Positions 1-64,000 of a stretch of DNA of 64,000 nucleotides are shown piece by piece. The DNA is from an uncultured Clostridium sp. GTDB taxonomy: Bacteria > Bacillota > Clostridia > TANB77 > CAG-508. How positions within the stretch are numbered: position 1 is the stretch's first letter; every line of letters starts with the position of its first letter. A program made the position numbers and the translations under genes. The stretch lies in assembly GCA_900554175.1 (NCBI GenBank), contig USGK01000002.1, positions 31,402 through 95,401 on the forward strand, given 5' to 3'. A model generated the notes under the pieces. It was not told where the DNA came from. It did not search any database and was given only the letters and a program-made list of their open reading frames with translations.

Positions 1-530
1 TCTATCATTCTTTCTCTTAAATCAGGATTAATTTTGTCTAAATATTCTCCCATTGTTGTAATGTCAGGTTCATATACACCTTTTCCAACTTTGAAAAATT
101 TTAGATTTCTCATCTCAAAGTTTCTATTATAATCAACTATAAAATCAGGTATATCTTCAAACTTTATTATTGCCTCATCTACACCATCATCAACATAGAA
201 AAGCTCTGCATTAGATTTTATTAAATCTCTTATTTCATCTTCAGAATAAAATCTAACCTGAAACTCATCTTCTTTATTCTCAAATGTATCAGCTAAATTT
301 TCGCCTTTTAACACTCTTGCAAAATCTTCTTTTGCTTTATCAATATTTTCATTATAGTAATATCCATAACCCCAATTTATAGAGTTATCTTTTATTTCAT
401 AATTAAATGCTATAATGTATTCTTTTGTTCCATTTTTAAATGTTCTTTCTATTAAAGCTATCGGTTCTTCATTTCTGAATCCTACATCCATTACAAACAT
501 TCCATTGTCTAATTCTCTTGTTCTACTCAT
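1..530 (-). CDS. ICE hypothetical protein, 3' end cut by window edge
   Basis: Manual translation: minus-strand frame is open from ATG at 530 (GGAGGAG 5 nt upstream) to position 1 with no stop. Product begins MSRTRELDNGMFVMDVGFRNEEPIALIERTF. Absent from the ORF track because it runs off the window. It follows the TrbL-like stop by 12 nt. Confidence 0.6.
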   Translation of the reverse strand, partial: MSRTRELDNGMFVMDVGFRNEEPIALIERTFKNGTKEYIIAFNYEIKDNSINWGYGYYYNENIDKAKEDFARVLKGENLADTFENKEDEFQVRFYSEDEIRDLIKSNAELFYVDDGVDEAIIKFEDIPDFIVDYNRNFEMRNLKFFKVGKGVYEPDITTMGEYLDKINPDLRERMI

Positions 531-542
531 TTACACTCCTCC

Positions 543-1370
543 TTATAGTCCCATCATTTCTCTTACTATTCTGTCTGAAAGTCTTATTGTTCCAACTAAA
601 ACTAGCATATTAAATATCAATTCTCCAACATATTTCCATACCATTGTTACGGTAGCTGCACCTGTATCAACTGATGGTGGACTTGCTGCAAAACTTGAAA
701 ATATAATACATGCCAATACTATTATTGCTCCCTCTAAACAAACTGCTACATAACTTTTCAAAAAGCTCTTACCAACATTTTGTGTAGGCTCTCCTGCAAA
801 ACTTGAAAGTGGTATTGGAGCTATAGCTGTGTACATATATAGCTTAAAGAATCTTCCATAGACAGTTAATATTAAAATGAATGAAAGTACTGTTACAAAT
901 AATCCACCAAGTAATGTTACTGCCCATAATGGAATGCTCTCAAAAAATCCACAATTATTGATTGCATCAATTACTGATTGTGGCAGAGATACTCCTGTTG
1001 CTTGAAATGAACTTCTTGCCATTATAGTAGAAACAACACCTTGTATAATCTTAAATATTGCTAACATTAAATCCATTCCATAAGTTACAATTCCTTTTGC
1101 TATTGCGAATCTTATAAAAAGTTTTAATGCTTGTTCAGGTCTTTTTATCTCTGAAAAATTACCCATCGTTTTTACTACACCCATAACAAAGAACAATACT
1201 AATAATGCAAATCCTATTGCTTGTAATGCTCCATTTATATTAGTAATAATGTCCCATATTGCTCCACCTTTGAAATCAGCAGGACTTTGAGTTACCAATG
1301 AATATATTTCAGACAATTTACCATTCCAAGTGTCTAAAGCATTTTGTAAATTTCCTACAATCCAATTCAA
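543..1370 (-). CDS. TrbL/VirB6-like polytopic T4SS membrane protein (CD0415/CD1112-type)
   Basis: 275 aa with several long hydrophobic segments. Sits in a conjugation cluster next to Maff2 and the coupling protein. Family recognised from memory of Clostridial ICE gene sets. Confidence 0.7.
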   Translation of the reverse strand: MNWIVGNLQNALDTWNGKLSEIYSLVTQSPADFKGGAIWDIITNINGALQAIGFALLVLFFVMGVVKTMGNFSEIKRPEQALKLFIRFAIAKGIVTYGMDLMLAIFKIIQGVVSTIMARSSFQATGVSLPQSVIDAINNCGFFESIPLWAVTLLGGLFVTVLSFILILTVYGRFFKLYMYTAIAPIPLSSFAGEPTQNVGKSFLKSYVAVCLEGAIIVLACIIFSSFAASPPSVDTGAATVTMVWKYVGELIFNMLVLVGTIRLSDRIVREMMGL

Positions 1371-1390
1371 TATTTCTCACCTCTATTCTT

Positions 1391-1427
1391 AAAATTAATA
1401 TAGGCAGATAACTTGATACCTGCCTAT
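1391..1427 (-). terminator. hairpin downstream of Maff2 gene
   Basis: ATAGGCAG / CTGCCTAT 8-bp stem (1400-1407 with 1420-1427). The minus-strand RNA has an A/U-rich tail. Confidence 0.45.
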
Positions 1428-1439
1428 ACTTTCTAAATT

Positions 1440-1769
1440 TTAGCCTCCTGTAATTATGCTTAATATTTCTTTTGCAAATGTAATAACAATTCCACCTGCT
1501 AAAGTCATAATTCCATTTGCTCTTTGTGTTGGATCATGTGACTTAAGGCTCATACCTACTTGTACTACACCAAAACCTAAAATTATCATTCCAACTGCTC
1601 TAATTAAACCAAATATAAAATTTGATAAATTGTTTACAACTGCTATTGGATCGTCAGCAGCAAACACATGACTTGCTTGTAATACAAATAATAAAATTAC
1701 ATATCCTATAATAAATAAAATTTTTAATCCAATATTCTTTCTTCTACTTTTTTTGTTTTCTTCTTTCAT
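1440..1769 (-). CDS. Maff2 family small membrane protein of Gram-positive ICE T4SS
   Basis: ORF track 1440-1805. Likely start is ATG at 1769 (MKEENKK), preceded by AAAGGAGA 8 nt upstream. Has a signal-like TM, an AADDP motif and a second TM, typical of Maff2. Confidence 0.7.
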   Translation of the reverse strand: MKEENKKSRRKNIGLKILFIIGYVILLFVLQASHVFAADDPIAVVNNLSNFIFGLIRAVGMIILGFGVVQVGMSLKSHDPTQRANGIMTLAGGIVITFAKEILSIITGG

Positions 1770-1803
1770 AATTAAATTCTCCTTTCTTTGCCTATTTTTA
1801 GGC

Positions 1804-1848
1804 ACAAAAAAAGACCTAGAATTTATTGTTACATAAACTCTAGGTCTT
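1804..1848 (-). terminator. hairpin overlapping coupling-protein stop codon
   Basis: AAGACCTAGA (1811-1820) pairs with TCTAGGTCTT (1839-1848), followed on the minus strand by TTTTTGT. Probably a partial terminator, since the Maff2 RBS follows at once. Confidence 0.5.
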
Positions 1849-3682
1849 AATTGATATTGATATTGGCACTCTCAATATCTTGTTTAAATAAACTATCAAT
1901 TTCTTCTTCAGATAATAATTCATAATCAGTTTCTTTTAATTCTAAATCAATTACTTCATTCATATTTATATTATCTTCAAAGTTAAATGATATTGTTCCT
2001 ATTGCATTTGAAGTATCTCCATGTATATATGGCTTAATACTCTTATTTCCAATAGGTGTATTTATACTATTAAAATGTTCCTTTAGATTAAATTTGAAAT
2101 CTTTTACAGGTCTTTCTCCTCTCACAAAAAGTAATGCATATTGATTATCTAGCATTCTTACTTCATCAGGAGTTAAAAGCTCTCTACCTGCAATTTGGTC
2201 ATTTTTTGAATAATTACCATGTGAACCAAAAGTTCTTCCAAAAGTGTTAGTATCTATTGTTTCTTTTCCAAGAAGTTCAGACACATACTTATGAGTCGAT
2301 TGCTCATTTCCACCTAAATACAAGAATTCATCACAATTTCCTACTATACTTTCCCATTGTTTTTCAAATAAAGCCTTTAATTGTGCTAAATTTTGCAATA
2401 TGATAGAAACCGAAACTTCCCTACTTCTCATAACTGATAATATCTTATCAAAATCATCAGGTAGGCTTACATTAGCAAACTCATCCATAACAAAATGAAC
2501 ATGTACAGGTAAACTTCCACCATATTTGTAATCTGCTAAATAAAATAGTTGTTGGAATAATTGTGTATAAAGTACACTTACTAGGAAATTAAAAGATGTA
2601 TCATTATCAGGTATTATAGCAAATAATGCTACTTTCTTTTCTCCTAAACTTGGTAAATCTAATTCATCAGTTTGAGTTAATTGTGCTACACTCTCTAAAT
2701 TAAATTTTTCAAGTCTTGCAGCTAGTGTTACTTGTATTGATTTTAATGTTTTAGCAGAACCACTATGATATGCTCTATAATATTTTAATGAAATATGTTC
2801 AGGATTTGTTGTTTCTAATCTATTAAATAACATATCAAGTGGACTAACATAATCGTCATCATCTTCTTTTACATCTCCTGCTCTTAATAATTCCATAACC
2901 ATAACAAAGTTTTGTTCTTCTTCAGGAGCTTCATATTTTAAGTAAAAGATTAAGGCTAATAACAACATACTTGCTGCAGTATCCCAAAACGGATCGTTTG
3001 TACTACTTCCTTTTGGAGTGGTAGATTTAAATAGGTTTGTTACTAATTTTTGAACATCATTATCTGATTTCAAATAAACAAATGGATTGTAGCAATGTGA
3101 TTTTTCCATATTTATTAAATCTAAAACTCTTACCTCGTATCCATTTTGTTCTAGTAAATGTCCTGTATCTCTAACAATTTCCCCTTTAGGATCTAGCACA
3201 ACATAAGATGTATTGCATTGCATAACATTAGGTTTGCAATAACTATAAGTCTTTCCTGCACCACTACCTCCAACAACTAATACATTTACATTTCTTCTGT
3301 GTTTCTTTCCATTTAATCCAAGTGAAACATTTTTAGTTAGTATCTTATTATAATTATTAGGTTGTTTATATTTCTTGTTTAATTCTTTTGCCTCGCCCCA
3401 TTTGGCAGAACCATTTTCTTCTCTTCTCCTGTAATTCTTTCTAGTAGATTCGTAAACTAATATTGACATTATATATATTAGCAAAAAAATAAGAATAGTT
3501 TTTATACTACTCTCCATAAATGTAATATTGAAAGGATTACTTAAAGCATCACTTCCATTTTTTATTATCTCTATTAATCCACCATTTATATATGGTGCAA
3601 CTAATAGTGCTAACCATATTACAGGAATTATTCCAAAAATATATACAACTCTAGCAATTTTCTTATCATCGTTCAAAGGCAA
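1847..3682 (-). CDS. type IV coupling protein (VirD4/TraG family)
   Basis: 611 aa. Two N-terminal TM segments, Walker A VVGGSGAGKT, Walker B-like VHFVMDEF. Confidence 0.9.
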   Translation of the reverse strand: MPLNDDKKIARVVYIFGIIPVIWLALLVAPYINGGLIEIIKNGSDALSNPFNITFMESSIKTILIFLLIYIMSILVYESTRKNYRRREENGSAKWGEAKELNKKYKQPNNYNKILTKNVSLGLNGKKHRRNVNVLVVGGSGAGKTYSYCKPNVMQCNTSYVVLDPKGEIVRDTGHLLEQNGYEVRVLDLINMEKSHCYNPFVYLKSDNDVQKLVTNLFKSTTPKGSSTNDPFWDTAASMLLLALIFYLKYEAPEEEQNFVMVMELLRAGDVKEDDDDYVSPLDMLFNRLETTNPEHISLKYYRAYHSGSAKTLKSIQVTLAARLEKFNLESVAQLTQTDELDLPSLGEKKVALFAIIPDNDTSFNFLVSVLYTQLFQQLFYLADYKYGGSLPVHVHFVMDEFANVSLPDDFDKILSVMRSREVSVSIILQNLAQLKALFEKQWESIVGNCDEFLYLGGNEQSTHKYVSELLGKETIDTNTFGRTFGSHGNYSKNDQIAGRELLTPDEVRMLDNQYALLFVRGERPVKDFKFNLKEHFNSINTPIGNKSIKPYIHGDTSNAIGTISFNFEDNINMNEVIDLELKETDYELLSEEEIDSLFKQDIESANININ

Positions 3683-3863
3683 AATTACCTTTTACTTTTC
3701 TTTTATCTATTGGGGCATCTAATAATTTTTTAATAAGTTCATCAATAATTTCAGTATCAACATTTTCAGCTATCTTTTTATTTCTGAACTCATTAAGAGC
3801 ATTTATTATTAGTTTATAATCATATATATCTAATACAATAGTTCTTGTTTCTTCCAATTTCAA
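3666..3863 (-). CDS. small ICE hypothetical protein (65 aa)
   Basis: ORF overlaps the coupling-protein start by 17 nt. Co-directional and helical/charged. No family recognised. Confidence 0.45.
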   Translation of the reverse strand: MKLEETRTIVLDIYDYKLIINALNEFRNKKIAENVDTEIIDELIKKLLDAPIDKRKVKGNFAFER

Positions 3864-3870
3864 TTCCCCC

Positions 3871-4623
3871 TTATCTATCAGTTTTCGTTTTCGCTTTTGG
3901 AGTTACAACTTTTACATTGTTCTTCTCTTTAGCTCTAACTTCTTCTCGTTTTTCAACTTCAACTTTTAATTTTGCAAGTTCTTTTCTAACGGAAGGCTTT
4001 TTCTCTCCTTTAGATACCCCTTCTTGCATCTTTGAAGTTATTGAGGAAGGCTCTGACTGAGGGCTTTTTTCTGTCTTCGCCAAATTGAAATTTTCGGTTT
4101 TAGTTTCTTCCTTTTGTATTGGCTTATCTTGTAAAACTTCTTCTAATAATTCCTCTTTGGATTTCTTCTGCACTCCTAACTCCTTTCTTTGTGCCTCTCT
4201 ATTTTCAATAGCTTTTGTAACTTCAGTATCAATTTTAGCAGTATCTATTGTTGTTAATTTGAATCTTTCTACTATTCTATTTATTCTTGAGGCATCTTCA
4301 TCTTTTACCATAATGTCAGTCATTCCATCATAATTTATATGTTTCTTATCTACTAATGCACAATAAAGTATTCCATATTTTTTTGCCTCATACTTAAATG
4401 TTTCTAAATCTTCATTCTTAATAGAAAAGATTTTTAATGGCTTTCCTGCTTTTAACATATTATTTAATCTTGTTTTTCCTTTAGTTTGTTTTTTATCTTT
4501 CATTATGGTATATAACATTGCAGCTACATTTTTAGCTCCACTACCTGTTAGTTTAGCAAGAACTTCAAATCCCTCTAAACTCAATCTTACAACTTGTTCT
4601 GATGCATCTCCACTTACACTCAT
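3871..4623 (-). CDS. PcfB family (DUF3801) conjugation protein
   Basis: N-terminus VVRLSLEGFEVLAKLTGSGAKNVAAMLYTIMKDKKQTKGKTRL matches my memory of PcfB/DUF3801. K/E-rich tail. Lies between relaxase and T4CP, as in enterococcal/clostridial elements. Confidence 0.7.
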   Translation of the reverse strand: MSVSGDASEQVVRLSLEGFEVLAKLTGSGAKNVAAMLYTIMKDKKQTKGKTRLNNMLKAGKPLKIFSIKNEDLETFKYEAKKYGILYCALVDKKHINYDGMTDIMVKDEDASRINRIVERFKLTTIDTAKIDTEVTKAIENREAQRKELGVQKKSKEELLEEVLQDKPIQKEETKTENFNLAKTEKSPQSEPSSITSKMQEGVSKGEKKPSVRKELAKLKVEVEKREEVRAKEKNNVKVVTPKAKTKTDR

Positions 4624-4628
4624 AAAAT

Positions 4629-6041
4629 TTACTCCTTTCCTTTTTTAGATTTTTCTTTATTCTTTTTATCTTTAGTTTCTTTTTCTAGTTCTTCTTGTTT
4701 ATCAAGTTCTTCTAGATTTTCATCAATAACTCGTATTCTCTTTTTTATATCCTCACATTGTTCTACCTCCTTTCGCAATTTATCTATATTAGTTGTCAAA
4801 GTTGATATTTGCTCTGCATATTTCCTCATTTCTTCTTCATCCTTTGACAATTTTCTAATTGCCCATAATCTTTCTCTTTGGTTTGATAATTCATTTATCT
4901 TATATGTAACTTCATCTTTATAATTTAATAAATCATCTAAAGTTTTTATCTTGTTTGTCGCTAATAGTTTTGCTTGATTAGACAATTCTTCCATTCTTGA
5001 TACATCTGCCCTAATACTTGCAGGAAGTTTTTGTTGTGGTATATTATTAGGAAAAACTTTTAACAAATAACAATAATGATAATATAAAGCAATAAATCCT
5101 TTTGCTTTGGCTCGTTTGTGCCTCTTTGCAAAAGGATAATTTATTTTTCTGCTATAAACATTTTCTATAAATGGAATACGAATTGCTTGTTCATTTATAA
5201 TTCTTCTCTTTATATTTTCTATTGTGTAATCTTCTCCAAATCTTCTTTCAATTCTAATATTTCTATTGTAATTCTTTTTTCTTATACTCAACTTTCCTGC
5301 TCTAACCATTACCTCATAATCTAATTTTTTCATTAGATATATAAAATCATCATAAGAATATGCTTGTCTAATTGCTAAATCAATTTCTCGTTTAGCAGTT
5401 TTAGAATAGTTATCATTATATAAAGATTTCTTGTAATAATTGCCAAAATTTATTTTACTTTTCTTACATGGTTTTTCTGGCAAAACACTTAACCCATGTT
5501 CTTTGCATATTTCATCTGATATATGTCTAAATTTTGCTGTATTATATCTATTACTATAATATTTTAAGCCATCTACAAATGAAACAGAATTTATTACAAA
5601 GTGATTGTGTATATGATTGGTATTAAGATGTGTTGTTACTACAACTTGGAATCTATCTCCCCACATTTCTTTTGCTGATTGAATTCCTATTTGATGAGCC
5701 TCCTCAGGAGAAATATTTTCTTTAAAAGATTGATAAGCATGAAATCCTAAAATGCCTTCTTCATTTTTGAAATACAATTTTGTATCTATCATTTCTTCAT
5801 AAGCAGAATCAACCTCGCAATTTATTCCAGTTGTATAAAATTGTTTTTCCGTTTTATCTGAATTCATTGCATAATCTAAAACATCTTTTAAATCATCAAC
5901 TAAAACAATATAATTACCTTTCTCAACTACAAATTCAACTTTTTGTGTTTTCTTTTCATCCGTTGCATAATCCATAACATGATCTAGTCTTTTTACAACT
6001 TTCCATATTTTTGTTGTTGCCACTTTTATTTCTCCTTTCAT
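4629..6041 (-). CDS. relaxase/mobilization nuclease (MobA/VirD2-type)
   Basis: 470 aa. Histidine triad THLNTNHIHNHFVINSV. ATGA start/stop overlap with mobC. C-terminal coiled coil. Confidence 0.9.
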   Translation of the reverse strand: MKGEIKVATTKIWKVVKRLDHVMDYATDEKKTQKVEFVVEKGNYIVLVDDLKDVLDYAMNSDKTEKQFYTTGINCEVDSAYEEMIDTKLYFKNEEGILGFHAYQSFKENISPEEAHQIGIQSAKEMWGDRFQVVVTTHLNTNHIHNHFVINSVSFVDGLKYYSNRYNTAKFRHISDEICKEHGLSVLPEKPCKKSKINFGNYYKKSLYNDNYSKTAKREIDLAIRQAYSYDDFIYLMKKLDYEVMVRAGKLSIRKKNYNRNIRIERRFGEDYTIENIKRRIINEQAIRIPFIENVYSRKINYPFAKRHKRAKAKGFIALYYHYCYLLKVFPNNIPQQKLPASIRADVSRMEELSNQAKLLATNKIKTLDDLLNYKDEVTYKINELSNQRERLWAIRKLSKDEEEMRKYAEQISTLTTNIDKLRKEVEQCEDIKKRIRVIDENLEELDKQEELEKETKDKKNKEKSKKGKE

Positions 6042-6370
6042 AAATATTTACTTTTAATTTGCCTAGATAACTCATTCCAATTCTTTGCCTCTTGATTATA
6101 GTAATCTTTATCAATAACATTTGTACTATTTGCTTTATGTGCTATTTGATTAAGATTAACTCCTATTTTAGAAAGTTGTTTCATAACTTTATAAAATTCA
6201 TAATCAGGTTTTTCCTTAACATCCTTTCCTAAAATAAGCTTTCTTATATAATCAGAAATATTTTCTTTACTCTTGGCAATGTCATCTAATAATTTTGCAT
6301 ACTCAATATCATTAAGTCTAACTTGTATTCTTATATTTCTCTTTCTCATCTTTACCTCCTCGCTTTGCAA
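6038..6370 (-). CDS. mobC: MobC-family relaxosome accessory protein
   Basis: 110 aa. RIQVRLNDIEYAKLLD (RHH-like) and GVNLNQIAHKAN motifs. Immediately upstream of the relaxase and translationally coupled to it. Confidence 0.8.
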   Translation of the reverse strand: MQSEEVKMRKRNIRIQVRLNDIEYAKLLDDIAKSKENISDYIRKLILGKDVKEKPDYEFYKVMKQLSKIGVNLNQIAHKANSTNVIDKDYYNQEAKNWNELSRQIKSKYL

Positions 6371-6482
6371 AATATTTTTGGGGATTGGGGCAAAGCCCCA
6401 TTGTACAGAATTTCGGAGAGCCGATTTTTCGGTCTCCCAAATTCATTGCTTGCTAGGACAAGAAATCTAAAATAAGTGCTTT
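6371..6482. other. candidate oriT
   Basis: GC-rich island in AT-rich DNA directly upstream of mobC-relaxase. Hairpins TGGGGC-AAA-GCCCCA (6386-6400) and GGAGAGCCGA-TTTT-TCGGTCTCC (6415-6437, one bulge). ATAAGTGC at 6472-6479 resembles the MOBQ-type nic core ATAAGTGCGCCCT. Confidence 0.5.
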
Positions 6483-7484
6483 TTATCGTACCCCAATTTG
6501 TTTCTTATTTTCCTTTTTATATGTTTTATATAATTCAATTTCTTGTCTATTTTTTAATCCTAATTTGAAACATAAATAATCATTTATGTCTTTACCATAA
6601 GGAGCAGGAATATCATAAACATTGTACTTATCTAATGCAATTATCATTGCTTTTGTTGCTTGTCTTCCTGCTCTATCATTATCAAAATGTAACACTATAT
6701 CTTGAACATCTTGATATTTATTTAAGTAATTTTGTATTGCTATTGGTACTTTACTTTGTTCTATATTAGAACTTGGTTGGTACACTCCTGCTAGTGCAAT
6801 AAGATTATGATTTTTATAATCATATCCCTTTATTTTAAGCATTGTTGCATAAGATAACAGATCTATTGCACTTTCAAAAATATGTATAGTATTGTTTTTT
6901 ATATTACTTAACATTCTAAAAGAAAACTCTTTTGAACTACCTCTTGCATCTCTCATTATTCTTTTATTGTTTGTACTTCTACATCCTGCATATTTAATAT
7001 TTCCTTCATTATCATACCCTAAAAAAACAATATTCTTTGTTCTATCTTCTTGATATATTAACTTTTTATCTACACATTCTTGTATTATTTCTTCATCAAT
7101 ACCTCTATTTTTAAGATACTCAATAGCTTGTTTGTTTGTACTTGCTCTAATAGGAATAACAATTTTTTTATTTTCTTCTCGTTCTTCTTTTGGTACAACA
7201 TATTCTACTATTTCTCTATTTAAAATGCTTTTAACTGCCTCTTGCAAAGTCATTTTTTCAACTTTCATAAGATAATCTAGTGCTGTTTTTCCACCCTCAT
7301 TAGTTGAAAATCTATGCCATAAACCATTACTTATAATCACACTATCATGTGTTTTTAAGGAATAAGTACCTACACCTTTTTTAACTAATTCACTTGGATT
7401 ATAGTTCATAAAGTAAGTTAATAAATCAACCTCTTTTGCTTTTTTTACCAACTCTTTAGGTACATATTTCGACATTTTATGCAC
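6483..7484 (-). CDS. DUF3991/Toprim domain primase-like protein
   Basis: 333 aa. N-terminal DLLTYF..HDSVIISNGLWHRFSTNEGGKTALDYL block and C-terminal Toprim-like HFDNDRAGRQA. Common partner of ICE relaxases. Confidence 0.75.
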   Translation of the reverse strand: MHKMSKYVPKELVKKAKEVDLLTYFMNYNPSELVKKGVGTYSLKTHDSVIISNGLWHRFSTNEGGKTALDYLMKVEKMTLQEAVKSILNREIVEYVVPKEEREENKKIVIPIRASTNKQAIEYLKNRGIDEEIIQECVDKKLIYQEDRTKNIVFLGYDNEGNIKYAGCRSTNNKRIMRDARGSSKEFSFRMLSNIKNNTIHIFESAIDLLSYATMLKIKGYDYKNHNLIALAGVYQPSSNIEQSKVPIAIQNYLNKYQDVQDIVLHFDNDRAGRQATKAMIIALDKYNVYDIPAPYGKDINDYLCFKLGLKNRQEIELYKTYKKENKKQIGVR

Positions 7485-7487
7485 CTC

Positions 7488-7805
7488 CTATCGTTCGTGT
7501 TTTCTATTTATTATATTCTTTTTATAAGCTCTTTCATATTCTTCTTTGGTATAATCTGTTCCATATTCATCTGCTTGTTCTTTCAGAATCTCATACTTTA
7601 ATCCATGTCTTGGATTTTCAATTGTTCTATTTATTTTTACTTTTATTGAATTTATTCCTTGACTATAAACTGATTCTTTGTAATCTTTTAATAGCTCTTG
7701 CTCTGAATAATATTCAACTATTTCTCCTGAATATAAAAATTCAAGATGACCTATTGGAGCATTTTCAGTTTCATCAGATACTGAATAATTAAATTTTAAT
7801 TCCAT
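7488..7805 (-). CDS. ICE hypothetical protein (105 aa)
   Basis: Tightly packed, 3 nt from the next gene. Acidic. No family recognised. Confidence 0.5.
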   Translation of the reverse strand: MELKFNYSVSDETENAPIGHLEFLYSGEIVEYYSEQELLKDYKESVYSQGINSIKVKINRTIENPRHGLKYEILKEQADEYGTDYTKEEYERAYKKNIINRKHER

Positions 7806-7817
7806 ATAAAATCCTCC

Positions 7818-8153
7818 TTATCTTGCATTATTTTTTGTTTTTATTTTATCTTTTTTATACTCATCTGTTATTAGATTCAATGATTCATCTACTGAATAAT
7901 TGATGTTTTCTCTCATATTTCCATCAAAACTTAACCAGTCATCATATAACTCATCTAGTATATTTTCTCTTGATAAAAGTGCTTTTATTTGTGTTTTTGA
8001 TAAGTCATGATCAAACTCAATGCTATCAATTATTTCTTGTTTTGTTGTTAATTCATAGGCTCTATCTATTGCATAATCAACTCCATTTTTTTTCATTTTT
8101 GTTTTAAAATCTTTTAATTCATTTTCTAATTTTTGATATAATTTATCTTCCAT
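7818..8153 (-). CDS. ICE hypothetical protein (111 aa), possibly DUF3848-like
   Basis: The pattern LYQKLENELKDF..AYELTTKQEI..LSKTQIKALL..ILDELYDDWL resembles DUF3848 proteins from memory. Weak assignment. Confidence 0.45.
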   Translation of the reverse strand: MEDKLYQKLENELKDFKTKMKKNGVDYAIDRAYELTTKQEIIDSIEFDHDLSKTQIKALLSRENILDELYDDWLSFDGNMRENINYSVDESLNLITDEYKKDKIKTKNNAR

Positions 8154-8176
8154 ATTTACCCCTTTCTCATATAATT

Positions 8177-8584
8177 CTAATCATTATATGGTACAACATT
8201 TTTTCTCATATAATTCATATAAGAGTCCTCTATATTAGAATAAGTTTTCTCTTGTGTATAATATTCATTGTTAGAATCATTACAATATTTTTCTACTGTT
8301 TTTTTCTGTATTCTCTTAATTTCATTCTCATTAATTACCTTTTTATTACATTCAAGTTCAAGTTCTTGGAGTTTTAATTGTAATCCAACTCTTTCATTTT
8401 TGTATTTTTTTAACTCAATTCTTTTCTTTTTATACTCAAGTTCTAACTTTTCTAATTCCTTATTTGATGTTGCAATTTTTACATTTAGCTTTCCTATTTG
8501 CTCTATTAATTCTTTCTTCTGCACAATATCATCACTCCCTTTCCAACAAAAAAAGAAGTAAATAGTATTTAACTTACTTCTCAT
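8177..8584 (-). CDS. coiled-coil ICE hypothetical protein
   Basis: ORF track 135 aa. The first 20 residues look non-genic. GGGAG followed by in-frame GTG at 8524 is a more likely start. Heptad-rich K/E/L sequence. Confidence 0.45.
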   Translation of the reverse strand: MRSKLNTIYFFFCWKGSDDIVQKKELIEQIGKLNVKIATSNKELEKLELEYKKKRIELKKYKNERVGLQLKLQELELECNKKVINENEIKRIQKKTVEKYCNDSNNEYYTQEKTYSNIEDSYMNYMRKNVVPYND

Positions 8585-8606
8585 TTTTGCTATATTTAAT
8601 TAAAAT

Positions 8607-9215
8607 TTAGAAATTTAATATTTCATTTATACCTGCTTTAAAGCAAGCTTTTGCTTCTTCATATCCTACTTTTATATCAAGTTCTTTTATTTCCATCAAT
8701 TTTATCATTTCTTCCTGATTTAAAACAATTGGTGTAGAATCTTCATATACTTTTAAAACTCTAGGATATTTTTCTTCAAGTTCTTTACATTTTGACTTGT
8801 ATTCTTTATATATTTCAGTATTATAGTTTATTTTACTTTGAATATATTCATAAAAATCTGCATCTGTACAGTCCAAGAAAGTATCTCCTTTAGTTATAGT
8901 TTTGCTCCCAACTTTTAATTCATTTTTTAGTTTATACATATCATTCATTCCTAACATATAGTATGCTTTACTCCAAAAATCAACTTCCTTACTAAATTTA
9001 AGTTCATATTCTTGTAGTTTATTCTTTACTTTTTTAAAATCTTCTACGTTAGAAATAACTTCTCTTAATAATGTAAGTAATTTTTCATTTACATTATAAA
9101 CTTCGCTTTCAATTTCTTGAATTTCCTTATTATTGTCGTATGTAGTTTGTTCAAAGTCTTCCTTCCTAAAAAGATACATTTGCTCTAATATTGGTTTATC
9201 AAAAATTTTTTCCAT
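8607..9215 (-). CDS. ICE hypothetical protein (202 aa)
   Basis: ACGGAGG RBS 7 nt before the ATG. Acidic and helical. No family recognised. Confidence 0.5.
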   Translation of the reverse strand: MEKIFDKPILEQMYLFRKEDFEQTTYDNNKEIQEIESEVYNVNEKLLTLLREVISNVEDFKKVKNKLQEYELKFSKEVDFWSKAYYMLGMNDMYKLKNELKVGSKTITKGDTFLDCTDADFYEYIQSKINYNTEIYKEYKSKCKELEEKYPRVLKVYEDSTPIVLNQEEMIKLMEIKELDIKVGYEEAKACFKAGINEILNF

Positions 9216-9350
9216 ATCAATTACCTCCGTATCATCTTATATCATAATACTTCAATTCATTGAAATGTATAAATTATTTTTTTATATATTTGACAAAAAA
9301 GAGTAATATTTTAATAAAATACTACCCTTTATAGTGAACTATATTTATCT

Positions 9351-9683
9351 TTAATATTCTTCTTCATTATCTATTAAATATGTCATATTTGAAAAAGTTT
9401 CACTACATAAATTATCTAATTCTTCTTCATCCATATTTTCTTTAAATATTTCATCTACATAGTCTGATGCTACTCCACATATAAAAGCCAAATCAAATCT
9501 TTTATCTCCATATAAATAAGTATTCTCTATTAAAAGTATGAGTGTCTTCATTTTTAACTCATCATTTACTATATTTGATTTTAAATTTTCTTCAATTGTT
9601 AAAATATAATAAATATATAAATATGTCATATTTTCTTTATTATCATTTACTAACTGTTTAAATTTTTCAAAATCCATACTCAT
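9351..9683 (-). CDS. strongly acidic stand-alone ICE protein (110 aa)
   Basis: By hand count about 25 D/E versus about 9 K/R. Flanked by 108-nt and 135-nt intergenic regions, with a downstream hairpin (about 9291-9330). Confidence 0.5.
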   Translation of the reverse strand: MSMDFEKFKQLVNDNKENMTYLYIYYILTIEENLKSNIVNDELKMKTLILLIENTYLYGDKRFDLAFICGVASDYVDEIFKENMDEEELDNLCSETFSNMTYLIDNEEEY

Positions 9684-9791
9684 CTCTCACTTTCTTTTTT
9701 TAATATATATATATTATACATATATTATTTACAAATATGAAATGTACAAATTTCTATTTTTCACTATAATTATATCATAAAAAAAATTTTT

Positions 9792-12700
9792 TTAACATCT
9801 TTCTGGAGATTTTTTATCTGGAGATTTATCTTCTTTTTCTTCTTGCTCATCTCCAATAATTTCATGATCATCATCATTAATTTTTAACTCTGCATTTATT
9901 TCATCTAGTTTTCTTTGTTTTTCTTTTAATTCTTGTTCTTGTGGAAATTCTTTTTGACTTTCTACTTTAGCATTTTCTAGTTGTAGTTTAGTATTATCAA
10001 GTTTCTCTCTTTCAAGTGGAATATCTCTTGCAATATTCTCTAAACAATTATTTATTCTTGTAATATTACCATTTGCATCCACACCTAAATCAATCGTATA
10101 ACTAAATTTATTCTTTAGCTTTAACTTTATATTTCTAGTAATAGAGTCAAAGCTAATTTCCATTTTGAAGCCTCTATATTCTCCAACTTCTTTTACTTCC
10201 ATACTCTTTAATAATTGAGTACATTCTAAAAGTTTCTTTCCTGCATCTGCTTTTTCAGAGTATTCTTTACCATCAATTATCATTGGAGAAAATCCATCCA
10301 TATTTGGTTTAGTATATTCTTGTAATTTTATAGTATCTTCTTCCATTGCTGCAATTTTGTTATTTAATCTTGTAATTTCTTCAGGATAATACTTTATAAC
10401 TTTATCTTGTAAAGCATACTTTTGATTCATAAAGTTTTGCCTTAATAATTTCAATTTTGATATTTCACTATCTAAATTAGTCTTTTCCAAAATTAGAGGA
10501 TTACCTGTTGCTAATGCTTTTATTTCCCCATAAGACAGAGCTTTCTCATCTATATCTTCCATACTTCTTGCAGGAGTTTTAGATGTCATTATTTGAGAAA
10601 TAAACTTTTGCTTTTGTTCTACTAATTGATACATATAAGCATCAAAAGTTTTTTCAGTAACATAAGAATAAACGAAAACTTTTTCATTCTCGTTACCCTG
10701 TCTTATCATTCTACCATTTCTTTGTGTTAAATCGCTTGGTTTCCAAGCACAATCTAAATGGTGTAAAGCAATAAGTTTATCTTGAACATTAGTACCTGCT
10801 CCCATTTTAGAAGTAGAACCCATTAAAACTCTAACTTCTCCCTGTCTTACTTTGCTAAATAGTTCTTTCTTCTTTGTTTCATTATCTGCCTCATGAATAA
10901 AAGCTATTTCTTCTTCAGGAATACCTTTTTCAATAAGTTTTGTTTTAAGCTCATTATAAACATCTGTAAATTCTTCTTTTTCAAAACCTTTCATATCTTT
11001 AGGAGTAGATAAATCACAAAATACAAGTTGTGTTGATTTTTTATCAGAATTTTCGCTCCATATTTTATAAACATTTTCACAACAAGAATTAACTTTGCTA
11101 GTATCACTATCAGGTAATAATGGATTCATAAGCCTTTGCTCTAATGCTAATTTTCTACCCTCATTTGTTATTTTAAGCATATTATCTACTGATGCATCTA
11201 TTGAGCCACTTCTAATACGATCTGCTCTTTTTCCTAATTCTGTTACCATATCTTGTTGTATTTCGCTAGGTTTTACAACCACATTTATATTTTCAAATTC
11301 AGGAGTTGGAAGATTCAATGTTTCAGCAGTTTGTATGTCAGCAACTTCTTTAAACATAGCCATAAGTTCAGGAAGATTATGAAATTTTGCAAATCTTGTT
11401 TTAGCTCTGTAGCCTGTACCTTCAGGTGCAAGTTCTATTGCAGTAACTGTTTCTCCAAATGTACTAGCCCAATTATCAAAATGTTCTAATTCATTTTTTC
11501 TTAATTCTCCATATTGTAAATATCTCTGCATTGTATATAATTCTGCCATTGAATTACTTACTGGAGTTCCTGTTGCAAAGACTGTGCCTTTGCCTCCTGT
11601 TATTTCATCAAGATAACGACATTTCATAAACAAATCAGAACTTTTTTGTGCCTCTGTTTGTGCAAGTCCTCCTACATTTCTCATTTTTGTATATAAAAAT
11701 AAGTTTTTATAATTATGAGCCTCATCTACAAACAATTTATCAACACCTAGTTCTTCAAAAGTTACTACATCATCTTTTCTTTCTTGTTTATTTAATTTTT
11801 CAAGTCTTGTTTCTAATGTTCTCTTTGTTTTTTCTAATTGTTTTATAGTATAATTTTCTCCCCTACTTGCTTTTACATCTGCAATACCTCTTGTTATATC
11901 ATCGATTTGTTCTCTTAATATTTCCTCTTGTCTTTCAATAGACATTGGTATTCTTTCAAATTGAGAATGTCCTATAATTACTGCATCAAAATCTCCTGTT
12001 GCTATTCTTGAACAAAACTTCTTTCTATTTTTAGTTTCAAAGTCTTTTTTAGTTGCAACAAGAATATTAGCAGATGGATATAATTGCAAAAATTCACTAG
12101 CAAATTGCTCTATTATGTGATTAGGGACAACAAATAAAGACTTGTTACATAGTCCAAGTCTTTTACTTTCCATTGCTGCTGCAACCATCTCAAATGTTTT
12201 TCCTGCTCCAACTTCATGTGCTAATAAAACATTATTACCATATAAAACATGTGCAATAGCATTTAATTGATGAGGTCGCAATTTTATTTCAGGATTCATT
12301 CCTACAAAATCTATATGTGAGCCATCATACTCACGAGGTCTTATTGAATTAAATTTATCATTATAAATTCTTACAAGTTTATTTCTTCTTTCAGGATCTT
12401 CCCATACCCAATTTAAAAATTCCTCTTTGATAGTATCTTGTTTGCTACTGGCAATAGCTGTTTCCTTTCTATTAAGAACTCTTTGTTTTCTACCATCTTC
12501 ATCAATAATAGTATCAAATATTTTTACATCTTTTAGATTTAATGTTTGTTCTATTATTTTATATGCATTTATTCTTGGTGTTCCATATACTGAGTATGCT
12601 TTTACATTTTCTCTATCAGAGCTTTTATTTTCTATATACCATTCTGCATTTATATTAGAATACTTTACTTTAATATCCCATTGCTTATATCTTGGTGTAT

Positions 12701-15700
12701 CTAATAATTCAAAAATAAATTGTCTTATTACTTCAGGAGGTATCCATGTTGCACCTAATTTAATTCCTATTTCACTAGCAGTTAAATCTTTAGGTATAAC
12801 CTCTTTTAGATTATCTACATTTATTTGATATTCAGGATGTTCAGCTAATTGACTTTCTGCGATTTTTAATTTTTCTCTAACATTTCCTGATAAATATTCA
12901 TCAGCAGTTACATATTTTTCTTCTATTGGAACTTTGAATATTACTCCTTTTAGTTCGTTTATAATTGTATCTTTATCTTTTCCAGTTAATTCAGACATAT
13001 AATCTAAATCTACTTTTGCTTTTTCTTGAATAGATAGAATTAGAGCCTCATCTGAAGTATCAACTTCTTTTATTTCTTTTTTTGCTTTTATAGTTCTTTT
13101 TGTGAACATATCTGCTTTTCCAATAAAATTACCTTCTCCATCTAATTTTTCAAGTGAGCATAACAAGAAATAACTACTATCATTTGAAAAAGCATTCTCA
13201 TTTGCCCTAGAATTAATTAAGCCATAGTCTTTTGTAAATTTATCATATAATTGATTAAGTTTTGCTTGTGCAAGATAAATATCTCCATCAGAAAAATCTT
13301 GCATTTGAAAATCTATAAGTTCTCTTACTTGCTCTCTTAATGCAATTAAGCCTCTAATTCTGTTTTGATTTGTTAATGGTAAATCATCTTGTAATAGCAT
13401 TCTTGAATTTTCTCTAAAATACAATTTGTTATCAACTATTGCATAAGAAAAATTCTTTACATCAGGAGTTGCAGGAATAGATGTATCTTCTGTTTCTATC
13501 TCGTTTTCAATAGATATAGCTTGTATTTCTCCATGAATATTAGTAATGGCAACATTCAATCTATCTTCTAATTTTTCTCCATCTATTGCTTTACAAGTAG
13601 AATCAAAGCCATATTGTGTACTCTCTATCTCCATTTTTCCTAAAATCATATTAGGTTTATCAACAAAATATTTATTCATTGTGATATTATTTTCATCTTG
13701 ATCTAAATATACCCAGTCTGGCATTATATCAGTTAAGTTTTCTCTCTTTTGTAAAAAGATAATATCTGATGTAACTTTTGTTCCTGCATTTTTAGTAAAT
13801 GTATTATCAGGTAATCTAATCGCACCAAGTAAGTTTGCTCTTTGTGCTATATACTTTCTAACATCAGGACTTGCTTTGTCCATAGTTCCTTTTGATGTAA
13901 TAAAAGCAACTACTCCTCCTGGTCTTATTTTATCTAAAGTCTTTGCGAAGAAATAATCATGAATTAAGAAATTGTTTTTATCATATCTTTTATCATTTAC
14001 TTTGAAATCTCCAAAAGGTACATTTCCAAGTGCTACATCATAAAAAGAATCAGGTAAATCTGCCTTTTCATAACCTTGCACTTTGATATTCGCATTTTGA
14101 TATAACTGCTTTGCTATTCTTCCACTAATACTATCTAATTCAACACCATATAATTTTGACTTTTGCATTTCTTGTGGCAACATTCCTAAAAAGTTTCCTG
14201 TTCCACAACTTGGCTCTAATATGTTTACTTCTTCAGCTCCCATATTATGAATTGCTTTATATATTGCATTTATAACAATAGGTGGTGTATAAAAAGCAGT
14301 TAGGGTACTTGCTCTTGCAGAATTATATTCTTCAGGAGTTAATAATGATTTTAATTCATTATATTCTTGCGACCAATTATCTTTTTTCTCATCAAATACA
14401 TCAGGAAGACCACCCCAACCTACATATTGAGAAAGAATTTCTTGTTCTTCTTGATTTGCAAGTCTTTTTTCATCTTCTAGCTCTCTTAATAATTTTATAG
14501 CCTCTATATTTCTTCTAACTTTTTCTTTTGGAGTTCCTTCTCCTAAAGAGTTATTATCAATATGATAATTTATTTTGTCTTGCTTAATTTTAGATTCTGT
14601 TTCTACAATAGGTTCTTCTATTACTTCTTCAAAATTTCTTGGATTATTATTATATAGATTTAATGCTCTTAAATAACTTTCATTTCTAGTCATTGGATAA
14701 TGAGCTTCTTCATACATTGTCATATCCATTAAAACTATTTGGTCATATTCTCTATTAAAAGCCTCAACTCTATATTTTCTTTCATTTTCTAAATAGATAA
14801 TTTGTCCTATTTCAAATTCAGGCTTATCTTCTTTTAGCTCGTTTACTGCATTTATTGCATTATTTATAACAACTTGTTTAACTTCTTCTGCAACATCTTC
14901 AACTTTTTGACCACTTGTAATGTAGTCCATATCATCTTGTGATACTTCTTTAAGATTACTATCGGCTAGTTCTTCAATATCAGTAAATTCTGCAAGTCTT
15001 TTTCTAATGCTCATTAAAGTTTCATTTTCTTCATTGTCAGAATATTCTAATAAGCCACCATCTTGTTCAAATCCCAATTGATCGTATATTTCATAATAAT
15101 ATCCTTCTTCATTTGTATGAAAGTGAAAGTAATTACCATTTTTTAATTTATAGTTTTTATCTATATTTTGAATGTCTATTTCTTCAGTATCATTTGATTT
15201 ATCTTCGTCAAATACTCTATTAAACATCCACTTTTCATTTTCATAGTCATTTTCTAGCCAATTTTGATATTCTTCTTTTTCGTTATCAACAAAATATCTA
15301 TCTAATAAGATAAGCTCTCCAATTCGTTTTTCTATTGTGTTCCAATTAACTTGCATTGTATCTTCAACATCTCTTTTAGATAGTTTAATACCCTTACTTG
15401 GACTATATTCAACCCATATACCATCAAGACCTTTTACACCACTTGTTCCATAATAGTTAAATTCTTTTTTCAGAAAATCTTGTCTTTCTTTTGATGAAAA
15501 AGTTTCTTGATATAAGCGATATACCCTAAATTTACCATTTTCATGACCAGTTCCATCTTGTAATGCTTTATCTATCATCTCTTGGGTAAAAGAAAAAGCA
15601 GGAGTATTTTCTACTTCTGCTTGTGTTTCTATATTATCAATTTGTTGTTCTACACTAGGTAATTCTTTAATTGGTGGTATATAACTATCAGAGAATAGAT

Positions 15701-16883
15701 TTAATTGTAAATTAGTTCCTGCATTACTATTTCCTCTGCTTGTGCTTTGATTGAATTCATCTGTCCTACCCATTCCATTTGATTGTTTGCTTTCATTTCC
15801 TCGTTCACTTTGAATTTCTCTGCTAATTGTTTGATTATTTCTTTCACTCTCGTTTGAGATGTCTGTTCTATTTCTCCTAAATGTTCTTCCATTTTGCCAT
15901 CCATCATTAGCTCTGTGTAAAGTCCTTTTTTGTGTTCTTTCAGAAATGCTAACCTCATTCTTGAATATTTCCCTTGTGGTAGGTTCTTCGTTTTTGGTAA
16001 TGCCACCTGTGGTACTTGATAATCTCCCATTTGTTTGTATGTTACTTCTATCATAATCATCACTTCTCCTTTCTTTACTTTCATGATACTCTCTATTATT
16101 ATTTTTAACAAATGTGTAATTTTTATTATTTATAGATTTTTCTATATTTATGACAGTAGAATATATTTCTCGTAATTCTTGTTCTGCAATATCACTTATT
16201 GCTGCACCTAATCTTGAAATAACTTGTCTTGTATCAAAACTTGTTATTTGATTAAATGATTCTACATTAAATTCTTCAGATGGATCTAGTCTACATCTTT
16301 TCATTACCATATATGTAATTGAATTAGTAAGCAAAGTTATAAAAGCACCATCAACTTCATTTTCTTCTAAATCTTTTAATGAACTATATTTTACAACTTC
16401 TTTAAGTTCTTTCAAATAGTCATTAAGATTATCTTCTACTAGGTTTTGTGTTGCTGAATAAATTGCCTCACCTAAATTATTTTTTATTACTAAATCTCCA
16501 AAGTTATTTTCTAATGTTTCAATAAGTCCATTGTGATATGATTCTTTAACTTCCCATAGTTTTAATTCTTTATTTATTCCACTATAAGTATCTGATATAT
16601 CAAAAACATGTCTTATAATATTTCTACCATCTTGTAAAGAAATAAGAGCAATACCTTTTGCACCTTTAGTAACCCATCTTTTCAGTCTTTTATTCCAAAC
16701 TTCAATTTCTGCACAAGCAGTAGCATCAGGTTTTTGAGCATATATTAAAACTTGTTCATTAAAATCATATTTGTAATTACTACTTGCAGTATCAAGAAAT
16801 TTTACCCATTCTTCTGGTTTAGATGTTATATCTTTTAATGTTTCTCTTGCCATTTCGTTGATTAGTTGATATTTATTAGGCAT
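9792..16883 (-). CDS. giant multidomain ICE protein: ArdC-like N-domain, N6-adenine DNA methyltransferase, SNF2/DEAD-type helicase, C-terminal coiled coil
   Basis: 2363 aa. MTase motif [14 protein letters not shown] and motif IV GNVPFG. Helicase motif [35 protein letters not shown]. Start overlaps the stop of the 78-aa ORF (TAATG). Confidence 0.9.
15701..16060 (-). CDS. tnpV: TnpV-family protein encoded out of frame inside the giant ORF
   Basis: ORF track 15701-16111, in a different frame from 9792-16883. AAAGGAGAAGTG precedes ATG at 16060 (second ATG at 16054). Has its own TAA. Product has TnpV hallmarks: [64 protein letters not shown]. Confidence 0.75.
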
Positions 16884-17119
16884 TAACTTTCCTCCTTTCT
16901 CTCTTCTTTTTTAGCTGGTTCATTATCATCTTTTAAGTATTCTAATGTATTTCTTTCCTTTACATATTTCCTTAAAAGAATAATATTTTTAACATCTTTA
17001 TCTTCAGTTATTGTTTCTAAATCTTCTATTTGTAATTTTGAAATAGAAGTTTCATCTCCTTTTCCAATTTCAAATAGTTTCATTAGTGTTCTATATCTTG
17101 AATTGTCCTTTCTAGGCAT
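16883..17119 (-). CDS. small ICE hypothetical protein (78 aa)
   Basis: Translationally coupled (TAATG) to the giant gene. GGAGGTG RBS upstream. Charged. Confidence 0.5.
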
Positions 17120-17140
17120 CTTAACACCTCCATTTTAAGT

Positions 17141-17169
17141 AACAAAAAGAGTTAGAATATATCTAACTC
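17141..17169 (-). terminator. rho-independent terminator after GNAT-like gene
   Basis: GAGTTAGA-ATATA-TCTAACTC stem-loop followed on the minus strand by TTTTTGTT. Confidence 0.6.
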
Positions 17170-17179
17170 CTCATAATTA

Positions 17180-17836
17180 CTACACTACTTTTTTTCTCAT
17201 ATATTTTGTATTTTCAATAAAATCAAAACCATTCATCTTATAAAAAGATATTAATTTTTCCATTAATAGTTCTTTATTTTTATTATTATCAGAAACATTT
17301 TGATATCCTTTTTCTTTATTTAGTACTCTTGGTTGTGGTAAAACTATTATTTTACATGTGAATAAATTTGTATAAAAGTATAATATTTCATCTAAATTAT
17401 CTATAATATAACTACCTATACCCATATTTCTAAACTGTTTATTTATATAAAAATCTTCTATATAAGTTATAGTTTCATTTTCTTCTGCTATCTCTGGTCT
17501 AATATTATTGTCCTCTCCGATTATTGCACAAGCCATATCATAGAAATCCCAGCCTCTACAATCTGCAACATCATGAAAATCTATATCAAATCTTGTAAAA
17601 TCCATTGGGATAAAAATGCTACCTCTTATATGTCCAATTTTCATTTCAGAATCATCTTCAAGATTAGTTGCATATATCTCTATCCAAAAATCTGTTATAA
17701 ATCGACTATCATATTCCATCCCTTCGATATGATTCAATGCATCTTCAGTTACATACATCAAATTTGGTCTTCGGATATGTGTTTTGAAAGATATAGAATC
17801 CCATCCTTTTTTCTCTAATTTTTCTAATTCATACAT
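17180..17836 (-). CDS. GNAT-fold acetyltransferase-like cargo protein
   Basis: 218 aa. FYINKQFRNMGIGSYIIDNL (Q/R-x-x-G-x-G/A acetyl-CoA motif) and C-terminal ISFYKMNGFDFI. Bracketed by two hairpins. Confidence 0.55.
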   Translation of the reverse strand: MYELEKLEKKGWDSISFKTHIRRPNLMYVTEDALNHIEGMEYDSRFITDFWIEIYATNLEDDSEMKIGHIRGSIFIPMDFTRFDIDFHDVADCRGWDFYDMACAIIGEDNNIRPEIAEENETITYIEDFYINKQFRNMGIGSYIIDNLDEILYFYTNLFTCKIIVLPQPRVLNKEKGYQNVSDNNKNKELLMEKLISFYKMNGFDFIENTKYMRKKVV

Positions 17837-17862
17837 ATATAATCATTCCTTTCTTATTATTA

Positions 17863-17893
17863 AAAGAGAGCTAGAATATCTCTAACTCTCTTT
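17863..17893 (-). terminator. terminator-like hairpin after adhesin gene
   Basis: AAAGAGAGCTAGA-ATATC-TCTAACTCTCTTT, 13-bp stem with 1 mismatch. Core closely related to the hairpin at 17149-17169. Confidence 0.5.
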
Positions 17894-17899
17894 CAATTA

Positions 17900-20800
17900 T
17901 TATTTATCTTTGTTTTTATTGCGATTATGAATAATAATGTAAGCAATTCCTAATATTGATAAAATTAGTATTCCACCAATTAGTTTTATATTACTTTCAT
18001 CTCCTGTCTTTGGAACTACTATTTTCTTGTTCTCAAAAGTAAATTCTATTGTGCTATCTTTTTCTTCTATTTGTCCATTATCTACGAATATTCCTTTGTC
18101 ATTTATTTCAACTTTTGCTATTCTGCTAGATAATTCATAATCTTTTGGAGCTTTTATTTCTTTGATGTAATATGTGCCATATCTTAAATCTTCAAATAAA
18201 GCTGTTCCATCTTCTTTGTTAGATTTAACCTCTTTAATTAGTTTGGTACATTCTGGATCTTCATAAATACCAAAAATAAAATTATCTTTAATAATTTCTT
18301 TAGTTTCAGTATCTACTTTAATTACTTTTACATTTTTAAGTATTGGCATATCTTTCATCTCGATTTTTTGAGTTTCTTTATCAGCTGTAACTATGAATTT
18401 TATTTCTTCTGTTATTTCATAACCATAAGGAGCTGTTGTTTCTTTTAATATATATGTCTTTCCTTCTTCTAAATCTTTAACTTGATGTGGTTCTTTGGTA
18501 GATGTCCATTTGTCTATTGTATTTCCATCTTCATCAGTTACTTCTAGTTCTGCTCCATCTAATTCATTGCCATTTGTTATATCAGTTTTTGTAATTTCAA
18601 CTAATTTATCAATCATAACAATTTTTTGAGTAGCCTTATCTGTTGTAACTTTAAACTCAATATCAGATGCTTTTACATAGTTTCCTACTGCTAGTTCTTC
18701 ATGTAATTTATATGTTTTGTTTTCTTCAAGTCCTGTAACCTTATGAGCCTCTTTTCCAGAAGTCCATTCATCAATTACATTTCCATCTGCATCTAATACT
18801 TGTAATTTTGCTCCCTCTATTTCTTTACTAGAAATATCTTCTTTTGACATTTCAACTATTTTGTCTACAAGTTCAATATGTTCATTTTCTTTTTTATCTG
18901 AAACTTTGAACTCAACATCAGTTGCTTTAACAAATCCATCAGGAGCTACTTCTTCATGTAGTCTATATGTTTCATTTTCTTTTAAATTCTTGATTTTGTG
19001 TTCTTCTTTAGTAGAAGTCCATTCATCTACTAGATTATCATCTTTATCAAATACTTGAATTTTAGCACCCTCTATTTCTTCTCCTCCAATATCTACTTTA
19101 GACATTGATACTATTTTATCTTTCATATTTACTATTTGAATTTCATTAGTATCTTTAATAATGAATTTGATTTCAGTAGCTATAACATATCTCTCTGGAG
19201 CAATTTCTTCTTTTAGTTTGTATTCTTTTCCTATTTTTAGTCCCTCAATTTTGTAAGTTTTTTCAGTAGAAATCCACTCATCAATTACATTATCTTCAGA
19301 ATCTAAAACTTGTAATTTTGCTCCTGCAAGTTCTTTATCGCCTGTAATATCTGTTTTTGAAAAATCTACTAATGTTGTATCATTGATAACATCTAATTTT
19401 TCATCATAAACTTTTGTAGTTAAGTCTTTTTGTTCATATTTAACCTCATATTTATTTCTATTTAATACAAGTCCATCTAAAGTTTTAGTTTCTTCAATTT
19501 CATAAGTTCCCATTGGTAATTCTGAAATTATTAGTTTTCCATCTTTAGTTAGATTATATTTATTTATTTCTTGACCTTTATTATAAATTTTGCTACCATC
19601 AGCCATATCAATAATATCTTCTTTTGCAGTTAGTTTAAATTCAATACCTGATAAATCAGATATATCTATTAATGATGTATCCACATCTTCTCTTAATGCT
19701 ATTTCTTTATCTAATTCTATAGTTCCTGTTGGTTGTTCATTTTTTACTACTACTTCTTTAATAAAATCTCCATCTTTATCAGTATCATAATCTTTGATAT
19801 TCTTTATTTCAAAAGTAACAGGTTTATCTAATTGTAAAAATCCATTAGGTACTTTTATCTCTGTAATTTCATAACTACCTACAGGCAATTTTAATGGTGT
19901 CGTAACCTCTGATTTATTATCGTTTGTAGTATTAAAAGAATTATTAGGAACAACTATATTATCTGCATTTGTTGTAAATGAAGTATATGTTGTATTTCCT
20001 ATTTTTTGAGATATAGCCTCTCCTTTTTTGAATAATATCTTTTTTGTAGCACGATCATAAATATCTTTTGTTGCCTTAATTTCAAATGTTGTTGAATTTA
20101 ATGTAACATTTTTTCCAGTTTTTAAGTCTTTCTTTACTATTTTAATGTAAGATTCTAATTGTTCATTATTTACTACAATATGTTTAGTTTTCTTTGATAC
20201 TTCATTTATTTCTGTTTCATCATTAGTAATTGAGAAAGTAAAATCAACTGCTGTTTCATAATCTGTTGGTGTTTTTGTTTCTTTTACTATATATTTTCCA
20301 TAAGGAAGATTATTTTGTGTATATGCATTTCCATCTTTATCAGTTTTAATAATTTCGTAAGTTGGAGCAATAACTTGAGCTTGAGAAACTCTATTAGCAT
20401 TTACATTTACTTTATTACCTTCTTCATCAATACCATTCCATACTTCTGCATAAGTATAACCTTGCTCGTATGCTTTTTCTACTGCTGAATTTAATTTTAT
20501 AGTAAATTCTGCACCCTCTAATCCTGGTGTTTCTCCTGAATTTTCCTTTATACCAGATTTAAAAATATGAACTCCCATTTCTTTTACTTTTTCTAAACTT
20601 GTTGTAGTATTAAAAATAACTTTTGTATTTTGGTCTTTATAAACTAAATTAACCTCATATTCTTTAGTATCTATCATATATCCCAAAGATGCTGTTTCTT
20701 CTTTAACTACATATTTTCCTAAAGGTAAATTAGTGATATCTTCTGTAGTTCCTTTTTCATTCATTGTTCTAGTAGCTACTAAATCGCCATTAGAATAAAA

Positions 20801-22738
20801 TTTTTTAGTTCTAGCTTTATTGTATATATCTTCTTTTGCATATACTTTATATACTGCTCCTGTAAGCATTGCATCTCCCTGTGGAATTGAACCAGTTTTA
20901 GAATCTTTCTTTATAATTGTTATATTCCCTGTTGGTTCATTATCTATAACATTATTTATATCTAAATAAATAACTTTTGTATTTTGATCTTTATACTTTA
21001 ATTCTGCATCAAATTCTTTTGTATTTAATAAATATCCCTCTGGAGCATTTGTTTCTTTAACATAGTATTTACCTAAATATAAATCAGAAAATTTAACCAT
21101 TCCCTCATCATTTGTAATAGCTTTTGTAATTAAATCTCCTTTTTTGTACCAAGTTTTAGTTCCTGCTACATTCTTTATATCTTCTCTTGCATAAAGTGAT
21201 ATTTCTGCTCCTTTTAGTTTGTTATTATAATCATCTGTTTTATATACTTTTATTTCTCCTGTTGGAGTAGTATCAATTTTTTCAAAACTTTCTAATACTA
21301 TTTTTTGTGTTTGTCCTTTATAAGATAAAGTAACATTATGCTTTGTAGAATCTAACAAATAACCTGTTGTTGCTTGTGTTTCTTCTACTATATATTTTCC
21401 AAGTGGAAGATTAGTAATTTCTGCTAATCCTTTGCTATCTGTTGTAATATTAGCAATTACTTGTCCCTCTGTATAATATGTTTTAGTTCCTTCTACATTT
21501 TTTATATTTTCATTTGCTATAACTTTGAATATTGTCCCCTTAATTAAGTCGCCTTGTTCACTTTTTTTAATTACTTGAATTGTTCCTGTTGGCTCATTAT
21601 TAACTATTGCTTGAGTTGCAGTTTGATTTACTTTCACTTCAACATTATAAGCCTGTGTATTTAATAAATAACCATTAGGAGCTGATTTTTCAGTAATCGT
21701 ATATATTCCTTTTCTTAATTTATCTATAGTTATTTTTCCATTAGTAACAGTTATATCTTGATTATATCCATTTGGTCCTGTAACATTAAATATTGCACCA
21801 TTTACTAAATCTCCATTTGTATTTAATTTTTGTAATTCTAATTTACCAAATGTTTCAATTTCTAAAGAAAAATTTAATGTTACTGGATCATTGTAACTCA
21901 TACAATATAATTGATTTTGCACACCTGATGCAAATTCAAAATAAACCATTGTATCATTATCTTCTGTTCCATTTTTTATCATTCCCCACTCTCTAAAGGT
22001 ATTGTCTGAAATTCTGTAATTCTCTAAATTTGTATTTTCATCTACTGAAATAGTCATTGAATTACTACCATTTTGATGAACAAATCTAATTCCATCTTTT
22101 GTATTATCTATTGTTCCATATTCTGCAAGAACCCCATTAGAGTCGTCTATTGTTTTTGTTTCTCCTGCTTGAATTGTGATTGTATCTCCATTAAAGCTAG
22201 GTCTTCTTTCAATACTTGCAATTTCGTTATTTATTCTATTTTTAAAATCTACATAACCTTGTTGCTCATCTGCATTAATAAATGTGGCATTACTTTGTCC
22301 TAGTATTTCCCAAATATATTGTTGAGTAAATACATAGTCCCATTTTACCCATTTCATATCACTTGCTAAAATACCACCATCTACTGTATATCCTCCATTA
22401 TTTTTATACCATCCTAAATAAGCAACTTTACAAGCCTTTCTAATATTAGAATTAGTTGGAGTATAATAAACTCCATTATATGATGCTCCTGTCTTAAAAT
22501 CTATTCCATGCTCTGCACAGAATACCGTTCTTCTTTCTCCTGTATTTAAGTTGTTTAATCTTCTTATTAGTACACCTGTTGTTCCACCTGCATTATCTGT
22601 TGTTTTCATTCCAGAGGCATATTGACCTCCAGACCATGTTCCACTTCCAGATGCTGCAAAAACAGGTTGAATTACACTAAATAATATTAAAAATAGCATT
22701 ATGACAGATACTATTTTATTAACTTTTTTTATTTTCAT
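17900..22738 (-). CDS. sortase-anchored surface adhesin with thioester domain and multiple SpaA/Cna-B-type domains
   Basis: 1612 aa. Signal peptide. Thioester-type Cys (RTVFCAEHG) and Gln (FTQQYIWE) motifs. Repeated ..G..Y.(V/I).E...P.GY.. domains. C-terminal VPKTG plus TM plus HNRNKNKDK. Confidence 0.85.
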   Translation of the reverse strand: MKIKKVNKIVSVIMLFLILFSVIQPVFAASGSGTWSGGQYASGMKTTDNAGGTTGVLIRRLNNLNTGERRTVFCAEHGIDFKTGASYNGVYYTPTNSNIRKACKVAYLGWYKNNGGYTVDGGILASDMKWVKWDYVFTQQYIWEILGQSNATFINADEQQGYVDFKNRINNEIASIERRPSFNGDTITIQAGETKTIDDSNGVLAEYGTIDNTKDGIRFVHQNGSNSMTISVDENTNLENYRISDNTFREWGMIKNGTEDNDTMVYFEFASGVQNQLYCMSYNDPVTLNFSLEIETFGKLELQKLNTNGDLVNGAIFNVTGPNGYNQDITVTNGKITIDKLRKGIYTITEKSAPNGYLLNTQAYNVEVKVNQTATQAIVNNEPTGTIQVIKKSEQGDLIKGTIFKVIANENIKNVEGTKTYYTEGQVIANITTDSKGLAEITNLPLGKYIVEETQATTGYLLDSTKHNVTLSYKGQTQKIVLESFEKIDTTPTGEIKVYKTDDYNNKLKGAEISLYAREDIKNVAGTKTWYKKGDLITKAITNDEGMVKFSDLYLGKYYVKETNAPEGYLLNTKEFDAELKYKDQNTKVIYLDINNVIDNEPTGNITIIKKDSKTGSIPQGDAMLTGAVYKVYAKEDIYNKARTKKFYSNGDLVATRTMNEKGTTEDITNLPLGKYVVKEETASLGYMIDTKEYEVNLVYKDQNTKVIFNTTTSLEKVKEMGVHIFKSGIKENSGETPGLEGAEFTIKLNSAVEKAYEQGYTYAEVWNGIDEEGNKVNVNANRVSQAQVIAPTYEIIKTDKDGNAYTQNNLPYGKYIVKETKTPTDYETAVDFTFSITNDETEINEVSKKTKHIVVNNEQLESYIKIVKKDLKTGKNVTLNSTTFEIKATKDIYDRATKKILFKKGEAISQKIGNTTYTSFTTNADNIVVPNNSFNTTNDNKSEVTTPLKLPVGSYEITEIKVPNGFLQLDKPVTFEIKNIKDYDTDKDGDFIKEVVVKNEQPTGTIELDKEIALREDVDTSLIDISDLSGIEFKLTAKEDIIDMADGSKIYNKGQEINKYNLTKDGKLIISELPMGTYEIEETKTLDGLVLNRNKYEVKYEQKDLTTKVYDEKLDVINDTTLVDFSKTDITGDKELAGAKLQVLDSEDNVIDEWISTEKTYKIEGLKIGKEYKLKEEIAPERYVIATEIKFIIKDTNEIQIVNMKDKIVSMSKVDIGGEEIEGAKIQVFDKDDNLVDEWTSTKEEHKIKNLKENETYRLHEEVAPDGFVKATDVEFKVSDKKENEHIELVDKIVEMSKEDISSKEIEGAKLQVLDADGNVIDEWTSGKEAHKVTGLEENKTYKLHEELAVGNYVKASDIEFKVTTDKATQKIVMIDKLVEITKTDITNGNELDGAELEVTDEDGNTIDKWTSTKEPHQVKDLEEGKTYILKETTAPYGYEITEEIKFIVTADKETQKIEMKDMPILKNVKVIKVDTETKEIIKDNFIFGIYEDPECTKLIKEVKSNKEDGTALFEDLRYGTYYIKEIKAPKDYELSSRIAKVEINDKGIFVDNGQIEEKDSTIEFTFENKKIVVPKTGDESNIKLIGGILILSILGIAYIIIHNRNKNKDK
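18341..19366 (-). repeat. four tandem ~86-aa (~258-bp) Cna-B-like repeats inside adhesin gene
   Basis: Units share (E/D)..GA(K/E)L(Q/E)V.D.(D/E).N.(I/V)D.W(T/I)S..E.H....L.E...Y.L.E..AP.G(Y/F). Coordinates derived by counting residues from the C-terminus. Confidence 0.8.
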
Positions 22739-22813
22739 ATAATTTTACCTCCTATTTTCATAAAAAAAGAACAAGTAATACTATACTTGCTCTATCCAAT
22801 TTTAATATTTTAT

Positions 22814-23440
22814 TTAATTATAATAAAAGTTTATTGTCCATTTTTCACATAATGGACATGACCAAGTTTCATATCCATAAGGGCAATTTTTTTGATATGT
22901 TTCATCATCAATCTCAAATTTTTCCCATTTGTCACCCCAAGTTTTTATTATGCTTTGATAGTGATTTATAGCCTCTTGTTTTGAATTAAACCATTTATTT
23001 GAATTACCAACACCAATGTAATGATTAGATTCACTACATTTTGGAATAACTGGTTCAGGTTCTTTTATAGATTCAGGCTTTGTTTCAACAACTTTAATTT
23101 CTTCCTTTGGTTGTGAAACTTGTATTGGTTCTTCTACTTTTTGAATTTTTTGAACTTCTTGTACCTTAGGTTGTTCAACTATTTTTTCTTCTTTTGGTGT
23201 AGAGACAATTGTTTTATTCTTTTCTACACCAGTTTGTTCTTCTAATACACTATTTTCATTAATTTTCTGTGTTTTATTTTCTTCAGGCATTATTATTATA
23301 TTTTCAGGAGTTTTATCCACTATTTCCACAATATTTTCTATATACTCATTTTTATTTTTTTCTTTATTGTTGCTATAAATATTTTCTCCCATAAAAGTTG
23401 TGAGCATTAATATTATAATTATTATTATTATTTTTTTCAT
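22814..23440 (-). CDS. membrane-anchored protein with P/E/K/V-rich spacer and small Cys-containing C-terminal domain
   Basis: ORF track to 23449. ATG at 23440 (MKKIIII) has better spacing from AAAGGAG. C-terminal domain has 4 Cys (PKC..., NCPYGYETWSCPLCEKW). Confidence 0.55.
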   Translation of the reverse strand: MKKIIIIIIILMLTTFMGENIYSNNKEKNKNEYIENIVEIVDKTPENIIIMPEENKTQKINENSVLEEQTGVEKNKTIVSTPKEEKIVEQPKVQEVQKIQKVEEPIQVSQPKEEIKVVETKPESIKEPEPVIPKCSESNHYIGVGNSNKWFNSKQEAINHYQSIIKTWGDKWEKFEIDDETYQKNCPYGYETWSCPLCEKWTINFYYN

Positions 23441-23601
23441 TATTACCATCTCCTTTAACTTAATTATAGGAGCATATAAGTATTAAAACAAATGTGTAAA
23501 TTATTATATATAATATTACTCTTTTAGTTTGTATATAGTATGTTATTTATAAGGGATTGTAAGGGAAAACTTTGTAATGTGGTCATACAAATGTCATACA
23601 T

Positions 23602-24552
23602 TTATCTTGCATCTCTTTCTTGTTTTAATCTTTCTCTCTTATTATGTTCTTGGACACACATAATTATAAAGTCTTCCACATTTCCTGTTTCTTTAATCTT
23701 TGTTGGTATATACCTATCAATTTTTTCATTATGTATTTTTATAAATTCCTTTTGATTAGGCTTTTCTTTATCAAGCAGTTCTTCTATTTTTTCTTCTGTA
23801 ATAGTTCCTTCTTGTTGCATTTTTTTAAGAACTATCGCTTGACTTAAACTTGGAGATATATCATCATATTCAAGTTTGTTTAATACCACATATTGATTTT
23901 CATCAGATAAATAAGATAATTCTACTGCTGGTCTAAAAGCAATTCGTTTATTATCAACTTCTTCTAATAATTCAGGTATTAGTTTAGTAAGTCTTATATA
24001 TCTTCTTATATTTTCTCTGCTTTCTCCAACTTCCTCTCCTAATATTTCTCTCGATGTCAACTTCTGCACCACTGGTGCCGAAGTTTCATTTTCTTCTAAA
24101 TCAATATTCTTTCCTTGATGTTTCATAGCATCTAGCTTCATTTTATATGCAAATGCTTTCTCACTTGGCAGTATTTCTTCTCTTTGAATATTACTATCTA
24201 CCATTAAAATAGTAGCCTCATCATTAGATAAATCTTTTACAATACACCTTATTTGTTTTACTCCTGCAAGTTCACAAGCTCTTTTTCTCCTATGTCCTGA
24301 AATCATTTCATAAGTTCCGTTTTCTTTTGGTCTAACAATAACAGGAAGTATTACTCCATATTCTTTTACACTCTTGACCATTTCTTTCATTTTGTCATCA
24401 TCATTAACTTTGAAAGGATGGTTTGGAAAATTAGAAATCTTACTTATATCGATTTCTTGCACTTTTTCTGAATTATTATAATCTCGTTCTTCTTGAGTAG
24501 TAAATAAATCATCTAACTTTGGAAGTTTCATTTCTTGTTTTTGTTCTTTCAT
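23602..24552 (-). CDS. parB: ParB/Spo0J-family partition/nuclease-domain protein
   Basis: 316 aa. ISNFPNHPFKV and ISGHRRKRA ParB-box motifs. AAGGAGG 9 nt upstream of the ATG. Confidence 0.85.
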   Translation of the reverse strand: MKEQKQEMKLPKLDDLFTTQEERDYNNSEKVQEIDISKISNFPNHPFKVNDDDKMKEMVKSVKEYGVILPVIVRPKENGTYEMISGHRRKRACELAGVKQIRCIVKDLSNDEATILMVDSNIQREEILPSEKAFAYKMKLDAMKHQGKNIDLEENETSAPVVQKLTSREILGEEVGESRENIRRYIRLTKLIPELLEEVDNKRIAFRPAVELSYLSDENQYVVLNKLEYDDISPSLSQAIVLKKMQQEGTITEEKIEELLDKEKPNQKEFIKIHNEKIDRYIPTKIKETGNVEDFIIMCVQEHNKRERLKQERDAR

Positions 24553-25327
24553 TGTTTAATACCTCCTTTGCTAAATTTTTATAAGAATCAGCCACAGGAC
24601 TATTTTTATCAAACTCGAATATACTTTTACCTGTTGAACTTGATTTTGCCGTATTTATGGCTTTTGGGATTTCTGTATTATATATTTTGACATGTTGTCC
24701 ATAATTTTCTTCTAATGTATCTCTTACTTGTTTCGACAAATTAGTCCTTTTATCGACAAGAGTAAGTAATACCCCTCCAATTTTAAGATTAGGATTTATT
24801 TGTTTATGAACCTTTGAAACAGTTTGTAATAAATGTCCCATTCCTTTTGCAGCTAAATATTCTCCTTGAACAGGAATAATAATCTTATCACTACAAGCTA
24901 GAGCATTTATCGTTATCATTCCAAGAGATGGCATACAATCAATCAAAATATAATCGTATTTATCTTTTACACTACTAATAGCATTCTTTAATGTAAATTC
25001 TCTACTCATTGCATTTACTAATGACATTTCTAATGCAGACAAATCTAAATTAGATGGAATTAAATCTATTTTCTCTTTATGATGAAGAATTGCATCTTCA
25101 ATTTTTATTTCTTTGTCTTGTATAGTATCAGTCATCAAAGTTCCAATGGTATTTTGCATTTCGTCTTGATTATAATATCCCATGCAAGTAGTTAAATCTC
25201 CCTGTGGATCAGCATCGATAAGTAAAACCTTTTTTCCTTCTTTTGCAAGAGCTACACCTAAAGAAAAAGTGGTAGTCGTTTTTCCAACTCCACCTTTTTG
25301 ATTGGCTATTGCTATAATTTTACTCAT
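24509..25327 (-). CDS. parA: ParA/Soj-family ATPase
   Basis: Deviant Walker A IANQKGGVGKTTT. True start is ATG at 25327 with AGGAGG 6 nt upstream. The 19-aa extension in the ORF track looks non-genic. Confidence 0.9.
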   Translation of the reverse strand: MSKIIAIANQKGGVGKTTTTFSLGVALAKEGKKVLLIDADPQGDLTTCMGYYNQDEMQNTIGTLMTDTIQDKEIKIEDAILHHKEKIDLIPSNLDLSALEMSLVNAMSREFTLKNAISSVKDKYDYILIDCMPSLGMITINALACSDKIIIPVQGEYLAAKGMGHLLQTVSKVHKQINPNLKIGGVLLTLVDKRTNLSKQVRDTLEENYGQHVKIYNTEIPKAINTAKSSSTGKSIFEFDKNSPVADSYKNLAKEVLNNERTKTRNETSKVR

Positions 25328-25931
25328 CTTTGTCCTCCTGTTCTTCACTTTCAGGAAGAGATACAAACATAAAATTATTATCAAATAATCCTCTATAGTT
25401 TATATCTTCTTCAATACAATGTACATATTCGGATATAGCAAAGTCCAATGCTCTCAATATTTCATCACTATCTACATTAAATGAATTATTGTATTTTAAT
25501 GCTTTTATAATTCCATTTACAAAAACAAAATCTTCTACTTCAAATTCATACCATGACTCTAATGATACTAAATTATTTGAAAATAATTCAGAACCTAATG
25601 CTCTTATTACTATCATCATTAAATCAACCATAGATGCAACATATCTGCCCTCTATCATTATAATTTCTTCTTCCTGTTTCTTTAATAATTTTTTTACATC
25701 AAGTTCTTTTTTGCTAGGTTTAGCATATTTATTCAATATTTTTTTAGTTCTTTTGAAATTTAATCTTGTTTCTTTCATTAAATCTCTTAAATCAAGAACT
25801 CTCCTAACTCTGTCATATAAAACTTGTTCAATGTTTTCGCATTCTTCTATTGCATATACTTCTCTTTGCTTTTTTAGAAAAGCCATTATTTCTTCTCTTG
25901 TGTCATATTTAATATTTTTTTCTTCTTCCAT
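25320..25931 (-). CDS. ICE hypothetical protein (203 aa), outermost element gene on this side
   Basis: Overlaps the parA start by 8 nt. GAGAGG RBS. Acidic. No family recognised. Confidence 0.5.
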   Translation of the reverse strand: MEEEKNIKYDTREEIMAFLKKQREVYAIEECENIEQVLYDRVRRVLDLRDLMKETRLNFKRTKKILNKYAKPSKKELDVKKLLKKQEEEIIMIEGRYVASMVDLMMIVIRALGSELFSNNLVSLESWYEFEVEDFVFVNGIIKALKYNNSFNVDSDEILRALDFAISEYVHCIEEDINYRGLFDNNFMFVSLPESEEQEDKDE

Positions 25932-25953
25932 TTTTGCCTCTCTTTCTCGGAGG

Positions 25954-25992
25954 TATAAAAAAAGAAGACAACTTATTTCTAAATTATCTTCT
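25954..25992 (-). terminator. rho-independent terminator of queH
   Basis: Minus-strand RNA AGAAGAUAAUUU-AGAAAU-AAGUUGUCUUCU (12 bp including 2 G-U) followed by UUUUUUUA. The G-U pairs make it minus-strand specific. Confidence 0.6.
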
Positions 25993-26016
25993 ATATGTTA
26001 GATATTATTTCAATAA

Positions 26017-27060
26017 CTACATTTTCTTACTTAAATCTTTTGAATAATATATTAAATCAGTACAAATTAAATCTCCATCCCATATTTTTTCATCATAATT
26101 ATCTACAAAGAAATTTTTTATTGTCTTTTCATATTTATCAAACCCCTGCTTAACATAGAATGGAATATTGTTCTCTGTTGTTCCAACTAACATCTTTTTA
26201 TATTTTTGTTTATAATTATCTGCTAAATATTTTAGCATTTTCTTTCCTAAACCTTGTCCTCTAAATTCTTTTTTAGTTGCTATATTTTTTAACTCTACTG
26301 TATCTTCATCTATTTTTGTGACTACTGCAATACATGCTACATCATCTTTATATGTTAATACAAATAATTCTCCATTTTTTAAATAATTATTTATCATATC
26401 TTTACTTGGATCTGCTTCAAGTAATAAATCCATGTATTGTTCTTTGTTATCTTTTTCTTTTTTTATATTTATACTTCTTTTTACAGGAAGAAATTCAAAT
26501 CCATCTGGTAATTTAGGTTTGTTATTTGTGTGGGCTAAAAATATTTGTGCCTCTGAAAACACGCATCCACAATATTTCTGCATATATAATCCTAATTGTA
26601 TTGCCTTGTCATGTCCTTTCCAAAAACCTACTCTAAAATCCCTGTATAAGAATTCTATTCCATATTCTTTTGCTAATTTTTGGCCATATAATTTTATAAA
26701 ATCATGTTTTTGATAAATACTATATAAAAGAGTTGTAGTAACAGCATCAAACCCATGGTCTCTCGCATATTCAAAACTCTTTTTTAATCTTATTTTATAA
26801 CAATACTCTACACATCTTGTATTTAATGAACCTGCAACATTTTTACAAAATTCATCTAATCCATATTCATCTTCTATTATAGATTTTATATTAACCTTAT
26901 CTGCATATTCTTTTAAACAATTTCTTCTTGTTTCATATTCTTTATATGGATGAATATTTGGATTGTACCAAAATAAAGTAGGCTCTATTCCTTCTTTTCT
27001 TAAACTATCTATACAATACACACTACACGGAGCACAACATACATGCATTAATAACTTCAT
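26017..27060 (-). CDS. queH: epoxyqueuosine reductase QueH (DUF208) fused to C-terminal GNAT acetyltransferase domain
   Basis: MKLLMHVCCAPCS and QKYCGCVFSE QueH Cys motifs. C-terminal about 150 aa with EFRGQGLGKKML and PFYVKQGF GNAT motifs. Start taken as ATG 27060, not the track's 27105. Confidence 0.8.
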   Translation of the reverse strand: MKLLMHVCCAPCSVYCIDSLRKEGIEPTLFWYNPNIHPYKEYETRRNCLKEYADKVNIKSIIEDEYGLDEFCKNVAGSLNTRCVEYCYKIRLKKSFEYARDHGFDAVTTTLLYSIYQKHDFIKLYGQKLAKEYGIEFLYRDFRVGFWKGHDKAIQLGLYMQKYCGCVFSEAQIFLAHTNNKPKLPDGFEFLPVKRSINIKKEKDNKEQYMDLLLEADPSKDMINNYLKNGELFVLTYKDDVACIAVVTKIDEDTVELKNIATKKEFRGQGLGKKMLKYLADNYKQKYKKMLVGTTENNIPFYVKQGFDKYEKTIKNFFVDNYDEKIWDGDLICTDLIYYSKDLSKKM

Positions 27061-27079
27061 TTTAAAAATCCTTTCATTA

Positions 27080-28093
27080 TTAGAATAAATTTGTCTGATA
27101 CCCAAATCCCATATGCTTATAAGCCGGAGGTAAAACTTGTCTACCTCTTGGTGTCCTTGCTACAAATCCTATTTGCATTAAATATGGTTCATATACGTCT
27201 TCTATTGTATCTATTTCTTCTCCCATTGATGCTGCTAATGCCTCTATTCCAACTGGTCTACCATTATATTGAACAATCATCATTTCTAACATTTTTCTGT
27301 CTACTTCATCTAATCCTAATTCATCTATTTCTAGTTTGTTTAAAGCGTGTTTTGCAATTTTTAATGTAATGCTACCATCTCCTAATACCAAAGCATAGTC
27401 ACGCACTCTTTTTAGTAATCTATTTGCTATTCTTGGTGTTCCTCTAGATCTTCTTGCAATTTCAATTGCCGCTTCTTTTTCTATTTTTATTTTTAGAATT
27501 TTACTTGACCTTTCAACTATGGTCGTTAAATCTTCAACCGTATAAAGTTCTAATCTATGTACTATGCCGAATCTATCTCTTAATGGAGTTGTAAGTGAAC
27601 CCGCTTTCGTTGTTGCTCCAATTAATGTAAATTTTGGTAAATCAATTCTTATAGATCTTGCCTCAGGTCCTTTTCCCAATGTAATATCTAATGAAAAGTC
27701 TTCTAATGCAGGGTATAAAATTTCTTCAACATTTTTACTTAATCTATGAATTTCATCGATAAATAAGACGTCAAACTCTTTAAGACTAGTTAAAATTCCA
27801 GCTAAATCTCCTGGTTTTTCTATAGCCGGTCCTGATGTTATCTTTATATTTGAATGCATTTCATTTGCTATAATACATGATATAGTTGTTTTACCTAATC
27901 CAGGTGGTCCATAAAAAAGGCAATGATCTAATGGTTCATTTCTTTTTTGAGCTGATTTTATATAAATATCCATATTCTCTTTTACTTTGTTTTGTCCTAT
28001 ATATTCTTTTAAAGTCTGAGGTCTTAATGATTTTTCTAAATTTTCTTCCTCAATGTCCTCAAGTTCTGGATTTGTAATTTTTTCTTCGTCCAA
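27080..28093 (-). CDS. ruvB: Holliday junction branch migration ATPase RuvB
   Basis: 337 aa. [12 protein letters not shown], Walker [24 protein letters not shown]. Confidence 0.95.
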
Positions 28094-28151
28094 CTTTTTT
28101 CTCCTTTCGAAAAATTTGTTTGATATTACTTCAGATTAAAATTTTTAGATT

Positions 28152-29108
28152 TTATAATTGATCAAATGAATCAATTAGCTCTTCAAAATATTGTGGTAAT
28201 TTTGCTTCTATATGCATCTGTTTTCCGGTTATTGGATGCTTAAAATCCAGCATCCATGCATGTAGACATTGTCCGTGTATACCAAATTCATTTTTACCAT
28301 TTGAATACACTTCATCACCAACTATTGGAAATCCTATATGAGATAAATGTACTCTTATTTGATGAGTTCTTCCTGTTTCTATATTAATTTTTAACAATGT
28401 ATATTTGTTTTTTAATTTTGATTTTTCTATTCTCTTAATTACTTTAAAATGTGTTATTGCATTTTTTCCTTTTGAATCAACTGCCATTTTTTTTCTATCT
28501 TTTGTACTTCGTGCAATCGGCATATTTATTGTAGCTTCATCTTCTTTTATAATTCCTCTAACTAATGCAATATAAGTTTTCTTTACCTCATGTCTTTTTA
28601 TCTGTTCACTTAATATAACATGTGCTTTATCATTTTTTGCAACAATAATTGCACCTGACGTATCTTTATCTAATCTGTGAACTATTCCTGGCCTTATTTC
28701 TCCTCCTATTCCAGAAAGCGAATCTTTACATTTAGCCATTACTGCATTAACCAAAGTACCTTCATAAATTCCATTTGCAGGATGTACAACCATGCCTTTT
28801 GGTTTGTTAATTATTATAATATCATCATCTTCATAAATTACATCCAAAGGTATATCTTGTGGTAATATATCCGACTTTATAGGTTTTTCTTCTATAATTT
28901 CAATCTTATCATTTTCTAAAACTTTATATGAAGCTTTTATTGTTTTTCCATTTACAGTAATTTTTTTTTCATCAATTAATCTTTGAACTTTATTCCTTGT
29001 GTAATCTCCTTCAAATTTAGGGATATATGCATCTATTCTTGTCTTAGAATTCTCTTTATTTACTATTATAGTCTTTTTCTTCATTTTACTTAAAATTTTT
29101 CCTTTCAT
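28152..29108 (-). CDS. rluD: 23S rRNA pseudouridine synthase, RluD family (S4 domain plus RluA-type catalytic domain)
   Basis: HRLDKDTSG catalytic motif and N-terminal S4-like RIDAYI..NKVQRLI. Classic lspA-rluD synteny. Start ambiguous (29108 or 29084). Confidence 0.85.
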   Translation of the reverse strand: MKGKILSKMKKKTIIVNKENSKTRIDAYIPKFEGDYTRNKVQRLIDEKKITVNGKTIKASYKVLENDKIEIIEEKPIKSDILPQDIPLDVIYEDDDIIIINKPKGMVVHPANGIYEGTLVNAVMAKCKDSLSGIGGEIRPGIVHRLDKDTSGAIIVAKNDKAHVILSEQIKRHEVKKTYIALVRGIIKEDEATINMPIARSTKDRKKMAVDSKGKNAITHFKVIKRIEKSKLKNKYTLLKINIETGRTHQIRVHLSHIGFPIVGDEVYSNGKNEFGIHGQCLHAWMLDFKHPITGKQMHIEAKLPQYFEELIDSFDQL

Positions 29109-29580
29109 CTACATTTTTTTCAATTTCTTTTATTCTTTTCTTTTTTTCAGTAATGATGTCAGCTGTATCAATTGTTAATATAATTGCCATTCCTAACCAA
29201 GCAATAAATATATATATATATGATAAATTTATATTTGTAAAATTTTTTATTTCTATAAAATTTCTTATATAATGAAAAATAATTCTATCTATTAAGTTTC
29301 CAATACCTCCTGCAACCGCAAAGCTAAGTATATATCTACTTGAATTTTTTATAAACCTATTTTTATTTAGAATATATCTAAATATTATAAAAATAATAAT
29401 ACAAGAAATAAAAATATGTTTAATATTTTCAGTTGTGTTCACATTAAATTCTTGAAAATCAGTGTATATAATTTCTTTTGTAATTTGATCTATTAAAATT
29501 AAAATAAAAATCAATATAAATACTCTCTTGTATATTTTATTTAATTTTTTCTTCTCTTCCATAATCAGGTCCTTTCTCAA
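29086..29580 (-). CDS. LspA-like (signal peptidase II family) membrane protein, divergent
   Basis: DQITK and GGIGNLIDR motifs and a position upstream of rluD support family membership. The NxGAAF block is absent and FNxAD reads INLSY by manual alignment. Confidence 0.55.
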   Translation of the reverse strand: MRKDLIMEEKKKLNKIYKRVFILIFILILIDQITKEIIYTDFQEFNVNTTENIKHIFISCIIIFIIFRYILNKNRFIKNSSRYILSFAVAGGIGNLIDRIIFHYIRNFIEIKNFTNINLSYIYIFIAWLGMAIILTIDTADIITEKKKRIKEIEKNVDERKNFK

Positions 29581-29713
29581 GTTAACTCATTACAAAATTT
29601 TAAATTTTTTCAAAATGTAATCTTATAAATAATTTACTAATACAATTATTCTAATAGGAAGCCTTTACTTTTACATAAAAAAGTATATCACACAATTCAA
29701 TAAAAAGCTACAC

Positions 29714-29742
29714 TTTACAACATATAATTTTTGTGATATAAT
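29714..29742 (+). promoter_or_regulatory. sigma-A-type promoter for DUF4364 gene
   Basis: TTTACA (29714-29719), 17 nt spacer, TATAAT (29737-29742), with TGA giving an extended -10. Confidence 0.5.
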
Positions 29743-29775
29743 GCTTTTGAAATTTAATGTAAGGAAGTGGCTAAG

Positions 29776-30312
29776 ATGGAAAATAATACAAATAGCTTAG
29801 CTCAAGACAAAGTTTTAATACTATATATCTTAAATAAAATTAATAAAGATATCACCAGTAGTGATTTATTTAAAATCATTTCAGGAATTAATGATATAAA
29901 CTATTTTTATTTTAGACAAATATTAATGGACCTTGTTGAATCTAGGCTTGTTGGATCTTACACTAAGGACAAAACTTCAGTTTTCGAACTTACTCAAGAG
30001 GGCAAAAACTCTCTTACACTCACTTTAGATGTTCTACCAGGTCTTATAAAATTGAAGGCTGATACCGTTTTGAAAAATAATTTAAATGATATTATAGATG
30101 AATCCTCAATTGTAGCAGAATATATACCAGAAAATGAAAATAATTTTACAGTTAACTGTAAAATTATTGAAAACAACAATACTGTTTTTGAAGTAAAAAC
30201 TTTTGCTGGTTCAAGAGAACGTGCAAAAGCTATAGCAGATAATTGGAAGAATAATGCAAGTGTTATTTATCCTAAAATTCTTGATTTACTTACTGAGACA
30301 GAAAAAAAGTAG
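29776..30312 (+). CDS. DUF4364 family protein
   Basis: LAQDKVLILYILNKINKDITSSDLFKIISGINDINYFYFRQILMDLVESRLV matches the family pattern from memory. ATG 29776 is preferred over the track's GTG 29767 (AAGGAAG 8 nt upstream). Confidence 0.65.
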   Translation: MENNTNSLAQDKVLILYILNKINKDITSSDLFKIISGINDINYFYFRQILMDLVESRLVGSYTKDKTSVFELTQEGKNSLTLTLDVLPGLIKLKADTVLKNNLNDIIDESSIVAEYIPENENNFTVNCKIIENNNTVFEVKTFAGSRERAKAIADNWKNNASVIYPKILDLLTETEKK

Positions 30313-30332
30313 AGTATCTTACTCTACTTTTT
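30304..30332. terminator. bidirectional terminator
   Basis: AAAAAGTAGAGTA-TCT-TACTCTACTTTTT, a perfect 13-bp stem overlapping the DUF4364 stop codon. Confidence 0.7.
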
Positions 30333-30411
30333 CTATATTAATTAATATGTCAACATAAGTATACATACTTTGCATAATTATTTATGCTTGCAAATATTCT
30401 AAACTAATTCT

Positions 30412-30849
30412 CTATTTTAACTCTGTTATAGCTTTTCTTGCAAGCTCATCACATCTATTATTAAGCTCTACATTACTGTGACCTTTTACTTTATTAAATG
30501 TAACTTTATGTTTTTTAGTTAAAACATATAACTCTTCCCATAATTCTTTATTCTTTACATCTTTTCCATCTGCTGTTTTCCAGCCTTTTTTTATCCAGTT
30601 ATAAATCCAACCTTGATTAAAACTATTAACGGAATATGCACTATCACTGTATATTTCAACTTCACATTTTTGTTTTAATGCTTTTAAACCTTCAATTATG
30701 GCTGTAAGTTCCATTATATTATTAGTTGTATTCTTATCTCCACCATATATTTCCTTTTTGTGTTCTCCACAAATTAAAACCGCAGCCCATCCTCCTGGAC
30801 CAGGGTTTCCTGAACAAGCTCCATCTGTATAGATTATTACTTTTTGCAT
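30412..30849 (-). CDS. rnhA: ribonuclease HI
   Basis: 145 aa. [27 protein letters not shown] and [14 protein letters not shown] motifs. Confidence 0.9.
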
Positions 30850-30862
30850 TTAAAAATCTCCT

Positions 30863-31600
30863 TTATAATTTATTTGGTTCTACATATTTACACATAGTCC
30901 AATCTGGCAAACTTTTAAAAACCATCTTTTCTTTTTTTACTGGATGTTCTATTTCTAATTCATACGCCCATAGTCTTATTTGTTTTTGTTTACCTCGTAC
31001 ACCATATTTTTGATCTCCATACAAACTGTGTTTAAAATTAGCAAATTGAACTCTTATCTGGTGATGTCTTCCAGTGTATAGAATTATTTTTACCAAACTT
31101 AGATTTCTTTTTTCATCATAATCTAATACTTCGTAATCTAACTTAGCCAATTTTGAATTTTTTTTATTCTTATCTACTACTTTACTTATATTATTTCTCT
31201 CATCTTTATATAAATAGTCCTCTAAAGTTCCTTTTATATTTTCTATTTTTCCATCAACTACAGCTAAATATCTCTTTTTAAATATTTTGTTTCTAACTTG
31301 TTCACTAAGTCTTGATGCTGATTTTGATGTTCTTGCAAATACCATTACTCCACCAACAGGCCTGTCCAATCTATGTACCAATCCCAAATAAACTTCTCCA
31401 GGTTTATTATACTTTTCTTTGATATATTGCTTTACCATAGTTAGCATATCTATATCTCCTGTTTTATCTTTTTGTGATGGAATATTTGGTTCTTTTTCAA
31501 CTACTATTATCTGATTATCTTCATATATTACTTTCATATTTAATATCAATTCCCTCTTAAAGTTCAAACTAAATTTCTTCCCATCTTCCATATATTCCAC
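30863..31600 (-). CDS. RluA-family pseudouridine synthase
   Basis: HRLDRPVGGVMVFA and GRHHQIRVQ motifs. Real start may be ATG 31537 (MKVIYEDNQIIVV), which removes the overlap with the upstream gene. Confidence 0.8.
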   Translation of the reverse strand: MEYMEDGKKFSLNFKRELILNMKVIYEDNQIIVVEKEPNIPSQKDKTGDIDMLTMVKQYIKEKYNKPGEVYLGLVHRLDRPVGGVMVFARTSKSASRLSEQVRNKIFKKRYLAVVDGKIENIKGTLEDYLYKDERNNISKVVDKNKKNSKLAKLDYEVLDYDEKRNLSLVKIILYTGRHHQIRVQFANFKHSLYGDQKYGVRGKQKQIRLWAYELEIEHPVKKEKMVFKSLPDWTMCKYVEPNKL

Positions 31601-32435
31601 ATGGTAAAATTAATTTTGACTTTTCCATTGGTAAACCTATTTCACCTGACTCAACTTTACCATTATATTTCTTTGATATTGTCAAGTTTAAAATATTTGC
31701 CAAAACTGTGCTTGATATTCCTGTTGTATAAGAATTTATTAAGAAAAATAATGGATTATCTGACATAACTTTAGCACATAATTCTACTAAATCGTAAATA
31801 TTATTTTCAAATTGCCATACTTCCCCATTTGTACCTCTTCCATAAGATGGAGGATCCATTATAATTGCATCATATTTATGTTCTCTTCTTATTTCTCTAT
31901 TAACAAATTTAACAACATCATCTACTATATATCGTACTTTTTTATCTGATAAATTTGAACTTTCAACATTTTCCTTGGCCCAAGATACCATACCTTTAGA
32001 GCTATCCACATGGCAAACCTCTGCACCTGCACTCAAACATGCTACAGTTGCTCCACCTGTATATGCAAATAAATTTAAAACTCTTATAGGTCTATTTGAA
32101 TCTCTTATTTTTTCAATCATCCAATCCCAATTGACTGCTTGTTCTGGAAATAATCCTGTATGTTTAAATCCCATTGGTTTAATGTTAAATGTTAGGTTTT
32201 TATATTTTACTTGCCAATTCTTAGGAACACTTTTTTTATATTCCCATGCTCCTCCTCCTGATTTACTTCTTTTATATATTGCATTTGCTTTTCCCCATTC
32301 TTTAGGATAACTTTTATTTTTCCATACAATTTGTGGATCTGGTCTTGAAAGAATAATATCTTTCCATATTTCTAATTTTTGCCCATCTGCCATATCTATT
32401 ATTTTATAATCTTTCCAACTATTTGCTATTTTCAT
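31569..32435 (-). CDS. class I SAM-dependent methyltransferase (RlmI-type catalytic domain without PUA)
   Basis: VLNLFAYTGGATVA (motif I) and IIMDPPSYGRG (motif IV). Confidence 0.7.
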   Translation of the reverse strand: MKIANSWKDYKIIDMADGQKLEIWKDIILSRPDPQIVWKNKSYPKEWGKANAIYKRSKSGGGAWEYKKSVPKNWQVKYKNLTFNIKPMGFKHTGLFPEQAVNWDWMIEKIRDSNRPIRVLNLFAYTGGATVACLSAGAEVCHVDSSKGMVSWAKENVESSNLSDKKVRYIVDDVVKFVNREIRREHKYDAIIMDPPSYGRGTNGEVWQFENNIYDLVELCAKVMSDNPLFFLINSYTTGISSTVLANILNLTISKKYNGKVESGEIGLPMEKSKLILPCGIYGRWEEI

Positions 32436-32469
32436 ATTCTACTTTTAACAGAACTGTTATTTCCTCCTA

Positions 32470-32679
32470 TTATCTTATTTTTTCTAAAATAATAATAAAA
32501 TTATACACAAGAATAAAATTAAAACAAGATGCTAATAAAAAAATAAACATTGTAAAAGAAATTATTTTATTCTTTTTTATAAAATTAATTAAACTTGTCC
32601 TTTTCTTTTTTATTACCTTTTCTTCTTTAAATGCTGATGTATAATTTTTCTTAAATATATTTTCTTTTGATATCTCCAT
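32470..32679 (-). CDS. small membrane protein (69 aa)
   Basis: AGGAGG 7 nt upstream of the ATG. One C-terminal TM segment. No family recognised. Confidence 0.4.
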   Translation of the reverse strand: MEISKENIFKKNYTSAFKEEKVIKKKRTSLINFIKKNKIISFTMFIFLLASCFNFILVYNFIIILEKIR

Positions 32680-32743
32680 AAAAAACCTCCTAATACAATA
32701 TATGCAGTAGAAACTTTTTTATGACTTTTTTATGACTTTTTTA

Positions 32744-32772
32744 TTGACTTTTTTTAATTTTTATTGTATACT
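32744..32772 (+). promoter_or_regulatory. sigma-A-type promoter driving candidate sRNA
   Basis: TTGACT (32744-32749), 17 nt spacer, TATACT (32767-32772). No plus-strand ORF lies downstream. Confidence 0.5.
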
Positions 32773-32778
32773 AAATGT

Positions 32779-32959
32779 ACTGGTCTATATAATCAGTAGC
32801 GCCGGTATTTATATTAGTTTTTTTAGGACCAGTTCCCTTCTACTATGTTTCGTACATCCTCCTTAATAATACACTGTCTATCTATACATTTGTACCTTTT
32901 TTTAGGCTAATATAAATTCCGGAGGGCTCGTAGTTATTAAACTACGAGTCCATTTTTAT
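32779..32959 (+). ncRNA. candidate ~180-nt structured sRNA (family not recognised)
   Basis: Bounded by the promoter above and a plus-strand intrinsic terminator: GGGCTCGTAG-8 nt-CTACGAGTCC then ATTTTTAT (32924-32959). Long-range helix 32802-32817 with 32907-32922 (16 positions, 1 mismatch). Contains UCCC and CCUCC tracts. No ORF. Confidence 0.45.
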
Positions 32960-34458
32960 GTATTATTATTTTCTGAAAGATTGTTATTTGCACCTTTTAC
33001 ATTATTTTTATTTGTTTCATTTGTATTTTCTTTAGATGTATTGTTCTTGTCTTTAGTATTAGTTGTTGAATTTTTAGGATATATTCCTTTACTTTCTAAG
33101 GTTTTGATTATATCATATTCTTTCTTATTAAATTGCATATAATAAAATCTCTCACCAGACGATATTTTTATATACATTGAATCAAAAGAAAATGGCATTC
33201 CTAACTCTTTTCCGTTTTCCTTTAGTAATGAATATTTTCTATCTTTTTGAGCTATAATATAATTATATTCTGGTAAAATTAACAACCCATATGTATTTGA
33301 GCCATTTGTAGCACTACATCCTATGTTATCATATATAAATCCATTTGTAAGCATAGTACCTTTTATGTCATATAATGCCCATTTATTATCTTGTTTTACT
33401 GGAATTAAATTTTCTAATAAAATATAAGAATTTTTTATTCCATTTGTTTCATAGTTTGTATTATCTAGTCCAACTTTTTCATTTTCAATATATATTACTT
33501 CTTTCCCGACACCATCTAAGACACCATATAAATTATTTTTTTTTGCTAAATATAGATCATTTTTAGCATCAATTAGTGATAGATTATCATACTCTGGTTT
33601 TATTAATGTTTTTCCATCTGAAGATATTAATCCAACTTTTTTATTTGATGCAACTAAAAAGCTTGAGTTAAATTTAAAATATTTTATTCCATCATATTTT
33701 TCTTCTAAGATAAATTTACCTGTACTTAAATCTAATACACCATATTTTTTACTGCTAGAATCACCTTCTGTTGCAACAATCAAAAAACCGTCTAAAATTC
33801 CCTTTTCATTAACAAAATTCTCTTTATCTAAAGAACCACATGAACCATATTTTCCATCTTCTATTAATTTAGAATACCAATCTATTAAGTAATTTAAAGT
33901 ATATATAGTAATTTGATTTTTTTCTTTATCATATTCAAACGAAACATTAAATCCCTTTTCTATTCCATCCATAGTTGTATATAATTTATTATTTTTCTCT
34001 ATTACTTTGCTATCTAATTCTAAATATTCGTATTCACGATTATTATCAGAAAGATCTAATTTATATAATATATTTGAGTTAAGTTCATAATTTGCAATTT
34101 CTTCATAAGTAGTATTTTCCTTAATAGCACTTACATAACACTTATTTGTGTCTTCTGTTGCATTATTATATTCTCCATTATATGCTTTATATCCTAAATA
34201 TTGAGATATATCTTTAATTGGAAGTAATATATTGACATTTCCATTAGCATCTTGTTCAAAATCCAACATTGATAATATTTCTTTATTTTGCGCTCCATCT
34301 ATGTATACTTTCAATTTTTTTCCATCTTCTTTTTTTAGCAATATAATTAAAAAAATTAAAACTATTATTATAATAAAGGTTACTGAAATAGATGCTGTTA
34401 ACATTTTATTTATTTTTTTATCTTTTTGTTTATTTTTTTCTTCATCATACCATTGCAT
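32956..34458 (-). CDS. membrane-anchored WG-repeat protein
   Basis: N-terminal TM. Repeated units: KKYGVLDLSTGKFILEEKYD, NKKVGLISSDGKTLIKPEYD, NNLYGVLDGVGKEVI, DNKWALYDIKG. N/T/K-rich tail. Confidence 0.65.
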   Translation of the reverse strand: MQWYDEEKNKQKDKKINKMLTASISVTFIIIIVLIFLIILLKKEDGKKLKVYIDGAQNKEILSMLDFEQDANGNVNILLPIKDISQYLGYKAYNGEYNNATEDTNKCYVSAIKENTTYEEIANYELNSNILYKLDLSDNNREYEYLELDSKVIEKNNKLYTTMDGIEKGFNVSFEYDKEKNQITIYTLNYLIDWYSKLIEDGKYGSCGSLDKENFVNEKGILDGFLIVATEGDSSSKKYGVLDLSTGKFILEEKYDGIKYFKFNSSFLVASNKKVGLISSDGKTLIKPEYDNLSLIDAKNDLYLAKKNNLYGVLDGVGKEVIYIENEKVGLDNTNYETNGIKNSYILLENLIPVKQDNKWALYDIKGTMLTNGFIYDNIGCSATNGSNTYGLLILPEYNYIIAQKDRKYSLLKENGKELGMPFSFDSMYIKISSGERFYYMQFNKKEYDIIKTLESKGIYPKNSTTNTKDKNNTSKENTNETNKNNVKGANNNLSENNNT

Positions 34459-34472
34459 AACATCACCTCTAT

Positions 34473-35606
<1,134 letters not shown>

Positions 35607-35631
35607 CTATTTTTATCTCATAATATTTTTA

Positions 35632-36252
35632 CTATACACTTGATAATAATTTTAAAGATTCTTTTATTAATTCTTCAAGGCTAAAATCTGTATTAGCCAT
35701 TTTATCACTCACTAAATCTATATCTTTTCTACTATATCCTAATACTTGAAGTGCTGTTTTCATCTCTCCTAAATTTTCATTTTGCAATTTGTTATTTGAC
35801 TTTGTATTTAGAGTTTCTTTTGCATTTGTTAACTCTGAAATTGCTTGTTCTTTTTTAATTTTATCTTTTAGTTCTAATATAATTCTTTGTGCTGTTTTTG
35901 CTCCTACTCCAGGTAATTTCTTTAAAGTAGAAACATCATCTGAAACTACTGCTATTGCAAAATCAGAAGCTTCTATTACACTTAACATTGCAATTGCACT
36001 TTTAGCTCCTACTCCACTCACTGAAATTAAAAGTTCAAACATTCTAAGTTCTTCTTTTGTTTTAAATCCAAAAATACTTATATCATCTTCCATTACTCTA
36101 TAATAAGTATGTACCTTTACTATCTCTCCTATATTTCCCATATTTTGAATAGATTTATCTGACATAAATACTTTGTAGCCCAAGCCTCCTACATCTATTA
36201 CTATATATCCTATATTTTTTGAAGCTAATTCACCTTTTATGTATGCTAACAT
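35632..36252 (-). CDS. ruvA: Holliday junction DNA helicase subunit RuvA
   Basis: MLAYIKGEL start. Two HhH motifs: ISVSGVGAKSAIAML and LPGVGAKTAQRIILEL. Confidence 0.9.
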   Translation of the reverse strand: MLAYIKGELASKNIGYIVIDVGGLGYKVFMSDKSIQNMGNIGEIVKVHTYYRVMEDDISIFGFKTKEELRMFELLISVSGVGAKSAIAMLSVIEASDFAIAVVSDDVSTLKKLPGVGAKTAQRIILELKDKIKKEQAISELTNAKETLNTKSNNKLQNENLGEMKTALQVLGYSRKDIDLVSDKMANTDFSLEELIKESLKLLSSV

Positions 36253-36289
36253 TTTTTCCTCCTTAGTTATAAAAAATAAATTTTAGAAT

Positions 36290-36775
36290 TTATTTTACTT
36301 TTTCCTCAATAAACTTTTCTATAACCTCAATAATTCTGCTCTTTTCTTTAATATATTTTTTAAAATTCCTATTTTCTATTTCTCTAATTGCATCTTTTAA
36401 ATTTTCCAAATTTTCTATTCCTATAAGATATCCATTGTCATTAAAATTTTTAACAATTTGACTTTGATGATTATTTACATGTTCTCCAAATTCACTTTTT
36501 CTTGGAACTGCAATTACTTTTTTTCCTGCTTCTAAAGCCATTTGAATTGAACCTATTCCTCCATGACTAATGACTATATTTGCTTCTTCTACTAACTCTT
36601 TTAGCTCTTCTTTTGGAATCATATCAAAAATTTTCATCTTTTTTGTCTCAAATTTTGTAAATCCTGCCTGAACTATTACATCTTCATGAATGACTTTTGA
36701 ATCTATGCAAATTTCAATTTCTCTCAATAATCTGCTAAAGTCATTATTTTGTGTTCCTAATAATACTAATATCAT
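36290..36775 (-). CDS. Alg13/PssE-like glycosyltransferase subunit (GT28 C-terminal domain)
   Basis: MILVLLGTQNNDFSRLL and ISHGGIGSIQMAL motifs. Start taken as ATG 36775 rather than the track's 36856, which overlaps the upstream gene. Confidence 0.65.
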   Translation of the reverse strand: MILVLLGTQNNDFSRLLREIEICIDSKVIHEDVIVQAGFTKFETKKMKIFDMIPKEELKELVEEANIVISHGGIGSIQMALEAGKKVIAVPRKSEFGEHVNNHQSQIVKNFNDNGYLIGIENLENLKDAIREIENRNFKKYIKEKSRIIEVIEKFIEEKVK

Positions 36776-36798
36776 CTTTTTGCCTTTCTTTTCGCTGT

Positions 36799-37284
36799 TT
36801 ATAAAATTTTTCCTGCATACACAGCCTTTGGGTAAATTTTGAGCATTTCTTTCCATTGCACTAAAAATAAATCAGCTATAGGATAAATTAACCTACCTGT
36901 TGCCGTTTTTGTGTTAATATTTGCAATTGTTTCTATATATATTATTTTACTCCCAAAAATTTTTCCTAAATAACACATTGGTCCAGCCGTATGTGTCCCT
37001 GTTGTGATTATTACTTTTGGTCTGATTTTGAAATACAATACAATTGTTTTTAAAATCAAAAAAGAATATATAAATATGTATTTAAAAAGTTTACTTCTTG
37101 TCCCATAAGGCAAATAATGCATTCTTTCTCCGTATTGATCTTTTAAATATTCATTTGTTTTATCTTTCTCTGTAATTATATTATAATCATATTTTTCAAA
37201 CATCGGTGCAAGTTGTAAAAGTTCATTTAAATGTCCTCCAGTGCTTGAGATAAATAAAACTTTTTTCCTCTTACTTTTCTCCAT
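36799..37284 (-). CDS. Alg14/PssD-like glycosyltransferase membrane subunit
   Basis: KVLFISSTGGHLNELLQL motif. Paired with the Alg13-like gene directly downstream. Confidence 0.65.
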   Translation of the reverse strand: MEKSKRKKVLFISSTGGHLNELLQLAPMFEKYDYNIITEKDKTNEYLKDQYGERMHYLPYGTRSKLFKYIFIYSFLILKTIVLYFKIRPKVIITTGTHTAGPMCYLGKIFGSKIIYIETIANINTKTATGRLIYPIADLFLVQWKEMLKIYPKAVYAGKIL

Positions 37285-37444
37285 CTAATCCTCCAATAGT
37301 TATGAATATTTTACACTATGCATAAAAAAATATCAAGTAAATTGCGAAAATAAATATAGTATTTATTACTAATGAAACCATTTATTTTGCGTAAAATATT
37401 AGAGCGAAAAATATTTTTTCCGCCCTAATATTCTTATTAAATAT

Positions 37445-40024
37445 TTACTTTTCAATCCATTTGACTAAATCTAAATTTTCACTGTCTAAAAGCATTTCAT
37501 GAACTGGCATAACTCTGAATGTATATCCATAATTTCCACCAGTTTCTAAAGATATTTTAGCACTGTATTTATATCTTCTATATTCTTCTTCTTTACTAAT
37601 TAATTTCATTGGTACTATTTTTATATCTTCAACTCTACCATCATCTGAAATTTTTCCACAATATACTTCAACTCTTATGTTGTCTACACTTATATTTGGT
37701 AAAGTAACTTTACAAGTAACCTCAATTTTTTCTCCTGCATCTATTTTTACGTTTTCAGGATTATCTGATTGTTCTATTAATATATTTTGCCAGTTTTGCT
37801 TCATATCTTTTTTCCAGTTAACAAATTGAATTACATTTTCTAAATCTTTGAAATACTTGTTAGTATTTTCAATTAGAGGCATATATAATTTTTCCATATA
37901 ATCTACAAGCATTCTAGCTGTGCTATATTTTCCACCTGTAGTTATAATTGAATTTTTCATTATTTCCATCCACTTTTCTGAATATGTGTCATCGGATTCT
38001 CTATCATAAAAGGCTGGTATTATTTTATTCTCTAACGTGTTATATATACTCATACTATCTGCTCTATCTTGATCTTGATATGATGCGTATTCTTCATTTG
38101 TTCCAATAACCCATCCATTTGTTTGATCATATCCTTCAGCCCACCATCCATCTGATACGCTGAAATTTACAACACCATTTACAGATGCTTTTTGTCCACT
38201 TGTTCCAGATGCTTCCATTGGTCTTCTTGGAGTATTTAACCATACATCTACTCCACTTACTAAATATCTTGACATTGCCATATTATAGTTTTCCAACAAG
38301 AAAATCTTTCCTTTAAATTGTGGTTTTAATGATAATTCATGTATATTTTTTATTAAATCTTGCCCTTCTTTATCTGCTGGATGAGCCTTTCCTGCAAATA
38401 ATATTCTTACAGGTCGCTCTGTATTATTTAATATTTCTGTTATTCTTTCTAAGTCGTTAAATATTAAAGTTGCTCTTTTATATGTAGCAAATCTTCTTGC
38501 AAATCCAATTATTAAATCATTTGTTGAAAGTTCTGATGTAATTTGTCTAATTTCATCATAATTAATGCCTGCTTTTCTTAATCTTTCTGTTGTATTTTGT
38601 TTTACCAAATCTATTAATTTTTGCTTTCTTTCAATATGTGCTGCCCATAATTCATCATTTGGTATATTTTTTATTCTTTTCCATGTTTCATCTAAATAAA
38701 TTCTATCTTGCCAATATGGAGTAGTTGGTGTACATAAATATTTATTATATAATTCTTTTAAGTTTGCTGCAAGCCATGTACATGTATGAATACCATTTGT
38801 TACATACGTAATTGGCGATTCATTTGCTGCTATATTGGGCCATACTTCTCCAAATAGTTCTCTTGAAACTTCTCCATGAAGTTTACTTACTCCATTTTTC
38901 TTTCCTGCTATTTTTAATGCAAAGATTCCCATATTAAAACCTGATTCTAAATCTGTACATGGTTTCATTCCTAATTTTAGGAATTCTTCTTCATCTAAAC
39001 CTAGACGTGGCCAAAAGTCCGAGAAATATCTTATCATTAAATCAAGTGGAAATATATCATTTCCAGCTGGAACAGGTGTATGTGTTGTAAATACAGTTTT
39101 TGATGATGTTATTTCTTTTGCAACTTCAAAAGAAACCTTCTTTTCTTCCATTATATTTTTTATAACTTCTAAAGTTAAAAAAGCAGAATGACCTTCATTC
39201 ATATGATAAATTGTTGGTTTTAATCCCATTATTTTAAGTAGATTTGCTCCTGCCATTCCCAAAATTATTTCTTGTCTTATTCTTGTTTCTTGATTTCCTC
39301 CATATAATTTTAAAGTGGTTTCTCTATCTTCATTTATATTTTTATCTATATCAGAATCAAGCAAATATAATTTAATTCTACCAACATTTATTTGCCATAC
39401 CTTCAAGTAAATCTTTCTACCTAAATATCTAACATATGTTATTAGTTCTTCACCATCTACGTCTTTTACTGGATATATTGGTAAATTCTCTAAATCTATA
39501 TTGCAATATTCTGATTTTTGTACTCCATATCCCTCTATTCTTTGTCTAAAATAACCATTTTTATATAATAAACCTACTCCAACTAATGGAAGTCCTAAAT
39601 CACTTGCAGATTTTAAGTGATCTCCTGATAATATTCCAAGTCCCCCTGAATAAATTGGAATTGTTTGATCTAATCCATATTCTGCTGAAAAATATGCTAT
39701 TAAATCTTTTTTATTCTCTGGATATTTTTTATCAAACCAAGTATCTTTACTTGTCATATAATCTTCAAAATTTTTAGCTATTTTTTCATATTCTTTAACA
39801 AAATTTGGGTCGCTTGCTGCTTTTTCTAATCTAGCTTGCGATACTCTTCTTAGAAATTTTATAGGATTCTTATTTACTGTTTCCCATAAATCTTTATCTA
39901 TTTTCTTTAATAATCTTAGGTATTCTGTATTCCAACTCCACCATAGATTATTTGCTATCTCTTGTAATTTCTCAATATTTTTTGGTAATTGTGGATTAAC
40001 TGTTATTTTATTAAAAATGTACAT
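37445..40024 (-). CDS. glgP: alpha-glucan phosphorylase (GT35, GlgP family with DUF3417-type N-terminus)
   Basis: 859 aa. PLP-lysine region EASGTSGQKASVNG. GGLGILSGDHLKSASD. Confidence 0.9.
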   Translation of the reverse strand: MYIFNKITVNPQLPKNIEKLQEIANNLWWSWNTEYLRLLKKIDKDLWETVNKNPIKFLRRVSQARLEKAASDPNFVKEYEKIAKNFEDYMTSKDTWFDKKYPENKKDLIAYFSAEYGLDQTIPIYSGGLGILSGDHLKSASDLGLPLVGVGLLYKNGYFRQRIEGYGVQKSEYCNIDLENLPIYPVKDVDGEELITYVRYLGRKIYLKVWQINVGRIKLYLLDSDIDKNINEDRETTLKLYGGNQETRIRQEIILGMAGANLLKIMGLKPTIYHMNEGHSAFLTLEVIKNIMEEKKVSFEVAKEITSSKTVFTTHTPVPAGNDIFPLDLMIRYFSDFWPRLGLDEEEFLKLGMKPCTDLESGFNMGIFALKIAGKKNGVSKLHGEVSRELFGEVWPNIAANESPITYVTNGIHTCTWLAANLKELYNKYLCTPTTPYWQDRIYLDETWKRIKNIPNDELWAAHIERKQKLIDLVKQNTTERLRKAGINYDEIRQITSELSTNDLIIGFARRFATYKRATLIFNDLERITEILNNTERPVRILFAGKAHPADKEGQDLIKNIHELSLKPQFKGKIFLLENYNMAMSRYLVSGVDVWLNTPRRPMEASGTSGQKASVNGVVNFSVSDGWWAEGYDQTNGWVIGTNEEYASYQDQDRADSMSIYNTLENKIIPAFYDRESDDTYSEKWMEIMKNSIITTGGKYSTARMLVDYMEKLYMPLIENTNKYFKDLENVIQFVNWKKDMKQNWQNILIEQSDNPENVKIDAGEKIEVTCKVTLPNISVDNIRVEVYCGKISDDGRVEDIKIVPMKLISKEEEYRRYKYSAKISLETGGNYGYTFRVMPVHEMLLDSENLDLVKWIEK

Positions 40025-40087
40025 TATTTCGTTCCTCCTTGGTATTTTATATATGATATTATCCTCTAAATTATTTTTTTTGTCAAG

Positions 40088-40116
40088 GTATATTATTAAA
40101 AAATCTCACATATAAA
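40088..40116 (+). promoter_or_regulatory. possible sigma-E-type promoter for spoIVA
   Basis: GTATATT, 14 nt spacer, CATATAAA resembles the mother-cell sigma-E consensus (ATATT / CATACA-T) as I recall it. About 50 nt upstream of the ATG. Confidence 0.35.
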
Positions 40117-40164
40117 TTTAAAAAAATATTTGTTACTTTTTTAAGTATGTAGGAGGTTAATTAG

Positions 40165-41643
40165 ATGGAAGATTTTGGACTTTATGAAAATATTGCCAAA
40201 AGAACTGATGGTGATATATATGTTGGTGTTGTCGGTCCAGTAAGAACTGGAAAATCAACATTTATAAAAAAATTTATGGATTTACTTGTAATTCCAAATA
40301 TTGATAATGATTACAAAAAAGAACGTGCAAAAGATGAATTGCCACAAAGTGCTGGTGGAAAAACAATTATGACAACAGAACCAAAATTTGTACCTAATGA
40401 AGCTATTGATATTACTATAAATGAAAATTTAAAGTTAAAAACAAGACTTGTTGATTGTGTTGGGTATCTAGTTCCAAATAGTATTGGTTATCTAGAAGAT
40501 GGAAAACCTAGAATGGTTAAAACTCCTTGGTTTAATGATGAAATTCCTTTTGAACAAGCAGCTGAAATTGGAACCAAAAAAGTAATTGAAGAGCATTCAA
40601 CTATTGGAATTTTAATTACAACAGATGGTTCAATTACAGAAATACCACGTGATGATTATATAAAAGCTGAAGAACGTGTTGCTAAAGAATTAAAAGCACT
40701 TAATAAACCATTTATTATATTACTTAATTGTGCAGATCCACATAGCATGGAATCTTTAAAACTTGCCAATAATTTAAGTGATAAATATAATAAAACTGTC
40801 ATACCAGTAAATTGTGCTGAATTAAATAATGATGATATTACAAATATATTTTCAAAAATGTTATATGAGTTCCCTGTAAGTCAAATCAATTTCAAATTAC
40901 CAAAATGGATTAACGCTCTTGATTTGTCTCATCCATTAAAAACCCAAATTTTTAGTGAAATAAAAAATGCTTTTGATGATATATCTATTTTAAAAAGTGC
41001 CTCAAGTTGTGCTGAAAAAATTTCAAATTCAGAAGTCATTACAAGTACCAATGTTGATAACATTGAGCTTGGTACAGGAAACATAAATGTATCAATTACA
41101 CTCAAAGATAATTTATTTTATAAAGTATTAACAGAAATGACTGGTGTAGAAATCCAAAATGAAAGCGATTTATTTAGTATAATTACAGAACTTTCTCAAA
41201 TTAAGACAAAATATAGTAAAATTTCTACTGCCTTAGATGAAGTTGACCGTAAAGGTTATGGAATAGTTACTCCTTCTATTGATGATTTAATATTAGATGA
41301 ACCTGAAATGGTAAAACAAGGTTCAAGATTTGGTGTAAAATTAAAAGCAACTGCTCCTTCATTGCATATAATAAAAGCTAATATCGAAACTGAAGTTTCT
41401 CCTATTGTGGGTTCTGAAAAACAATCCGAAGATTTAGTAAATTATTTACTTTCAGAATTTGAAAATGATCCTAAAAAAATTTGGAACTCTAATATATTTG
41501 GAAAAAATCTACATGAACTTGTAAATGAAGGTCTTCAAACTAAACTCTCAAAAATGCCTGAAGAAGCTCAACTAAAACTTCAGGAAACGCTTGAAAGAAT
41601 TGTAAATGAGGGCAGTGGAGGATTAATCTGTATTATTTTATAA
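40165..41643 (+). CDS. spoIVA: stage IV sporulation protein A
   Basis: 492 aa. IYVGVVGPVRTGKSTFIKKFM Walker A. Conserved C-terminus GSGGLICIIL. GGAGG RBS. Confidence 0.95.
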   Translation: MEDFGLYENIAKRTDGDIYVGVVGPVRTGKSTFIKKFMDLLVIPNIDNDYKKERAKDELPQSAGGKTIMTTEPKFVPNEAIDITINENLKLKTRLVDCVGYLVPNSIGYLEDGKPRMVKTPWFNDEIPFEQAAEIGTKKVIEEHSTIGILITTDGSITEIPRDDYIKAEERVAKELKALNKPFIILLNCADPHSMESLKLANNLSDKYNKTVIPVNCAELNNDDITNIFSKMLYEFPVSQINFKLPKWINALDLSHPLKTQIFSEIKNAFDDISILKSASSCAEKISNSEVITSTNVDNIELGTGNINVSITLKDNLFYKVLTEMTGVEIQNESDLFSIITELSQIKTKYSKISTALDEVDRKGYGIVTPSIDDLILDEPEMVKQGSRFGVKLKATAPSLHIIKANIETEVSPIVGSEKQSEDLVNYLLSEFENDPKKIWNSNIFGKNLHELVNEGLQTKLSKMPEEAQLKLQETLERIVNEGSGGLICIIL

Positions 41644-41723
41644 TTAATTTTTATGAATTTTAATAAACAACAGAAAGAGCTTTACAAAACGTAAAACTCT
41701 TTCATTTTTTAATCAGAATACAA

Positions 41724-42251
41724 TTACTTTATAGTATCGGGGATTATTGGTTTGCATCGAGAATCCCCAAATTCTCTAAATTGCTCTGGGAATTTTATAT
41801 CATCCCCTAAAATAGAACATTCAAACATTCTAAAAGCGAATTCATTTGAATAATTGTGCCACATTACAAAATAGCATACATCATCCTCAAGAATGAGAAA
41901 ATTACCTTTCTGTTTCTTAATTTTCTTTTTTATAGGAATTAAGTTAACAAAGCCTGATATATAATATCCTTCTCTTATATTACCTTTTATATGCCAAAAA
42001 TTTATAATTGGCACACATTTTTCAGCAGACCTTTCAAATTCCTTATAATCTGGATGAGGATCTTTTATTTTGAACACTTCTCCTGTTTCAAGAATTTTAA
42101 CGCAATTTCTTTCTACAATACAAACTTCTGCCCGTATTGTTTTTTCCTGGAGATCTCCTATCAAAAGATATCTTTGTCCTACAAATGGTATCTGCCATTT
42201 TCTTCTATTATCTACCGATGCAAGAATATAATTTTTAATTGTTGTCACCAA
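41724..42251 (-). CDS. hypothetical protein (175 aa)
   Basis: TTG start 6 nt after AGGAGG. No family recognised. Confidence 0.45.
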   Translation of the reverse strand: MVTTIKNYILASVDNRRKWQIPFVGQRYLLIGDLQEKTIRAEVCIVERNCVKILETGEVFKIKDPHPDYKEFERSAEKCVPIINFWHIKGNIREGYYISGFVNLIPIKKKIKKQKGNFLILEDDVCYFVMWHNYSNEFAFRMFECSILGDDIKFPEQFREFGDSRCKPIIPDTIK

Positions 42252-42376
42252 AGACTCCTCCTTTTAACTTTCTGATTTTTTATAAGCTATTAGCTTCTGA
42301 CCTTAAGCTCTTGGCTTATGCGATTTTTCATTTTACCATTTTTTACCATTTTTGTCAATACAAATTTTCTTTTTTA

Positions 42377-43336
42377 TTAATTAAGCATATCTTTCCTTTT
42401 TAACCACATTGTTATTAAAATAGTCATAAAAACCGCTATCAAAATCATTATTATAAATCCAAAAGGACTATTTTCAAAAGGTAGTGCAACATTCATCCCC
42501 CAAAAACTAGAAATCATAGTAGGAACTGCTAAAATAATAGTAATAGATGTTAAAAATTTCATTACTCCATTCAAGTTATTCGAAATAATAGAAGCATATG
42601 CATCCATAGTCCCATTTAAAATATCACTATAAATTTTAGACATCTCTATTGCTTGTTTATTTTCAGTAATAGCATCTTCTAGTATATCTTCATCCTCATC
42701 GTAAAGTTTTATTATTTTTCCTCTTAATGTTCTTTCCATTACAGCTTCATTTGAACGTATTGATGTTGTAAAATAAACCAAACTCTTGTCCAAACTTAAT
42801 AATTTAAGTAGCTCTTGATTTTTCATAGAGGCCTTAAGAGTTGTTTCCGCTTTTTCAGTTTCTTTATTTATTCTTTTTAAGTAATTCAAATAATATGATG
42901 AATTTAAATATAATATTTGAAAAATAAATCTTGTTTTTTTATAAGTTTGAAAATTTTTTACTTTTTTACTTTCAAAACTTTGTATTACAGGATTTTTTTG
43001 AAGAGCAACTGTTATAAAAAAATCATCTCTTACTATAATCATTCCCAGTGGCATTGTAGAATACATATAATCGTCTTGACTCTTTTCAATTATTGGTACA
43101 TCAACGACAAAAAGTGTGGTATTATCATCTTCTTCAGTGTCAATTCTAGCTTTTTCTTCGAAATCTAATGCGTCTTTTATAAATCCATCTTGAATATTTA
43201 TATTTTCACATACTTTCTTTATTTCCTCTTCTGACGGTGCAATTAAATTTATCCAACTTCCTTTTTTAAATTCATTAATTTCTTCTAATTGATTAGTTTC
43301 AACATTTGTATTATATATTTTTAACATCTTTTTCAC
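42377..43336 (-). CDS. corA: CorA-family magnesium/cobalt transporter
   Basis: 319 aa. Two C-terminal TMs with the signature FWGMNV. Confidence 0.85.
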   Translation of the reverse strand: MKKMLKIYNTNVETNQLEEINEFKKGSWINLIAPSEEEIKKVCENINIQDGFIKDALDFEEKARIDTEEDDNTTLFVVDVPIIEKSQDDYMYSTMPLGMIIVRDDFFITVALQKNPVIQSFESKKVKNFQTYKKTRFIFQILYLNSSYYLNYLKRINKETEKAETTLKASMKNQELLKLLSLDKSLVYFTTSIRSNEAVMERTLRGKIIKLYDEDEDILEDAITENKQAIEMSKIYSDILNGTMDAYASIISNNLNGVMKFLTSITIILAVPTMISSFWGMNVALPFENSPFGFIIMILIAVFMTILITMWLKRKDMLN

Positions 43337-43438
43337 CCCTGATTTTTTATTTCAACTTTCTTTGATTTTAACAATTTTTGTTTTAAAAGTAAATACTATT
43401 TTTTGTTTTTCTACTATTAGTTTGAAATTAAATTAAAC

Positions 43439-43510
43439 AACATTAATTAATTTCAAAAAAGTTATAATTCTTCTTAAAACAAGAGCATATTTTTGAAATT
43501 AATTAATGTT
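43439..43510. repeat. perfect 21-bp inverted repeat with 30-nt spacer
   Basis: AACATTAATTAATTTCAAAAA (43439-43459) is the exact reverse complement of 43490-43510. A third partial copy, TTGAAATTAA, lies at 43422-43431. Confidence 0.85.
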
Positions 43511-43534
43511 AAAACTTACTTACTAAATTTTATT

Positions 43535-46500
43535 TTATATTTCAACTTCTACATTAAAAATTTTACCACTTCCATCTAGATAAATCTCATTTTTTGCATC
43601 TTTACCATTAACTAGTACTTTTGTTACTCCTCCATTCTTATGGTTTAAGTTTTTTATTTTTATATTATAAATGCTGTCTTTATATTTATATCTAATACTA
43701 TATTCTTTCCAGCCTTTTGGAATACATGGCGAGAATTTTATCTTGTTGTTCTCAATTCTAAATCCTAAAATATATTCAATTCCTGCTTGATAATACCAAC
43801 TACTAGAACCTGTATACCATGTCCATCCACCCATTCCAGCTAAGTTTTTAGCTCCATATATATCTGCTGCAATAACATAAGGTTCCACTTTATACTTCTC
43901 TGCTTCTTCTTTTGTTCTTGAATGTTCTATTGGGTTAATCATTCTATATAATTCAATGGCTTTATCCCCAAACCCTAATAATGCTTCTGCAATAATAGCC
44001 CAACAACTTCCATGTGTATATTGTCCACCATTTTCTCTAACTCCAGGTACATAAGCTTTAATATATCCTGGATTCAAATCTCCTTTATCAAAAGGTGGAT
44101 CTAATAATTTTATTATTCCATTTTTTTTATCAACTAAATAATTTTCTAGATTTTCCATAGAAATAAATTTTTTATCATTATCACCAGCTCCTGAAATCAC
44201 TGACCAACTCTGAGCTATTCCATCAATTCTACATTCATCGTTTTCTATCGTACCTAAAACCTTTCCATCATCTGTAAAAGCTCTTTTATACCATCTTCCG
44301 TCCCATGCTACAGTATTCAAAGCCTTCTTTAGTTCCTCTGAAATCTCTTCATATCTTTTTGCAAGTTCAAAATCTTTTCTTAATTTACATATCGGTATAA
44401 ATTTTTTCAAAATATCATATAAGAAAAACCCAAGCCAAACGCTTTCTCCTATTCCTTTTACTCCAACATTACTAAAACCGTCATTCCAATCTCCAGAACC
44501 AATTTTAGGTAATTTTCTTTTACCAAAATTTAGAGATTTATTTATTGCTTTTATACAATGATTATATAAACTTTCTTTTATATCTGTTTCTAAATACAAG
44601 TCATATCTTTCATCTTGATCTTCTTGCAAAATATCACCTTTTAAAAATGGAAGTTCTATATCTAAAATTTCATAGTCTCCGGTTACTTTTATATATTCTT
44701 CTGTGACATATACAAGCCAAAGTAAATCATCTGAAAATTTAGTTCTGATTCCTCTTGATGTTTCTTCATGCCACCAATGTTCAACATCTCCTTCTATAAA
44801 CTGATGCTTGCTGTGCAATAAAATTTGTCTTTTCATTCTTTCTGGTAAAGAATACTTTAAAGCCAATGTATCTTGAAGTTGATCTCTAAATCCATATGCT
44901 CCACCTGATTGATAGAATCCGGATTTAGCAAGAAGTCTACTCGATATAGTTTGATATAAACACCAACCATTTAAAAATATATTTAAAGATTCCAATTCAG
45001 TGTATACCTGTAATTTTTCTAATACTTCTTTCCAATTATTTTTTACTGCATCCAATTCTTGTTTGCAAATATTAATATCATTATATTTACAAGAATATTC
45101 TTGAATATCTTTATAATTTTCCTCTGCTCCTAAATTAATAACAAATTCCTTTGATGACATACTTTCTAACTCTACTTTAAATTCTATTGCAATACATGGT
45201 TTTGTTCCTATTCCTGAATCATTACTTAATTTATCTCTATTTAATCCATCCGGATTAGATATTCCACCTTTTCCTAAAAATGACTTTTTATCTCCTGTAT
45301 AGCTTTTTATCTTTAAACATGATGATACATATGCCATACTTTTGAAATTTGATTCATACATATTCTGTGCAATTACCAAATTATTTTTTTCGTCAAATTT
45401 CAATTTTATATACTCATTTGATTTTATTTCATCCTCGCCTAAGACCGGTTTTACAAAATAAACAATTTTTATTTTTTTCTTTTTTAAAGTGTTGTTTGTC
45501 AATTTAATTAAATTAATTTTTATTGAATCTTCTTTTGGTACAAATACGGTATTTTCCTGTAAAATCCCGTTTGATTCATGAATATATTTTGCATATCCAA
45601 ATCCAAAAATTGACATATAATTATTCTCATCTGGTATCGGATTTTGCCCCAAAGACCATGTTTCTCCTGTTTCCTCATCTTGAATATATATTATTTCAGA
45701 AGGTATATCTAAAAATGCATTATTTTCCCAAACAGATATCCTATTCAATCTGCAATTCTTATACCATGTATACCCCCCCATACTTTCAGTTACAACGGTT
45801 CCAAATTTTTCATTTGCTAAAATATGACTCCATACTGTTGGTAATTTATTATTTTTATTTGATTTAATTAAATATTCTTTTCCTGATGGAGAAAAAGCTC
45901 CATATTCATTAAAATATTTTTTATTTTCTTCTTTTAAAATGTCTATATTTTGTATATTATCTTTATTAATTACTGATGTATGTTTGATTTTTTGTGATTC
46001 TTGCTTAGTTTTTAAATATTCTTCTTCTAGATCTTTTATTACATATTCTAAATCACCTTTTTTTGCATCTATACAAATACTTGAAGCAAATTCAAAAAGT
46101 TTCATATCTTCATTCTTAATTTCGTCTTTTGAAAATACGAATATCCCACCTCTTATATTTTTCTTATATGCTAAATGACTATCTAAAATTTTGCTTTCAA
46201 TTTCTTCTCTTACATATCTTTCTCCTACACTTTTTTCCTCATCTATAAGAACAATGTCTACTTCCATATTTTTAGTCAATATAAATTCATATAATTTTAA
46301 AACTGTATTTACAACATAAATATCATTTGCATCCTTTATTTTTAAAACTATTATTGGTAAATCTCCTGAAATTCCATATTTCCAAAAGTCTTCTCTATTA
46401 TAAACTTTTGTAGTATCTTTAATGAAATTTTTCTTTAATGGATTTTCAAAAATAATATAAGACAATATTTTTTCAAATAAATTTATTTGTTTTCCTTTTA

Positions 46501-49500
46501 TTTGAAGGTATCTGCTCTCTGCTTCACTATTTGCTTTAGAAATTTCAAATGTTCTTTTTACATTTTCTATATTTTTATATTTAGTAAGATGTTCTTTTGC
46601 TTTTTCTCTATCTTCTGAAATTGAAATAATTAAATCAACACTTTTTTTCTCATTTGGTGCTAATTTTATTGTTTTTCTCATTGCAACTACAGGTTCTGTA
46701 GTTAATCCAACTTTATTTGAAAACGGAATTGATTTTTTTATTTTATATGGAATATCTAATTCTCCCCTTACTTGTAGTTTTTCTTTATCTGTTTCAAACT
46801 CGTTATCCACTAAAACTGTTGCATCTGTTGAAAACATTGCTTCCAAAAACATTTCTTTTTCATTGTTTCCACGTTTTCTTCTTTTTACCTCTAAGATTTT
46901 TTCATTTTCATCATAATCCATCATCAAAAATAAACTATTAAAACTTGGATGTGCATAATCTTGTTCTTTACTAGAAAGTATAGGTTCAAATTTACAAGAA
47001 ACTTCTAAACTCTCTTCAGTATTTCCTATATTTTCTAATTCCAACCTTCTTATTTCTACCGCTTCTTCCTGGTCTAAAACCATTCTTAATTTAGTTTTAA
47101 TGTTTCCTTCAACTCTTTCAAACTTTACTTGATCTGGCATAAAAAACACTTTTGAATTTTCCTTTGTTACATTAACTGCTTTTTTGGATTTCACATTTTT
47201 TATAAAAAATAAAATTCCTTGCATATAATCTTCTGTAATTTTAAATCTATTTACATAAATATTTTTGTATTTACTAAAACCTTCACCAAATTGATTTATG
47301 GCTACAGTATATTTTTCATTTGAAATCACATTTCCTCTAGTTATCCTATTGTCATCATTATTATATACTGCAGAAGTATAATTTTCATAATCTTTATATT
47401 TTAACTTTTCTAATTTTTCTTTTTGTTCCTTTGTTGTTATAAATGTCTCAGGCATCCTTTCTTGTAATAATATCTCATTTGCTTTTATTTCCGGATTTAA
47501 AGAAAATCTTTTTTGTAAGATATTTTTATTTATTAAATTATTTATTGAAAGCAATATCAATCCTTGATGATGTGCCATATAGGTTTTTACAACACTAAAA
47601 GTCTCGTTTTTCTTTTGCCTACTTGGTGTAAAATCTATACTTTCATAAAATCCATATTTGTTATACATACCATATTCTTTTAACAACATCAAGTTTTGGA
47701 CTACTTCTTTAGGTTTATCTAAAATTGCTAAAATAGATGCGTAACTTGACACAACCATTTCATCTGCTAGTCCTCTTTTTAGTCCTAGCCAAGGAATTCC
47801 AAAAGCTTTATACTGATAATTATGGTGTAAATCTTTTAAATTAAATGCTGATTCAGATATTCCCCATGGTATATTTAATTTCTTAGAATATTCAATTTGA
47901 CTCATTAATGCAAATTTACATGATTCATCTAATAAACTTCCTTCATATCTTTTTATATTTATATTAGGCATCATATATTCAAAAGCTGTTCCTGACCATG
48001 AAATTAACCCTTTTCTATTATTTAATATGGTAAGTGTTCTATTTAAGCAATTCCAATGTTTTGTTGGTACATCTTTTTTAGCTATAGCTATAAAACTTGC
48101 TTGTCTTGCTTCAGATGCAAGCAAATCATAATATGAATCTGTAAGTTTATTTTCTTCTATATTAAATCCTATTGAAAATAATCTATTTTTTTCACTATAT
48201 AAATATGAAAATTCAGCATTATCAATCATATTCGTAATAATTTCTATTAAATCTTTAATACAATCAAATTCATCTTCTAAGCCAATTAAATAAACTTTCA
48301 AAACAAATAAATATCCAATAAAATTACCACTATCTACTGTTGAAATATATCTAGGATATAATGGCTTTTTAGTCTTAATGTCGTACCAATTATATAAATG
48401 ACCATGCCACTTTTCCAAACTTTCTATTGAATTGAGCATATTTTTTAATAATTCTATTCCTTCTTCTTTAGAAATAAAATTTAAGTCTATACCTGATACT
48501 ATAGCAAGCAATGACAGACCTATATTAGTTGATGAAGTTCTATCTACATATTCCTTTTTTCTATCATATTGATAATTATCTGGAATTAAATAATTATTTT
48601 CTATTGTTAAATTATCTTTGAAAAATTGGAAAGTCTTACTTGCAATTTCTATACAAAAATCCTTTTCATTATTTGATAAATAATCTACTGCATCTTTTTT
48701 GCCTTTAGTTTTACTTATATTACACATAGCAAATGGTGCTACAATCCACATTATCCCAATTATGAAACTTACTAAATCTTTAAATTTATAGCTTATTGCA
48801 CATATTATAACTCCTGCAATTACATTTATGAACATATTTTTATAATATGAACCAACGTCGTTTTTTGAATTTCTTTCTGCTTCTTCTGATGTTGTCCATT
48901 CTAATAAATTTCTTTTCGAAATAATAAGTCTATATAATGTTTTTAAAATACTTTTTAGAGAAATATAAGCTTTATAAGGAATCACACTTAATGTTAAAGC
49001 TGCTCTTATAATACTTCCTATTATCCCATCAAATTTAGGTAAAAATGTTACTTGTTTTTTTTCTCCATCCTTTTTTTGAATTATATGATTTAGAAACTCT
49101 AAAAAAAATGGCATAATTACTATAAAATACAATAAAATAGTTTTTAGATTTACATTTATTTTATACTTATTTCTAATTATAAACAAAAATACTATTCCAA
49201 AGACTATTGAAATCTCAAATAGACTTCTCCTTAAATTATCAAAAATTTTGTATTTTGATAATAAATTCATTTTTTTATTTTTAAGCCATTCTATAATCTG
49301 CCAATCTCCTCTAATCCATCTAGAAAGCCTAACCATAAAACTTGAGTATTTAGTTGGATAACCATCCATTAATAATATATCTGAGGCTAAACCACATCTC
49401 AAATAATTTCCTTCTAATAAATCATGACTTAAAACTTTATTTTCTGGGATTTCATTTTTTAAAACCTTTAAATAACATTCTAAATTAAAAATTCCCTTAC

Positions 49501-51601
49501 CTGTAAAAATTCCTTCTCCAAAATTATCTTGATAAATATCTGAAATAGCATTAGTATATGAATCAATTCCTCCACTTCCTGCAAAAATTTTAGTAAATAA
49601 ATTTTGATAACTAATATCTATATTAACTCCAACTCTTGGTTGGATTAATCCATATCCTTCTATTACTTTTCCATTCTTTACTTCAGGTTTATTTAAAATA
49701 TGAGCCATTGCTCCTACTAATTCAAATGCTGAATTTAGTGTCAAATCTGTATCACTATCTAAAGTAATTATATATTTAAAATTAGGCATAATTTTTAGAT
49801 TTTCAATAATTGTATTACAATTATATTTATCTAATTTTCCTTTTTTCTCTGCAATACCTCCTAATATCTCAGCAAATTCAGTTAATGCTCCTCTTTTTCT
49901 TTCCCAACCTAAGTAAGAAGATTCTTTATCATTCCAATATCTTTTTCTATATATAAAGTGAAATATAGGAAAATTTTCTACTTTATATTTTTCATTTAAC
50001 TTTTTTGTAATTTTTAGTCCAAAATCAACTAATTCTTTATCATATTCCTCAACTTCAACGTTACTCTCCGAACAATCACCCAATAAACAAAAATAAAGAT
50101 TTTTTGATTTATTTGCTAGATAATATACTTCCATCTTATTCATAATCTCTTCAATCTTATCTTTTGTTTTTATTATAGTTGGAATTACTACCATAGTAGT
50201 ATTTTCTTCATCAATCCCATTATAAAAATCTAATTTAGGAATTATTTTTGGTTTTATAAATTTACTTAAAATATATTCAATAATTTTTATCGTAAGTTCT
50301 GAAAATGGAATTAAAAATATTAAAAATGAAATAACTCCTGTTACTTTACTTTTAGTTATATTAAATATATTTAAAGAAGTTACTACAGATAATATAATTG
50401 TAATAACTGTTATACTGCTTATATATAATTTAACTTTTGTGTTATTACTTAATATTTTTCTTGGTTTAACTTGTAATTTTTTATACAATTTTTCTGTATT
50501 TTTCCCGAATAAATAATAACCTATATGACTCGTCTTTTCGCCTACCTTGCCTTCATTGGCAAGTTCAATTAATTTTTTTGCTATATAAATTTCCGATATC
50601 TTTGTTGATTTTGAAATTTCTTTTATTTTTCTTCTATATTCATCTTTAGTCTGATAATCCATTTTTCTATATACATCCGCAGGGTCACTTTTCAATATCT
50701 CTTCTACGTCATTTACTTTTTCAAATATTTCTAGGAAATTAATTCTATTTATCCTTTTCAAACTTGTTATACTATTTCCTATGGAAACTTTTTGAATCGC
50801 AATGTCAAAATGTTCTTTTTTTATTACATCTGAGACTGTATTTCCTGTTTTTTCAATTTCCTCTTCTAAAACCCCTAAATAACTTTCTGTTTTTTTTCCA
50901 TATTTTTTTAACTTGTATGATAAATACTCTACAAATGGATATTTAACATTTTCTGTAATTTCTAATATCTTTTTAGGCTTTTTTATATATAATAATTCGT
51001 CTTTTGGTTTTTCTTCGACCAATCTTTCAACTATTGATTCTACTTTGTATTTTTCTATTTCAGATATATATATGACCTCTGAGATTTGTCTTATTTTTTC
51101 TATTATAGCAATTTGCATAAATATTCCTATATTCCATATCTCATCCATACTTAGACTTTTTTTTGTTTGGTATGCTTCTAAACATTCTTCTAAAATAGTT
51201 TCATCTATTTTACAATCAGTATAATTTACAATTTCACTTGCCAAAACATAAACTCTTGCAAATCCATAATTTTTTCCATTTTTTATTCCTAGGAAATTTT
51301 TATATTTACTAAGACTCAGATTTTTCTGTATAGATTTTACCACTTCTTCTATAACATAAAAATTATCTAAAAGCCATTCCCCTGCTGGATGTATTACTAT
51401 GTTTAATTTAACATGTTCATTTAAAATATTATATACATTTCTTATAAACTCAAAATTGTCAATCATTTGAGGTACCGGATATGTTTCTTTATTCGAATTT
51501 GATTTTAAATTATGTGTTGTTGCTATTTTTTCTAGATGTTTTTTTAAATCTTCCCTATTCAAAATTTCTCCATCTGAATTTAACACCCTTTTTTCTTTCA
51601 T
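43535..51601 (-). CDS. cyclic beta-1,2-glucan synthase-like giant protein (TM region plus GT84-type transferase plus GH94 phosphorylase-like C-terminus)
   Basis: 2688 aa. Architecture and blocks (HPAGEWLLDNFY, ITLDSDTDL, multiple TMs, C-terminal GGWTWYTGSSSWYY) match my memory of Cgs/NdvB/ChvB-type enzymes. Confidence 0.75.
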   Translation of the reverse strand: MKEKRVLNSDGEILNREDLKKHLEKIATTHNLKSNSNKETYPVPQMIDNFEFIRNVYNILNEHVKLNIVIHPAGEWLLDNFYVIEEVVKSIQKNLSLSKYKNFLGIKNGKNYGFARVYVLASEIVNYTDCKIDETILEECLEAYQTKKSLSMDEIWNIGIFMQIAIIEKIRQISEVIYISEIEKYKVESIVERLVEEKPKDELLYIKKPKKILEITENVKYPFVEYLSYKLKKYGKKTESYLGVLEEEIEKTGNTVSDVIKKEHFDIAIQKVSIGNSITSLKRINRINFLEIFEKVNDVEEILKSDPADVYRKMDYQTKDEYRRKIKEISKSTKISEIYIAKKLIELANEGKVGEKTSHIGYYLFGKNTEKLYKKLQVKPRKILSNNTKVKLYISSITVITIILSVVTSLNIFNITKSKVTGVISFLIFLIPFSELTIKIIEYILSKFIKPKIIPKLDFYNGIDEENTTMVVIPTIIKTKDKIEEIMNKMEVYYLANKSKNLYFCLLGDCSESNVEVEEYDKELVDFGLKITKKLNEKYKVENFPIFHFIYRKRYWNDKESSYLGWERKRGALTEFAEILGGIAEKKGKLDKYNCNTIIENLKIMPNFKYIITLDSDTDLTLNSAFELVGAMAHILNKPEVKNGKVIEGYGLIQPRVGVNIDISYQNLFTKIFAGSGGIDSYTNAISDIYQDNFGEGIFTGKGIFNLECYLKVLKNEIPENKVLSHDLLEGNYLRCGLASDILLMDGYPTKYSSFMVRLSRWIRGDWQIIEWLKNKKMNLLSKYKIFDNLRRSLFEISIVFGIVFLFIIRNKYKINVNLKTILLYFIVIMPFFLEFLNHIIQKKDGEKKQVTFLPKFDGIIGSIIRAALTLSVIPYKAYISLKSILKTLYRLIISKRNLLEWTTSEEAERNSKNDVGSYYKNMFINVIAGVIICAISYKFKDLVSFIIGIMWIVAPFAMCNISKTKGKKDAVDYLSNNEKDFCIEIASKTFQFFKDNLTIENNYLIPDNYQYDRKKEYVDRTSSTNIGLSLLAIVSGIDLNFISKEEGIELLKNMLNSIESLEKWHGHLYNWYDIKTKKPLYPRYISTVDSGNFIGYLFVLKVYLIGLEDEFDCIKDLIEIITNMIDNAEFSYLYSEKNRLFSIGFNIEENKLTDSYYDLLASEARQASFIAIAKKDVPTKHWNCLNRTLTILNNRKGLISWSGTAFEYMMPNINIKRYEGSLLDESCKFALMSQIEYSKKLNIPWGISESAFNLKDLHHNYQYKAFGIPWLGLKRGLADEMVVSSYASILAILDKPKEVVQNLMLLKEYGMYNKYGFYESIDFTPSRQKKNETFSVVKTYMAHHQGLILLSINNLINKNILQKRFSLNPEIKANEILLQERMPETFITTKEQKEKLEKLKYKDYENYTSAVYNNDDNRITRGNVISNEKYTVAINQFGEGFSKYKNIYVNRFKITEDYMQGILFFIKNVKSKKAVNVTKENSKVFFMPDQVKFERVEGNIKTKLRMVLDQEEAVEIRRLELENIGNTEESLEVSCKFEPILSSKEQDYAHPSFNSLFLMMDYDENEKILEVKRRKRGNNEKEMFLEAMFSTDATVLVDNEFETDKEKLQVRGELDIPYKIKKSIPFSNKVGLTTEPVVAMRKTIKLAPNEKKSVDLIISISEDREKAKEHLTKYKNIENVKRTFEISKANSEAESRYLQIKGKQINLFEKILSYIIFENPLKKNFIKDTTKVYNREDFWKYGISGDLPIIVLKIKDANDIYVVNTVLKLYEFILTKNMEVDIVLIDEEKSVGERYVREEIESKILDSHLAYKKNIRGGIFVFSKDEIKNEDMKLFEFASSICIDAKKGDLEYVIKDLEEEYLKTKQESQKIKHTSVINKDNIQNIDILKEENKKYFNEYGAFSPSGKEYLIKSNKNNKLPTVWSHILANEKFGTVVTESMGGYTWYKNCRLNRISVWENNAFLDIPSEIIYIQDEETGETWSLGQNPIPDENNYMSIFGFGYAKYIHESNGILQENTVFVPKEDSIKINLIKLTNNTLKKKKIKIVYFVKPVLGEDEIKSNEYIKLKFDEKNNLVIAQNMYESNFKSMAYVSSCLKIKSYTGDKKSFLGKGGISNPDGLNRDKLSNDSGIGTKPCIAIEFKVELESMSSKEFVINLGAEENYKDIQEYSCKYNDINICKQELDAVKNNWKEVLEKLQVYTELESLNIFLNGWCLYQTISSRLLAKSGFYQSGGAYGFRDQLQDTLALKYSLPERMKRQILLHSKHQFIEGDVEHWWHEETSRGIRTKFSDDLLWLVYVTEEYIKVTGDYEILDIELPFLKGDILQEDQDERYDLYLETDIKESLYNHCIKAINKSLNFGKRKLPKIGSGDWNDGFSNVGVKGIGESVWLGFFLYDILKKFIPICKLRKDFELAKRYEEISEELKKALNTVAWDGRWYKRAFTDDGKVLGTIENDECRIDGIAQSWSVISGAGDNDKKFISMENLENYLVDKKNGIIKLLDPPFDKGDLNPGYIKAYVPGVRENGGQYTHGSCWAIIAEALLGFGDKAIELYRMINPIEHSRTKEEAEKYKVEPYVIAADIYGAKNLAGMGGWTWYTGSSSWYYQAGIEYILGFRIENNKIKFSPCIPKGWKEYSIRYKYKDSIYNIKIKNLNHKNGGVTKVLVNGKDAKNEIYLDGSGKIFNVEVEI

Positions 51602-51699
51602 AAAAAATTCCCTTTCTGTTTTTTTCTATATTGTCTGCATTTTTAGGAATTTTTATACAAAAAAGGAGAATATTTTGATTTTAAAATTACCTATATAAC

Positions 51700-51746
51700 A
51701 TTATTAAAAAGGAATTACTAAAAATTTAATTTTAGTAATTCCTTTT
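51700..51746 (-). terminator. strong intrinsic terminator
   Basis: Perfect 17-bp stem AAAAGGAATTACTAAAA / TTTTAGTAATTCCTTTT (51707-51723 with 51730-51746), with a U-rich tail on the minus strand. Confidence 0.75.
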
Positions 51747-52292
51747 CTATTTCACTAAATCTTTTATCTCATTTAAATTATAGTATGTATTTTTATTATA
51801 TTTTATGCCTCTTGTATAATATATATCTATATCTTCATATTTATCATCTTTAATAGTATACTTTATTATATAATAACTTCCATTTTTCCATAAGCTTTGT
51901 AATCCCATTTTGTTTAATGCATCTTTGCTAACAGCATAATACACACTACCATTTTCAATATTTTTTAAACCATATTCTAAATAATTGCTTTCTGTCAAGA
52001 GAATGAATTTATAATTATCACCAGTAAAACAATCACGTCTTCCTTTCTCTTTTTGTGAAATTGTTTCATTTTCTCCAACTGTTGAACTTAAGTTCCATGT
52101 TTTACTTTCTATTTCTTCTTCTATTACTCTTGCTTTTGATTTTAATGTTAACATATTTGTAACTAAATTTTCAACTTTCGACTTATCTACTAAATCTCTT
52201 CCATAACTTATTCCTACCATTGCAATTATAAAAATGACAACAATAGTTATAATAAGTGCAATCATTGTAATTCCTTTATTTGACTTCATCAT
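51747..52292 (-). CDS. prepilin-like N-terminus protein (181 aa)
   Basis: MMKSNKG-ITMIALIITIVVIFII resembles a class III signal (KG|xTxI) but lacks Glu at +5. No obvious SD. Starts 5 nt after the ispH stop. Confidence 0.45.
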   Translation of the reverse strand: MMKSNKGITMIALIITIVVIFIIAMVGISYGRDLVDKSKVENLVTNMLTLKSKARVIEEEIESKTWNLSSTVGENETISQKEKGRRDCFTGDNYKFILLTESNYLEYGLKNIENGSVYYAVSKDALNKMGLQSLWKNGSYYIIKYTIKDDKYEDIDIYYTRGIKYNKNTYYNLNEIKDLVK

Positions 52293-52297
52293 ATTAA

Positions 52298-53176
52298 TTA
52301 GTTCGATGTATTATTACATCTTTCCTTTCCTATATTTTTCAAATATTTTATTACATTCTCTATATCTTCCCCTGGAGTTGAAGCTCCAGCCATAATACCA
52401 ATTCTTTCTACTTTTGAAAAATATAAATTAATAATATCTTCTTTTCCCTGTATTAAATATACATTTTTACAATTTAATTTAGAAATATCGGCTAATTTAT
52501 TTGTATTTGAACTTTTTTCATCTCCTATTATTAGCATTATATCTACTTTTTTTGATATTTCATCAGTTTCTTTTTGTCTAACTTCAGTTGCCATACATAT
52601 TGTTTTCTTCACTTCAATATTGTAGTTTGTGAAATTTAATTTTATACCGTCAACGATTTCATCGAATTTTTTTGAATTATATGTTGTTTGTCCTATTATT
52701 AAAACATTATTTAATCCACTTTTTATTAACTTATGTTTACATTCTTCTATATCTTCAAAATCAGATACTATAAACGAATTCTCTCCACAAAAACTCTCTG
52801 TTCCAACAACTTCAGGATGACTCTTTTTTCCTATTAAAACAATAAAATATCCATCTTGTACATACTTTTCAGCTATTTGATGTATTTTTACTACATTTGG
52901 ACAAGTTAAATCTTGAAGTCTTATATTTAATTTTGAAGCTTCTTCATAAATATTTTTTGTAACACCATGTGCTCTAATAATACAGCTCCCATTTGCTTCT
53001 TCTATATTTTCTATGAAATGCATTCCATTTTTTTCTAATCTGTTGATTACATTTTTATTATGTACAATTTCTCCTAGACAATATTTAATTCCCTTTTTTA
53101 ACTCATTTTCTGCACCATTCACAGCTCTTTTAACTCCATAGCAAAATCCTGCAGTTTTTCCAAGTATTATTTCCAT
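52298..53176 (-). CDS. ispH: 4-hydroxy-3-methylbut-2-enyl diphosphate reductase
   Basis: GFCYGVKRAV, HNKNV, TCPNV and ICMATEVRQ Cys motifs. Confidence 0.9.
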   Translation of the reverse strand: MEIILGKTAGFCYGVKRAVNGAENELKKGIKYCLGEIVHNKNVINRLEKNGMHFIENIEEANGSCIIRAHGVTKNIYEEASKLNIRLQDLTCPNVVKIHQIAEKYVQDGYFIVLIGKKSHPEVVGTESFCGENSFIVSDFEDIEECKHKLIKSGLNNVLIIGQTTYNSKKFDEIVDGIKLNFTNYNIEVKKTICMATEVRQKETDEISKKVDIMLIIGDEKSSNTNKLADISKLNCKNVYLIQGKEDIINLYFSKVERIGIMAGASTPGEDIENVIKYLKNIGKERCNNTSN

Positions 53177-53200
53177 ATAACTCCTCTAATAGTTTTTTAT

Positions 53201-54256
53201 TTATATCATTTTCAATATTTCTTCTTTTAAAGTTTCTACAATTTTTTCTTGTGGTATTTTTTTTATTATTTTCCCTTTTTTGAATAATACTCCTTCTTCT
53301 ACTCCTCCTGCTATACCAATATCAGCATTACTTGCCTCTCCTGGACCATTTACAACGCATCCCATTACCGCAACTTTTATGTCTGAATTAAGATTTTGTA
53401 AAAAATCTTCTATTTCTTTCGCAATCGGAATTAAGTCTATTCTCGTTCTTCCACAAGTTGGACATGAAATTAATGTTGGTGTATTTTCATATAAATTGCA
53501 GTCTTTTAAGATTTCTTTTGCAACTTTTATTTCTTTTATAGGATCATCTGAAAGTGAAACTCTTAAAGTATCTCCTATTCCTTGTCTTAGTAAAACCCCT
53601 AAACCTATACTTGACTTAATGGTTCCACTAAACTCTGTTCCTGCTTCTGTTATTCCTAAATGCAATGGGTACTTAAATTCTTTACTTGCCATTTCATATG
53701 CAGAAATACATAAATCTAAATCAGATGCCTTAAGAGATATTACTATATTAAAGAACCCCAAATCCTCTAGAATTTTAACGTGTCTTCTTGCACTTTCTAC
53801 CATTGCTTTTGCAGTTGGTTTTCCACCATTATCCTCTAGCAAATCTTTTTCTAATGATCCAGCATTTACCCCTATTCTAATTGGTATATTTTTCTCTTTT
53901 GCTTTATCTACTACTGCTTTTATCTTTTCTTCACTACCTATGTTTCCTGGATTTATTCTAACTTTATCCACACCTTGATTCATAGCTTCTAATGCAATTT
54001 TATAATCAAAATGAATGTCTGCAACAATTGGAATGTGAATTCTTTCTTTTATTCTTCCTATAGCCTTTGCATCTTCCATATCTAAACATGCTACACGGAT
54101 TATCTCACAGCCTGCTTTCTCTAATTCTATAATTTGTTTAACTGTTGCATCTACATCTTTTGTTTTTGTATTACACATTGATTGTATAACTACTTTATTT
54201 TGATGTCCTATTTCTATGTTTCCTACTTTTACTTTTCTAGTATTTAATCTATCCAC
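53201..54256 (-). CDS. ispG: (E)-4-hydroxy-3-methylbut-2-enyl diphosphate synthase
   Basis: [17 protein letters not shown] and [19 protein letters not shown] motifs. GTG start at 54256, 8 nt after GGAGGA. The longer N-terminus in the track looks non-genic. Confidence 0.9.
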
Positions 54257-54296
54257 TATTGAAATCCTCCGATATACACACCTAATAATGCTTTGT

Positions 54297-55064
54297 TTAT
54301 GTAGCAATATAATATCCTACACCTCTTTTTGTTATTAATATTTTTGGATTAGATGTATCTTTTTCTATTTTCTCTCTTATTCTTCTTACTGTTACATCTA
54401 CTGTTCTTATATCTCCATAATACTCATATCCCCAAACTTTTTCTAGCAAAGACTCTCTTGTAACAACCTGCCCTGGTTCTTGAGCTAAAAATTTTAAAAC
54501 TTCAAATTCTCTTAATGTCAAGTCAACTACTTTATCATTAACCATTACTTCAAAACGATCTAAATCTAAAGTTAAAATTCCAACTTTAATTGTATTTGAT
54601 CTTTTAACTTCTTTTGATTTTTCCTCATTTTCTTCATTTTTAGATTGTTCTGTAGAATTCTTGTCTTGTGCAACCATAGCGTCTGCTTTTCTTAAATTTG
54701 CTTTAACCCTTGCTAAAAGCTCTCTTACACTGAAAGGCTTTGTTATATAGTCATCTGCACCAAGTTCTAGCCCTACAATTTTATCTAATTCTTCATCTTT
54801 TGCTGAAACCATAAGAATTGGAACATTCATCATATTCTTTATTCTTTTACATACAGATAATCCATCTAATTTTGGAAGCATTATATCTAACAAAATTAAA
54901 TCTGGCTTTTCGCGAGAAGCTACATCGATTGCCTCTAATCCATCGTGTGCCTCAATCACATTATAACCTTCTTTTTTTAAATTGTGTGTTAGTAAATTGA
55001 TGATCATTTTTTCATCATCAACTATTAATATTGTTTTTTTAAATTCATTATTCGTATCTTCCAC
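54297..55064 (-). CDS. OmpR/PhoB-family response regulator
   Basis: Receiver ILIVDDE...[14 protein letters not shown]...SAKDE and winged-helix [18 protein letters not shown]. About 30-aa N/E/K-rich linker. GTG start. No kinase gene adjacent. Confidence 0.85.
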
Positions 55065-55099
55065 AAAAACATACCTTCCTTAACCAATTTTATAACGTT

Positions 55100-55128
55100 A
55101 CTATATCACATTTGTTTTTTATATGCAA
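55100..55128 (-). promoter_or_regulatory. sigma-A-type promoter for response-regulator/ispG/ispH string
   Basis: Minus strand TTGCAT (55128-55123), 17 nt spacer, TATAGT (55105-55100), with TGA giving an extended -10. Confidence 0.5.
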
Positions 55129-55147
55129 GTTTTATTAAGTAAAAAAA

Positions 55148-58100
55148 CTATACAACATTTTCCAAAAAATCTTTTACATCATTTAGGATGTCTTTTTCTG
55201 TCTTGCTATTACTCTTTAAAGTAACCATAGGTTTTATTCCTGGAGAAAACTTAATATTATTTCCATAAATTTTTATAAGTTCTATAATTTTATCACCATT
55301 AAATTTTTCATTTTCGAATGTAAATACAGTGCCACTTTGTTTACTTGAAATTTTATTTACAAATGCTTTTTTAGCTAATTGTTTTATTCTAGAGATCTCA
55401 AGCAAGTTCTCTATTTGCTTTGGCATATCACCAAATCTATCTATAATCTCATCTGTAATATCTTGAATATCTTTTTCATTTTGGCAAAGAGCAATGTCTT
55501 GATAAATTTCTATTTTTTGATTTGAATCTGAAATATAGCTATCTGGAATATAACTTGTAACATTCAAATCAATTTGAACTTCAAATTCTTTATCCACTTT
55601 AATTCCTTGTTCTTCTTTTACAACTTCATCAAGAAGTCTACAGTATGTGTCATATCCTACTTCTTCTAAATGACCATGTTGAACTTCACCGATTAAGCTT
55701 CCCGCACCTCTTATTTCTAAATCTCTCATCGCAATTTTAAATCCAGAACCGAATTCTGTAAATTCTTTGATTGCTTTTAGACGTTTATCTGCCACCTCAG
55801 ATAATAGTTTATCTTTTTTATATGTAATATATGCATAACCTTGTCTATCTGATCTTCCAACTCTTCCTCTTATTTGGTAAAGCTGTGCCAATCCCATTCT
55901 ATCTGCCTTTTCAACTATAATGGTATTTGCATTTGGAATATCAATTCCAGATTCTAAAATTGTTGTGCAAACAAGTACATTTGTATTTCCATCAACAAAA
56001 TCGCTCATTATATCTTCTATTTGACTACCTGTCATTCTACCATGTGCATATGTAACTTTTGCTTCCGGAACAAGTCTTGATATTTCATCTGCTTTTTGCA
56101 TAATATTTTCGACATTGTTGAATAAATAAAATACTTGCCCATTTCTCTCAAGCTCTTTTGTTATGGCCTCTTTGATAACCTCAGAATCATATTCTAATAC
56201 ATAAGTTTGAACAGGTTTTCTATTTTGAGGTGGATCATAAATTACTGACATATCTCTTATTCCTACAACAGACATATGCATTGTTCTTGGAATTGGAGTA
56301 GCTGTCATTGTTAAAACATCTACATTCATTTTATATTCTTTAATTTTTTCCTTTGCCTTAACTCCAAACCTATGCTCTTCATCTATTATTAAAAGTCCCA
56401 AATCTTTAAATCTTATGTCTTTTCCTAGAATTTTGTGTGTTGCAACAACAATATCTACTTCCCCTAAAGCTAATTCTTTTATAATCTTGTTCTTATCTTT
56501 TGTTGAAACAAATCTATTTAATAATTCAACTTTTACAGGGAAATCTTTCATTCTTGATTTAAAGCTCTCATACTGTTGTTTAGCTAAAACTGTGGTAGGC
56601 ACCAAATACACTACCTGCTTATGATCCATTACTGCTTTGAAAGCTGCTCTTATTGCAACTTCTGTTTTTCCATATCCTACATCTCCACATAAAAGTCTAT
56701 CCATAGGCTTTTCATTTTCCATATCTTTTTTTACTTCTTCAATACATCTTAATTGGTCATCTGTTTCTATATATGGAAAACTTTCTTCAAATTGTTTTTG
56801 CCATTCATTATCAGGAGAAAATGCAAACCCCTTCGCCCTTTCCCTTCTTGCATACAATTCTATTAATTCTTTTGCAACAGCTCTTAAATTGTTTTTTACC
56901 TTATTTGTCGTCTTTTCCCAATCTTTGCTTCCAAGACTATTTAATTTTAAATTAAGTTCTTCTCCACCAACATATTTTCTTATTGAATCTAGAGCATTTG
57001 TAGGAATATATAATATAGCATCTCCTGCGTATTTTAATTTTATATAATCCTTTACTGTTCCATCTGCTTCTATTGTATTTACTCCAATATAAATTCCAAT
57101 TCCGTACTTTCTATGTACTACATAATCTCCAACTTTTAAATCTGCAAAAACAACCTTTTCTGCATTTTTAAAAACTTCACTTTTTCTTTTTTTATCTCTT
57201 GTTTTTGCACTAACTAATTCGTTGGCAGTAATTAAACAAACATTTAATTCATAACTTAAAAAACCTTGAGATAAAACTCCCTTTGTAATTATTACTGTAT
57301 TATTATTGCTTCCAATTATCTTGTTATTCAATTTTTCTTGATAGATAGCTGGAATTTCATTTTCTTGTAGAAGCATAATAATTTTATCTGCTTTTTCCTT
57401 TAAATCTACTACAATATGTACTTTTTTCTTGTCTTTTATAAATTTTCTTATATCATCTATAAATATATCTGTATCACTTTTGAAATAATTTAATTCTTTA
57501 CTATTAAAATCATATTTTTCTATATTTGACTTAAAAAAATTGTCAAATTTATTTAAATAAATAGTCTGATATAACTTAAGTTTATCTCTAAAATTTTCAA
57601 AAGTCTCTGTATTTTTCAGACTATCTGAAATCATTCTTTCTTTATCTAATAATGTATTTACTGTATTTTTTTCATCTTCTGCTATTGCTTTACATCTTGC
57701 TTCTATTTTTGAAATTTCATCAACAAATATAAGTGACCCCTTTGAAAAATATTCTAAAATTGTTGCACTATTTTTATAAAAAGAATTAAAGTATTTATCA
57801 ACTTTGCTCAAATAATTTCCGGCTTTTATCTCTTCAATATCCTTCTCGGCTATCTCTAAAGTCTTCCCCCTAAAAATTCTTTTTTCTATTGATTTAGCTA
57901 CATTTTCTAATTTTTCTTCTAAAATATATTCATGAGCAGGATAAATTGATATTTTCTCAATGCTTTCAGTTGATCTTTGACTAATAATGCTAAAATATCT
58001 TATAGAATCAATTTCGTCTCCCCAAAGTTCTATACGGATTCCCATATTTTCATTTATTGAAACATCAATAATTCCCCCACGAACACTAAATTCTCCTCTT

Positions 58101-58603
58101 CCATCTATTAAATCAAATCTCTCGTAACCTAACTTTATTAGTTTTTCTTTTAAAATATCTAAATTACAGTTTTCTCCTACCTTTAAATCTATTACATTTT
58201 TATACAAACTGTCTTTTGCAATAATCTTTTGATTTAAAGCTTCTATTGATGTCACAATAATAATGTTTTTATTTTCATAAATTTTATTTAATACTTCTAT
58301 TCTCTCATAAGGTAAATTTTTACTTTCTGCCACATAATCATATGTTACAATTTCTTTTTTAGGTAAAAAAACTGCCTTATCTGTAAAAAAACTAAAATCC
58401 TTTACTAGATTTTTAGCTTGAATTTCATTATATGTAATAAGCAAAATTGGATTCTTAATTCTTTCAACAATTCTTGCAATACACATTACTTCAGAAACTG
58501 AAGTTAAGCCCGAAATAGCTATCGGACTTTTTTTATTTTTTATTTGATTTTCTAATTCAATAAACTTATTTGAACTATTTAACTCTTCTAAAATCGTATT
58601 CAT
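55148..58603 (-). CDS. mfd: transcription-repair coupling factor
   Basis: 1151 aa. GDVGYGKTEVA, IIDEEHRFGV and QLYQIRGRVGRS motifs. Confidence 0.95.
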   Translation of the reverse strand: MNTILEELNSSNKFIELENQIKNKKSPIAISGLTSVSEVMCIARIVERIKNPILLITYNEIQAKNLVKDFSFFTDKAVFLPKKEIVTYDYVAESKNLPYERIEVLNKIYENKNIIIVTSIEALNQKIIAKDSLYKNVIDLKVGENCNLDILKEKLIKLGYERFDLIDGRGEFSVRGGIIDVSINENMGIRIELWGDEIDSIRYFSIISQRSTESIEKISIYPAHEYILEEKLENVAKSIEKRIFRGKTLEIAEKDIEEIKAGNYLSKVDKYFNSFYKNSATILEYFSKGSLIFVDEISKIEARCKAIAEDEKNTVNTLLDKERMISDSLKNTETFENFRDKLKLYQTIYLNKFDNFFKSNIEKYDFNSKELNYFKSDTDIFIDDIRKFIKDKKKVHIVVDLKEKADKIIMLLQENEIPAIYQEKLNNKIIGSNNNTVIITKGVLSQGFLSYELNVCLITANELVSAKTRDKKRKSEVFKNAEKVVFADLKVGDYVVHRKYGIGIYIGVNTIEADGTVKDYIKLKYAGDAILYIPTNALDSIRKYVGGEELNLKLNSLGSKDWEKTTNKVKNNLRAVAKELIELYARRERAKGFAFSPDNEWQKQFEESFPYIETDDQLRCIEEVKKDMENEKPMDRLLCGDVGYGKTEVAIRAAFKAVMDHKQVVYLVPTTVLAKQQYESFKSRMKDFPVKVELLNRFVSTKDKNKIIKELALGEVDIVVATHKILGKDIRFKDLGLLIIDEEHRFGVKAKEKIKEYKMNVDVLTMTATPIPRTMHMSVVGIRDMSVIYDPPQNRKPVQTYVLEYDSEVIKEAITKELERNGQVFYLFNNVENIMQKADEISRLVPEAKVTYAHGRMTGSQIEDIMSDFVDGNTNVLVCTTILESGIDIPNANTIIVEKADRMGLAQLYQIRGRVGRSDRQGYAYITYKKDKLLSEVADKRLKAIKEFTEFGSGFKIAMRDLEIRGAGSLIGEVQHGHLEEVGYDTYCRLLDEVVKEEQGIKVDKEFEVQIDLNVTSYIPDSYISDSNQKIEIYQDIALCQNEKDIQDITDEIIDRFGDMPKQIENLLEISRIKQLAKKAFVNKISSKQSGTVFTFENEKFNGDKIIELIKIYGNNIKFSPGIKPMVTLKSNSKTEKDILNDVKDFLENVV

Positions 58604-58708
58604 TAAAATTGCTCCTTGTTTTAAATGACTTTAAGAATATGTAAAATTAGAGTTACATATTCTTAAAATCTCATATTAAAAAATATATTTTTAATTAGTA
58701 TTCTCTTG

Positions 58709-59104
58709 TTATTCTCGAGTTTTTTCCTCATCTTCTTTATGTTCTTCATTTCTGTTATTATAATTACTTTCTTTACTAACAGCATTTTCTTTTGATAATA
58801 TTTTATTCACATGTTTTGCTTTTATTTCTTTATCTACAAAAATTTTTTTAGACAATTCATCCACTCTCTTAAGTGATGCAAGAAGCTCCTGTTTTACTCT
58901 TTTTAAATGCTCCTCTTCTTCTTTATTTGAGTCATCGTTATCTGTATTTGTTCCTTCTATATTCTTTCTTTTTTTGACTTCTTCTCTAAATATTTTTATT
59001 GCTTCTTCTTGACTTAAAATTTCCGGTTCTTCATCAACTAATTTTGAAAATACTGCCTTAATATCTAATTTATCTTCTTTTTTTATCTCTTCATTATTTT
59101 CCAT
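58709..59104 (-). CDS. highly charged hypothetical protein (131 aa)
   Basis: E/K/N/D-rich, probably coiled/disordered. Followed by the hairpin TTAAGAATATGTAA...TTACATATTCTTAA. Confidence 0.45.
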   Translation of the reverse strand: MENNEEIKKEDKLDIKAVFSKLVDEEPEILSQEEAIKIFREEVKKRKNIEGTNTDNDDSNKEEEEHLKRVKQELLASLKRVDELSKKIFVDKEIKAKHVNKILSKENAVSKESNYNNRNEEHKEDEEKTRE

Positions 59105-59182
59105 TCGAGTATTTCTACCTTTCTTCAGAATCCCATTAATTTTAATTTAGCTCTAATTATAGATTCTAATTCTTTTATATCT

Positions 59183-60082
59183 CTAAAATTCTCTTTGTTT
59201 TAGAGCTTCATAAACAATTATTCCTGTTGATACAGATGCATTCAAAGACGTTACTTTTCCCTTCATTGGAATTTTAACCTTAAAATCGCAATTTTTCAGA
59301 ACAAGTTCACTGACCCCTTTTCCTTCATTACCAATTACAATTCCAAGTGGTCCTGTTAAATCTTGATCAAAATAATATTTTTGTGCATCTATAGCTGTAC
59401 CACAAATCCACAATCCTTCTTCCTTAAGTTTTAATATTATATCTGAAATATTATTTACTCTTGCAATTTTCATGTGTTCAACAGCTCCACATGATACTTT
59501 TGCAACTGTACTATTTACTGATGCAGCTCTTCTTTTTGGTATAATAATTCCATGAACTCCTGCGGTTTCAGCAGTTCTTATTATTGCTCCTAAATTATGA
59601 GTATCTTCAATTCCATCTAAAATTAATATAAATGGATTTTCTTCTTTTTCTCTTGCTACTTCTAAAATATCTTCTACCTCACAATATGCAAACGGAGGTA
59701 CAATAGCAATTACTCCTTGATAATTTTCGTTTTGTGCCATTTTCTCCATTTGAGTCTTATCTTTTTCTACAACAATAATTTTTCTCTCTTTTGCCATAGC
59801 TATTATTTTATTAATTGAACCGTGTTTATCTCCTTTAGTAATATATAATTTATTTATGTCTTTTCCTGATTCTAATAATTCAATAACTGCATTTCTACCT
59901 TCTATTTGATCATCGAAAATTCTATCCTGATCATCTTTTTCTTTTATTCTATCAGCTTCTCTTCTTTTCTCAAATCTCCTATCTATTCCTCTCCTATCAA
60001 CTATTCCACGATCATTTTTTCTTCTTTGATCATCTCTTCTTGCTGCTTTTCTTCTTTCTTTATTTTTTCTATTTTCAGACAT
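59183..60082 (-). CDS. rlmB: TrmH/SpoU-family 23S rRNA 2'-O-methyltransferase (RlmB-like) with ~58-aa R/D-rich N-terminal extension
   Basis: IEGRNAVIELL, NLGAIIRTAE, GNEGKGVS and SLNASVSTGI motifs. Extension reads RRKAARRDDQRRKNDRGIVDRRGIDRRFEKRRE. Confidence 0.8.
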   Translation of the reverse strand: MSENRKNKERRKAARRDDQRRKNDRGIVDRRGIDRRFEKRREADRIKEKDDQDRIFDDQIEGRNAVIELLESGKDINKLYITKGDKHGSINKIIAMAKERKIIVVEKDKTQMEKMAQNENYQGVIAIVPPFAYCEVEDILEVAREKEENPFILILDGIEDTHNLGAIIRTAETAGVHGIIIPKRRAASVNSTVAKVSCGAVEHMKIARVNNISDIILKLKEEGLWICGTAIDAQKYYFDQDLTGPLGIVIGNEGKGVSELVLKNCDFKVKIPMKGKVTSLNASVSTGIIVYEALKQREF

Positions 60083-60227
60083 ATTTTTTTCCTCTCTTTA
60101 TTTAATTATACTCTATAATAACATTTTTTATTTTTTTTGTAAATAGCTTTTGAGATAAATTTAAGTTCACCTTATTACTATTTTTTCACTAACTTACATA
60201 AAAAAATAGATTTTATATTAAATTCTA

Positions 60228-60256
60228 TTGCTTTTTTTTCAAAAATAAAGTATAAT
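60228..60256 (+). promoter_or_regulatory. sigma-A-type promoter for abrB-like/acyltransferase pair
   Basis: TTGCTT (60228-60233), 17 nt spacer, TATAAT (60251-60256). Confidence 0.5.
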
Positions 60257-60294
60257 AAGTATGAAATGTATAACTTTTTTGAAAGGAGAAAAAA

Positions 60295-60498
60295 ATGGAA
60301 AAAGACAAATATGTTGGCATATGCAAAGTAGGAGAAAAAGGTCAAATTGTAATACCTGTAGAAGCAAGAAAAATGTTTAATATACAATCTGGAGATTCAA
60401 TAATTGTGCTTTGTGATAAAGAAAAAGGAATTGCACTGGTAAAATCAGATGTAATAGAAGATTTAACAAACAAAATACTTCCAAAAGGGGGAAAATGA
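60295..60498 (+). CDS. AbrB/MazE/SpoVT-family DNA-binding protein (67 aa)
   Basis: VGEKGQIVIPVEARKMFNIQSGD swapped-hairpin motif. AAAGGAGA RBS. Confidence 0.8.
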   Translation: MEKDKYVGICKVGEKGQIVIPVEARKMFNIQSGDSIIVLCDKEKGIALVKSDVIEDLTNKILPKGGK

Positions 60499-61571
60499 TT
60501 ATGAATAATAGAAAAAAATATTTAGATAATTTAAGATGGATTACTTTATGTATAGTTATTTTATATCACGTCTTTTACATTTTTAATTCAAGTGGAGTAA
60601 TTTCAAATATTGGCGTTACTGGAATAAAACAATTAGATTCATTCTGTGTATTTACTTATCCATGGATAATGTGTTTACTTTTTGTTGTATCTGGAGTCGC
60701 AACAAAATATTCTTTAAATACTAAAACTAATAAAGAATTTATAAAAGATAGAGCTAGACGAATATTGATTCCAAGTATAATTGGTATATTTGCTTATGGT
60801 TGGATAAGTGGATGGATGACAAATTATTATACTGATATATTTGCTGGAAATGGTAACATGATACCAACACCAATAAAATACATAATTTGGTCTTTAATAG
60901 GTATCGGGCCACTTTGGTATGCACATGTATTATTTATTGCATCTTTACTTATTGTTTTTATACGAAAAATAGATAAAAAGAACAAATTAGATAAAATTTT
61001 TGAAAAAATAAATATGCCTATACTTGTTTTTCTTTGTATTATTGTATGGGGTTCTTCATTTATATTAAATATGCCATTAGTCACTGTTTATAGATTTGGT
61101 ATTTACATGTTAATGTTTTTATTTGGATACTATATTTTTTCTAATGATACTATTATTGAAAAACTTGAAAAATGTGCAATACCACTTAGTATAATCACCT
61201 TAATATATGGAATAGTATTTACTATATTTAATTATGGCACTAACTTTGTAACTGATAATTTTTTACAAAATATTTTTACTAACATTTATTTATGGCTATT
61301 TATCTTATCTGCATTCGGTATTTCTAAAAAATATTTAGATTTTAGTAATAATTTTACGAGTTATATGAATAAAAACAATTTCAACTTTTATGTTTTACAT
61401 TATACTATAGAAATTATTATTGCTTTTGTTTTAGTAGAATATATTAAAGTACCATATTTTATATTAAATTATATAATTTTATTACTTGGAACAATAGTCT
61501 TTCTACCAATTATTACTGAAATATTAAAAAGAATTCCTTTCATAAATAAATTATTATTAGGCGTTAAATAA
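60495..61571 (+). CDS. acyltransferase family 3 integral membrane protein
   Basis: 358 aa, about 10 TMs. N-terminal YLDNLRWITLCIVILYHVF pattern. 4-nt overlap with the abrB-like stop. Confidence 0.7.
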   Translation: MIMNNRKKYLDNLRWITLCIVILYHVFYIFNSSGVISNIGVTGIKQLDSFCVFTYPWIMCLLFVVSGVATKYSLNTKTNKEFIKDRARRILIPSIIGIFAYGWISGWMTNYYTDIFAGNGNMIPTPIKYIIWSLIGIGPLWYAHVLFIASLLIVFIRKIDKKNKLDKIFEKINMPILVFLCIIVWGSSFILNMPLVTVYRFGIYMLMFLFGYYIFSNDTIIEKLEKCAIPLSIITLIYGIVFTIFNYGTNFVTDNFLQNIFTNIYLWLFILSAFGISKKYLDFSNNFTSYMNKNNFNFYVLHYTIEIIIAFVLVEYIKVPYFILNYIILLLGTIVFLPIITEILKRIPFINKLLLGVK

Positions 61572-61681
61572 TAACTTAATAAAGATTTTTACTTAATCTC
61601 CATATCATACACAAAAAAAGCCTTCTCTAAGAAAGCTTTTTTTATTTGTAAACAAACTATGTATGTTTCCTAAAAATTTTT

Positions 61682-62770
61682 TTAATACCACTTTTCCTCT
61701 TTTATCTCTACTAGTAGATTTTCTTCTACATTTTCATTAGAAAAGTTTTTGCTTTTTTTAATAATTCATTAGGATTATATTTTTCTTCTTCTTCCTGTTT
61801 CTATAATTTTTTTCATATTCTAATATAACTTCTCTTTAATATTTAGTTGTCCAATAATCTCTAAAGAATAATCCAATTATAACTTTTGTTTTGAAACATT
61901 TTGTTCATTCAATGTTTTGTGAACATCATATTTGAAATAATAATTTTCATCTTTATTATTATTTATTATTTCTTGTGGTATTTTTTTATAATCTGTTTCT
62001 GATATATGCTATAATATTTCAATAACTTCTGTGCAATATTTTTTCTAAAGTATTAACCATATTATTCTTCTTTTTAATATTCTTTTGTTTTATCTATTTT
62101 CTTTACTTTGCCCTTTCTGTCTTTGAAAAAGTTTTGCAAATATTCCTTGTATCACTATAGTTTCTACAGTACCATTACAAACAATACAAGTAAAAAACTC
62201 GTTATCTATAAAATCGTATATCTTTGCAGTATAAATCAAGTTTCCTTTTTTATCAATACTAATTGTGTTATTAGGTATATTAGACATTAATGTTCTAGAT
62301 TTTTCCATATCATCTTTAATCCTTTCAATAATATTTGAAAAATTCCATTTAAATTTGCTTCAATAGCATTATCCCTCATCTAAAACTATATCTTCCTTAT
62401 TAATATCTAATTTTTCTATTCTCTCTATGTGTTTTTAGACTCGTTTTATCTATATTTGTAATAAGATCCAATTTATCATACCCATACCAATACCTATATA
62501 ATTCTTCACAAGTAATATCTCAAATTTAAACTTTAATTTATCCATATTGAATTGATAATTCCTATAGTTTTTTAACATTTCTGGATCTTTTTTTCTTAAA
62601 TCATAAAAATATATCTCTATCATTTTGTAAATTTTATATCGTAAAAATGGATTAGAGGTATATATTATATGTTTATTTACTCGAAATTCATATAAAATTC
62701 TAGAAAGTAATTTCTTTTTCTCAAACTTATCCTTTACTTCTCTATATTCATTAATTAAATCGTTTTTCAT
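61682..62770 (-). pseudogene. possible decayed gene (single frame, many in-frame stops)
   Basis: The 106-aa (62450-62770) and 72-aa (62090-62308) ORFs and further protein-like runs down to 61682 share one minus-strand frame. That frame is interrupted by about 12 stops and no frameshift. Confidence 0.3.
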
Positions 62771-63170
62771 GTTTATATTAACTTCTAATTGCTCATATTA
62801 ATCTTATAAATGTCAATATTTTTAAATCACATCCTATAATAAAGTACCTTTTTTCAAGATTACATCAGAAGAAGCCTTTATTAAAAAGGTTAATAAAAAC
62901 AAAATTGATTAAATTAATACAGAATGCATTAAAAAAAACGCGAAATATTAATAACAATTTTTGTTAAACATTTTTCACATTTTTTATACATTTTATATTG
63001 TTAAAAAAAAAATTAAATATTTTCAGAGAAACCTTTCAAAAATAAATGCAACAAAAATACGTTTTTAAACTACATTTTTATTTATTTGCTAATATTGTAA
63101 AATTACAAACGACAACATTCGACAACATCCGACATCCTTAGTACCCCAAGGCTTTTGCTTAAAAATATCA

Positions 63171-63199
63171 TTGACAATTTTGGAAATATATGTTAAAAT
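63171..63199 (+). promoter_or_regulatory. near-consensus sigma-A promoter for secreted-protein gene
   Basis: TTGACA (63171-63176), 17 nt spacer, TAAAAT (63194-63199), with TGT giving an extended -10. Confidence 0.55.
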
Positions 63200-63271
63200 T
63201 ATAATCTGAAAGGCTATTATTGCCCTTCATTACATAGGAGACTTGTTTACTAACCAATTGGAGGTATTCAA

Positions 63272-63721
63272 ATGAAGACTAGATTATCAAAAACAGGTGG
63301 ATCATTTTTATTAGCAACTATTATGTTATTAGGAACTGCTACATCTGCAATAGCAACATCAGTAGATGATTCGACAGAAACCGTACTTTATTCTAATATT
63401 GTGATGCCACAAGAGAACCAAACAATTGGAGGAACCATTCCATCAAATAGCTCTTGCACATATTATACTAATTTAGACAGTTATATTGGTTTTTCCAAAA
63501 ATTTCTGTGCTGTATCACGCTCAGATAGTACTTCTGGTGCACTGTACTTATATTTATATAAGGATGGTAAACTTAAGTCAAAAGACTGGATAATGGGCGT
63601 AAATGAAACTAATACTGTTAAATGGTCTATGACCCTTCCTTCATCAGGAACATGGGAAGTAAAAGTTGTTGCAAGTGGTACTAATGCACCTGTAACATTT
63701 TATGGCTGGTGGCAGAACTAG
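63272..63721 (+). CDS. small secreted protein (149 aa)
   Basis: GGAGG RBS. Sec signal peptide MKTRLSKTGGSFLLATIMLLGTATSAIA-TSV. Beta-rich mature part. No family recognised. Confidence 0.6.
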   Translation: MKTRLSKTGGSFLLATIMLLGTATSAIATSVDDSTETVLYSNIVMPQENQTIGGTIPSNSSCTYYTNLDSYIGFSKNFCAVSRSDSTSGALYLYLYKDGKLKSKDWIMGVNETNTVKWSMTLPSSGTWEVKVVASGTNAPVTFYGWWQN

Positions 63722-63782
63722 AATATGAAAATAACAAGAACATGTAAAAACAAGAAATAACGATCAAACACTCTCCTATGGG

Positions 63783-63812
63783 TGGACACTTGCCAAGTGT
63801 CCATTTTAATTT
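63783..63812 (+). terminator. intrinsic terminator
   Basis: TGGACACTTG-C-CAAGTGTCCA followed by TTTTAATTTT. Confidence 0.6.
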
Positions 63813-63868
63813 TAATTTAAATTTTTATTCCAATATGATAAAATAAAATGTGATAAGGTGGGATATAA

Positions 63869-64000
63869 TTGAACTTAATAAAAAATGAATTAATAAAAAT
63901 ATTCAAAAGACCAAATATCTATTTATTGATAGTTATAGGTATTTTAATTATGACTTGTTATAATATCTTTCAAAAGATTACATCCTTAGATGTAGATGTT
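63869..64000 (+). CDS. ABC-2-type permease-like membrane protein, 5' fragment (runs off window)
   Basis: TTG start 7 nt after AAGGTGG. (M)NLIKNELIKIFKRPNIYLLIVIGILIM is typical of ABC-2 permease N-termini. Open to the window end. Confidence 0.45.
   Translation, partial: MNLIKNELIKIFKRPNIYLLIVIGILIMTCYNIFQKITSLDVDV

Follow-up and report, generated by a model that had tools for sequence, protein, structure and literature searches.

Comparative evidence for a tnpV gene nested out of frame within a giant polyvalent-protein gene on conjugative elements of Bacillota

Can the same stretch of DNA on a conjugative element be kept open as two different genes that are read in the same direction and in different frames? 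The question is raised by a locus in a 64,000-nt stretch of contig USGK01000002.1 from an uncultured Clostridium sp. (hereafter the window), where a 136-aa ORF at 15701..16111 of the minus strand lies wholly within an ORF of 2363 aa on the same strand (Table 1). The inner ORF, which encodes a TnpV-family protein, occupies the +1 frame, the codons of the giant ORF beginning 1 nt ahead of TnpV codons, and the third frame across the overlap contains 20–21 stops. ATG codons are present at 16060 and 16054, of which the second (giving 117 aa) matches the start codon of relatives in alignment, a TAA follows at 15703–15701, and the Shine–Dalgarno (SD) sequence GAAAGGAG precedes the start. The ORF listing, the translations and the sequence itself agree on all of these points with the first-pass annotation of this DNA, which had reported the two ORFs, their out-of-frame nesting, the SD, both ATGs and the gene's own TAA. 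We consider it very probable, judging from the comparison with relatives described below, that the locus, which belongs to a conjugative element of a low-GC member of the Bacillota, comprises two genes nested out of frame on the same strand.

Table 1. Features of the nested pair, with positions counted from the first nucleotide of the window.
Feature	Coordinates	Strand	Basis
Giant host ORF, 2363 codons: ArdC-N-like domain, linker, LPD16, methyltransferase-like, SNF2/ResIII, Helicase_C	9792..16883	-	ORF and Pfam
N-terminal domain of the giant protein, ~260 aa, ArdC-N-like fold	16101..16883	-	HMM and AF2
Candidate sigma-A-type promoter for tnpV, inside host coding sequence	16083..16111	-	positional conservation
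tnpV Shine–Dalgarno GAAAGGAG, E-R-R in the host frame	16066..16073	-	sequence
tnpV CDS, dual-coding: 119 aa (ATG 16060) or 117 aa (ATG 16054)	15701..16060	-	Pfam
Host-frame low-complexity linker, aa ~259–395, between the N-domain and the remainder of the giant protein	15699..16109	-	translation
Remainder of the giant ORF past the overlap: LPD16, methyltransferase-like, SNF2 helicase	9792..15698	-	Pfam

The identity of the inner gene is clear. The profile-HMM search that had been proposed as a check on its assignment to TnpV returned a full-length match of the 119-aa product to Pfam TnpV (PF14198; E = 3.1e-39; score 133.8 bits, cutoff 27; profile positions 1–111 of 111), and 825 tnpV homologues were found; NCBIfam holds no model for TnpV. 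At 117–119 aa and on a Firmicutes mobile element, the product has the size (about 115–130 aa) and context of the family. The window copy does not have the Tn4451-style setting, in which tnpV stands free beside a large serine recombinase and Mob, but is nested instead; free-standing placement is a feature of context and forms no part of the family definition, and a Tn4451-like context is present for relatives of the P0089 type. An AF2 model of TnpV (pLDDT 84.8) consists of a beta-hairpin and a helical bundle, for which Foldseek gave no significant fold match in the PDB or BFVD. An Xis-like role in excision has been postulated for TnpV (PMC3158075), a conjecture that the fold search leaves unsupported. 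By its model, TnpV is a small, helical protein of mobile elements.

The host gene encodes a protein of very different character. Pfam places LPD16 at aa 578–653, SNF2-rel_dom/ResIII at aa 1532–1727 and Helicase_C at aa 1976–2063 of the giant protein, with a weak match to Methyltransf_25 at aa 888–953, and the neighbors of the nested pair in the window include a T4 coupling protein, a relaxase, Toprim/DUF3991, ParB and an SpaA adhesin. The giant protein thus combines an LPD with enzymatic modules on a T4SS element, as polyvalent proteins do. Its N-terminal domain is matched over its full extent by an HMM built from 17 homologues (E = 2e-126) and is modeled by AF2 with a pLDDT of 91.7. This domain has no Pfam match and no PDB match by sequence; its earlier description as ArdC-like has modest support, at the level of fold, where ArdC of R388 is the best PDB hit in Foldseek (6i89; probability 1.0, E 0.01, TM 0.41). 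The host-frame stretch that shares its DNA with tnpV was correctly described as low-complexity: in this linker N, R, S, E, T and G abound, K is frequent as well as R, and the hydrophobic fraction is 0.146, versus 0.33 in the remainder of the giant protein.

The same arrangement is widespread among relatives. Identical nesting, with a stop-free host frame, was found at all 114 distinct related loci, nearly all of them from GTDB species-representative genomes, so that both frames are indeed open in homologous giant genes, as the first-pass annotation had suggested should be examined. These loci span 26–57% GC and reach from Clostridia to Paenibacillaceae. Cultured isolates carry the nested type, including Acetivibrio mesophilus N2K1, Anaerofustis butyriciformans HA2171, Paenibacillus flagellatus DXL2, Cohnella lubricantis DSM 103658, Desulfosporosinus and Pseudoflavonifractor, and so do finished plasmids; the nesting is therefore real and not an artefact of assembly. 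Near-identical loci (L001, L004 and L005) and distant relatives are arranged alike, which likewise rules out a one-off. Arrangement frequencies were taken from genome loci, protein-database results being unsuited to this purpose: a database search with the N-domain returned only fragments and fusions of up to 440 aa and no giant proteins. Searching long six-frame translations with hmmsearch gave false negatives for L002, L079–82, L140 and the whole window. When a short stretch of L140 was searched again, the nested TnpV was recovered (E = 1e-41), and L002 and L079 were assessed by reading the sequence by eye.

How might ribosomes come to translate the inner frame? One alternative to an independent gene, to which we attach only a slight probability, is that programmed frameshifting or transcriptional slippage near the start of the overlap normally yields TnpV as the C-terminal part of a ~396-aa N-domain–TnpV fusion, the nested ORF being merely the landing frame. 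Metagenomes do contain many proteins of 391–398 aa in which the N-domain is fused in frame to PF14198, and one such fusion allele (P0142) recurs unchanged in 24 contigs of separate sample origin; a single A, in an A6/A7 run just ahead of the SD, distinguishes it from the nested type. However, the fusion junctions are scattered over many positions, some ahead of the overlap and some within it, as random indels between two open frames would leave them; the A6/A7 run occurs in one clade only, and a search for a slippery motif conserved across clades found none. The fusion alleles thus look like by-products of indels, which argues against a programmed site, and the nested type is the one present at 114/114 analyzed loci.

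Frameshifting also leaves unexplained what are, from their conservation, independent translation initiation signals of the inner gene. The motif GAAAGG(A/G)G stands 6–10 nt ahead of the tnpV ATG in essentially all of 49 dereplicated lineages (<85% nucleotide identity), and by a strict test GGAG or AGGA is present in 40/49, versus 8.6% of control +1-frame ATGs. Both SD and ATG are kept across the entire range of 26–57% GC. The TnpV frame is closed by a stop codon 0–1 codons ahead of the ATG in four lineages, and 23 of the 49 have such a stop no more than 12 codons ahead; in one standalone copy (L009), homology spans precisely the SD through the stop codon. The first-pass annotation had left the choice between a gene within a gene and a product reached by frameshifting; the SD and ATG, the stops ahead of the ATG, the extent of the L009 homology and the scatter of the junctions support the former.

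A second alternative, which we regard as less probable still, is that the locus comprises three separate genes (ardC-N-like, tnpV and methylase-helicase), with a host frame that is untranslated and whose openness is historical or compositional. The first-pass annotation had named this arrangement as one that would speak against nesting, and it is found in a single relative, L002, in which one TAG follows the N-domain, the host frame is otherwise open and the gene caller reports three genes. In addition, host-frame positions in the overlap diverge at nearly the rate of synonymous sites in the flanks, which leaves little information in the sequence of the linker as such. Against separate genes, the openness of the host frame far exceeds what composition would produce. 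When TnpV was held fixed and its codons were resampled from flanking usage, the 118 codons of the window copy were expected to contain 13.6 host-frame stops, and 0/500 runs were free of them, in keeping with the earlier estimate, made from composition, that an unselected frame would soon meet a stop. The same synonymous resampling in the 49 lineages predicted 2.6–14 host-frame stops in each (mean 9.2), and none was observed; the probability of this outcome was ≤0.05 in every lineage and mostly <0.002, although the lineages are related and the per-lineage tests are therefore partly dependent.

Standalone tnpV genes, in which no host frame needs to be kept, provide a control. In 81 genes of the Tn4451 type, the host-equivalent (-1) frame contains 9–20 stops, and in seven further standalone copies, among them L009 with 75% identity to the window TnpV, it contains 3–14. 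Wherever tnpV stands alone, this frame soon fills with stops. The manner in which stops are avoided in nested loci is equally specific: at TnpV codon position 3, which is host codon position 1, T never precedes AA, AG or GA (0/1873), versus 30% in standalone genes. Outside these risk contexts, T makes up 14% of host codon position 1 in nested loci, versus 30–36% in standalone genes. The N-domain and helicase parts share one common phase in all loci analyzed, the host ORF of related loci runs more than 1400 codons beyond tnpV, and downstream of tnpV the helicase part has no start codon that is conserved among loci. A separate start after tnpV was considered and rejected, as the Met chosen by the gene caller in L002 and L079 is Glu in P0181. 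In both L002 and P0142 the N-domain is uncoupled from the linker, and hence either elements can do without the continuous giant chain to some extent or the two alleles are non-functional.

Within the overlap, the TnpV frame diverges in the order position 2 < position 1 < position 3, like a gene read in a single frame. That this frame is an unexpressed relic, with the giant protein alone being functional and its linker derived from a TnpV domain by frameshift, is the least probable alternative of all, since although some records list the giant gene only (for example, the record of Virgibacillus plasmid NZ_CP033047, which has no entry for tnpV), TnpV periodicity and amino-acid conservation hold down to 33–45% identity with profile matches of E = 1e-39 to 1e-41, conservation extends to the SD, ATG and stop, and no TnpV-frame stops were seen where host-frame codon resampling predicted up to 7.6 in AT-rich lineages. 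By this comparison of sequences, then, we find both frames to be maintained together with conserved translation signals, as the first-pass annotation had argued from the single locus; the 0 stops at 114/114 loci, the 3–20 in standalone copies and the periodicity of TnpV all point the same way. The constraint appears to act mainly on TnpV, while in the host frame stops are excluded and T-initial (hydrophobic or aromatic) codons are kept scarce, a scarcity that a disordered linker would predict.

The inner gene may also have its own promoter. A candidate of the sigma-A type lies just upstream of the SD, with a -35 element TTGTTA (16111–16106), a 17-nt spacer and a -10 element TATCAT (16088–16083). 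A scan of the window by itself found promoter-like sites no more often than in shuffled sequences, and the case for this promoter rests on positional conservation across lineages: TTGNNN-17-NANNAT occurs at the homologous position in 45–46 of the 49, versus 0.05–0.11 expected per window. Moreover, the final T of the -10 element is a synonymous site in the host frame and is T in 46/46 (P ~1e-7 from codon usage). The promoter motif overlaps a conserved peptide motif of the host protein, R-T-F ... Y/H-D/N. This conservation suggests that tnpV is transcribed separately from its own putative sigma-A-type promoter. Both products of the nested pair are presumably expressed.

These observations are consistent with the following model for the nested pair. 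Ribosomes that initiate at 16883 would translate the ArdC-N-like domain, then a hydrophilic linker of ~135 codons and then the LPD16/methylase/SNF2-helicase body, and the outcome of reading the host frame would be a single giant polyvalent protein. Read one nucleotide later, the same DNA would be an autonomous tnpV cistron with its own GAAAGGAG, ATG and TAA, and most likely with its own sigma-A-type promoter, set into the codons that end the N-domain region. A short transcript from this internal promoter could yield TnpV free from competition by host-frame ribosomes. The host frame would be cleared of stops and of T-initial codons through the choice among synonymous codons for TnpV.

In Bacillus subtilis, the 46-codon comS lies out of frame inside srfAB and has a narrow taxonomic range. 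Like comS, tnpV is a small gene with its own translation start inside a giant multidomain Firmicute gene on the same strand; unlike comS, it has 115–120 codons, belongs to a Pfam family that also occurs standalone and is nested Bacillota-wide at 26–57% GC, and the host stretch over it is a linker rather than a catalytic module. Same-strand nesting with internal ribosome-binding sites is also known from phage phiX174 (B in A, E in D, and K), and in phage overlaps, too, the constraint falls largely on one frame, while the product of the other is disordered or of low complexity (reviewed in PMC8227390). In contrast to those size-constrained viruses, the replicon here is a large conjugative element, which makes it unlikely that pressure to compress the genome drove the overlap. 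Tn4451, Tn4453 and related mobilizable transposons carry TnpV proteins of the same family (PF14198), of equal length and with 33–52% identity, and always on mobile elements of Firmicutes (PMC3158075), but there tnpV is free-standing next to a large serine recombinase and Mob, whereas here it is embedded.

The giant protein itself resembles the ArdC-N polyvalent proteins of T4SS elements in its LPD16, methylase-like region and SWI2/SNF2 ATPase, and may share their ArdC-N-like N-terminus; the nested cistron is an added layer here, and the survey by Iyer et al. 2017 (PMC5512222) makes no mention of TnpV, overlapping frames or frameshifts. Programmed frameshift genes such as dnaX, the IS3-family transposases and prfB produce a common N-terminus and diverge at an overlap of frames, as the fusion alleles do (PMC5009743), yet the present locus differs in having no conserved shift site, a stop directly ahead of the ATG in several lineages and an SD and start of its own. 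Two other functional genes, concealed in the annotated genes of a mobile element or a chromosome, differ in a further respect, ardD being antisense within tniA of Tn5053 (PMC3533173), on the opposite strand, and the same-strand nested gndA of E. coli encoding a very short peptide (PMC11230408); both lack comparative support over hundreds of species.

It is conceivable, although we think it rather unlikely, that for the greater part of its history the TnpV family has been an overprinted cistron in the linker of the giant ArdC-N/methylase/helicase gene, with a promoter and ribosome-binding site embedded in host codons, and that the free copies of the Tn4451 type and of resistance islands are repeated escapes. 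A neighbor-joining tree is no more than suggestive of a single capture followed by many escapes. Were this history true, no same-strand gene-within-gene known outside viruses would be longer or conserved to a greater depth, and it would offer a natural system for tracing the direction of overprinting and escape.

In the parts available to us of the literature that mentions TnpV, we found no treatment of the overlap. Annotation pipelines routinely miss the nested pair: gene callers split the locus into fragments or chimeric fusions, and as the counterpart of the Virgibacillus record, another plasmid record lists tnpV and has no giant gene in its gene table, from which pseudogenes are left out. 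Misannotation of the locus has probably distorted the counts of both TnpV and polyvalent proteins in the mobile elements of gut Firmicutes.

Long protein-coding overlaps in bacteria are rare and contested, and claims for them are usually based on expression data from a single strain. The 360-nt overlap described here has comparative support from more than 100 species, with standalone tnpV as a natural control, which makes nested tnpV a clean case for the study of two proteins that share their DNA. The nesting links TnpV with a module, of the leading-region or anti-restriction kind, in a very widespread family of conjugative elements that carry a large share of the gene flow among gut Bacillota, and thereby provides an entry point toward the role of TnpV.

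The inner ORF lies wholly within the giant methylase-helicase gene in another frame, with host codons starting 1 nt ahead of inner-frame codons, confirming the coordinates and frame offset of the first-pass annotation. Its 119-aa product matches Pfam TnpV (PF14198) over the full profile, positions 1-111 of 111, with E=3.1e-39 and a score of 133.8 bits (cutoff 27), so the family assignment also stands. The giant protein matches LPD16, a methyltransferase domain (weakly), SNF2/ResIII and Helicase_C, and because its gene has a T4 coupling protein, a relaxase, a Toprim/DUF3991 protein, ParB and a SpaA-repeat surface protein as neighbours, we assign the locus to a conjugative element.

Features of the nested pair and of the remaining window (window coordinates)
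Feature	Position	Strand	Basis or remark
Giant host ORF, 2363 codons	9792-16883	-	ORF listing
Inner ORF, 136 codons, other frame, wholly within giant ORF	15701-16111	-	ORF listing
tnpV start codons	ATG 16060; second ATG 16054	-	sequence
tnpV stop	TAA 15703-15701	-	sequence; product C-terminus ELIYN
tnpV SD, GAAAGGAG	16073-16066	-	sequence
Candidate tnpV promoter	-35 16111-16106; -10 16088-16083	-	positional conservation across lineages
78-aa ORF	16883-17119	-	ends on first base of giant gene's ATG
Terminator-like hairpin	17146-17172	-	11-bp stem, then T-run
GNAT-like ORF	17180-17836		
SpaA-repeat surface protein, 1612 aa	17900-22738	-	~12 SpaA (prealbumin-fold) repeats
Glycogen-phosphorylase-like gene	37445-40024		
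SpoIVA	40165-41643		
Second giant ORF, 2688 aa	43535-51601	-	GH94-type glycoside phosphorylase/hydrolase + glucoamylase-like domain
Mfd/TRCF	55148-58603		

The arrangement recurs wherever the N-domain, the putatively ArdC-N-like start of the giant protein, was found. Three scans of one-genome-per-species collections, queried with TnpV, with the N-domain alone and with an N-domain alignment (the latter two unbiased as to tnpV), together gave about 150 loci, and each N-domain locus has a TnpV profile match directly downstream in the +1 frame. One apparent exception (L140) proved to be an hmmsearch false negative. The host frame is free of stops from the N-domain start to beyond the tnpV stop in 114/114 distinct sequences, so that both frames stay open in the relatives' giant genes. 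These loci range from 26 to 57% GC, and their carriers include Clostridia, Bacilli, Paenibacillaceae, Desulfosporosinus and Dehalobacter, among them cultured isolates such as Acetivibrio mesophilus, Anaerofustis butyriciformans, Paenibacillus flagellatus and Cohnella lubricantis, as well as two finished plasmids from Cohnella herbarum and Virgibacillus.

An open host frame of this length is not expected by chance. When the TnpV protein was held constant and synonymous codons were redrawn according to flanking codon usage, 13.6 host-frame stops were predicted for the window overlap and none of 500 resamplings was stop-free; the earlier estimate of one stop per 10-15 codons in an unselected frame was thus about right. 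The third frame of the overlap contains 20-21 stops. Across 49 lineages dereplicated at <85% nucleotide identity, 2.6 to 14 host-frame stops were expected (mean 9.2) and 0 were observed in each. Such a stop arises only when a TnpV codon ending in T precedes one beginning AA, AG or GA; nested genes have this T in 0/1873 of the contexts at risk, versus 30% in standalone genes.

Standalone copies, which occur in Tn4451-like units beside a serine recombinase and a Mob gene and also on resistance plasmids, serve as natural controls. In 81 standalone genes from similarly AT-rich genomes the -1 frame contains 9-20 stops (mean 15.3), and in 7 other copies it contains 3-14. One of these 7 (L009, 2900-3360) retains 75% identity to the window TnpV, although 8 stops have accumulated in what was the host frame; homology to the window spans only SD to stop codon, and the gene has its own promoter with an extended -10, TGGTATAAT (TGnTATAAT). 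The tnpV cassette seems to have escaped recently in this case. By these comparisons, the other frame of tnpV closes quickly outside the giant gene, which provides the strongest evidence for selection keeping the host frame open. In a rough neighbour-joining tree, short and in practice unrooted, standalone TnpVs fall at at least 3 places within nested diversity and the deepest branches are nested, which suggests, as only a lead, that the SD-to-stop cassette escaped from the giant gene repeatedly, as in L009.

The two frames are constrained differently. Codon alignments covering 45 lineages show that divergence across the overlap has the periodicity of the TnpV frame (position 2 < position 1 < position 3). 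Third positions of TnpV coincide with host first positions; they evolve only ~8-12% more slowly than flanking host third positions where identity bins are more divergent, and for the closest pairs there is no slowing. This periodicity and near-flanking rate indicate that TnpV is under ordinary purifying selection and that the host-frame amino-acid sequence is nearly, though not entirely, free. At host first positions carrying no stop risk, T makes up 14% in nested genes but 36% in standalone genes of comparable GC, a depletion that removes codons for Phe, Leu, Ser, Tyr, Cys and Trp; in the window, the linker encoded across tnpV is 14.6% hydrophobic or aromatic versus 33% in the remaining giant protein. 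Both features fit a hydrophilic, probably disordered tether.

Translation signals point to TnpV as a separate product. GAAAGG(A/G)G followed by ATG 6-10 nt on is found in essentially all 49 lineages, and a strict GGAG/AGGA test is positive in 40/49, versus 8.6% of control +1-frame ATGs in the same host ORFs. The first-pass alternative, a frameshift-accessible fusion of N-domain and TnpV, fares poorly: a TnpV-frame stop lies 0-1 codons ahead of the ATG in 4 lineages and within 12 codons in 23/49, so a fusion made by upstream frameshifting cannot be the conserved product. The protein database does hold many 391-398 aa N-domain-TnpV fusions; their junctions are scattered over many positions upstream of or inside the overlap, the pattern of random indels or assembly errors with two open frames rather than of a programmed shift site. 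The main interpretation, a true gene within a gene with both frames maintained, is therefore retained as very probable.

Nested tnpV may also have its own promoter. A sigma-A-type motif (-35 TTGNNN, exactly 17 nt, -10 NANNAT) occupies a homologous position 25-58 nt ahead of the ATG in 45-46/49 lineages, against a background of 0.05-0.11 per equal-sized window; in the window alone, a promoter scan gave no more sites than shuffles did. The -35 coincides with a host R-T-F motif. Variants of the -10 include TATGAT, TATCAT, GATAAT and CACAAT, with A2, A5 and T6 almost invariant and spacer columns low in information. T6 falls on the third, synonymous base of a host NAY codon and is T in 46/46 lineages, including those that use NAT for only 27-59% of NAY codons (P ~1e-7, relatedness ignored). 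We lean slightly towards regarding this candidate as an internal promoter; if real, it would yield a short tnpV transcript free of competing host-frame ribosomes.

Variants, rare among genomes, show that the N-domain can be uncoupled from the linker, and they give no sign of a programmed site. In L002 (TnpV identity 79%), a TAG directly follows the N-domain and gene callers give three genes; beyond the TAG the host frame keeps its phase and has no other stop. In the 396-aa allele P0142, recovered unchanged in 24 contigs across several samples, the N-domain is fused in frame to TnpV, its A-run being one A shorter than that of the nested type. This A6/A7 run, closely upstream of the tnpV SD (L079-L082, ~8835-8845 in L079; compared with L010), toggles the N-domain between TnpV and linker frames and may, in the L079-L082 clade, be prone to slippage or subject to phase variation. 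In a long-read hifiasm contig (L083, s6788.ctg007534l), many short ORFs stand in place of the SpaA and giant genes, and a shift within the overlap joins the N-domain to TnpV. Homopolymer or indel errors probably account for both, which any survey relying on reading frames has to reckon with.

The confident N-domain model (pLDDT 91.7) has ArdC of R388 as its best solved match (prob 1.0, E 0.01, TM 0.41), with no sequence-level match in Pfam or PDB sequences; the original description as ArdC-like is thus plausible from the fold and not established. TnpV is modelled (pLDDT 84.8) as a beta-hairpin followed by a helical bundle, with no significant match in PDB or BFVD. A lambda Xis-like role is an old suggestion (PMC3158075) that remains conjecture, unsupported by the fold search.

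Just upstream of the giant gene lies the SpaA-repeat protein gene, and the order SpaA protein, small ORF, giant gene is also found in L001, L002 and L079. The small ORF has no Pfam match; its one-base stop/start overlap with the giant gene suggests translational coupling, and L002 and L079 have a 75-76 aa gene at the same place. A terminator-like hairpin, one of 2 found versus 0.2 expected from shuffles, separates the GNAT-like ORF from this small ORF. The right part of the window, with the glycogen-phosphorylase-like gene, SpoIVA and Mfd/TRCF, is chromosomal sequence, and the second giant ORF has no connection with the conjugative element. With negative GC skew throughout and nearly all long ORFs on the minus strand, the window lies within a single replichore, its genes oriented in the direction of replication.

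We found no discussion of gene overlap among the 38 papers mentioning TnpV in the library searched, and a polyvalent-protein survey (PMC5512222) contains neither TnpV nor overlapping frames nor frameshifts. Public annotation of the nested pair is inconsistent: for the Cohnella herbarum plasmid (L159; NZ_CP051681, 8115-14375), the gene table, which omits pseudogenes, has TnpV and no gene over the 2086-codon open frame, and for the Virgibacillus plasmid (L160; NZ_CP033047, 8277-14747) it has the giant SNF2 protein only. The comS gene in srfAB is a same-strand nested gene with its own start. Others are phiX174 genes (PMC8227390) and gndA (PMC11230408). Because such genes are already known, we place nested tnpV with them as the same kind, unusually long and deeply conserved. 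Judged from its distribution among these sequences, the nesting is a phylum-wide property of these conjugative-element genes and no quirk of the window.
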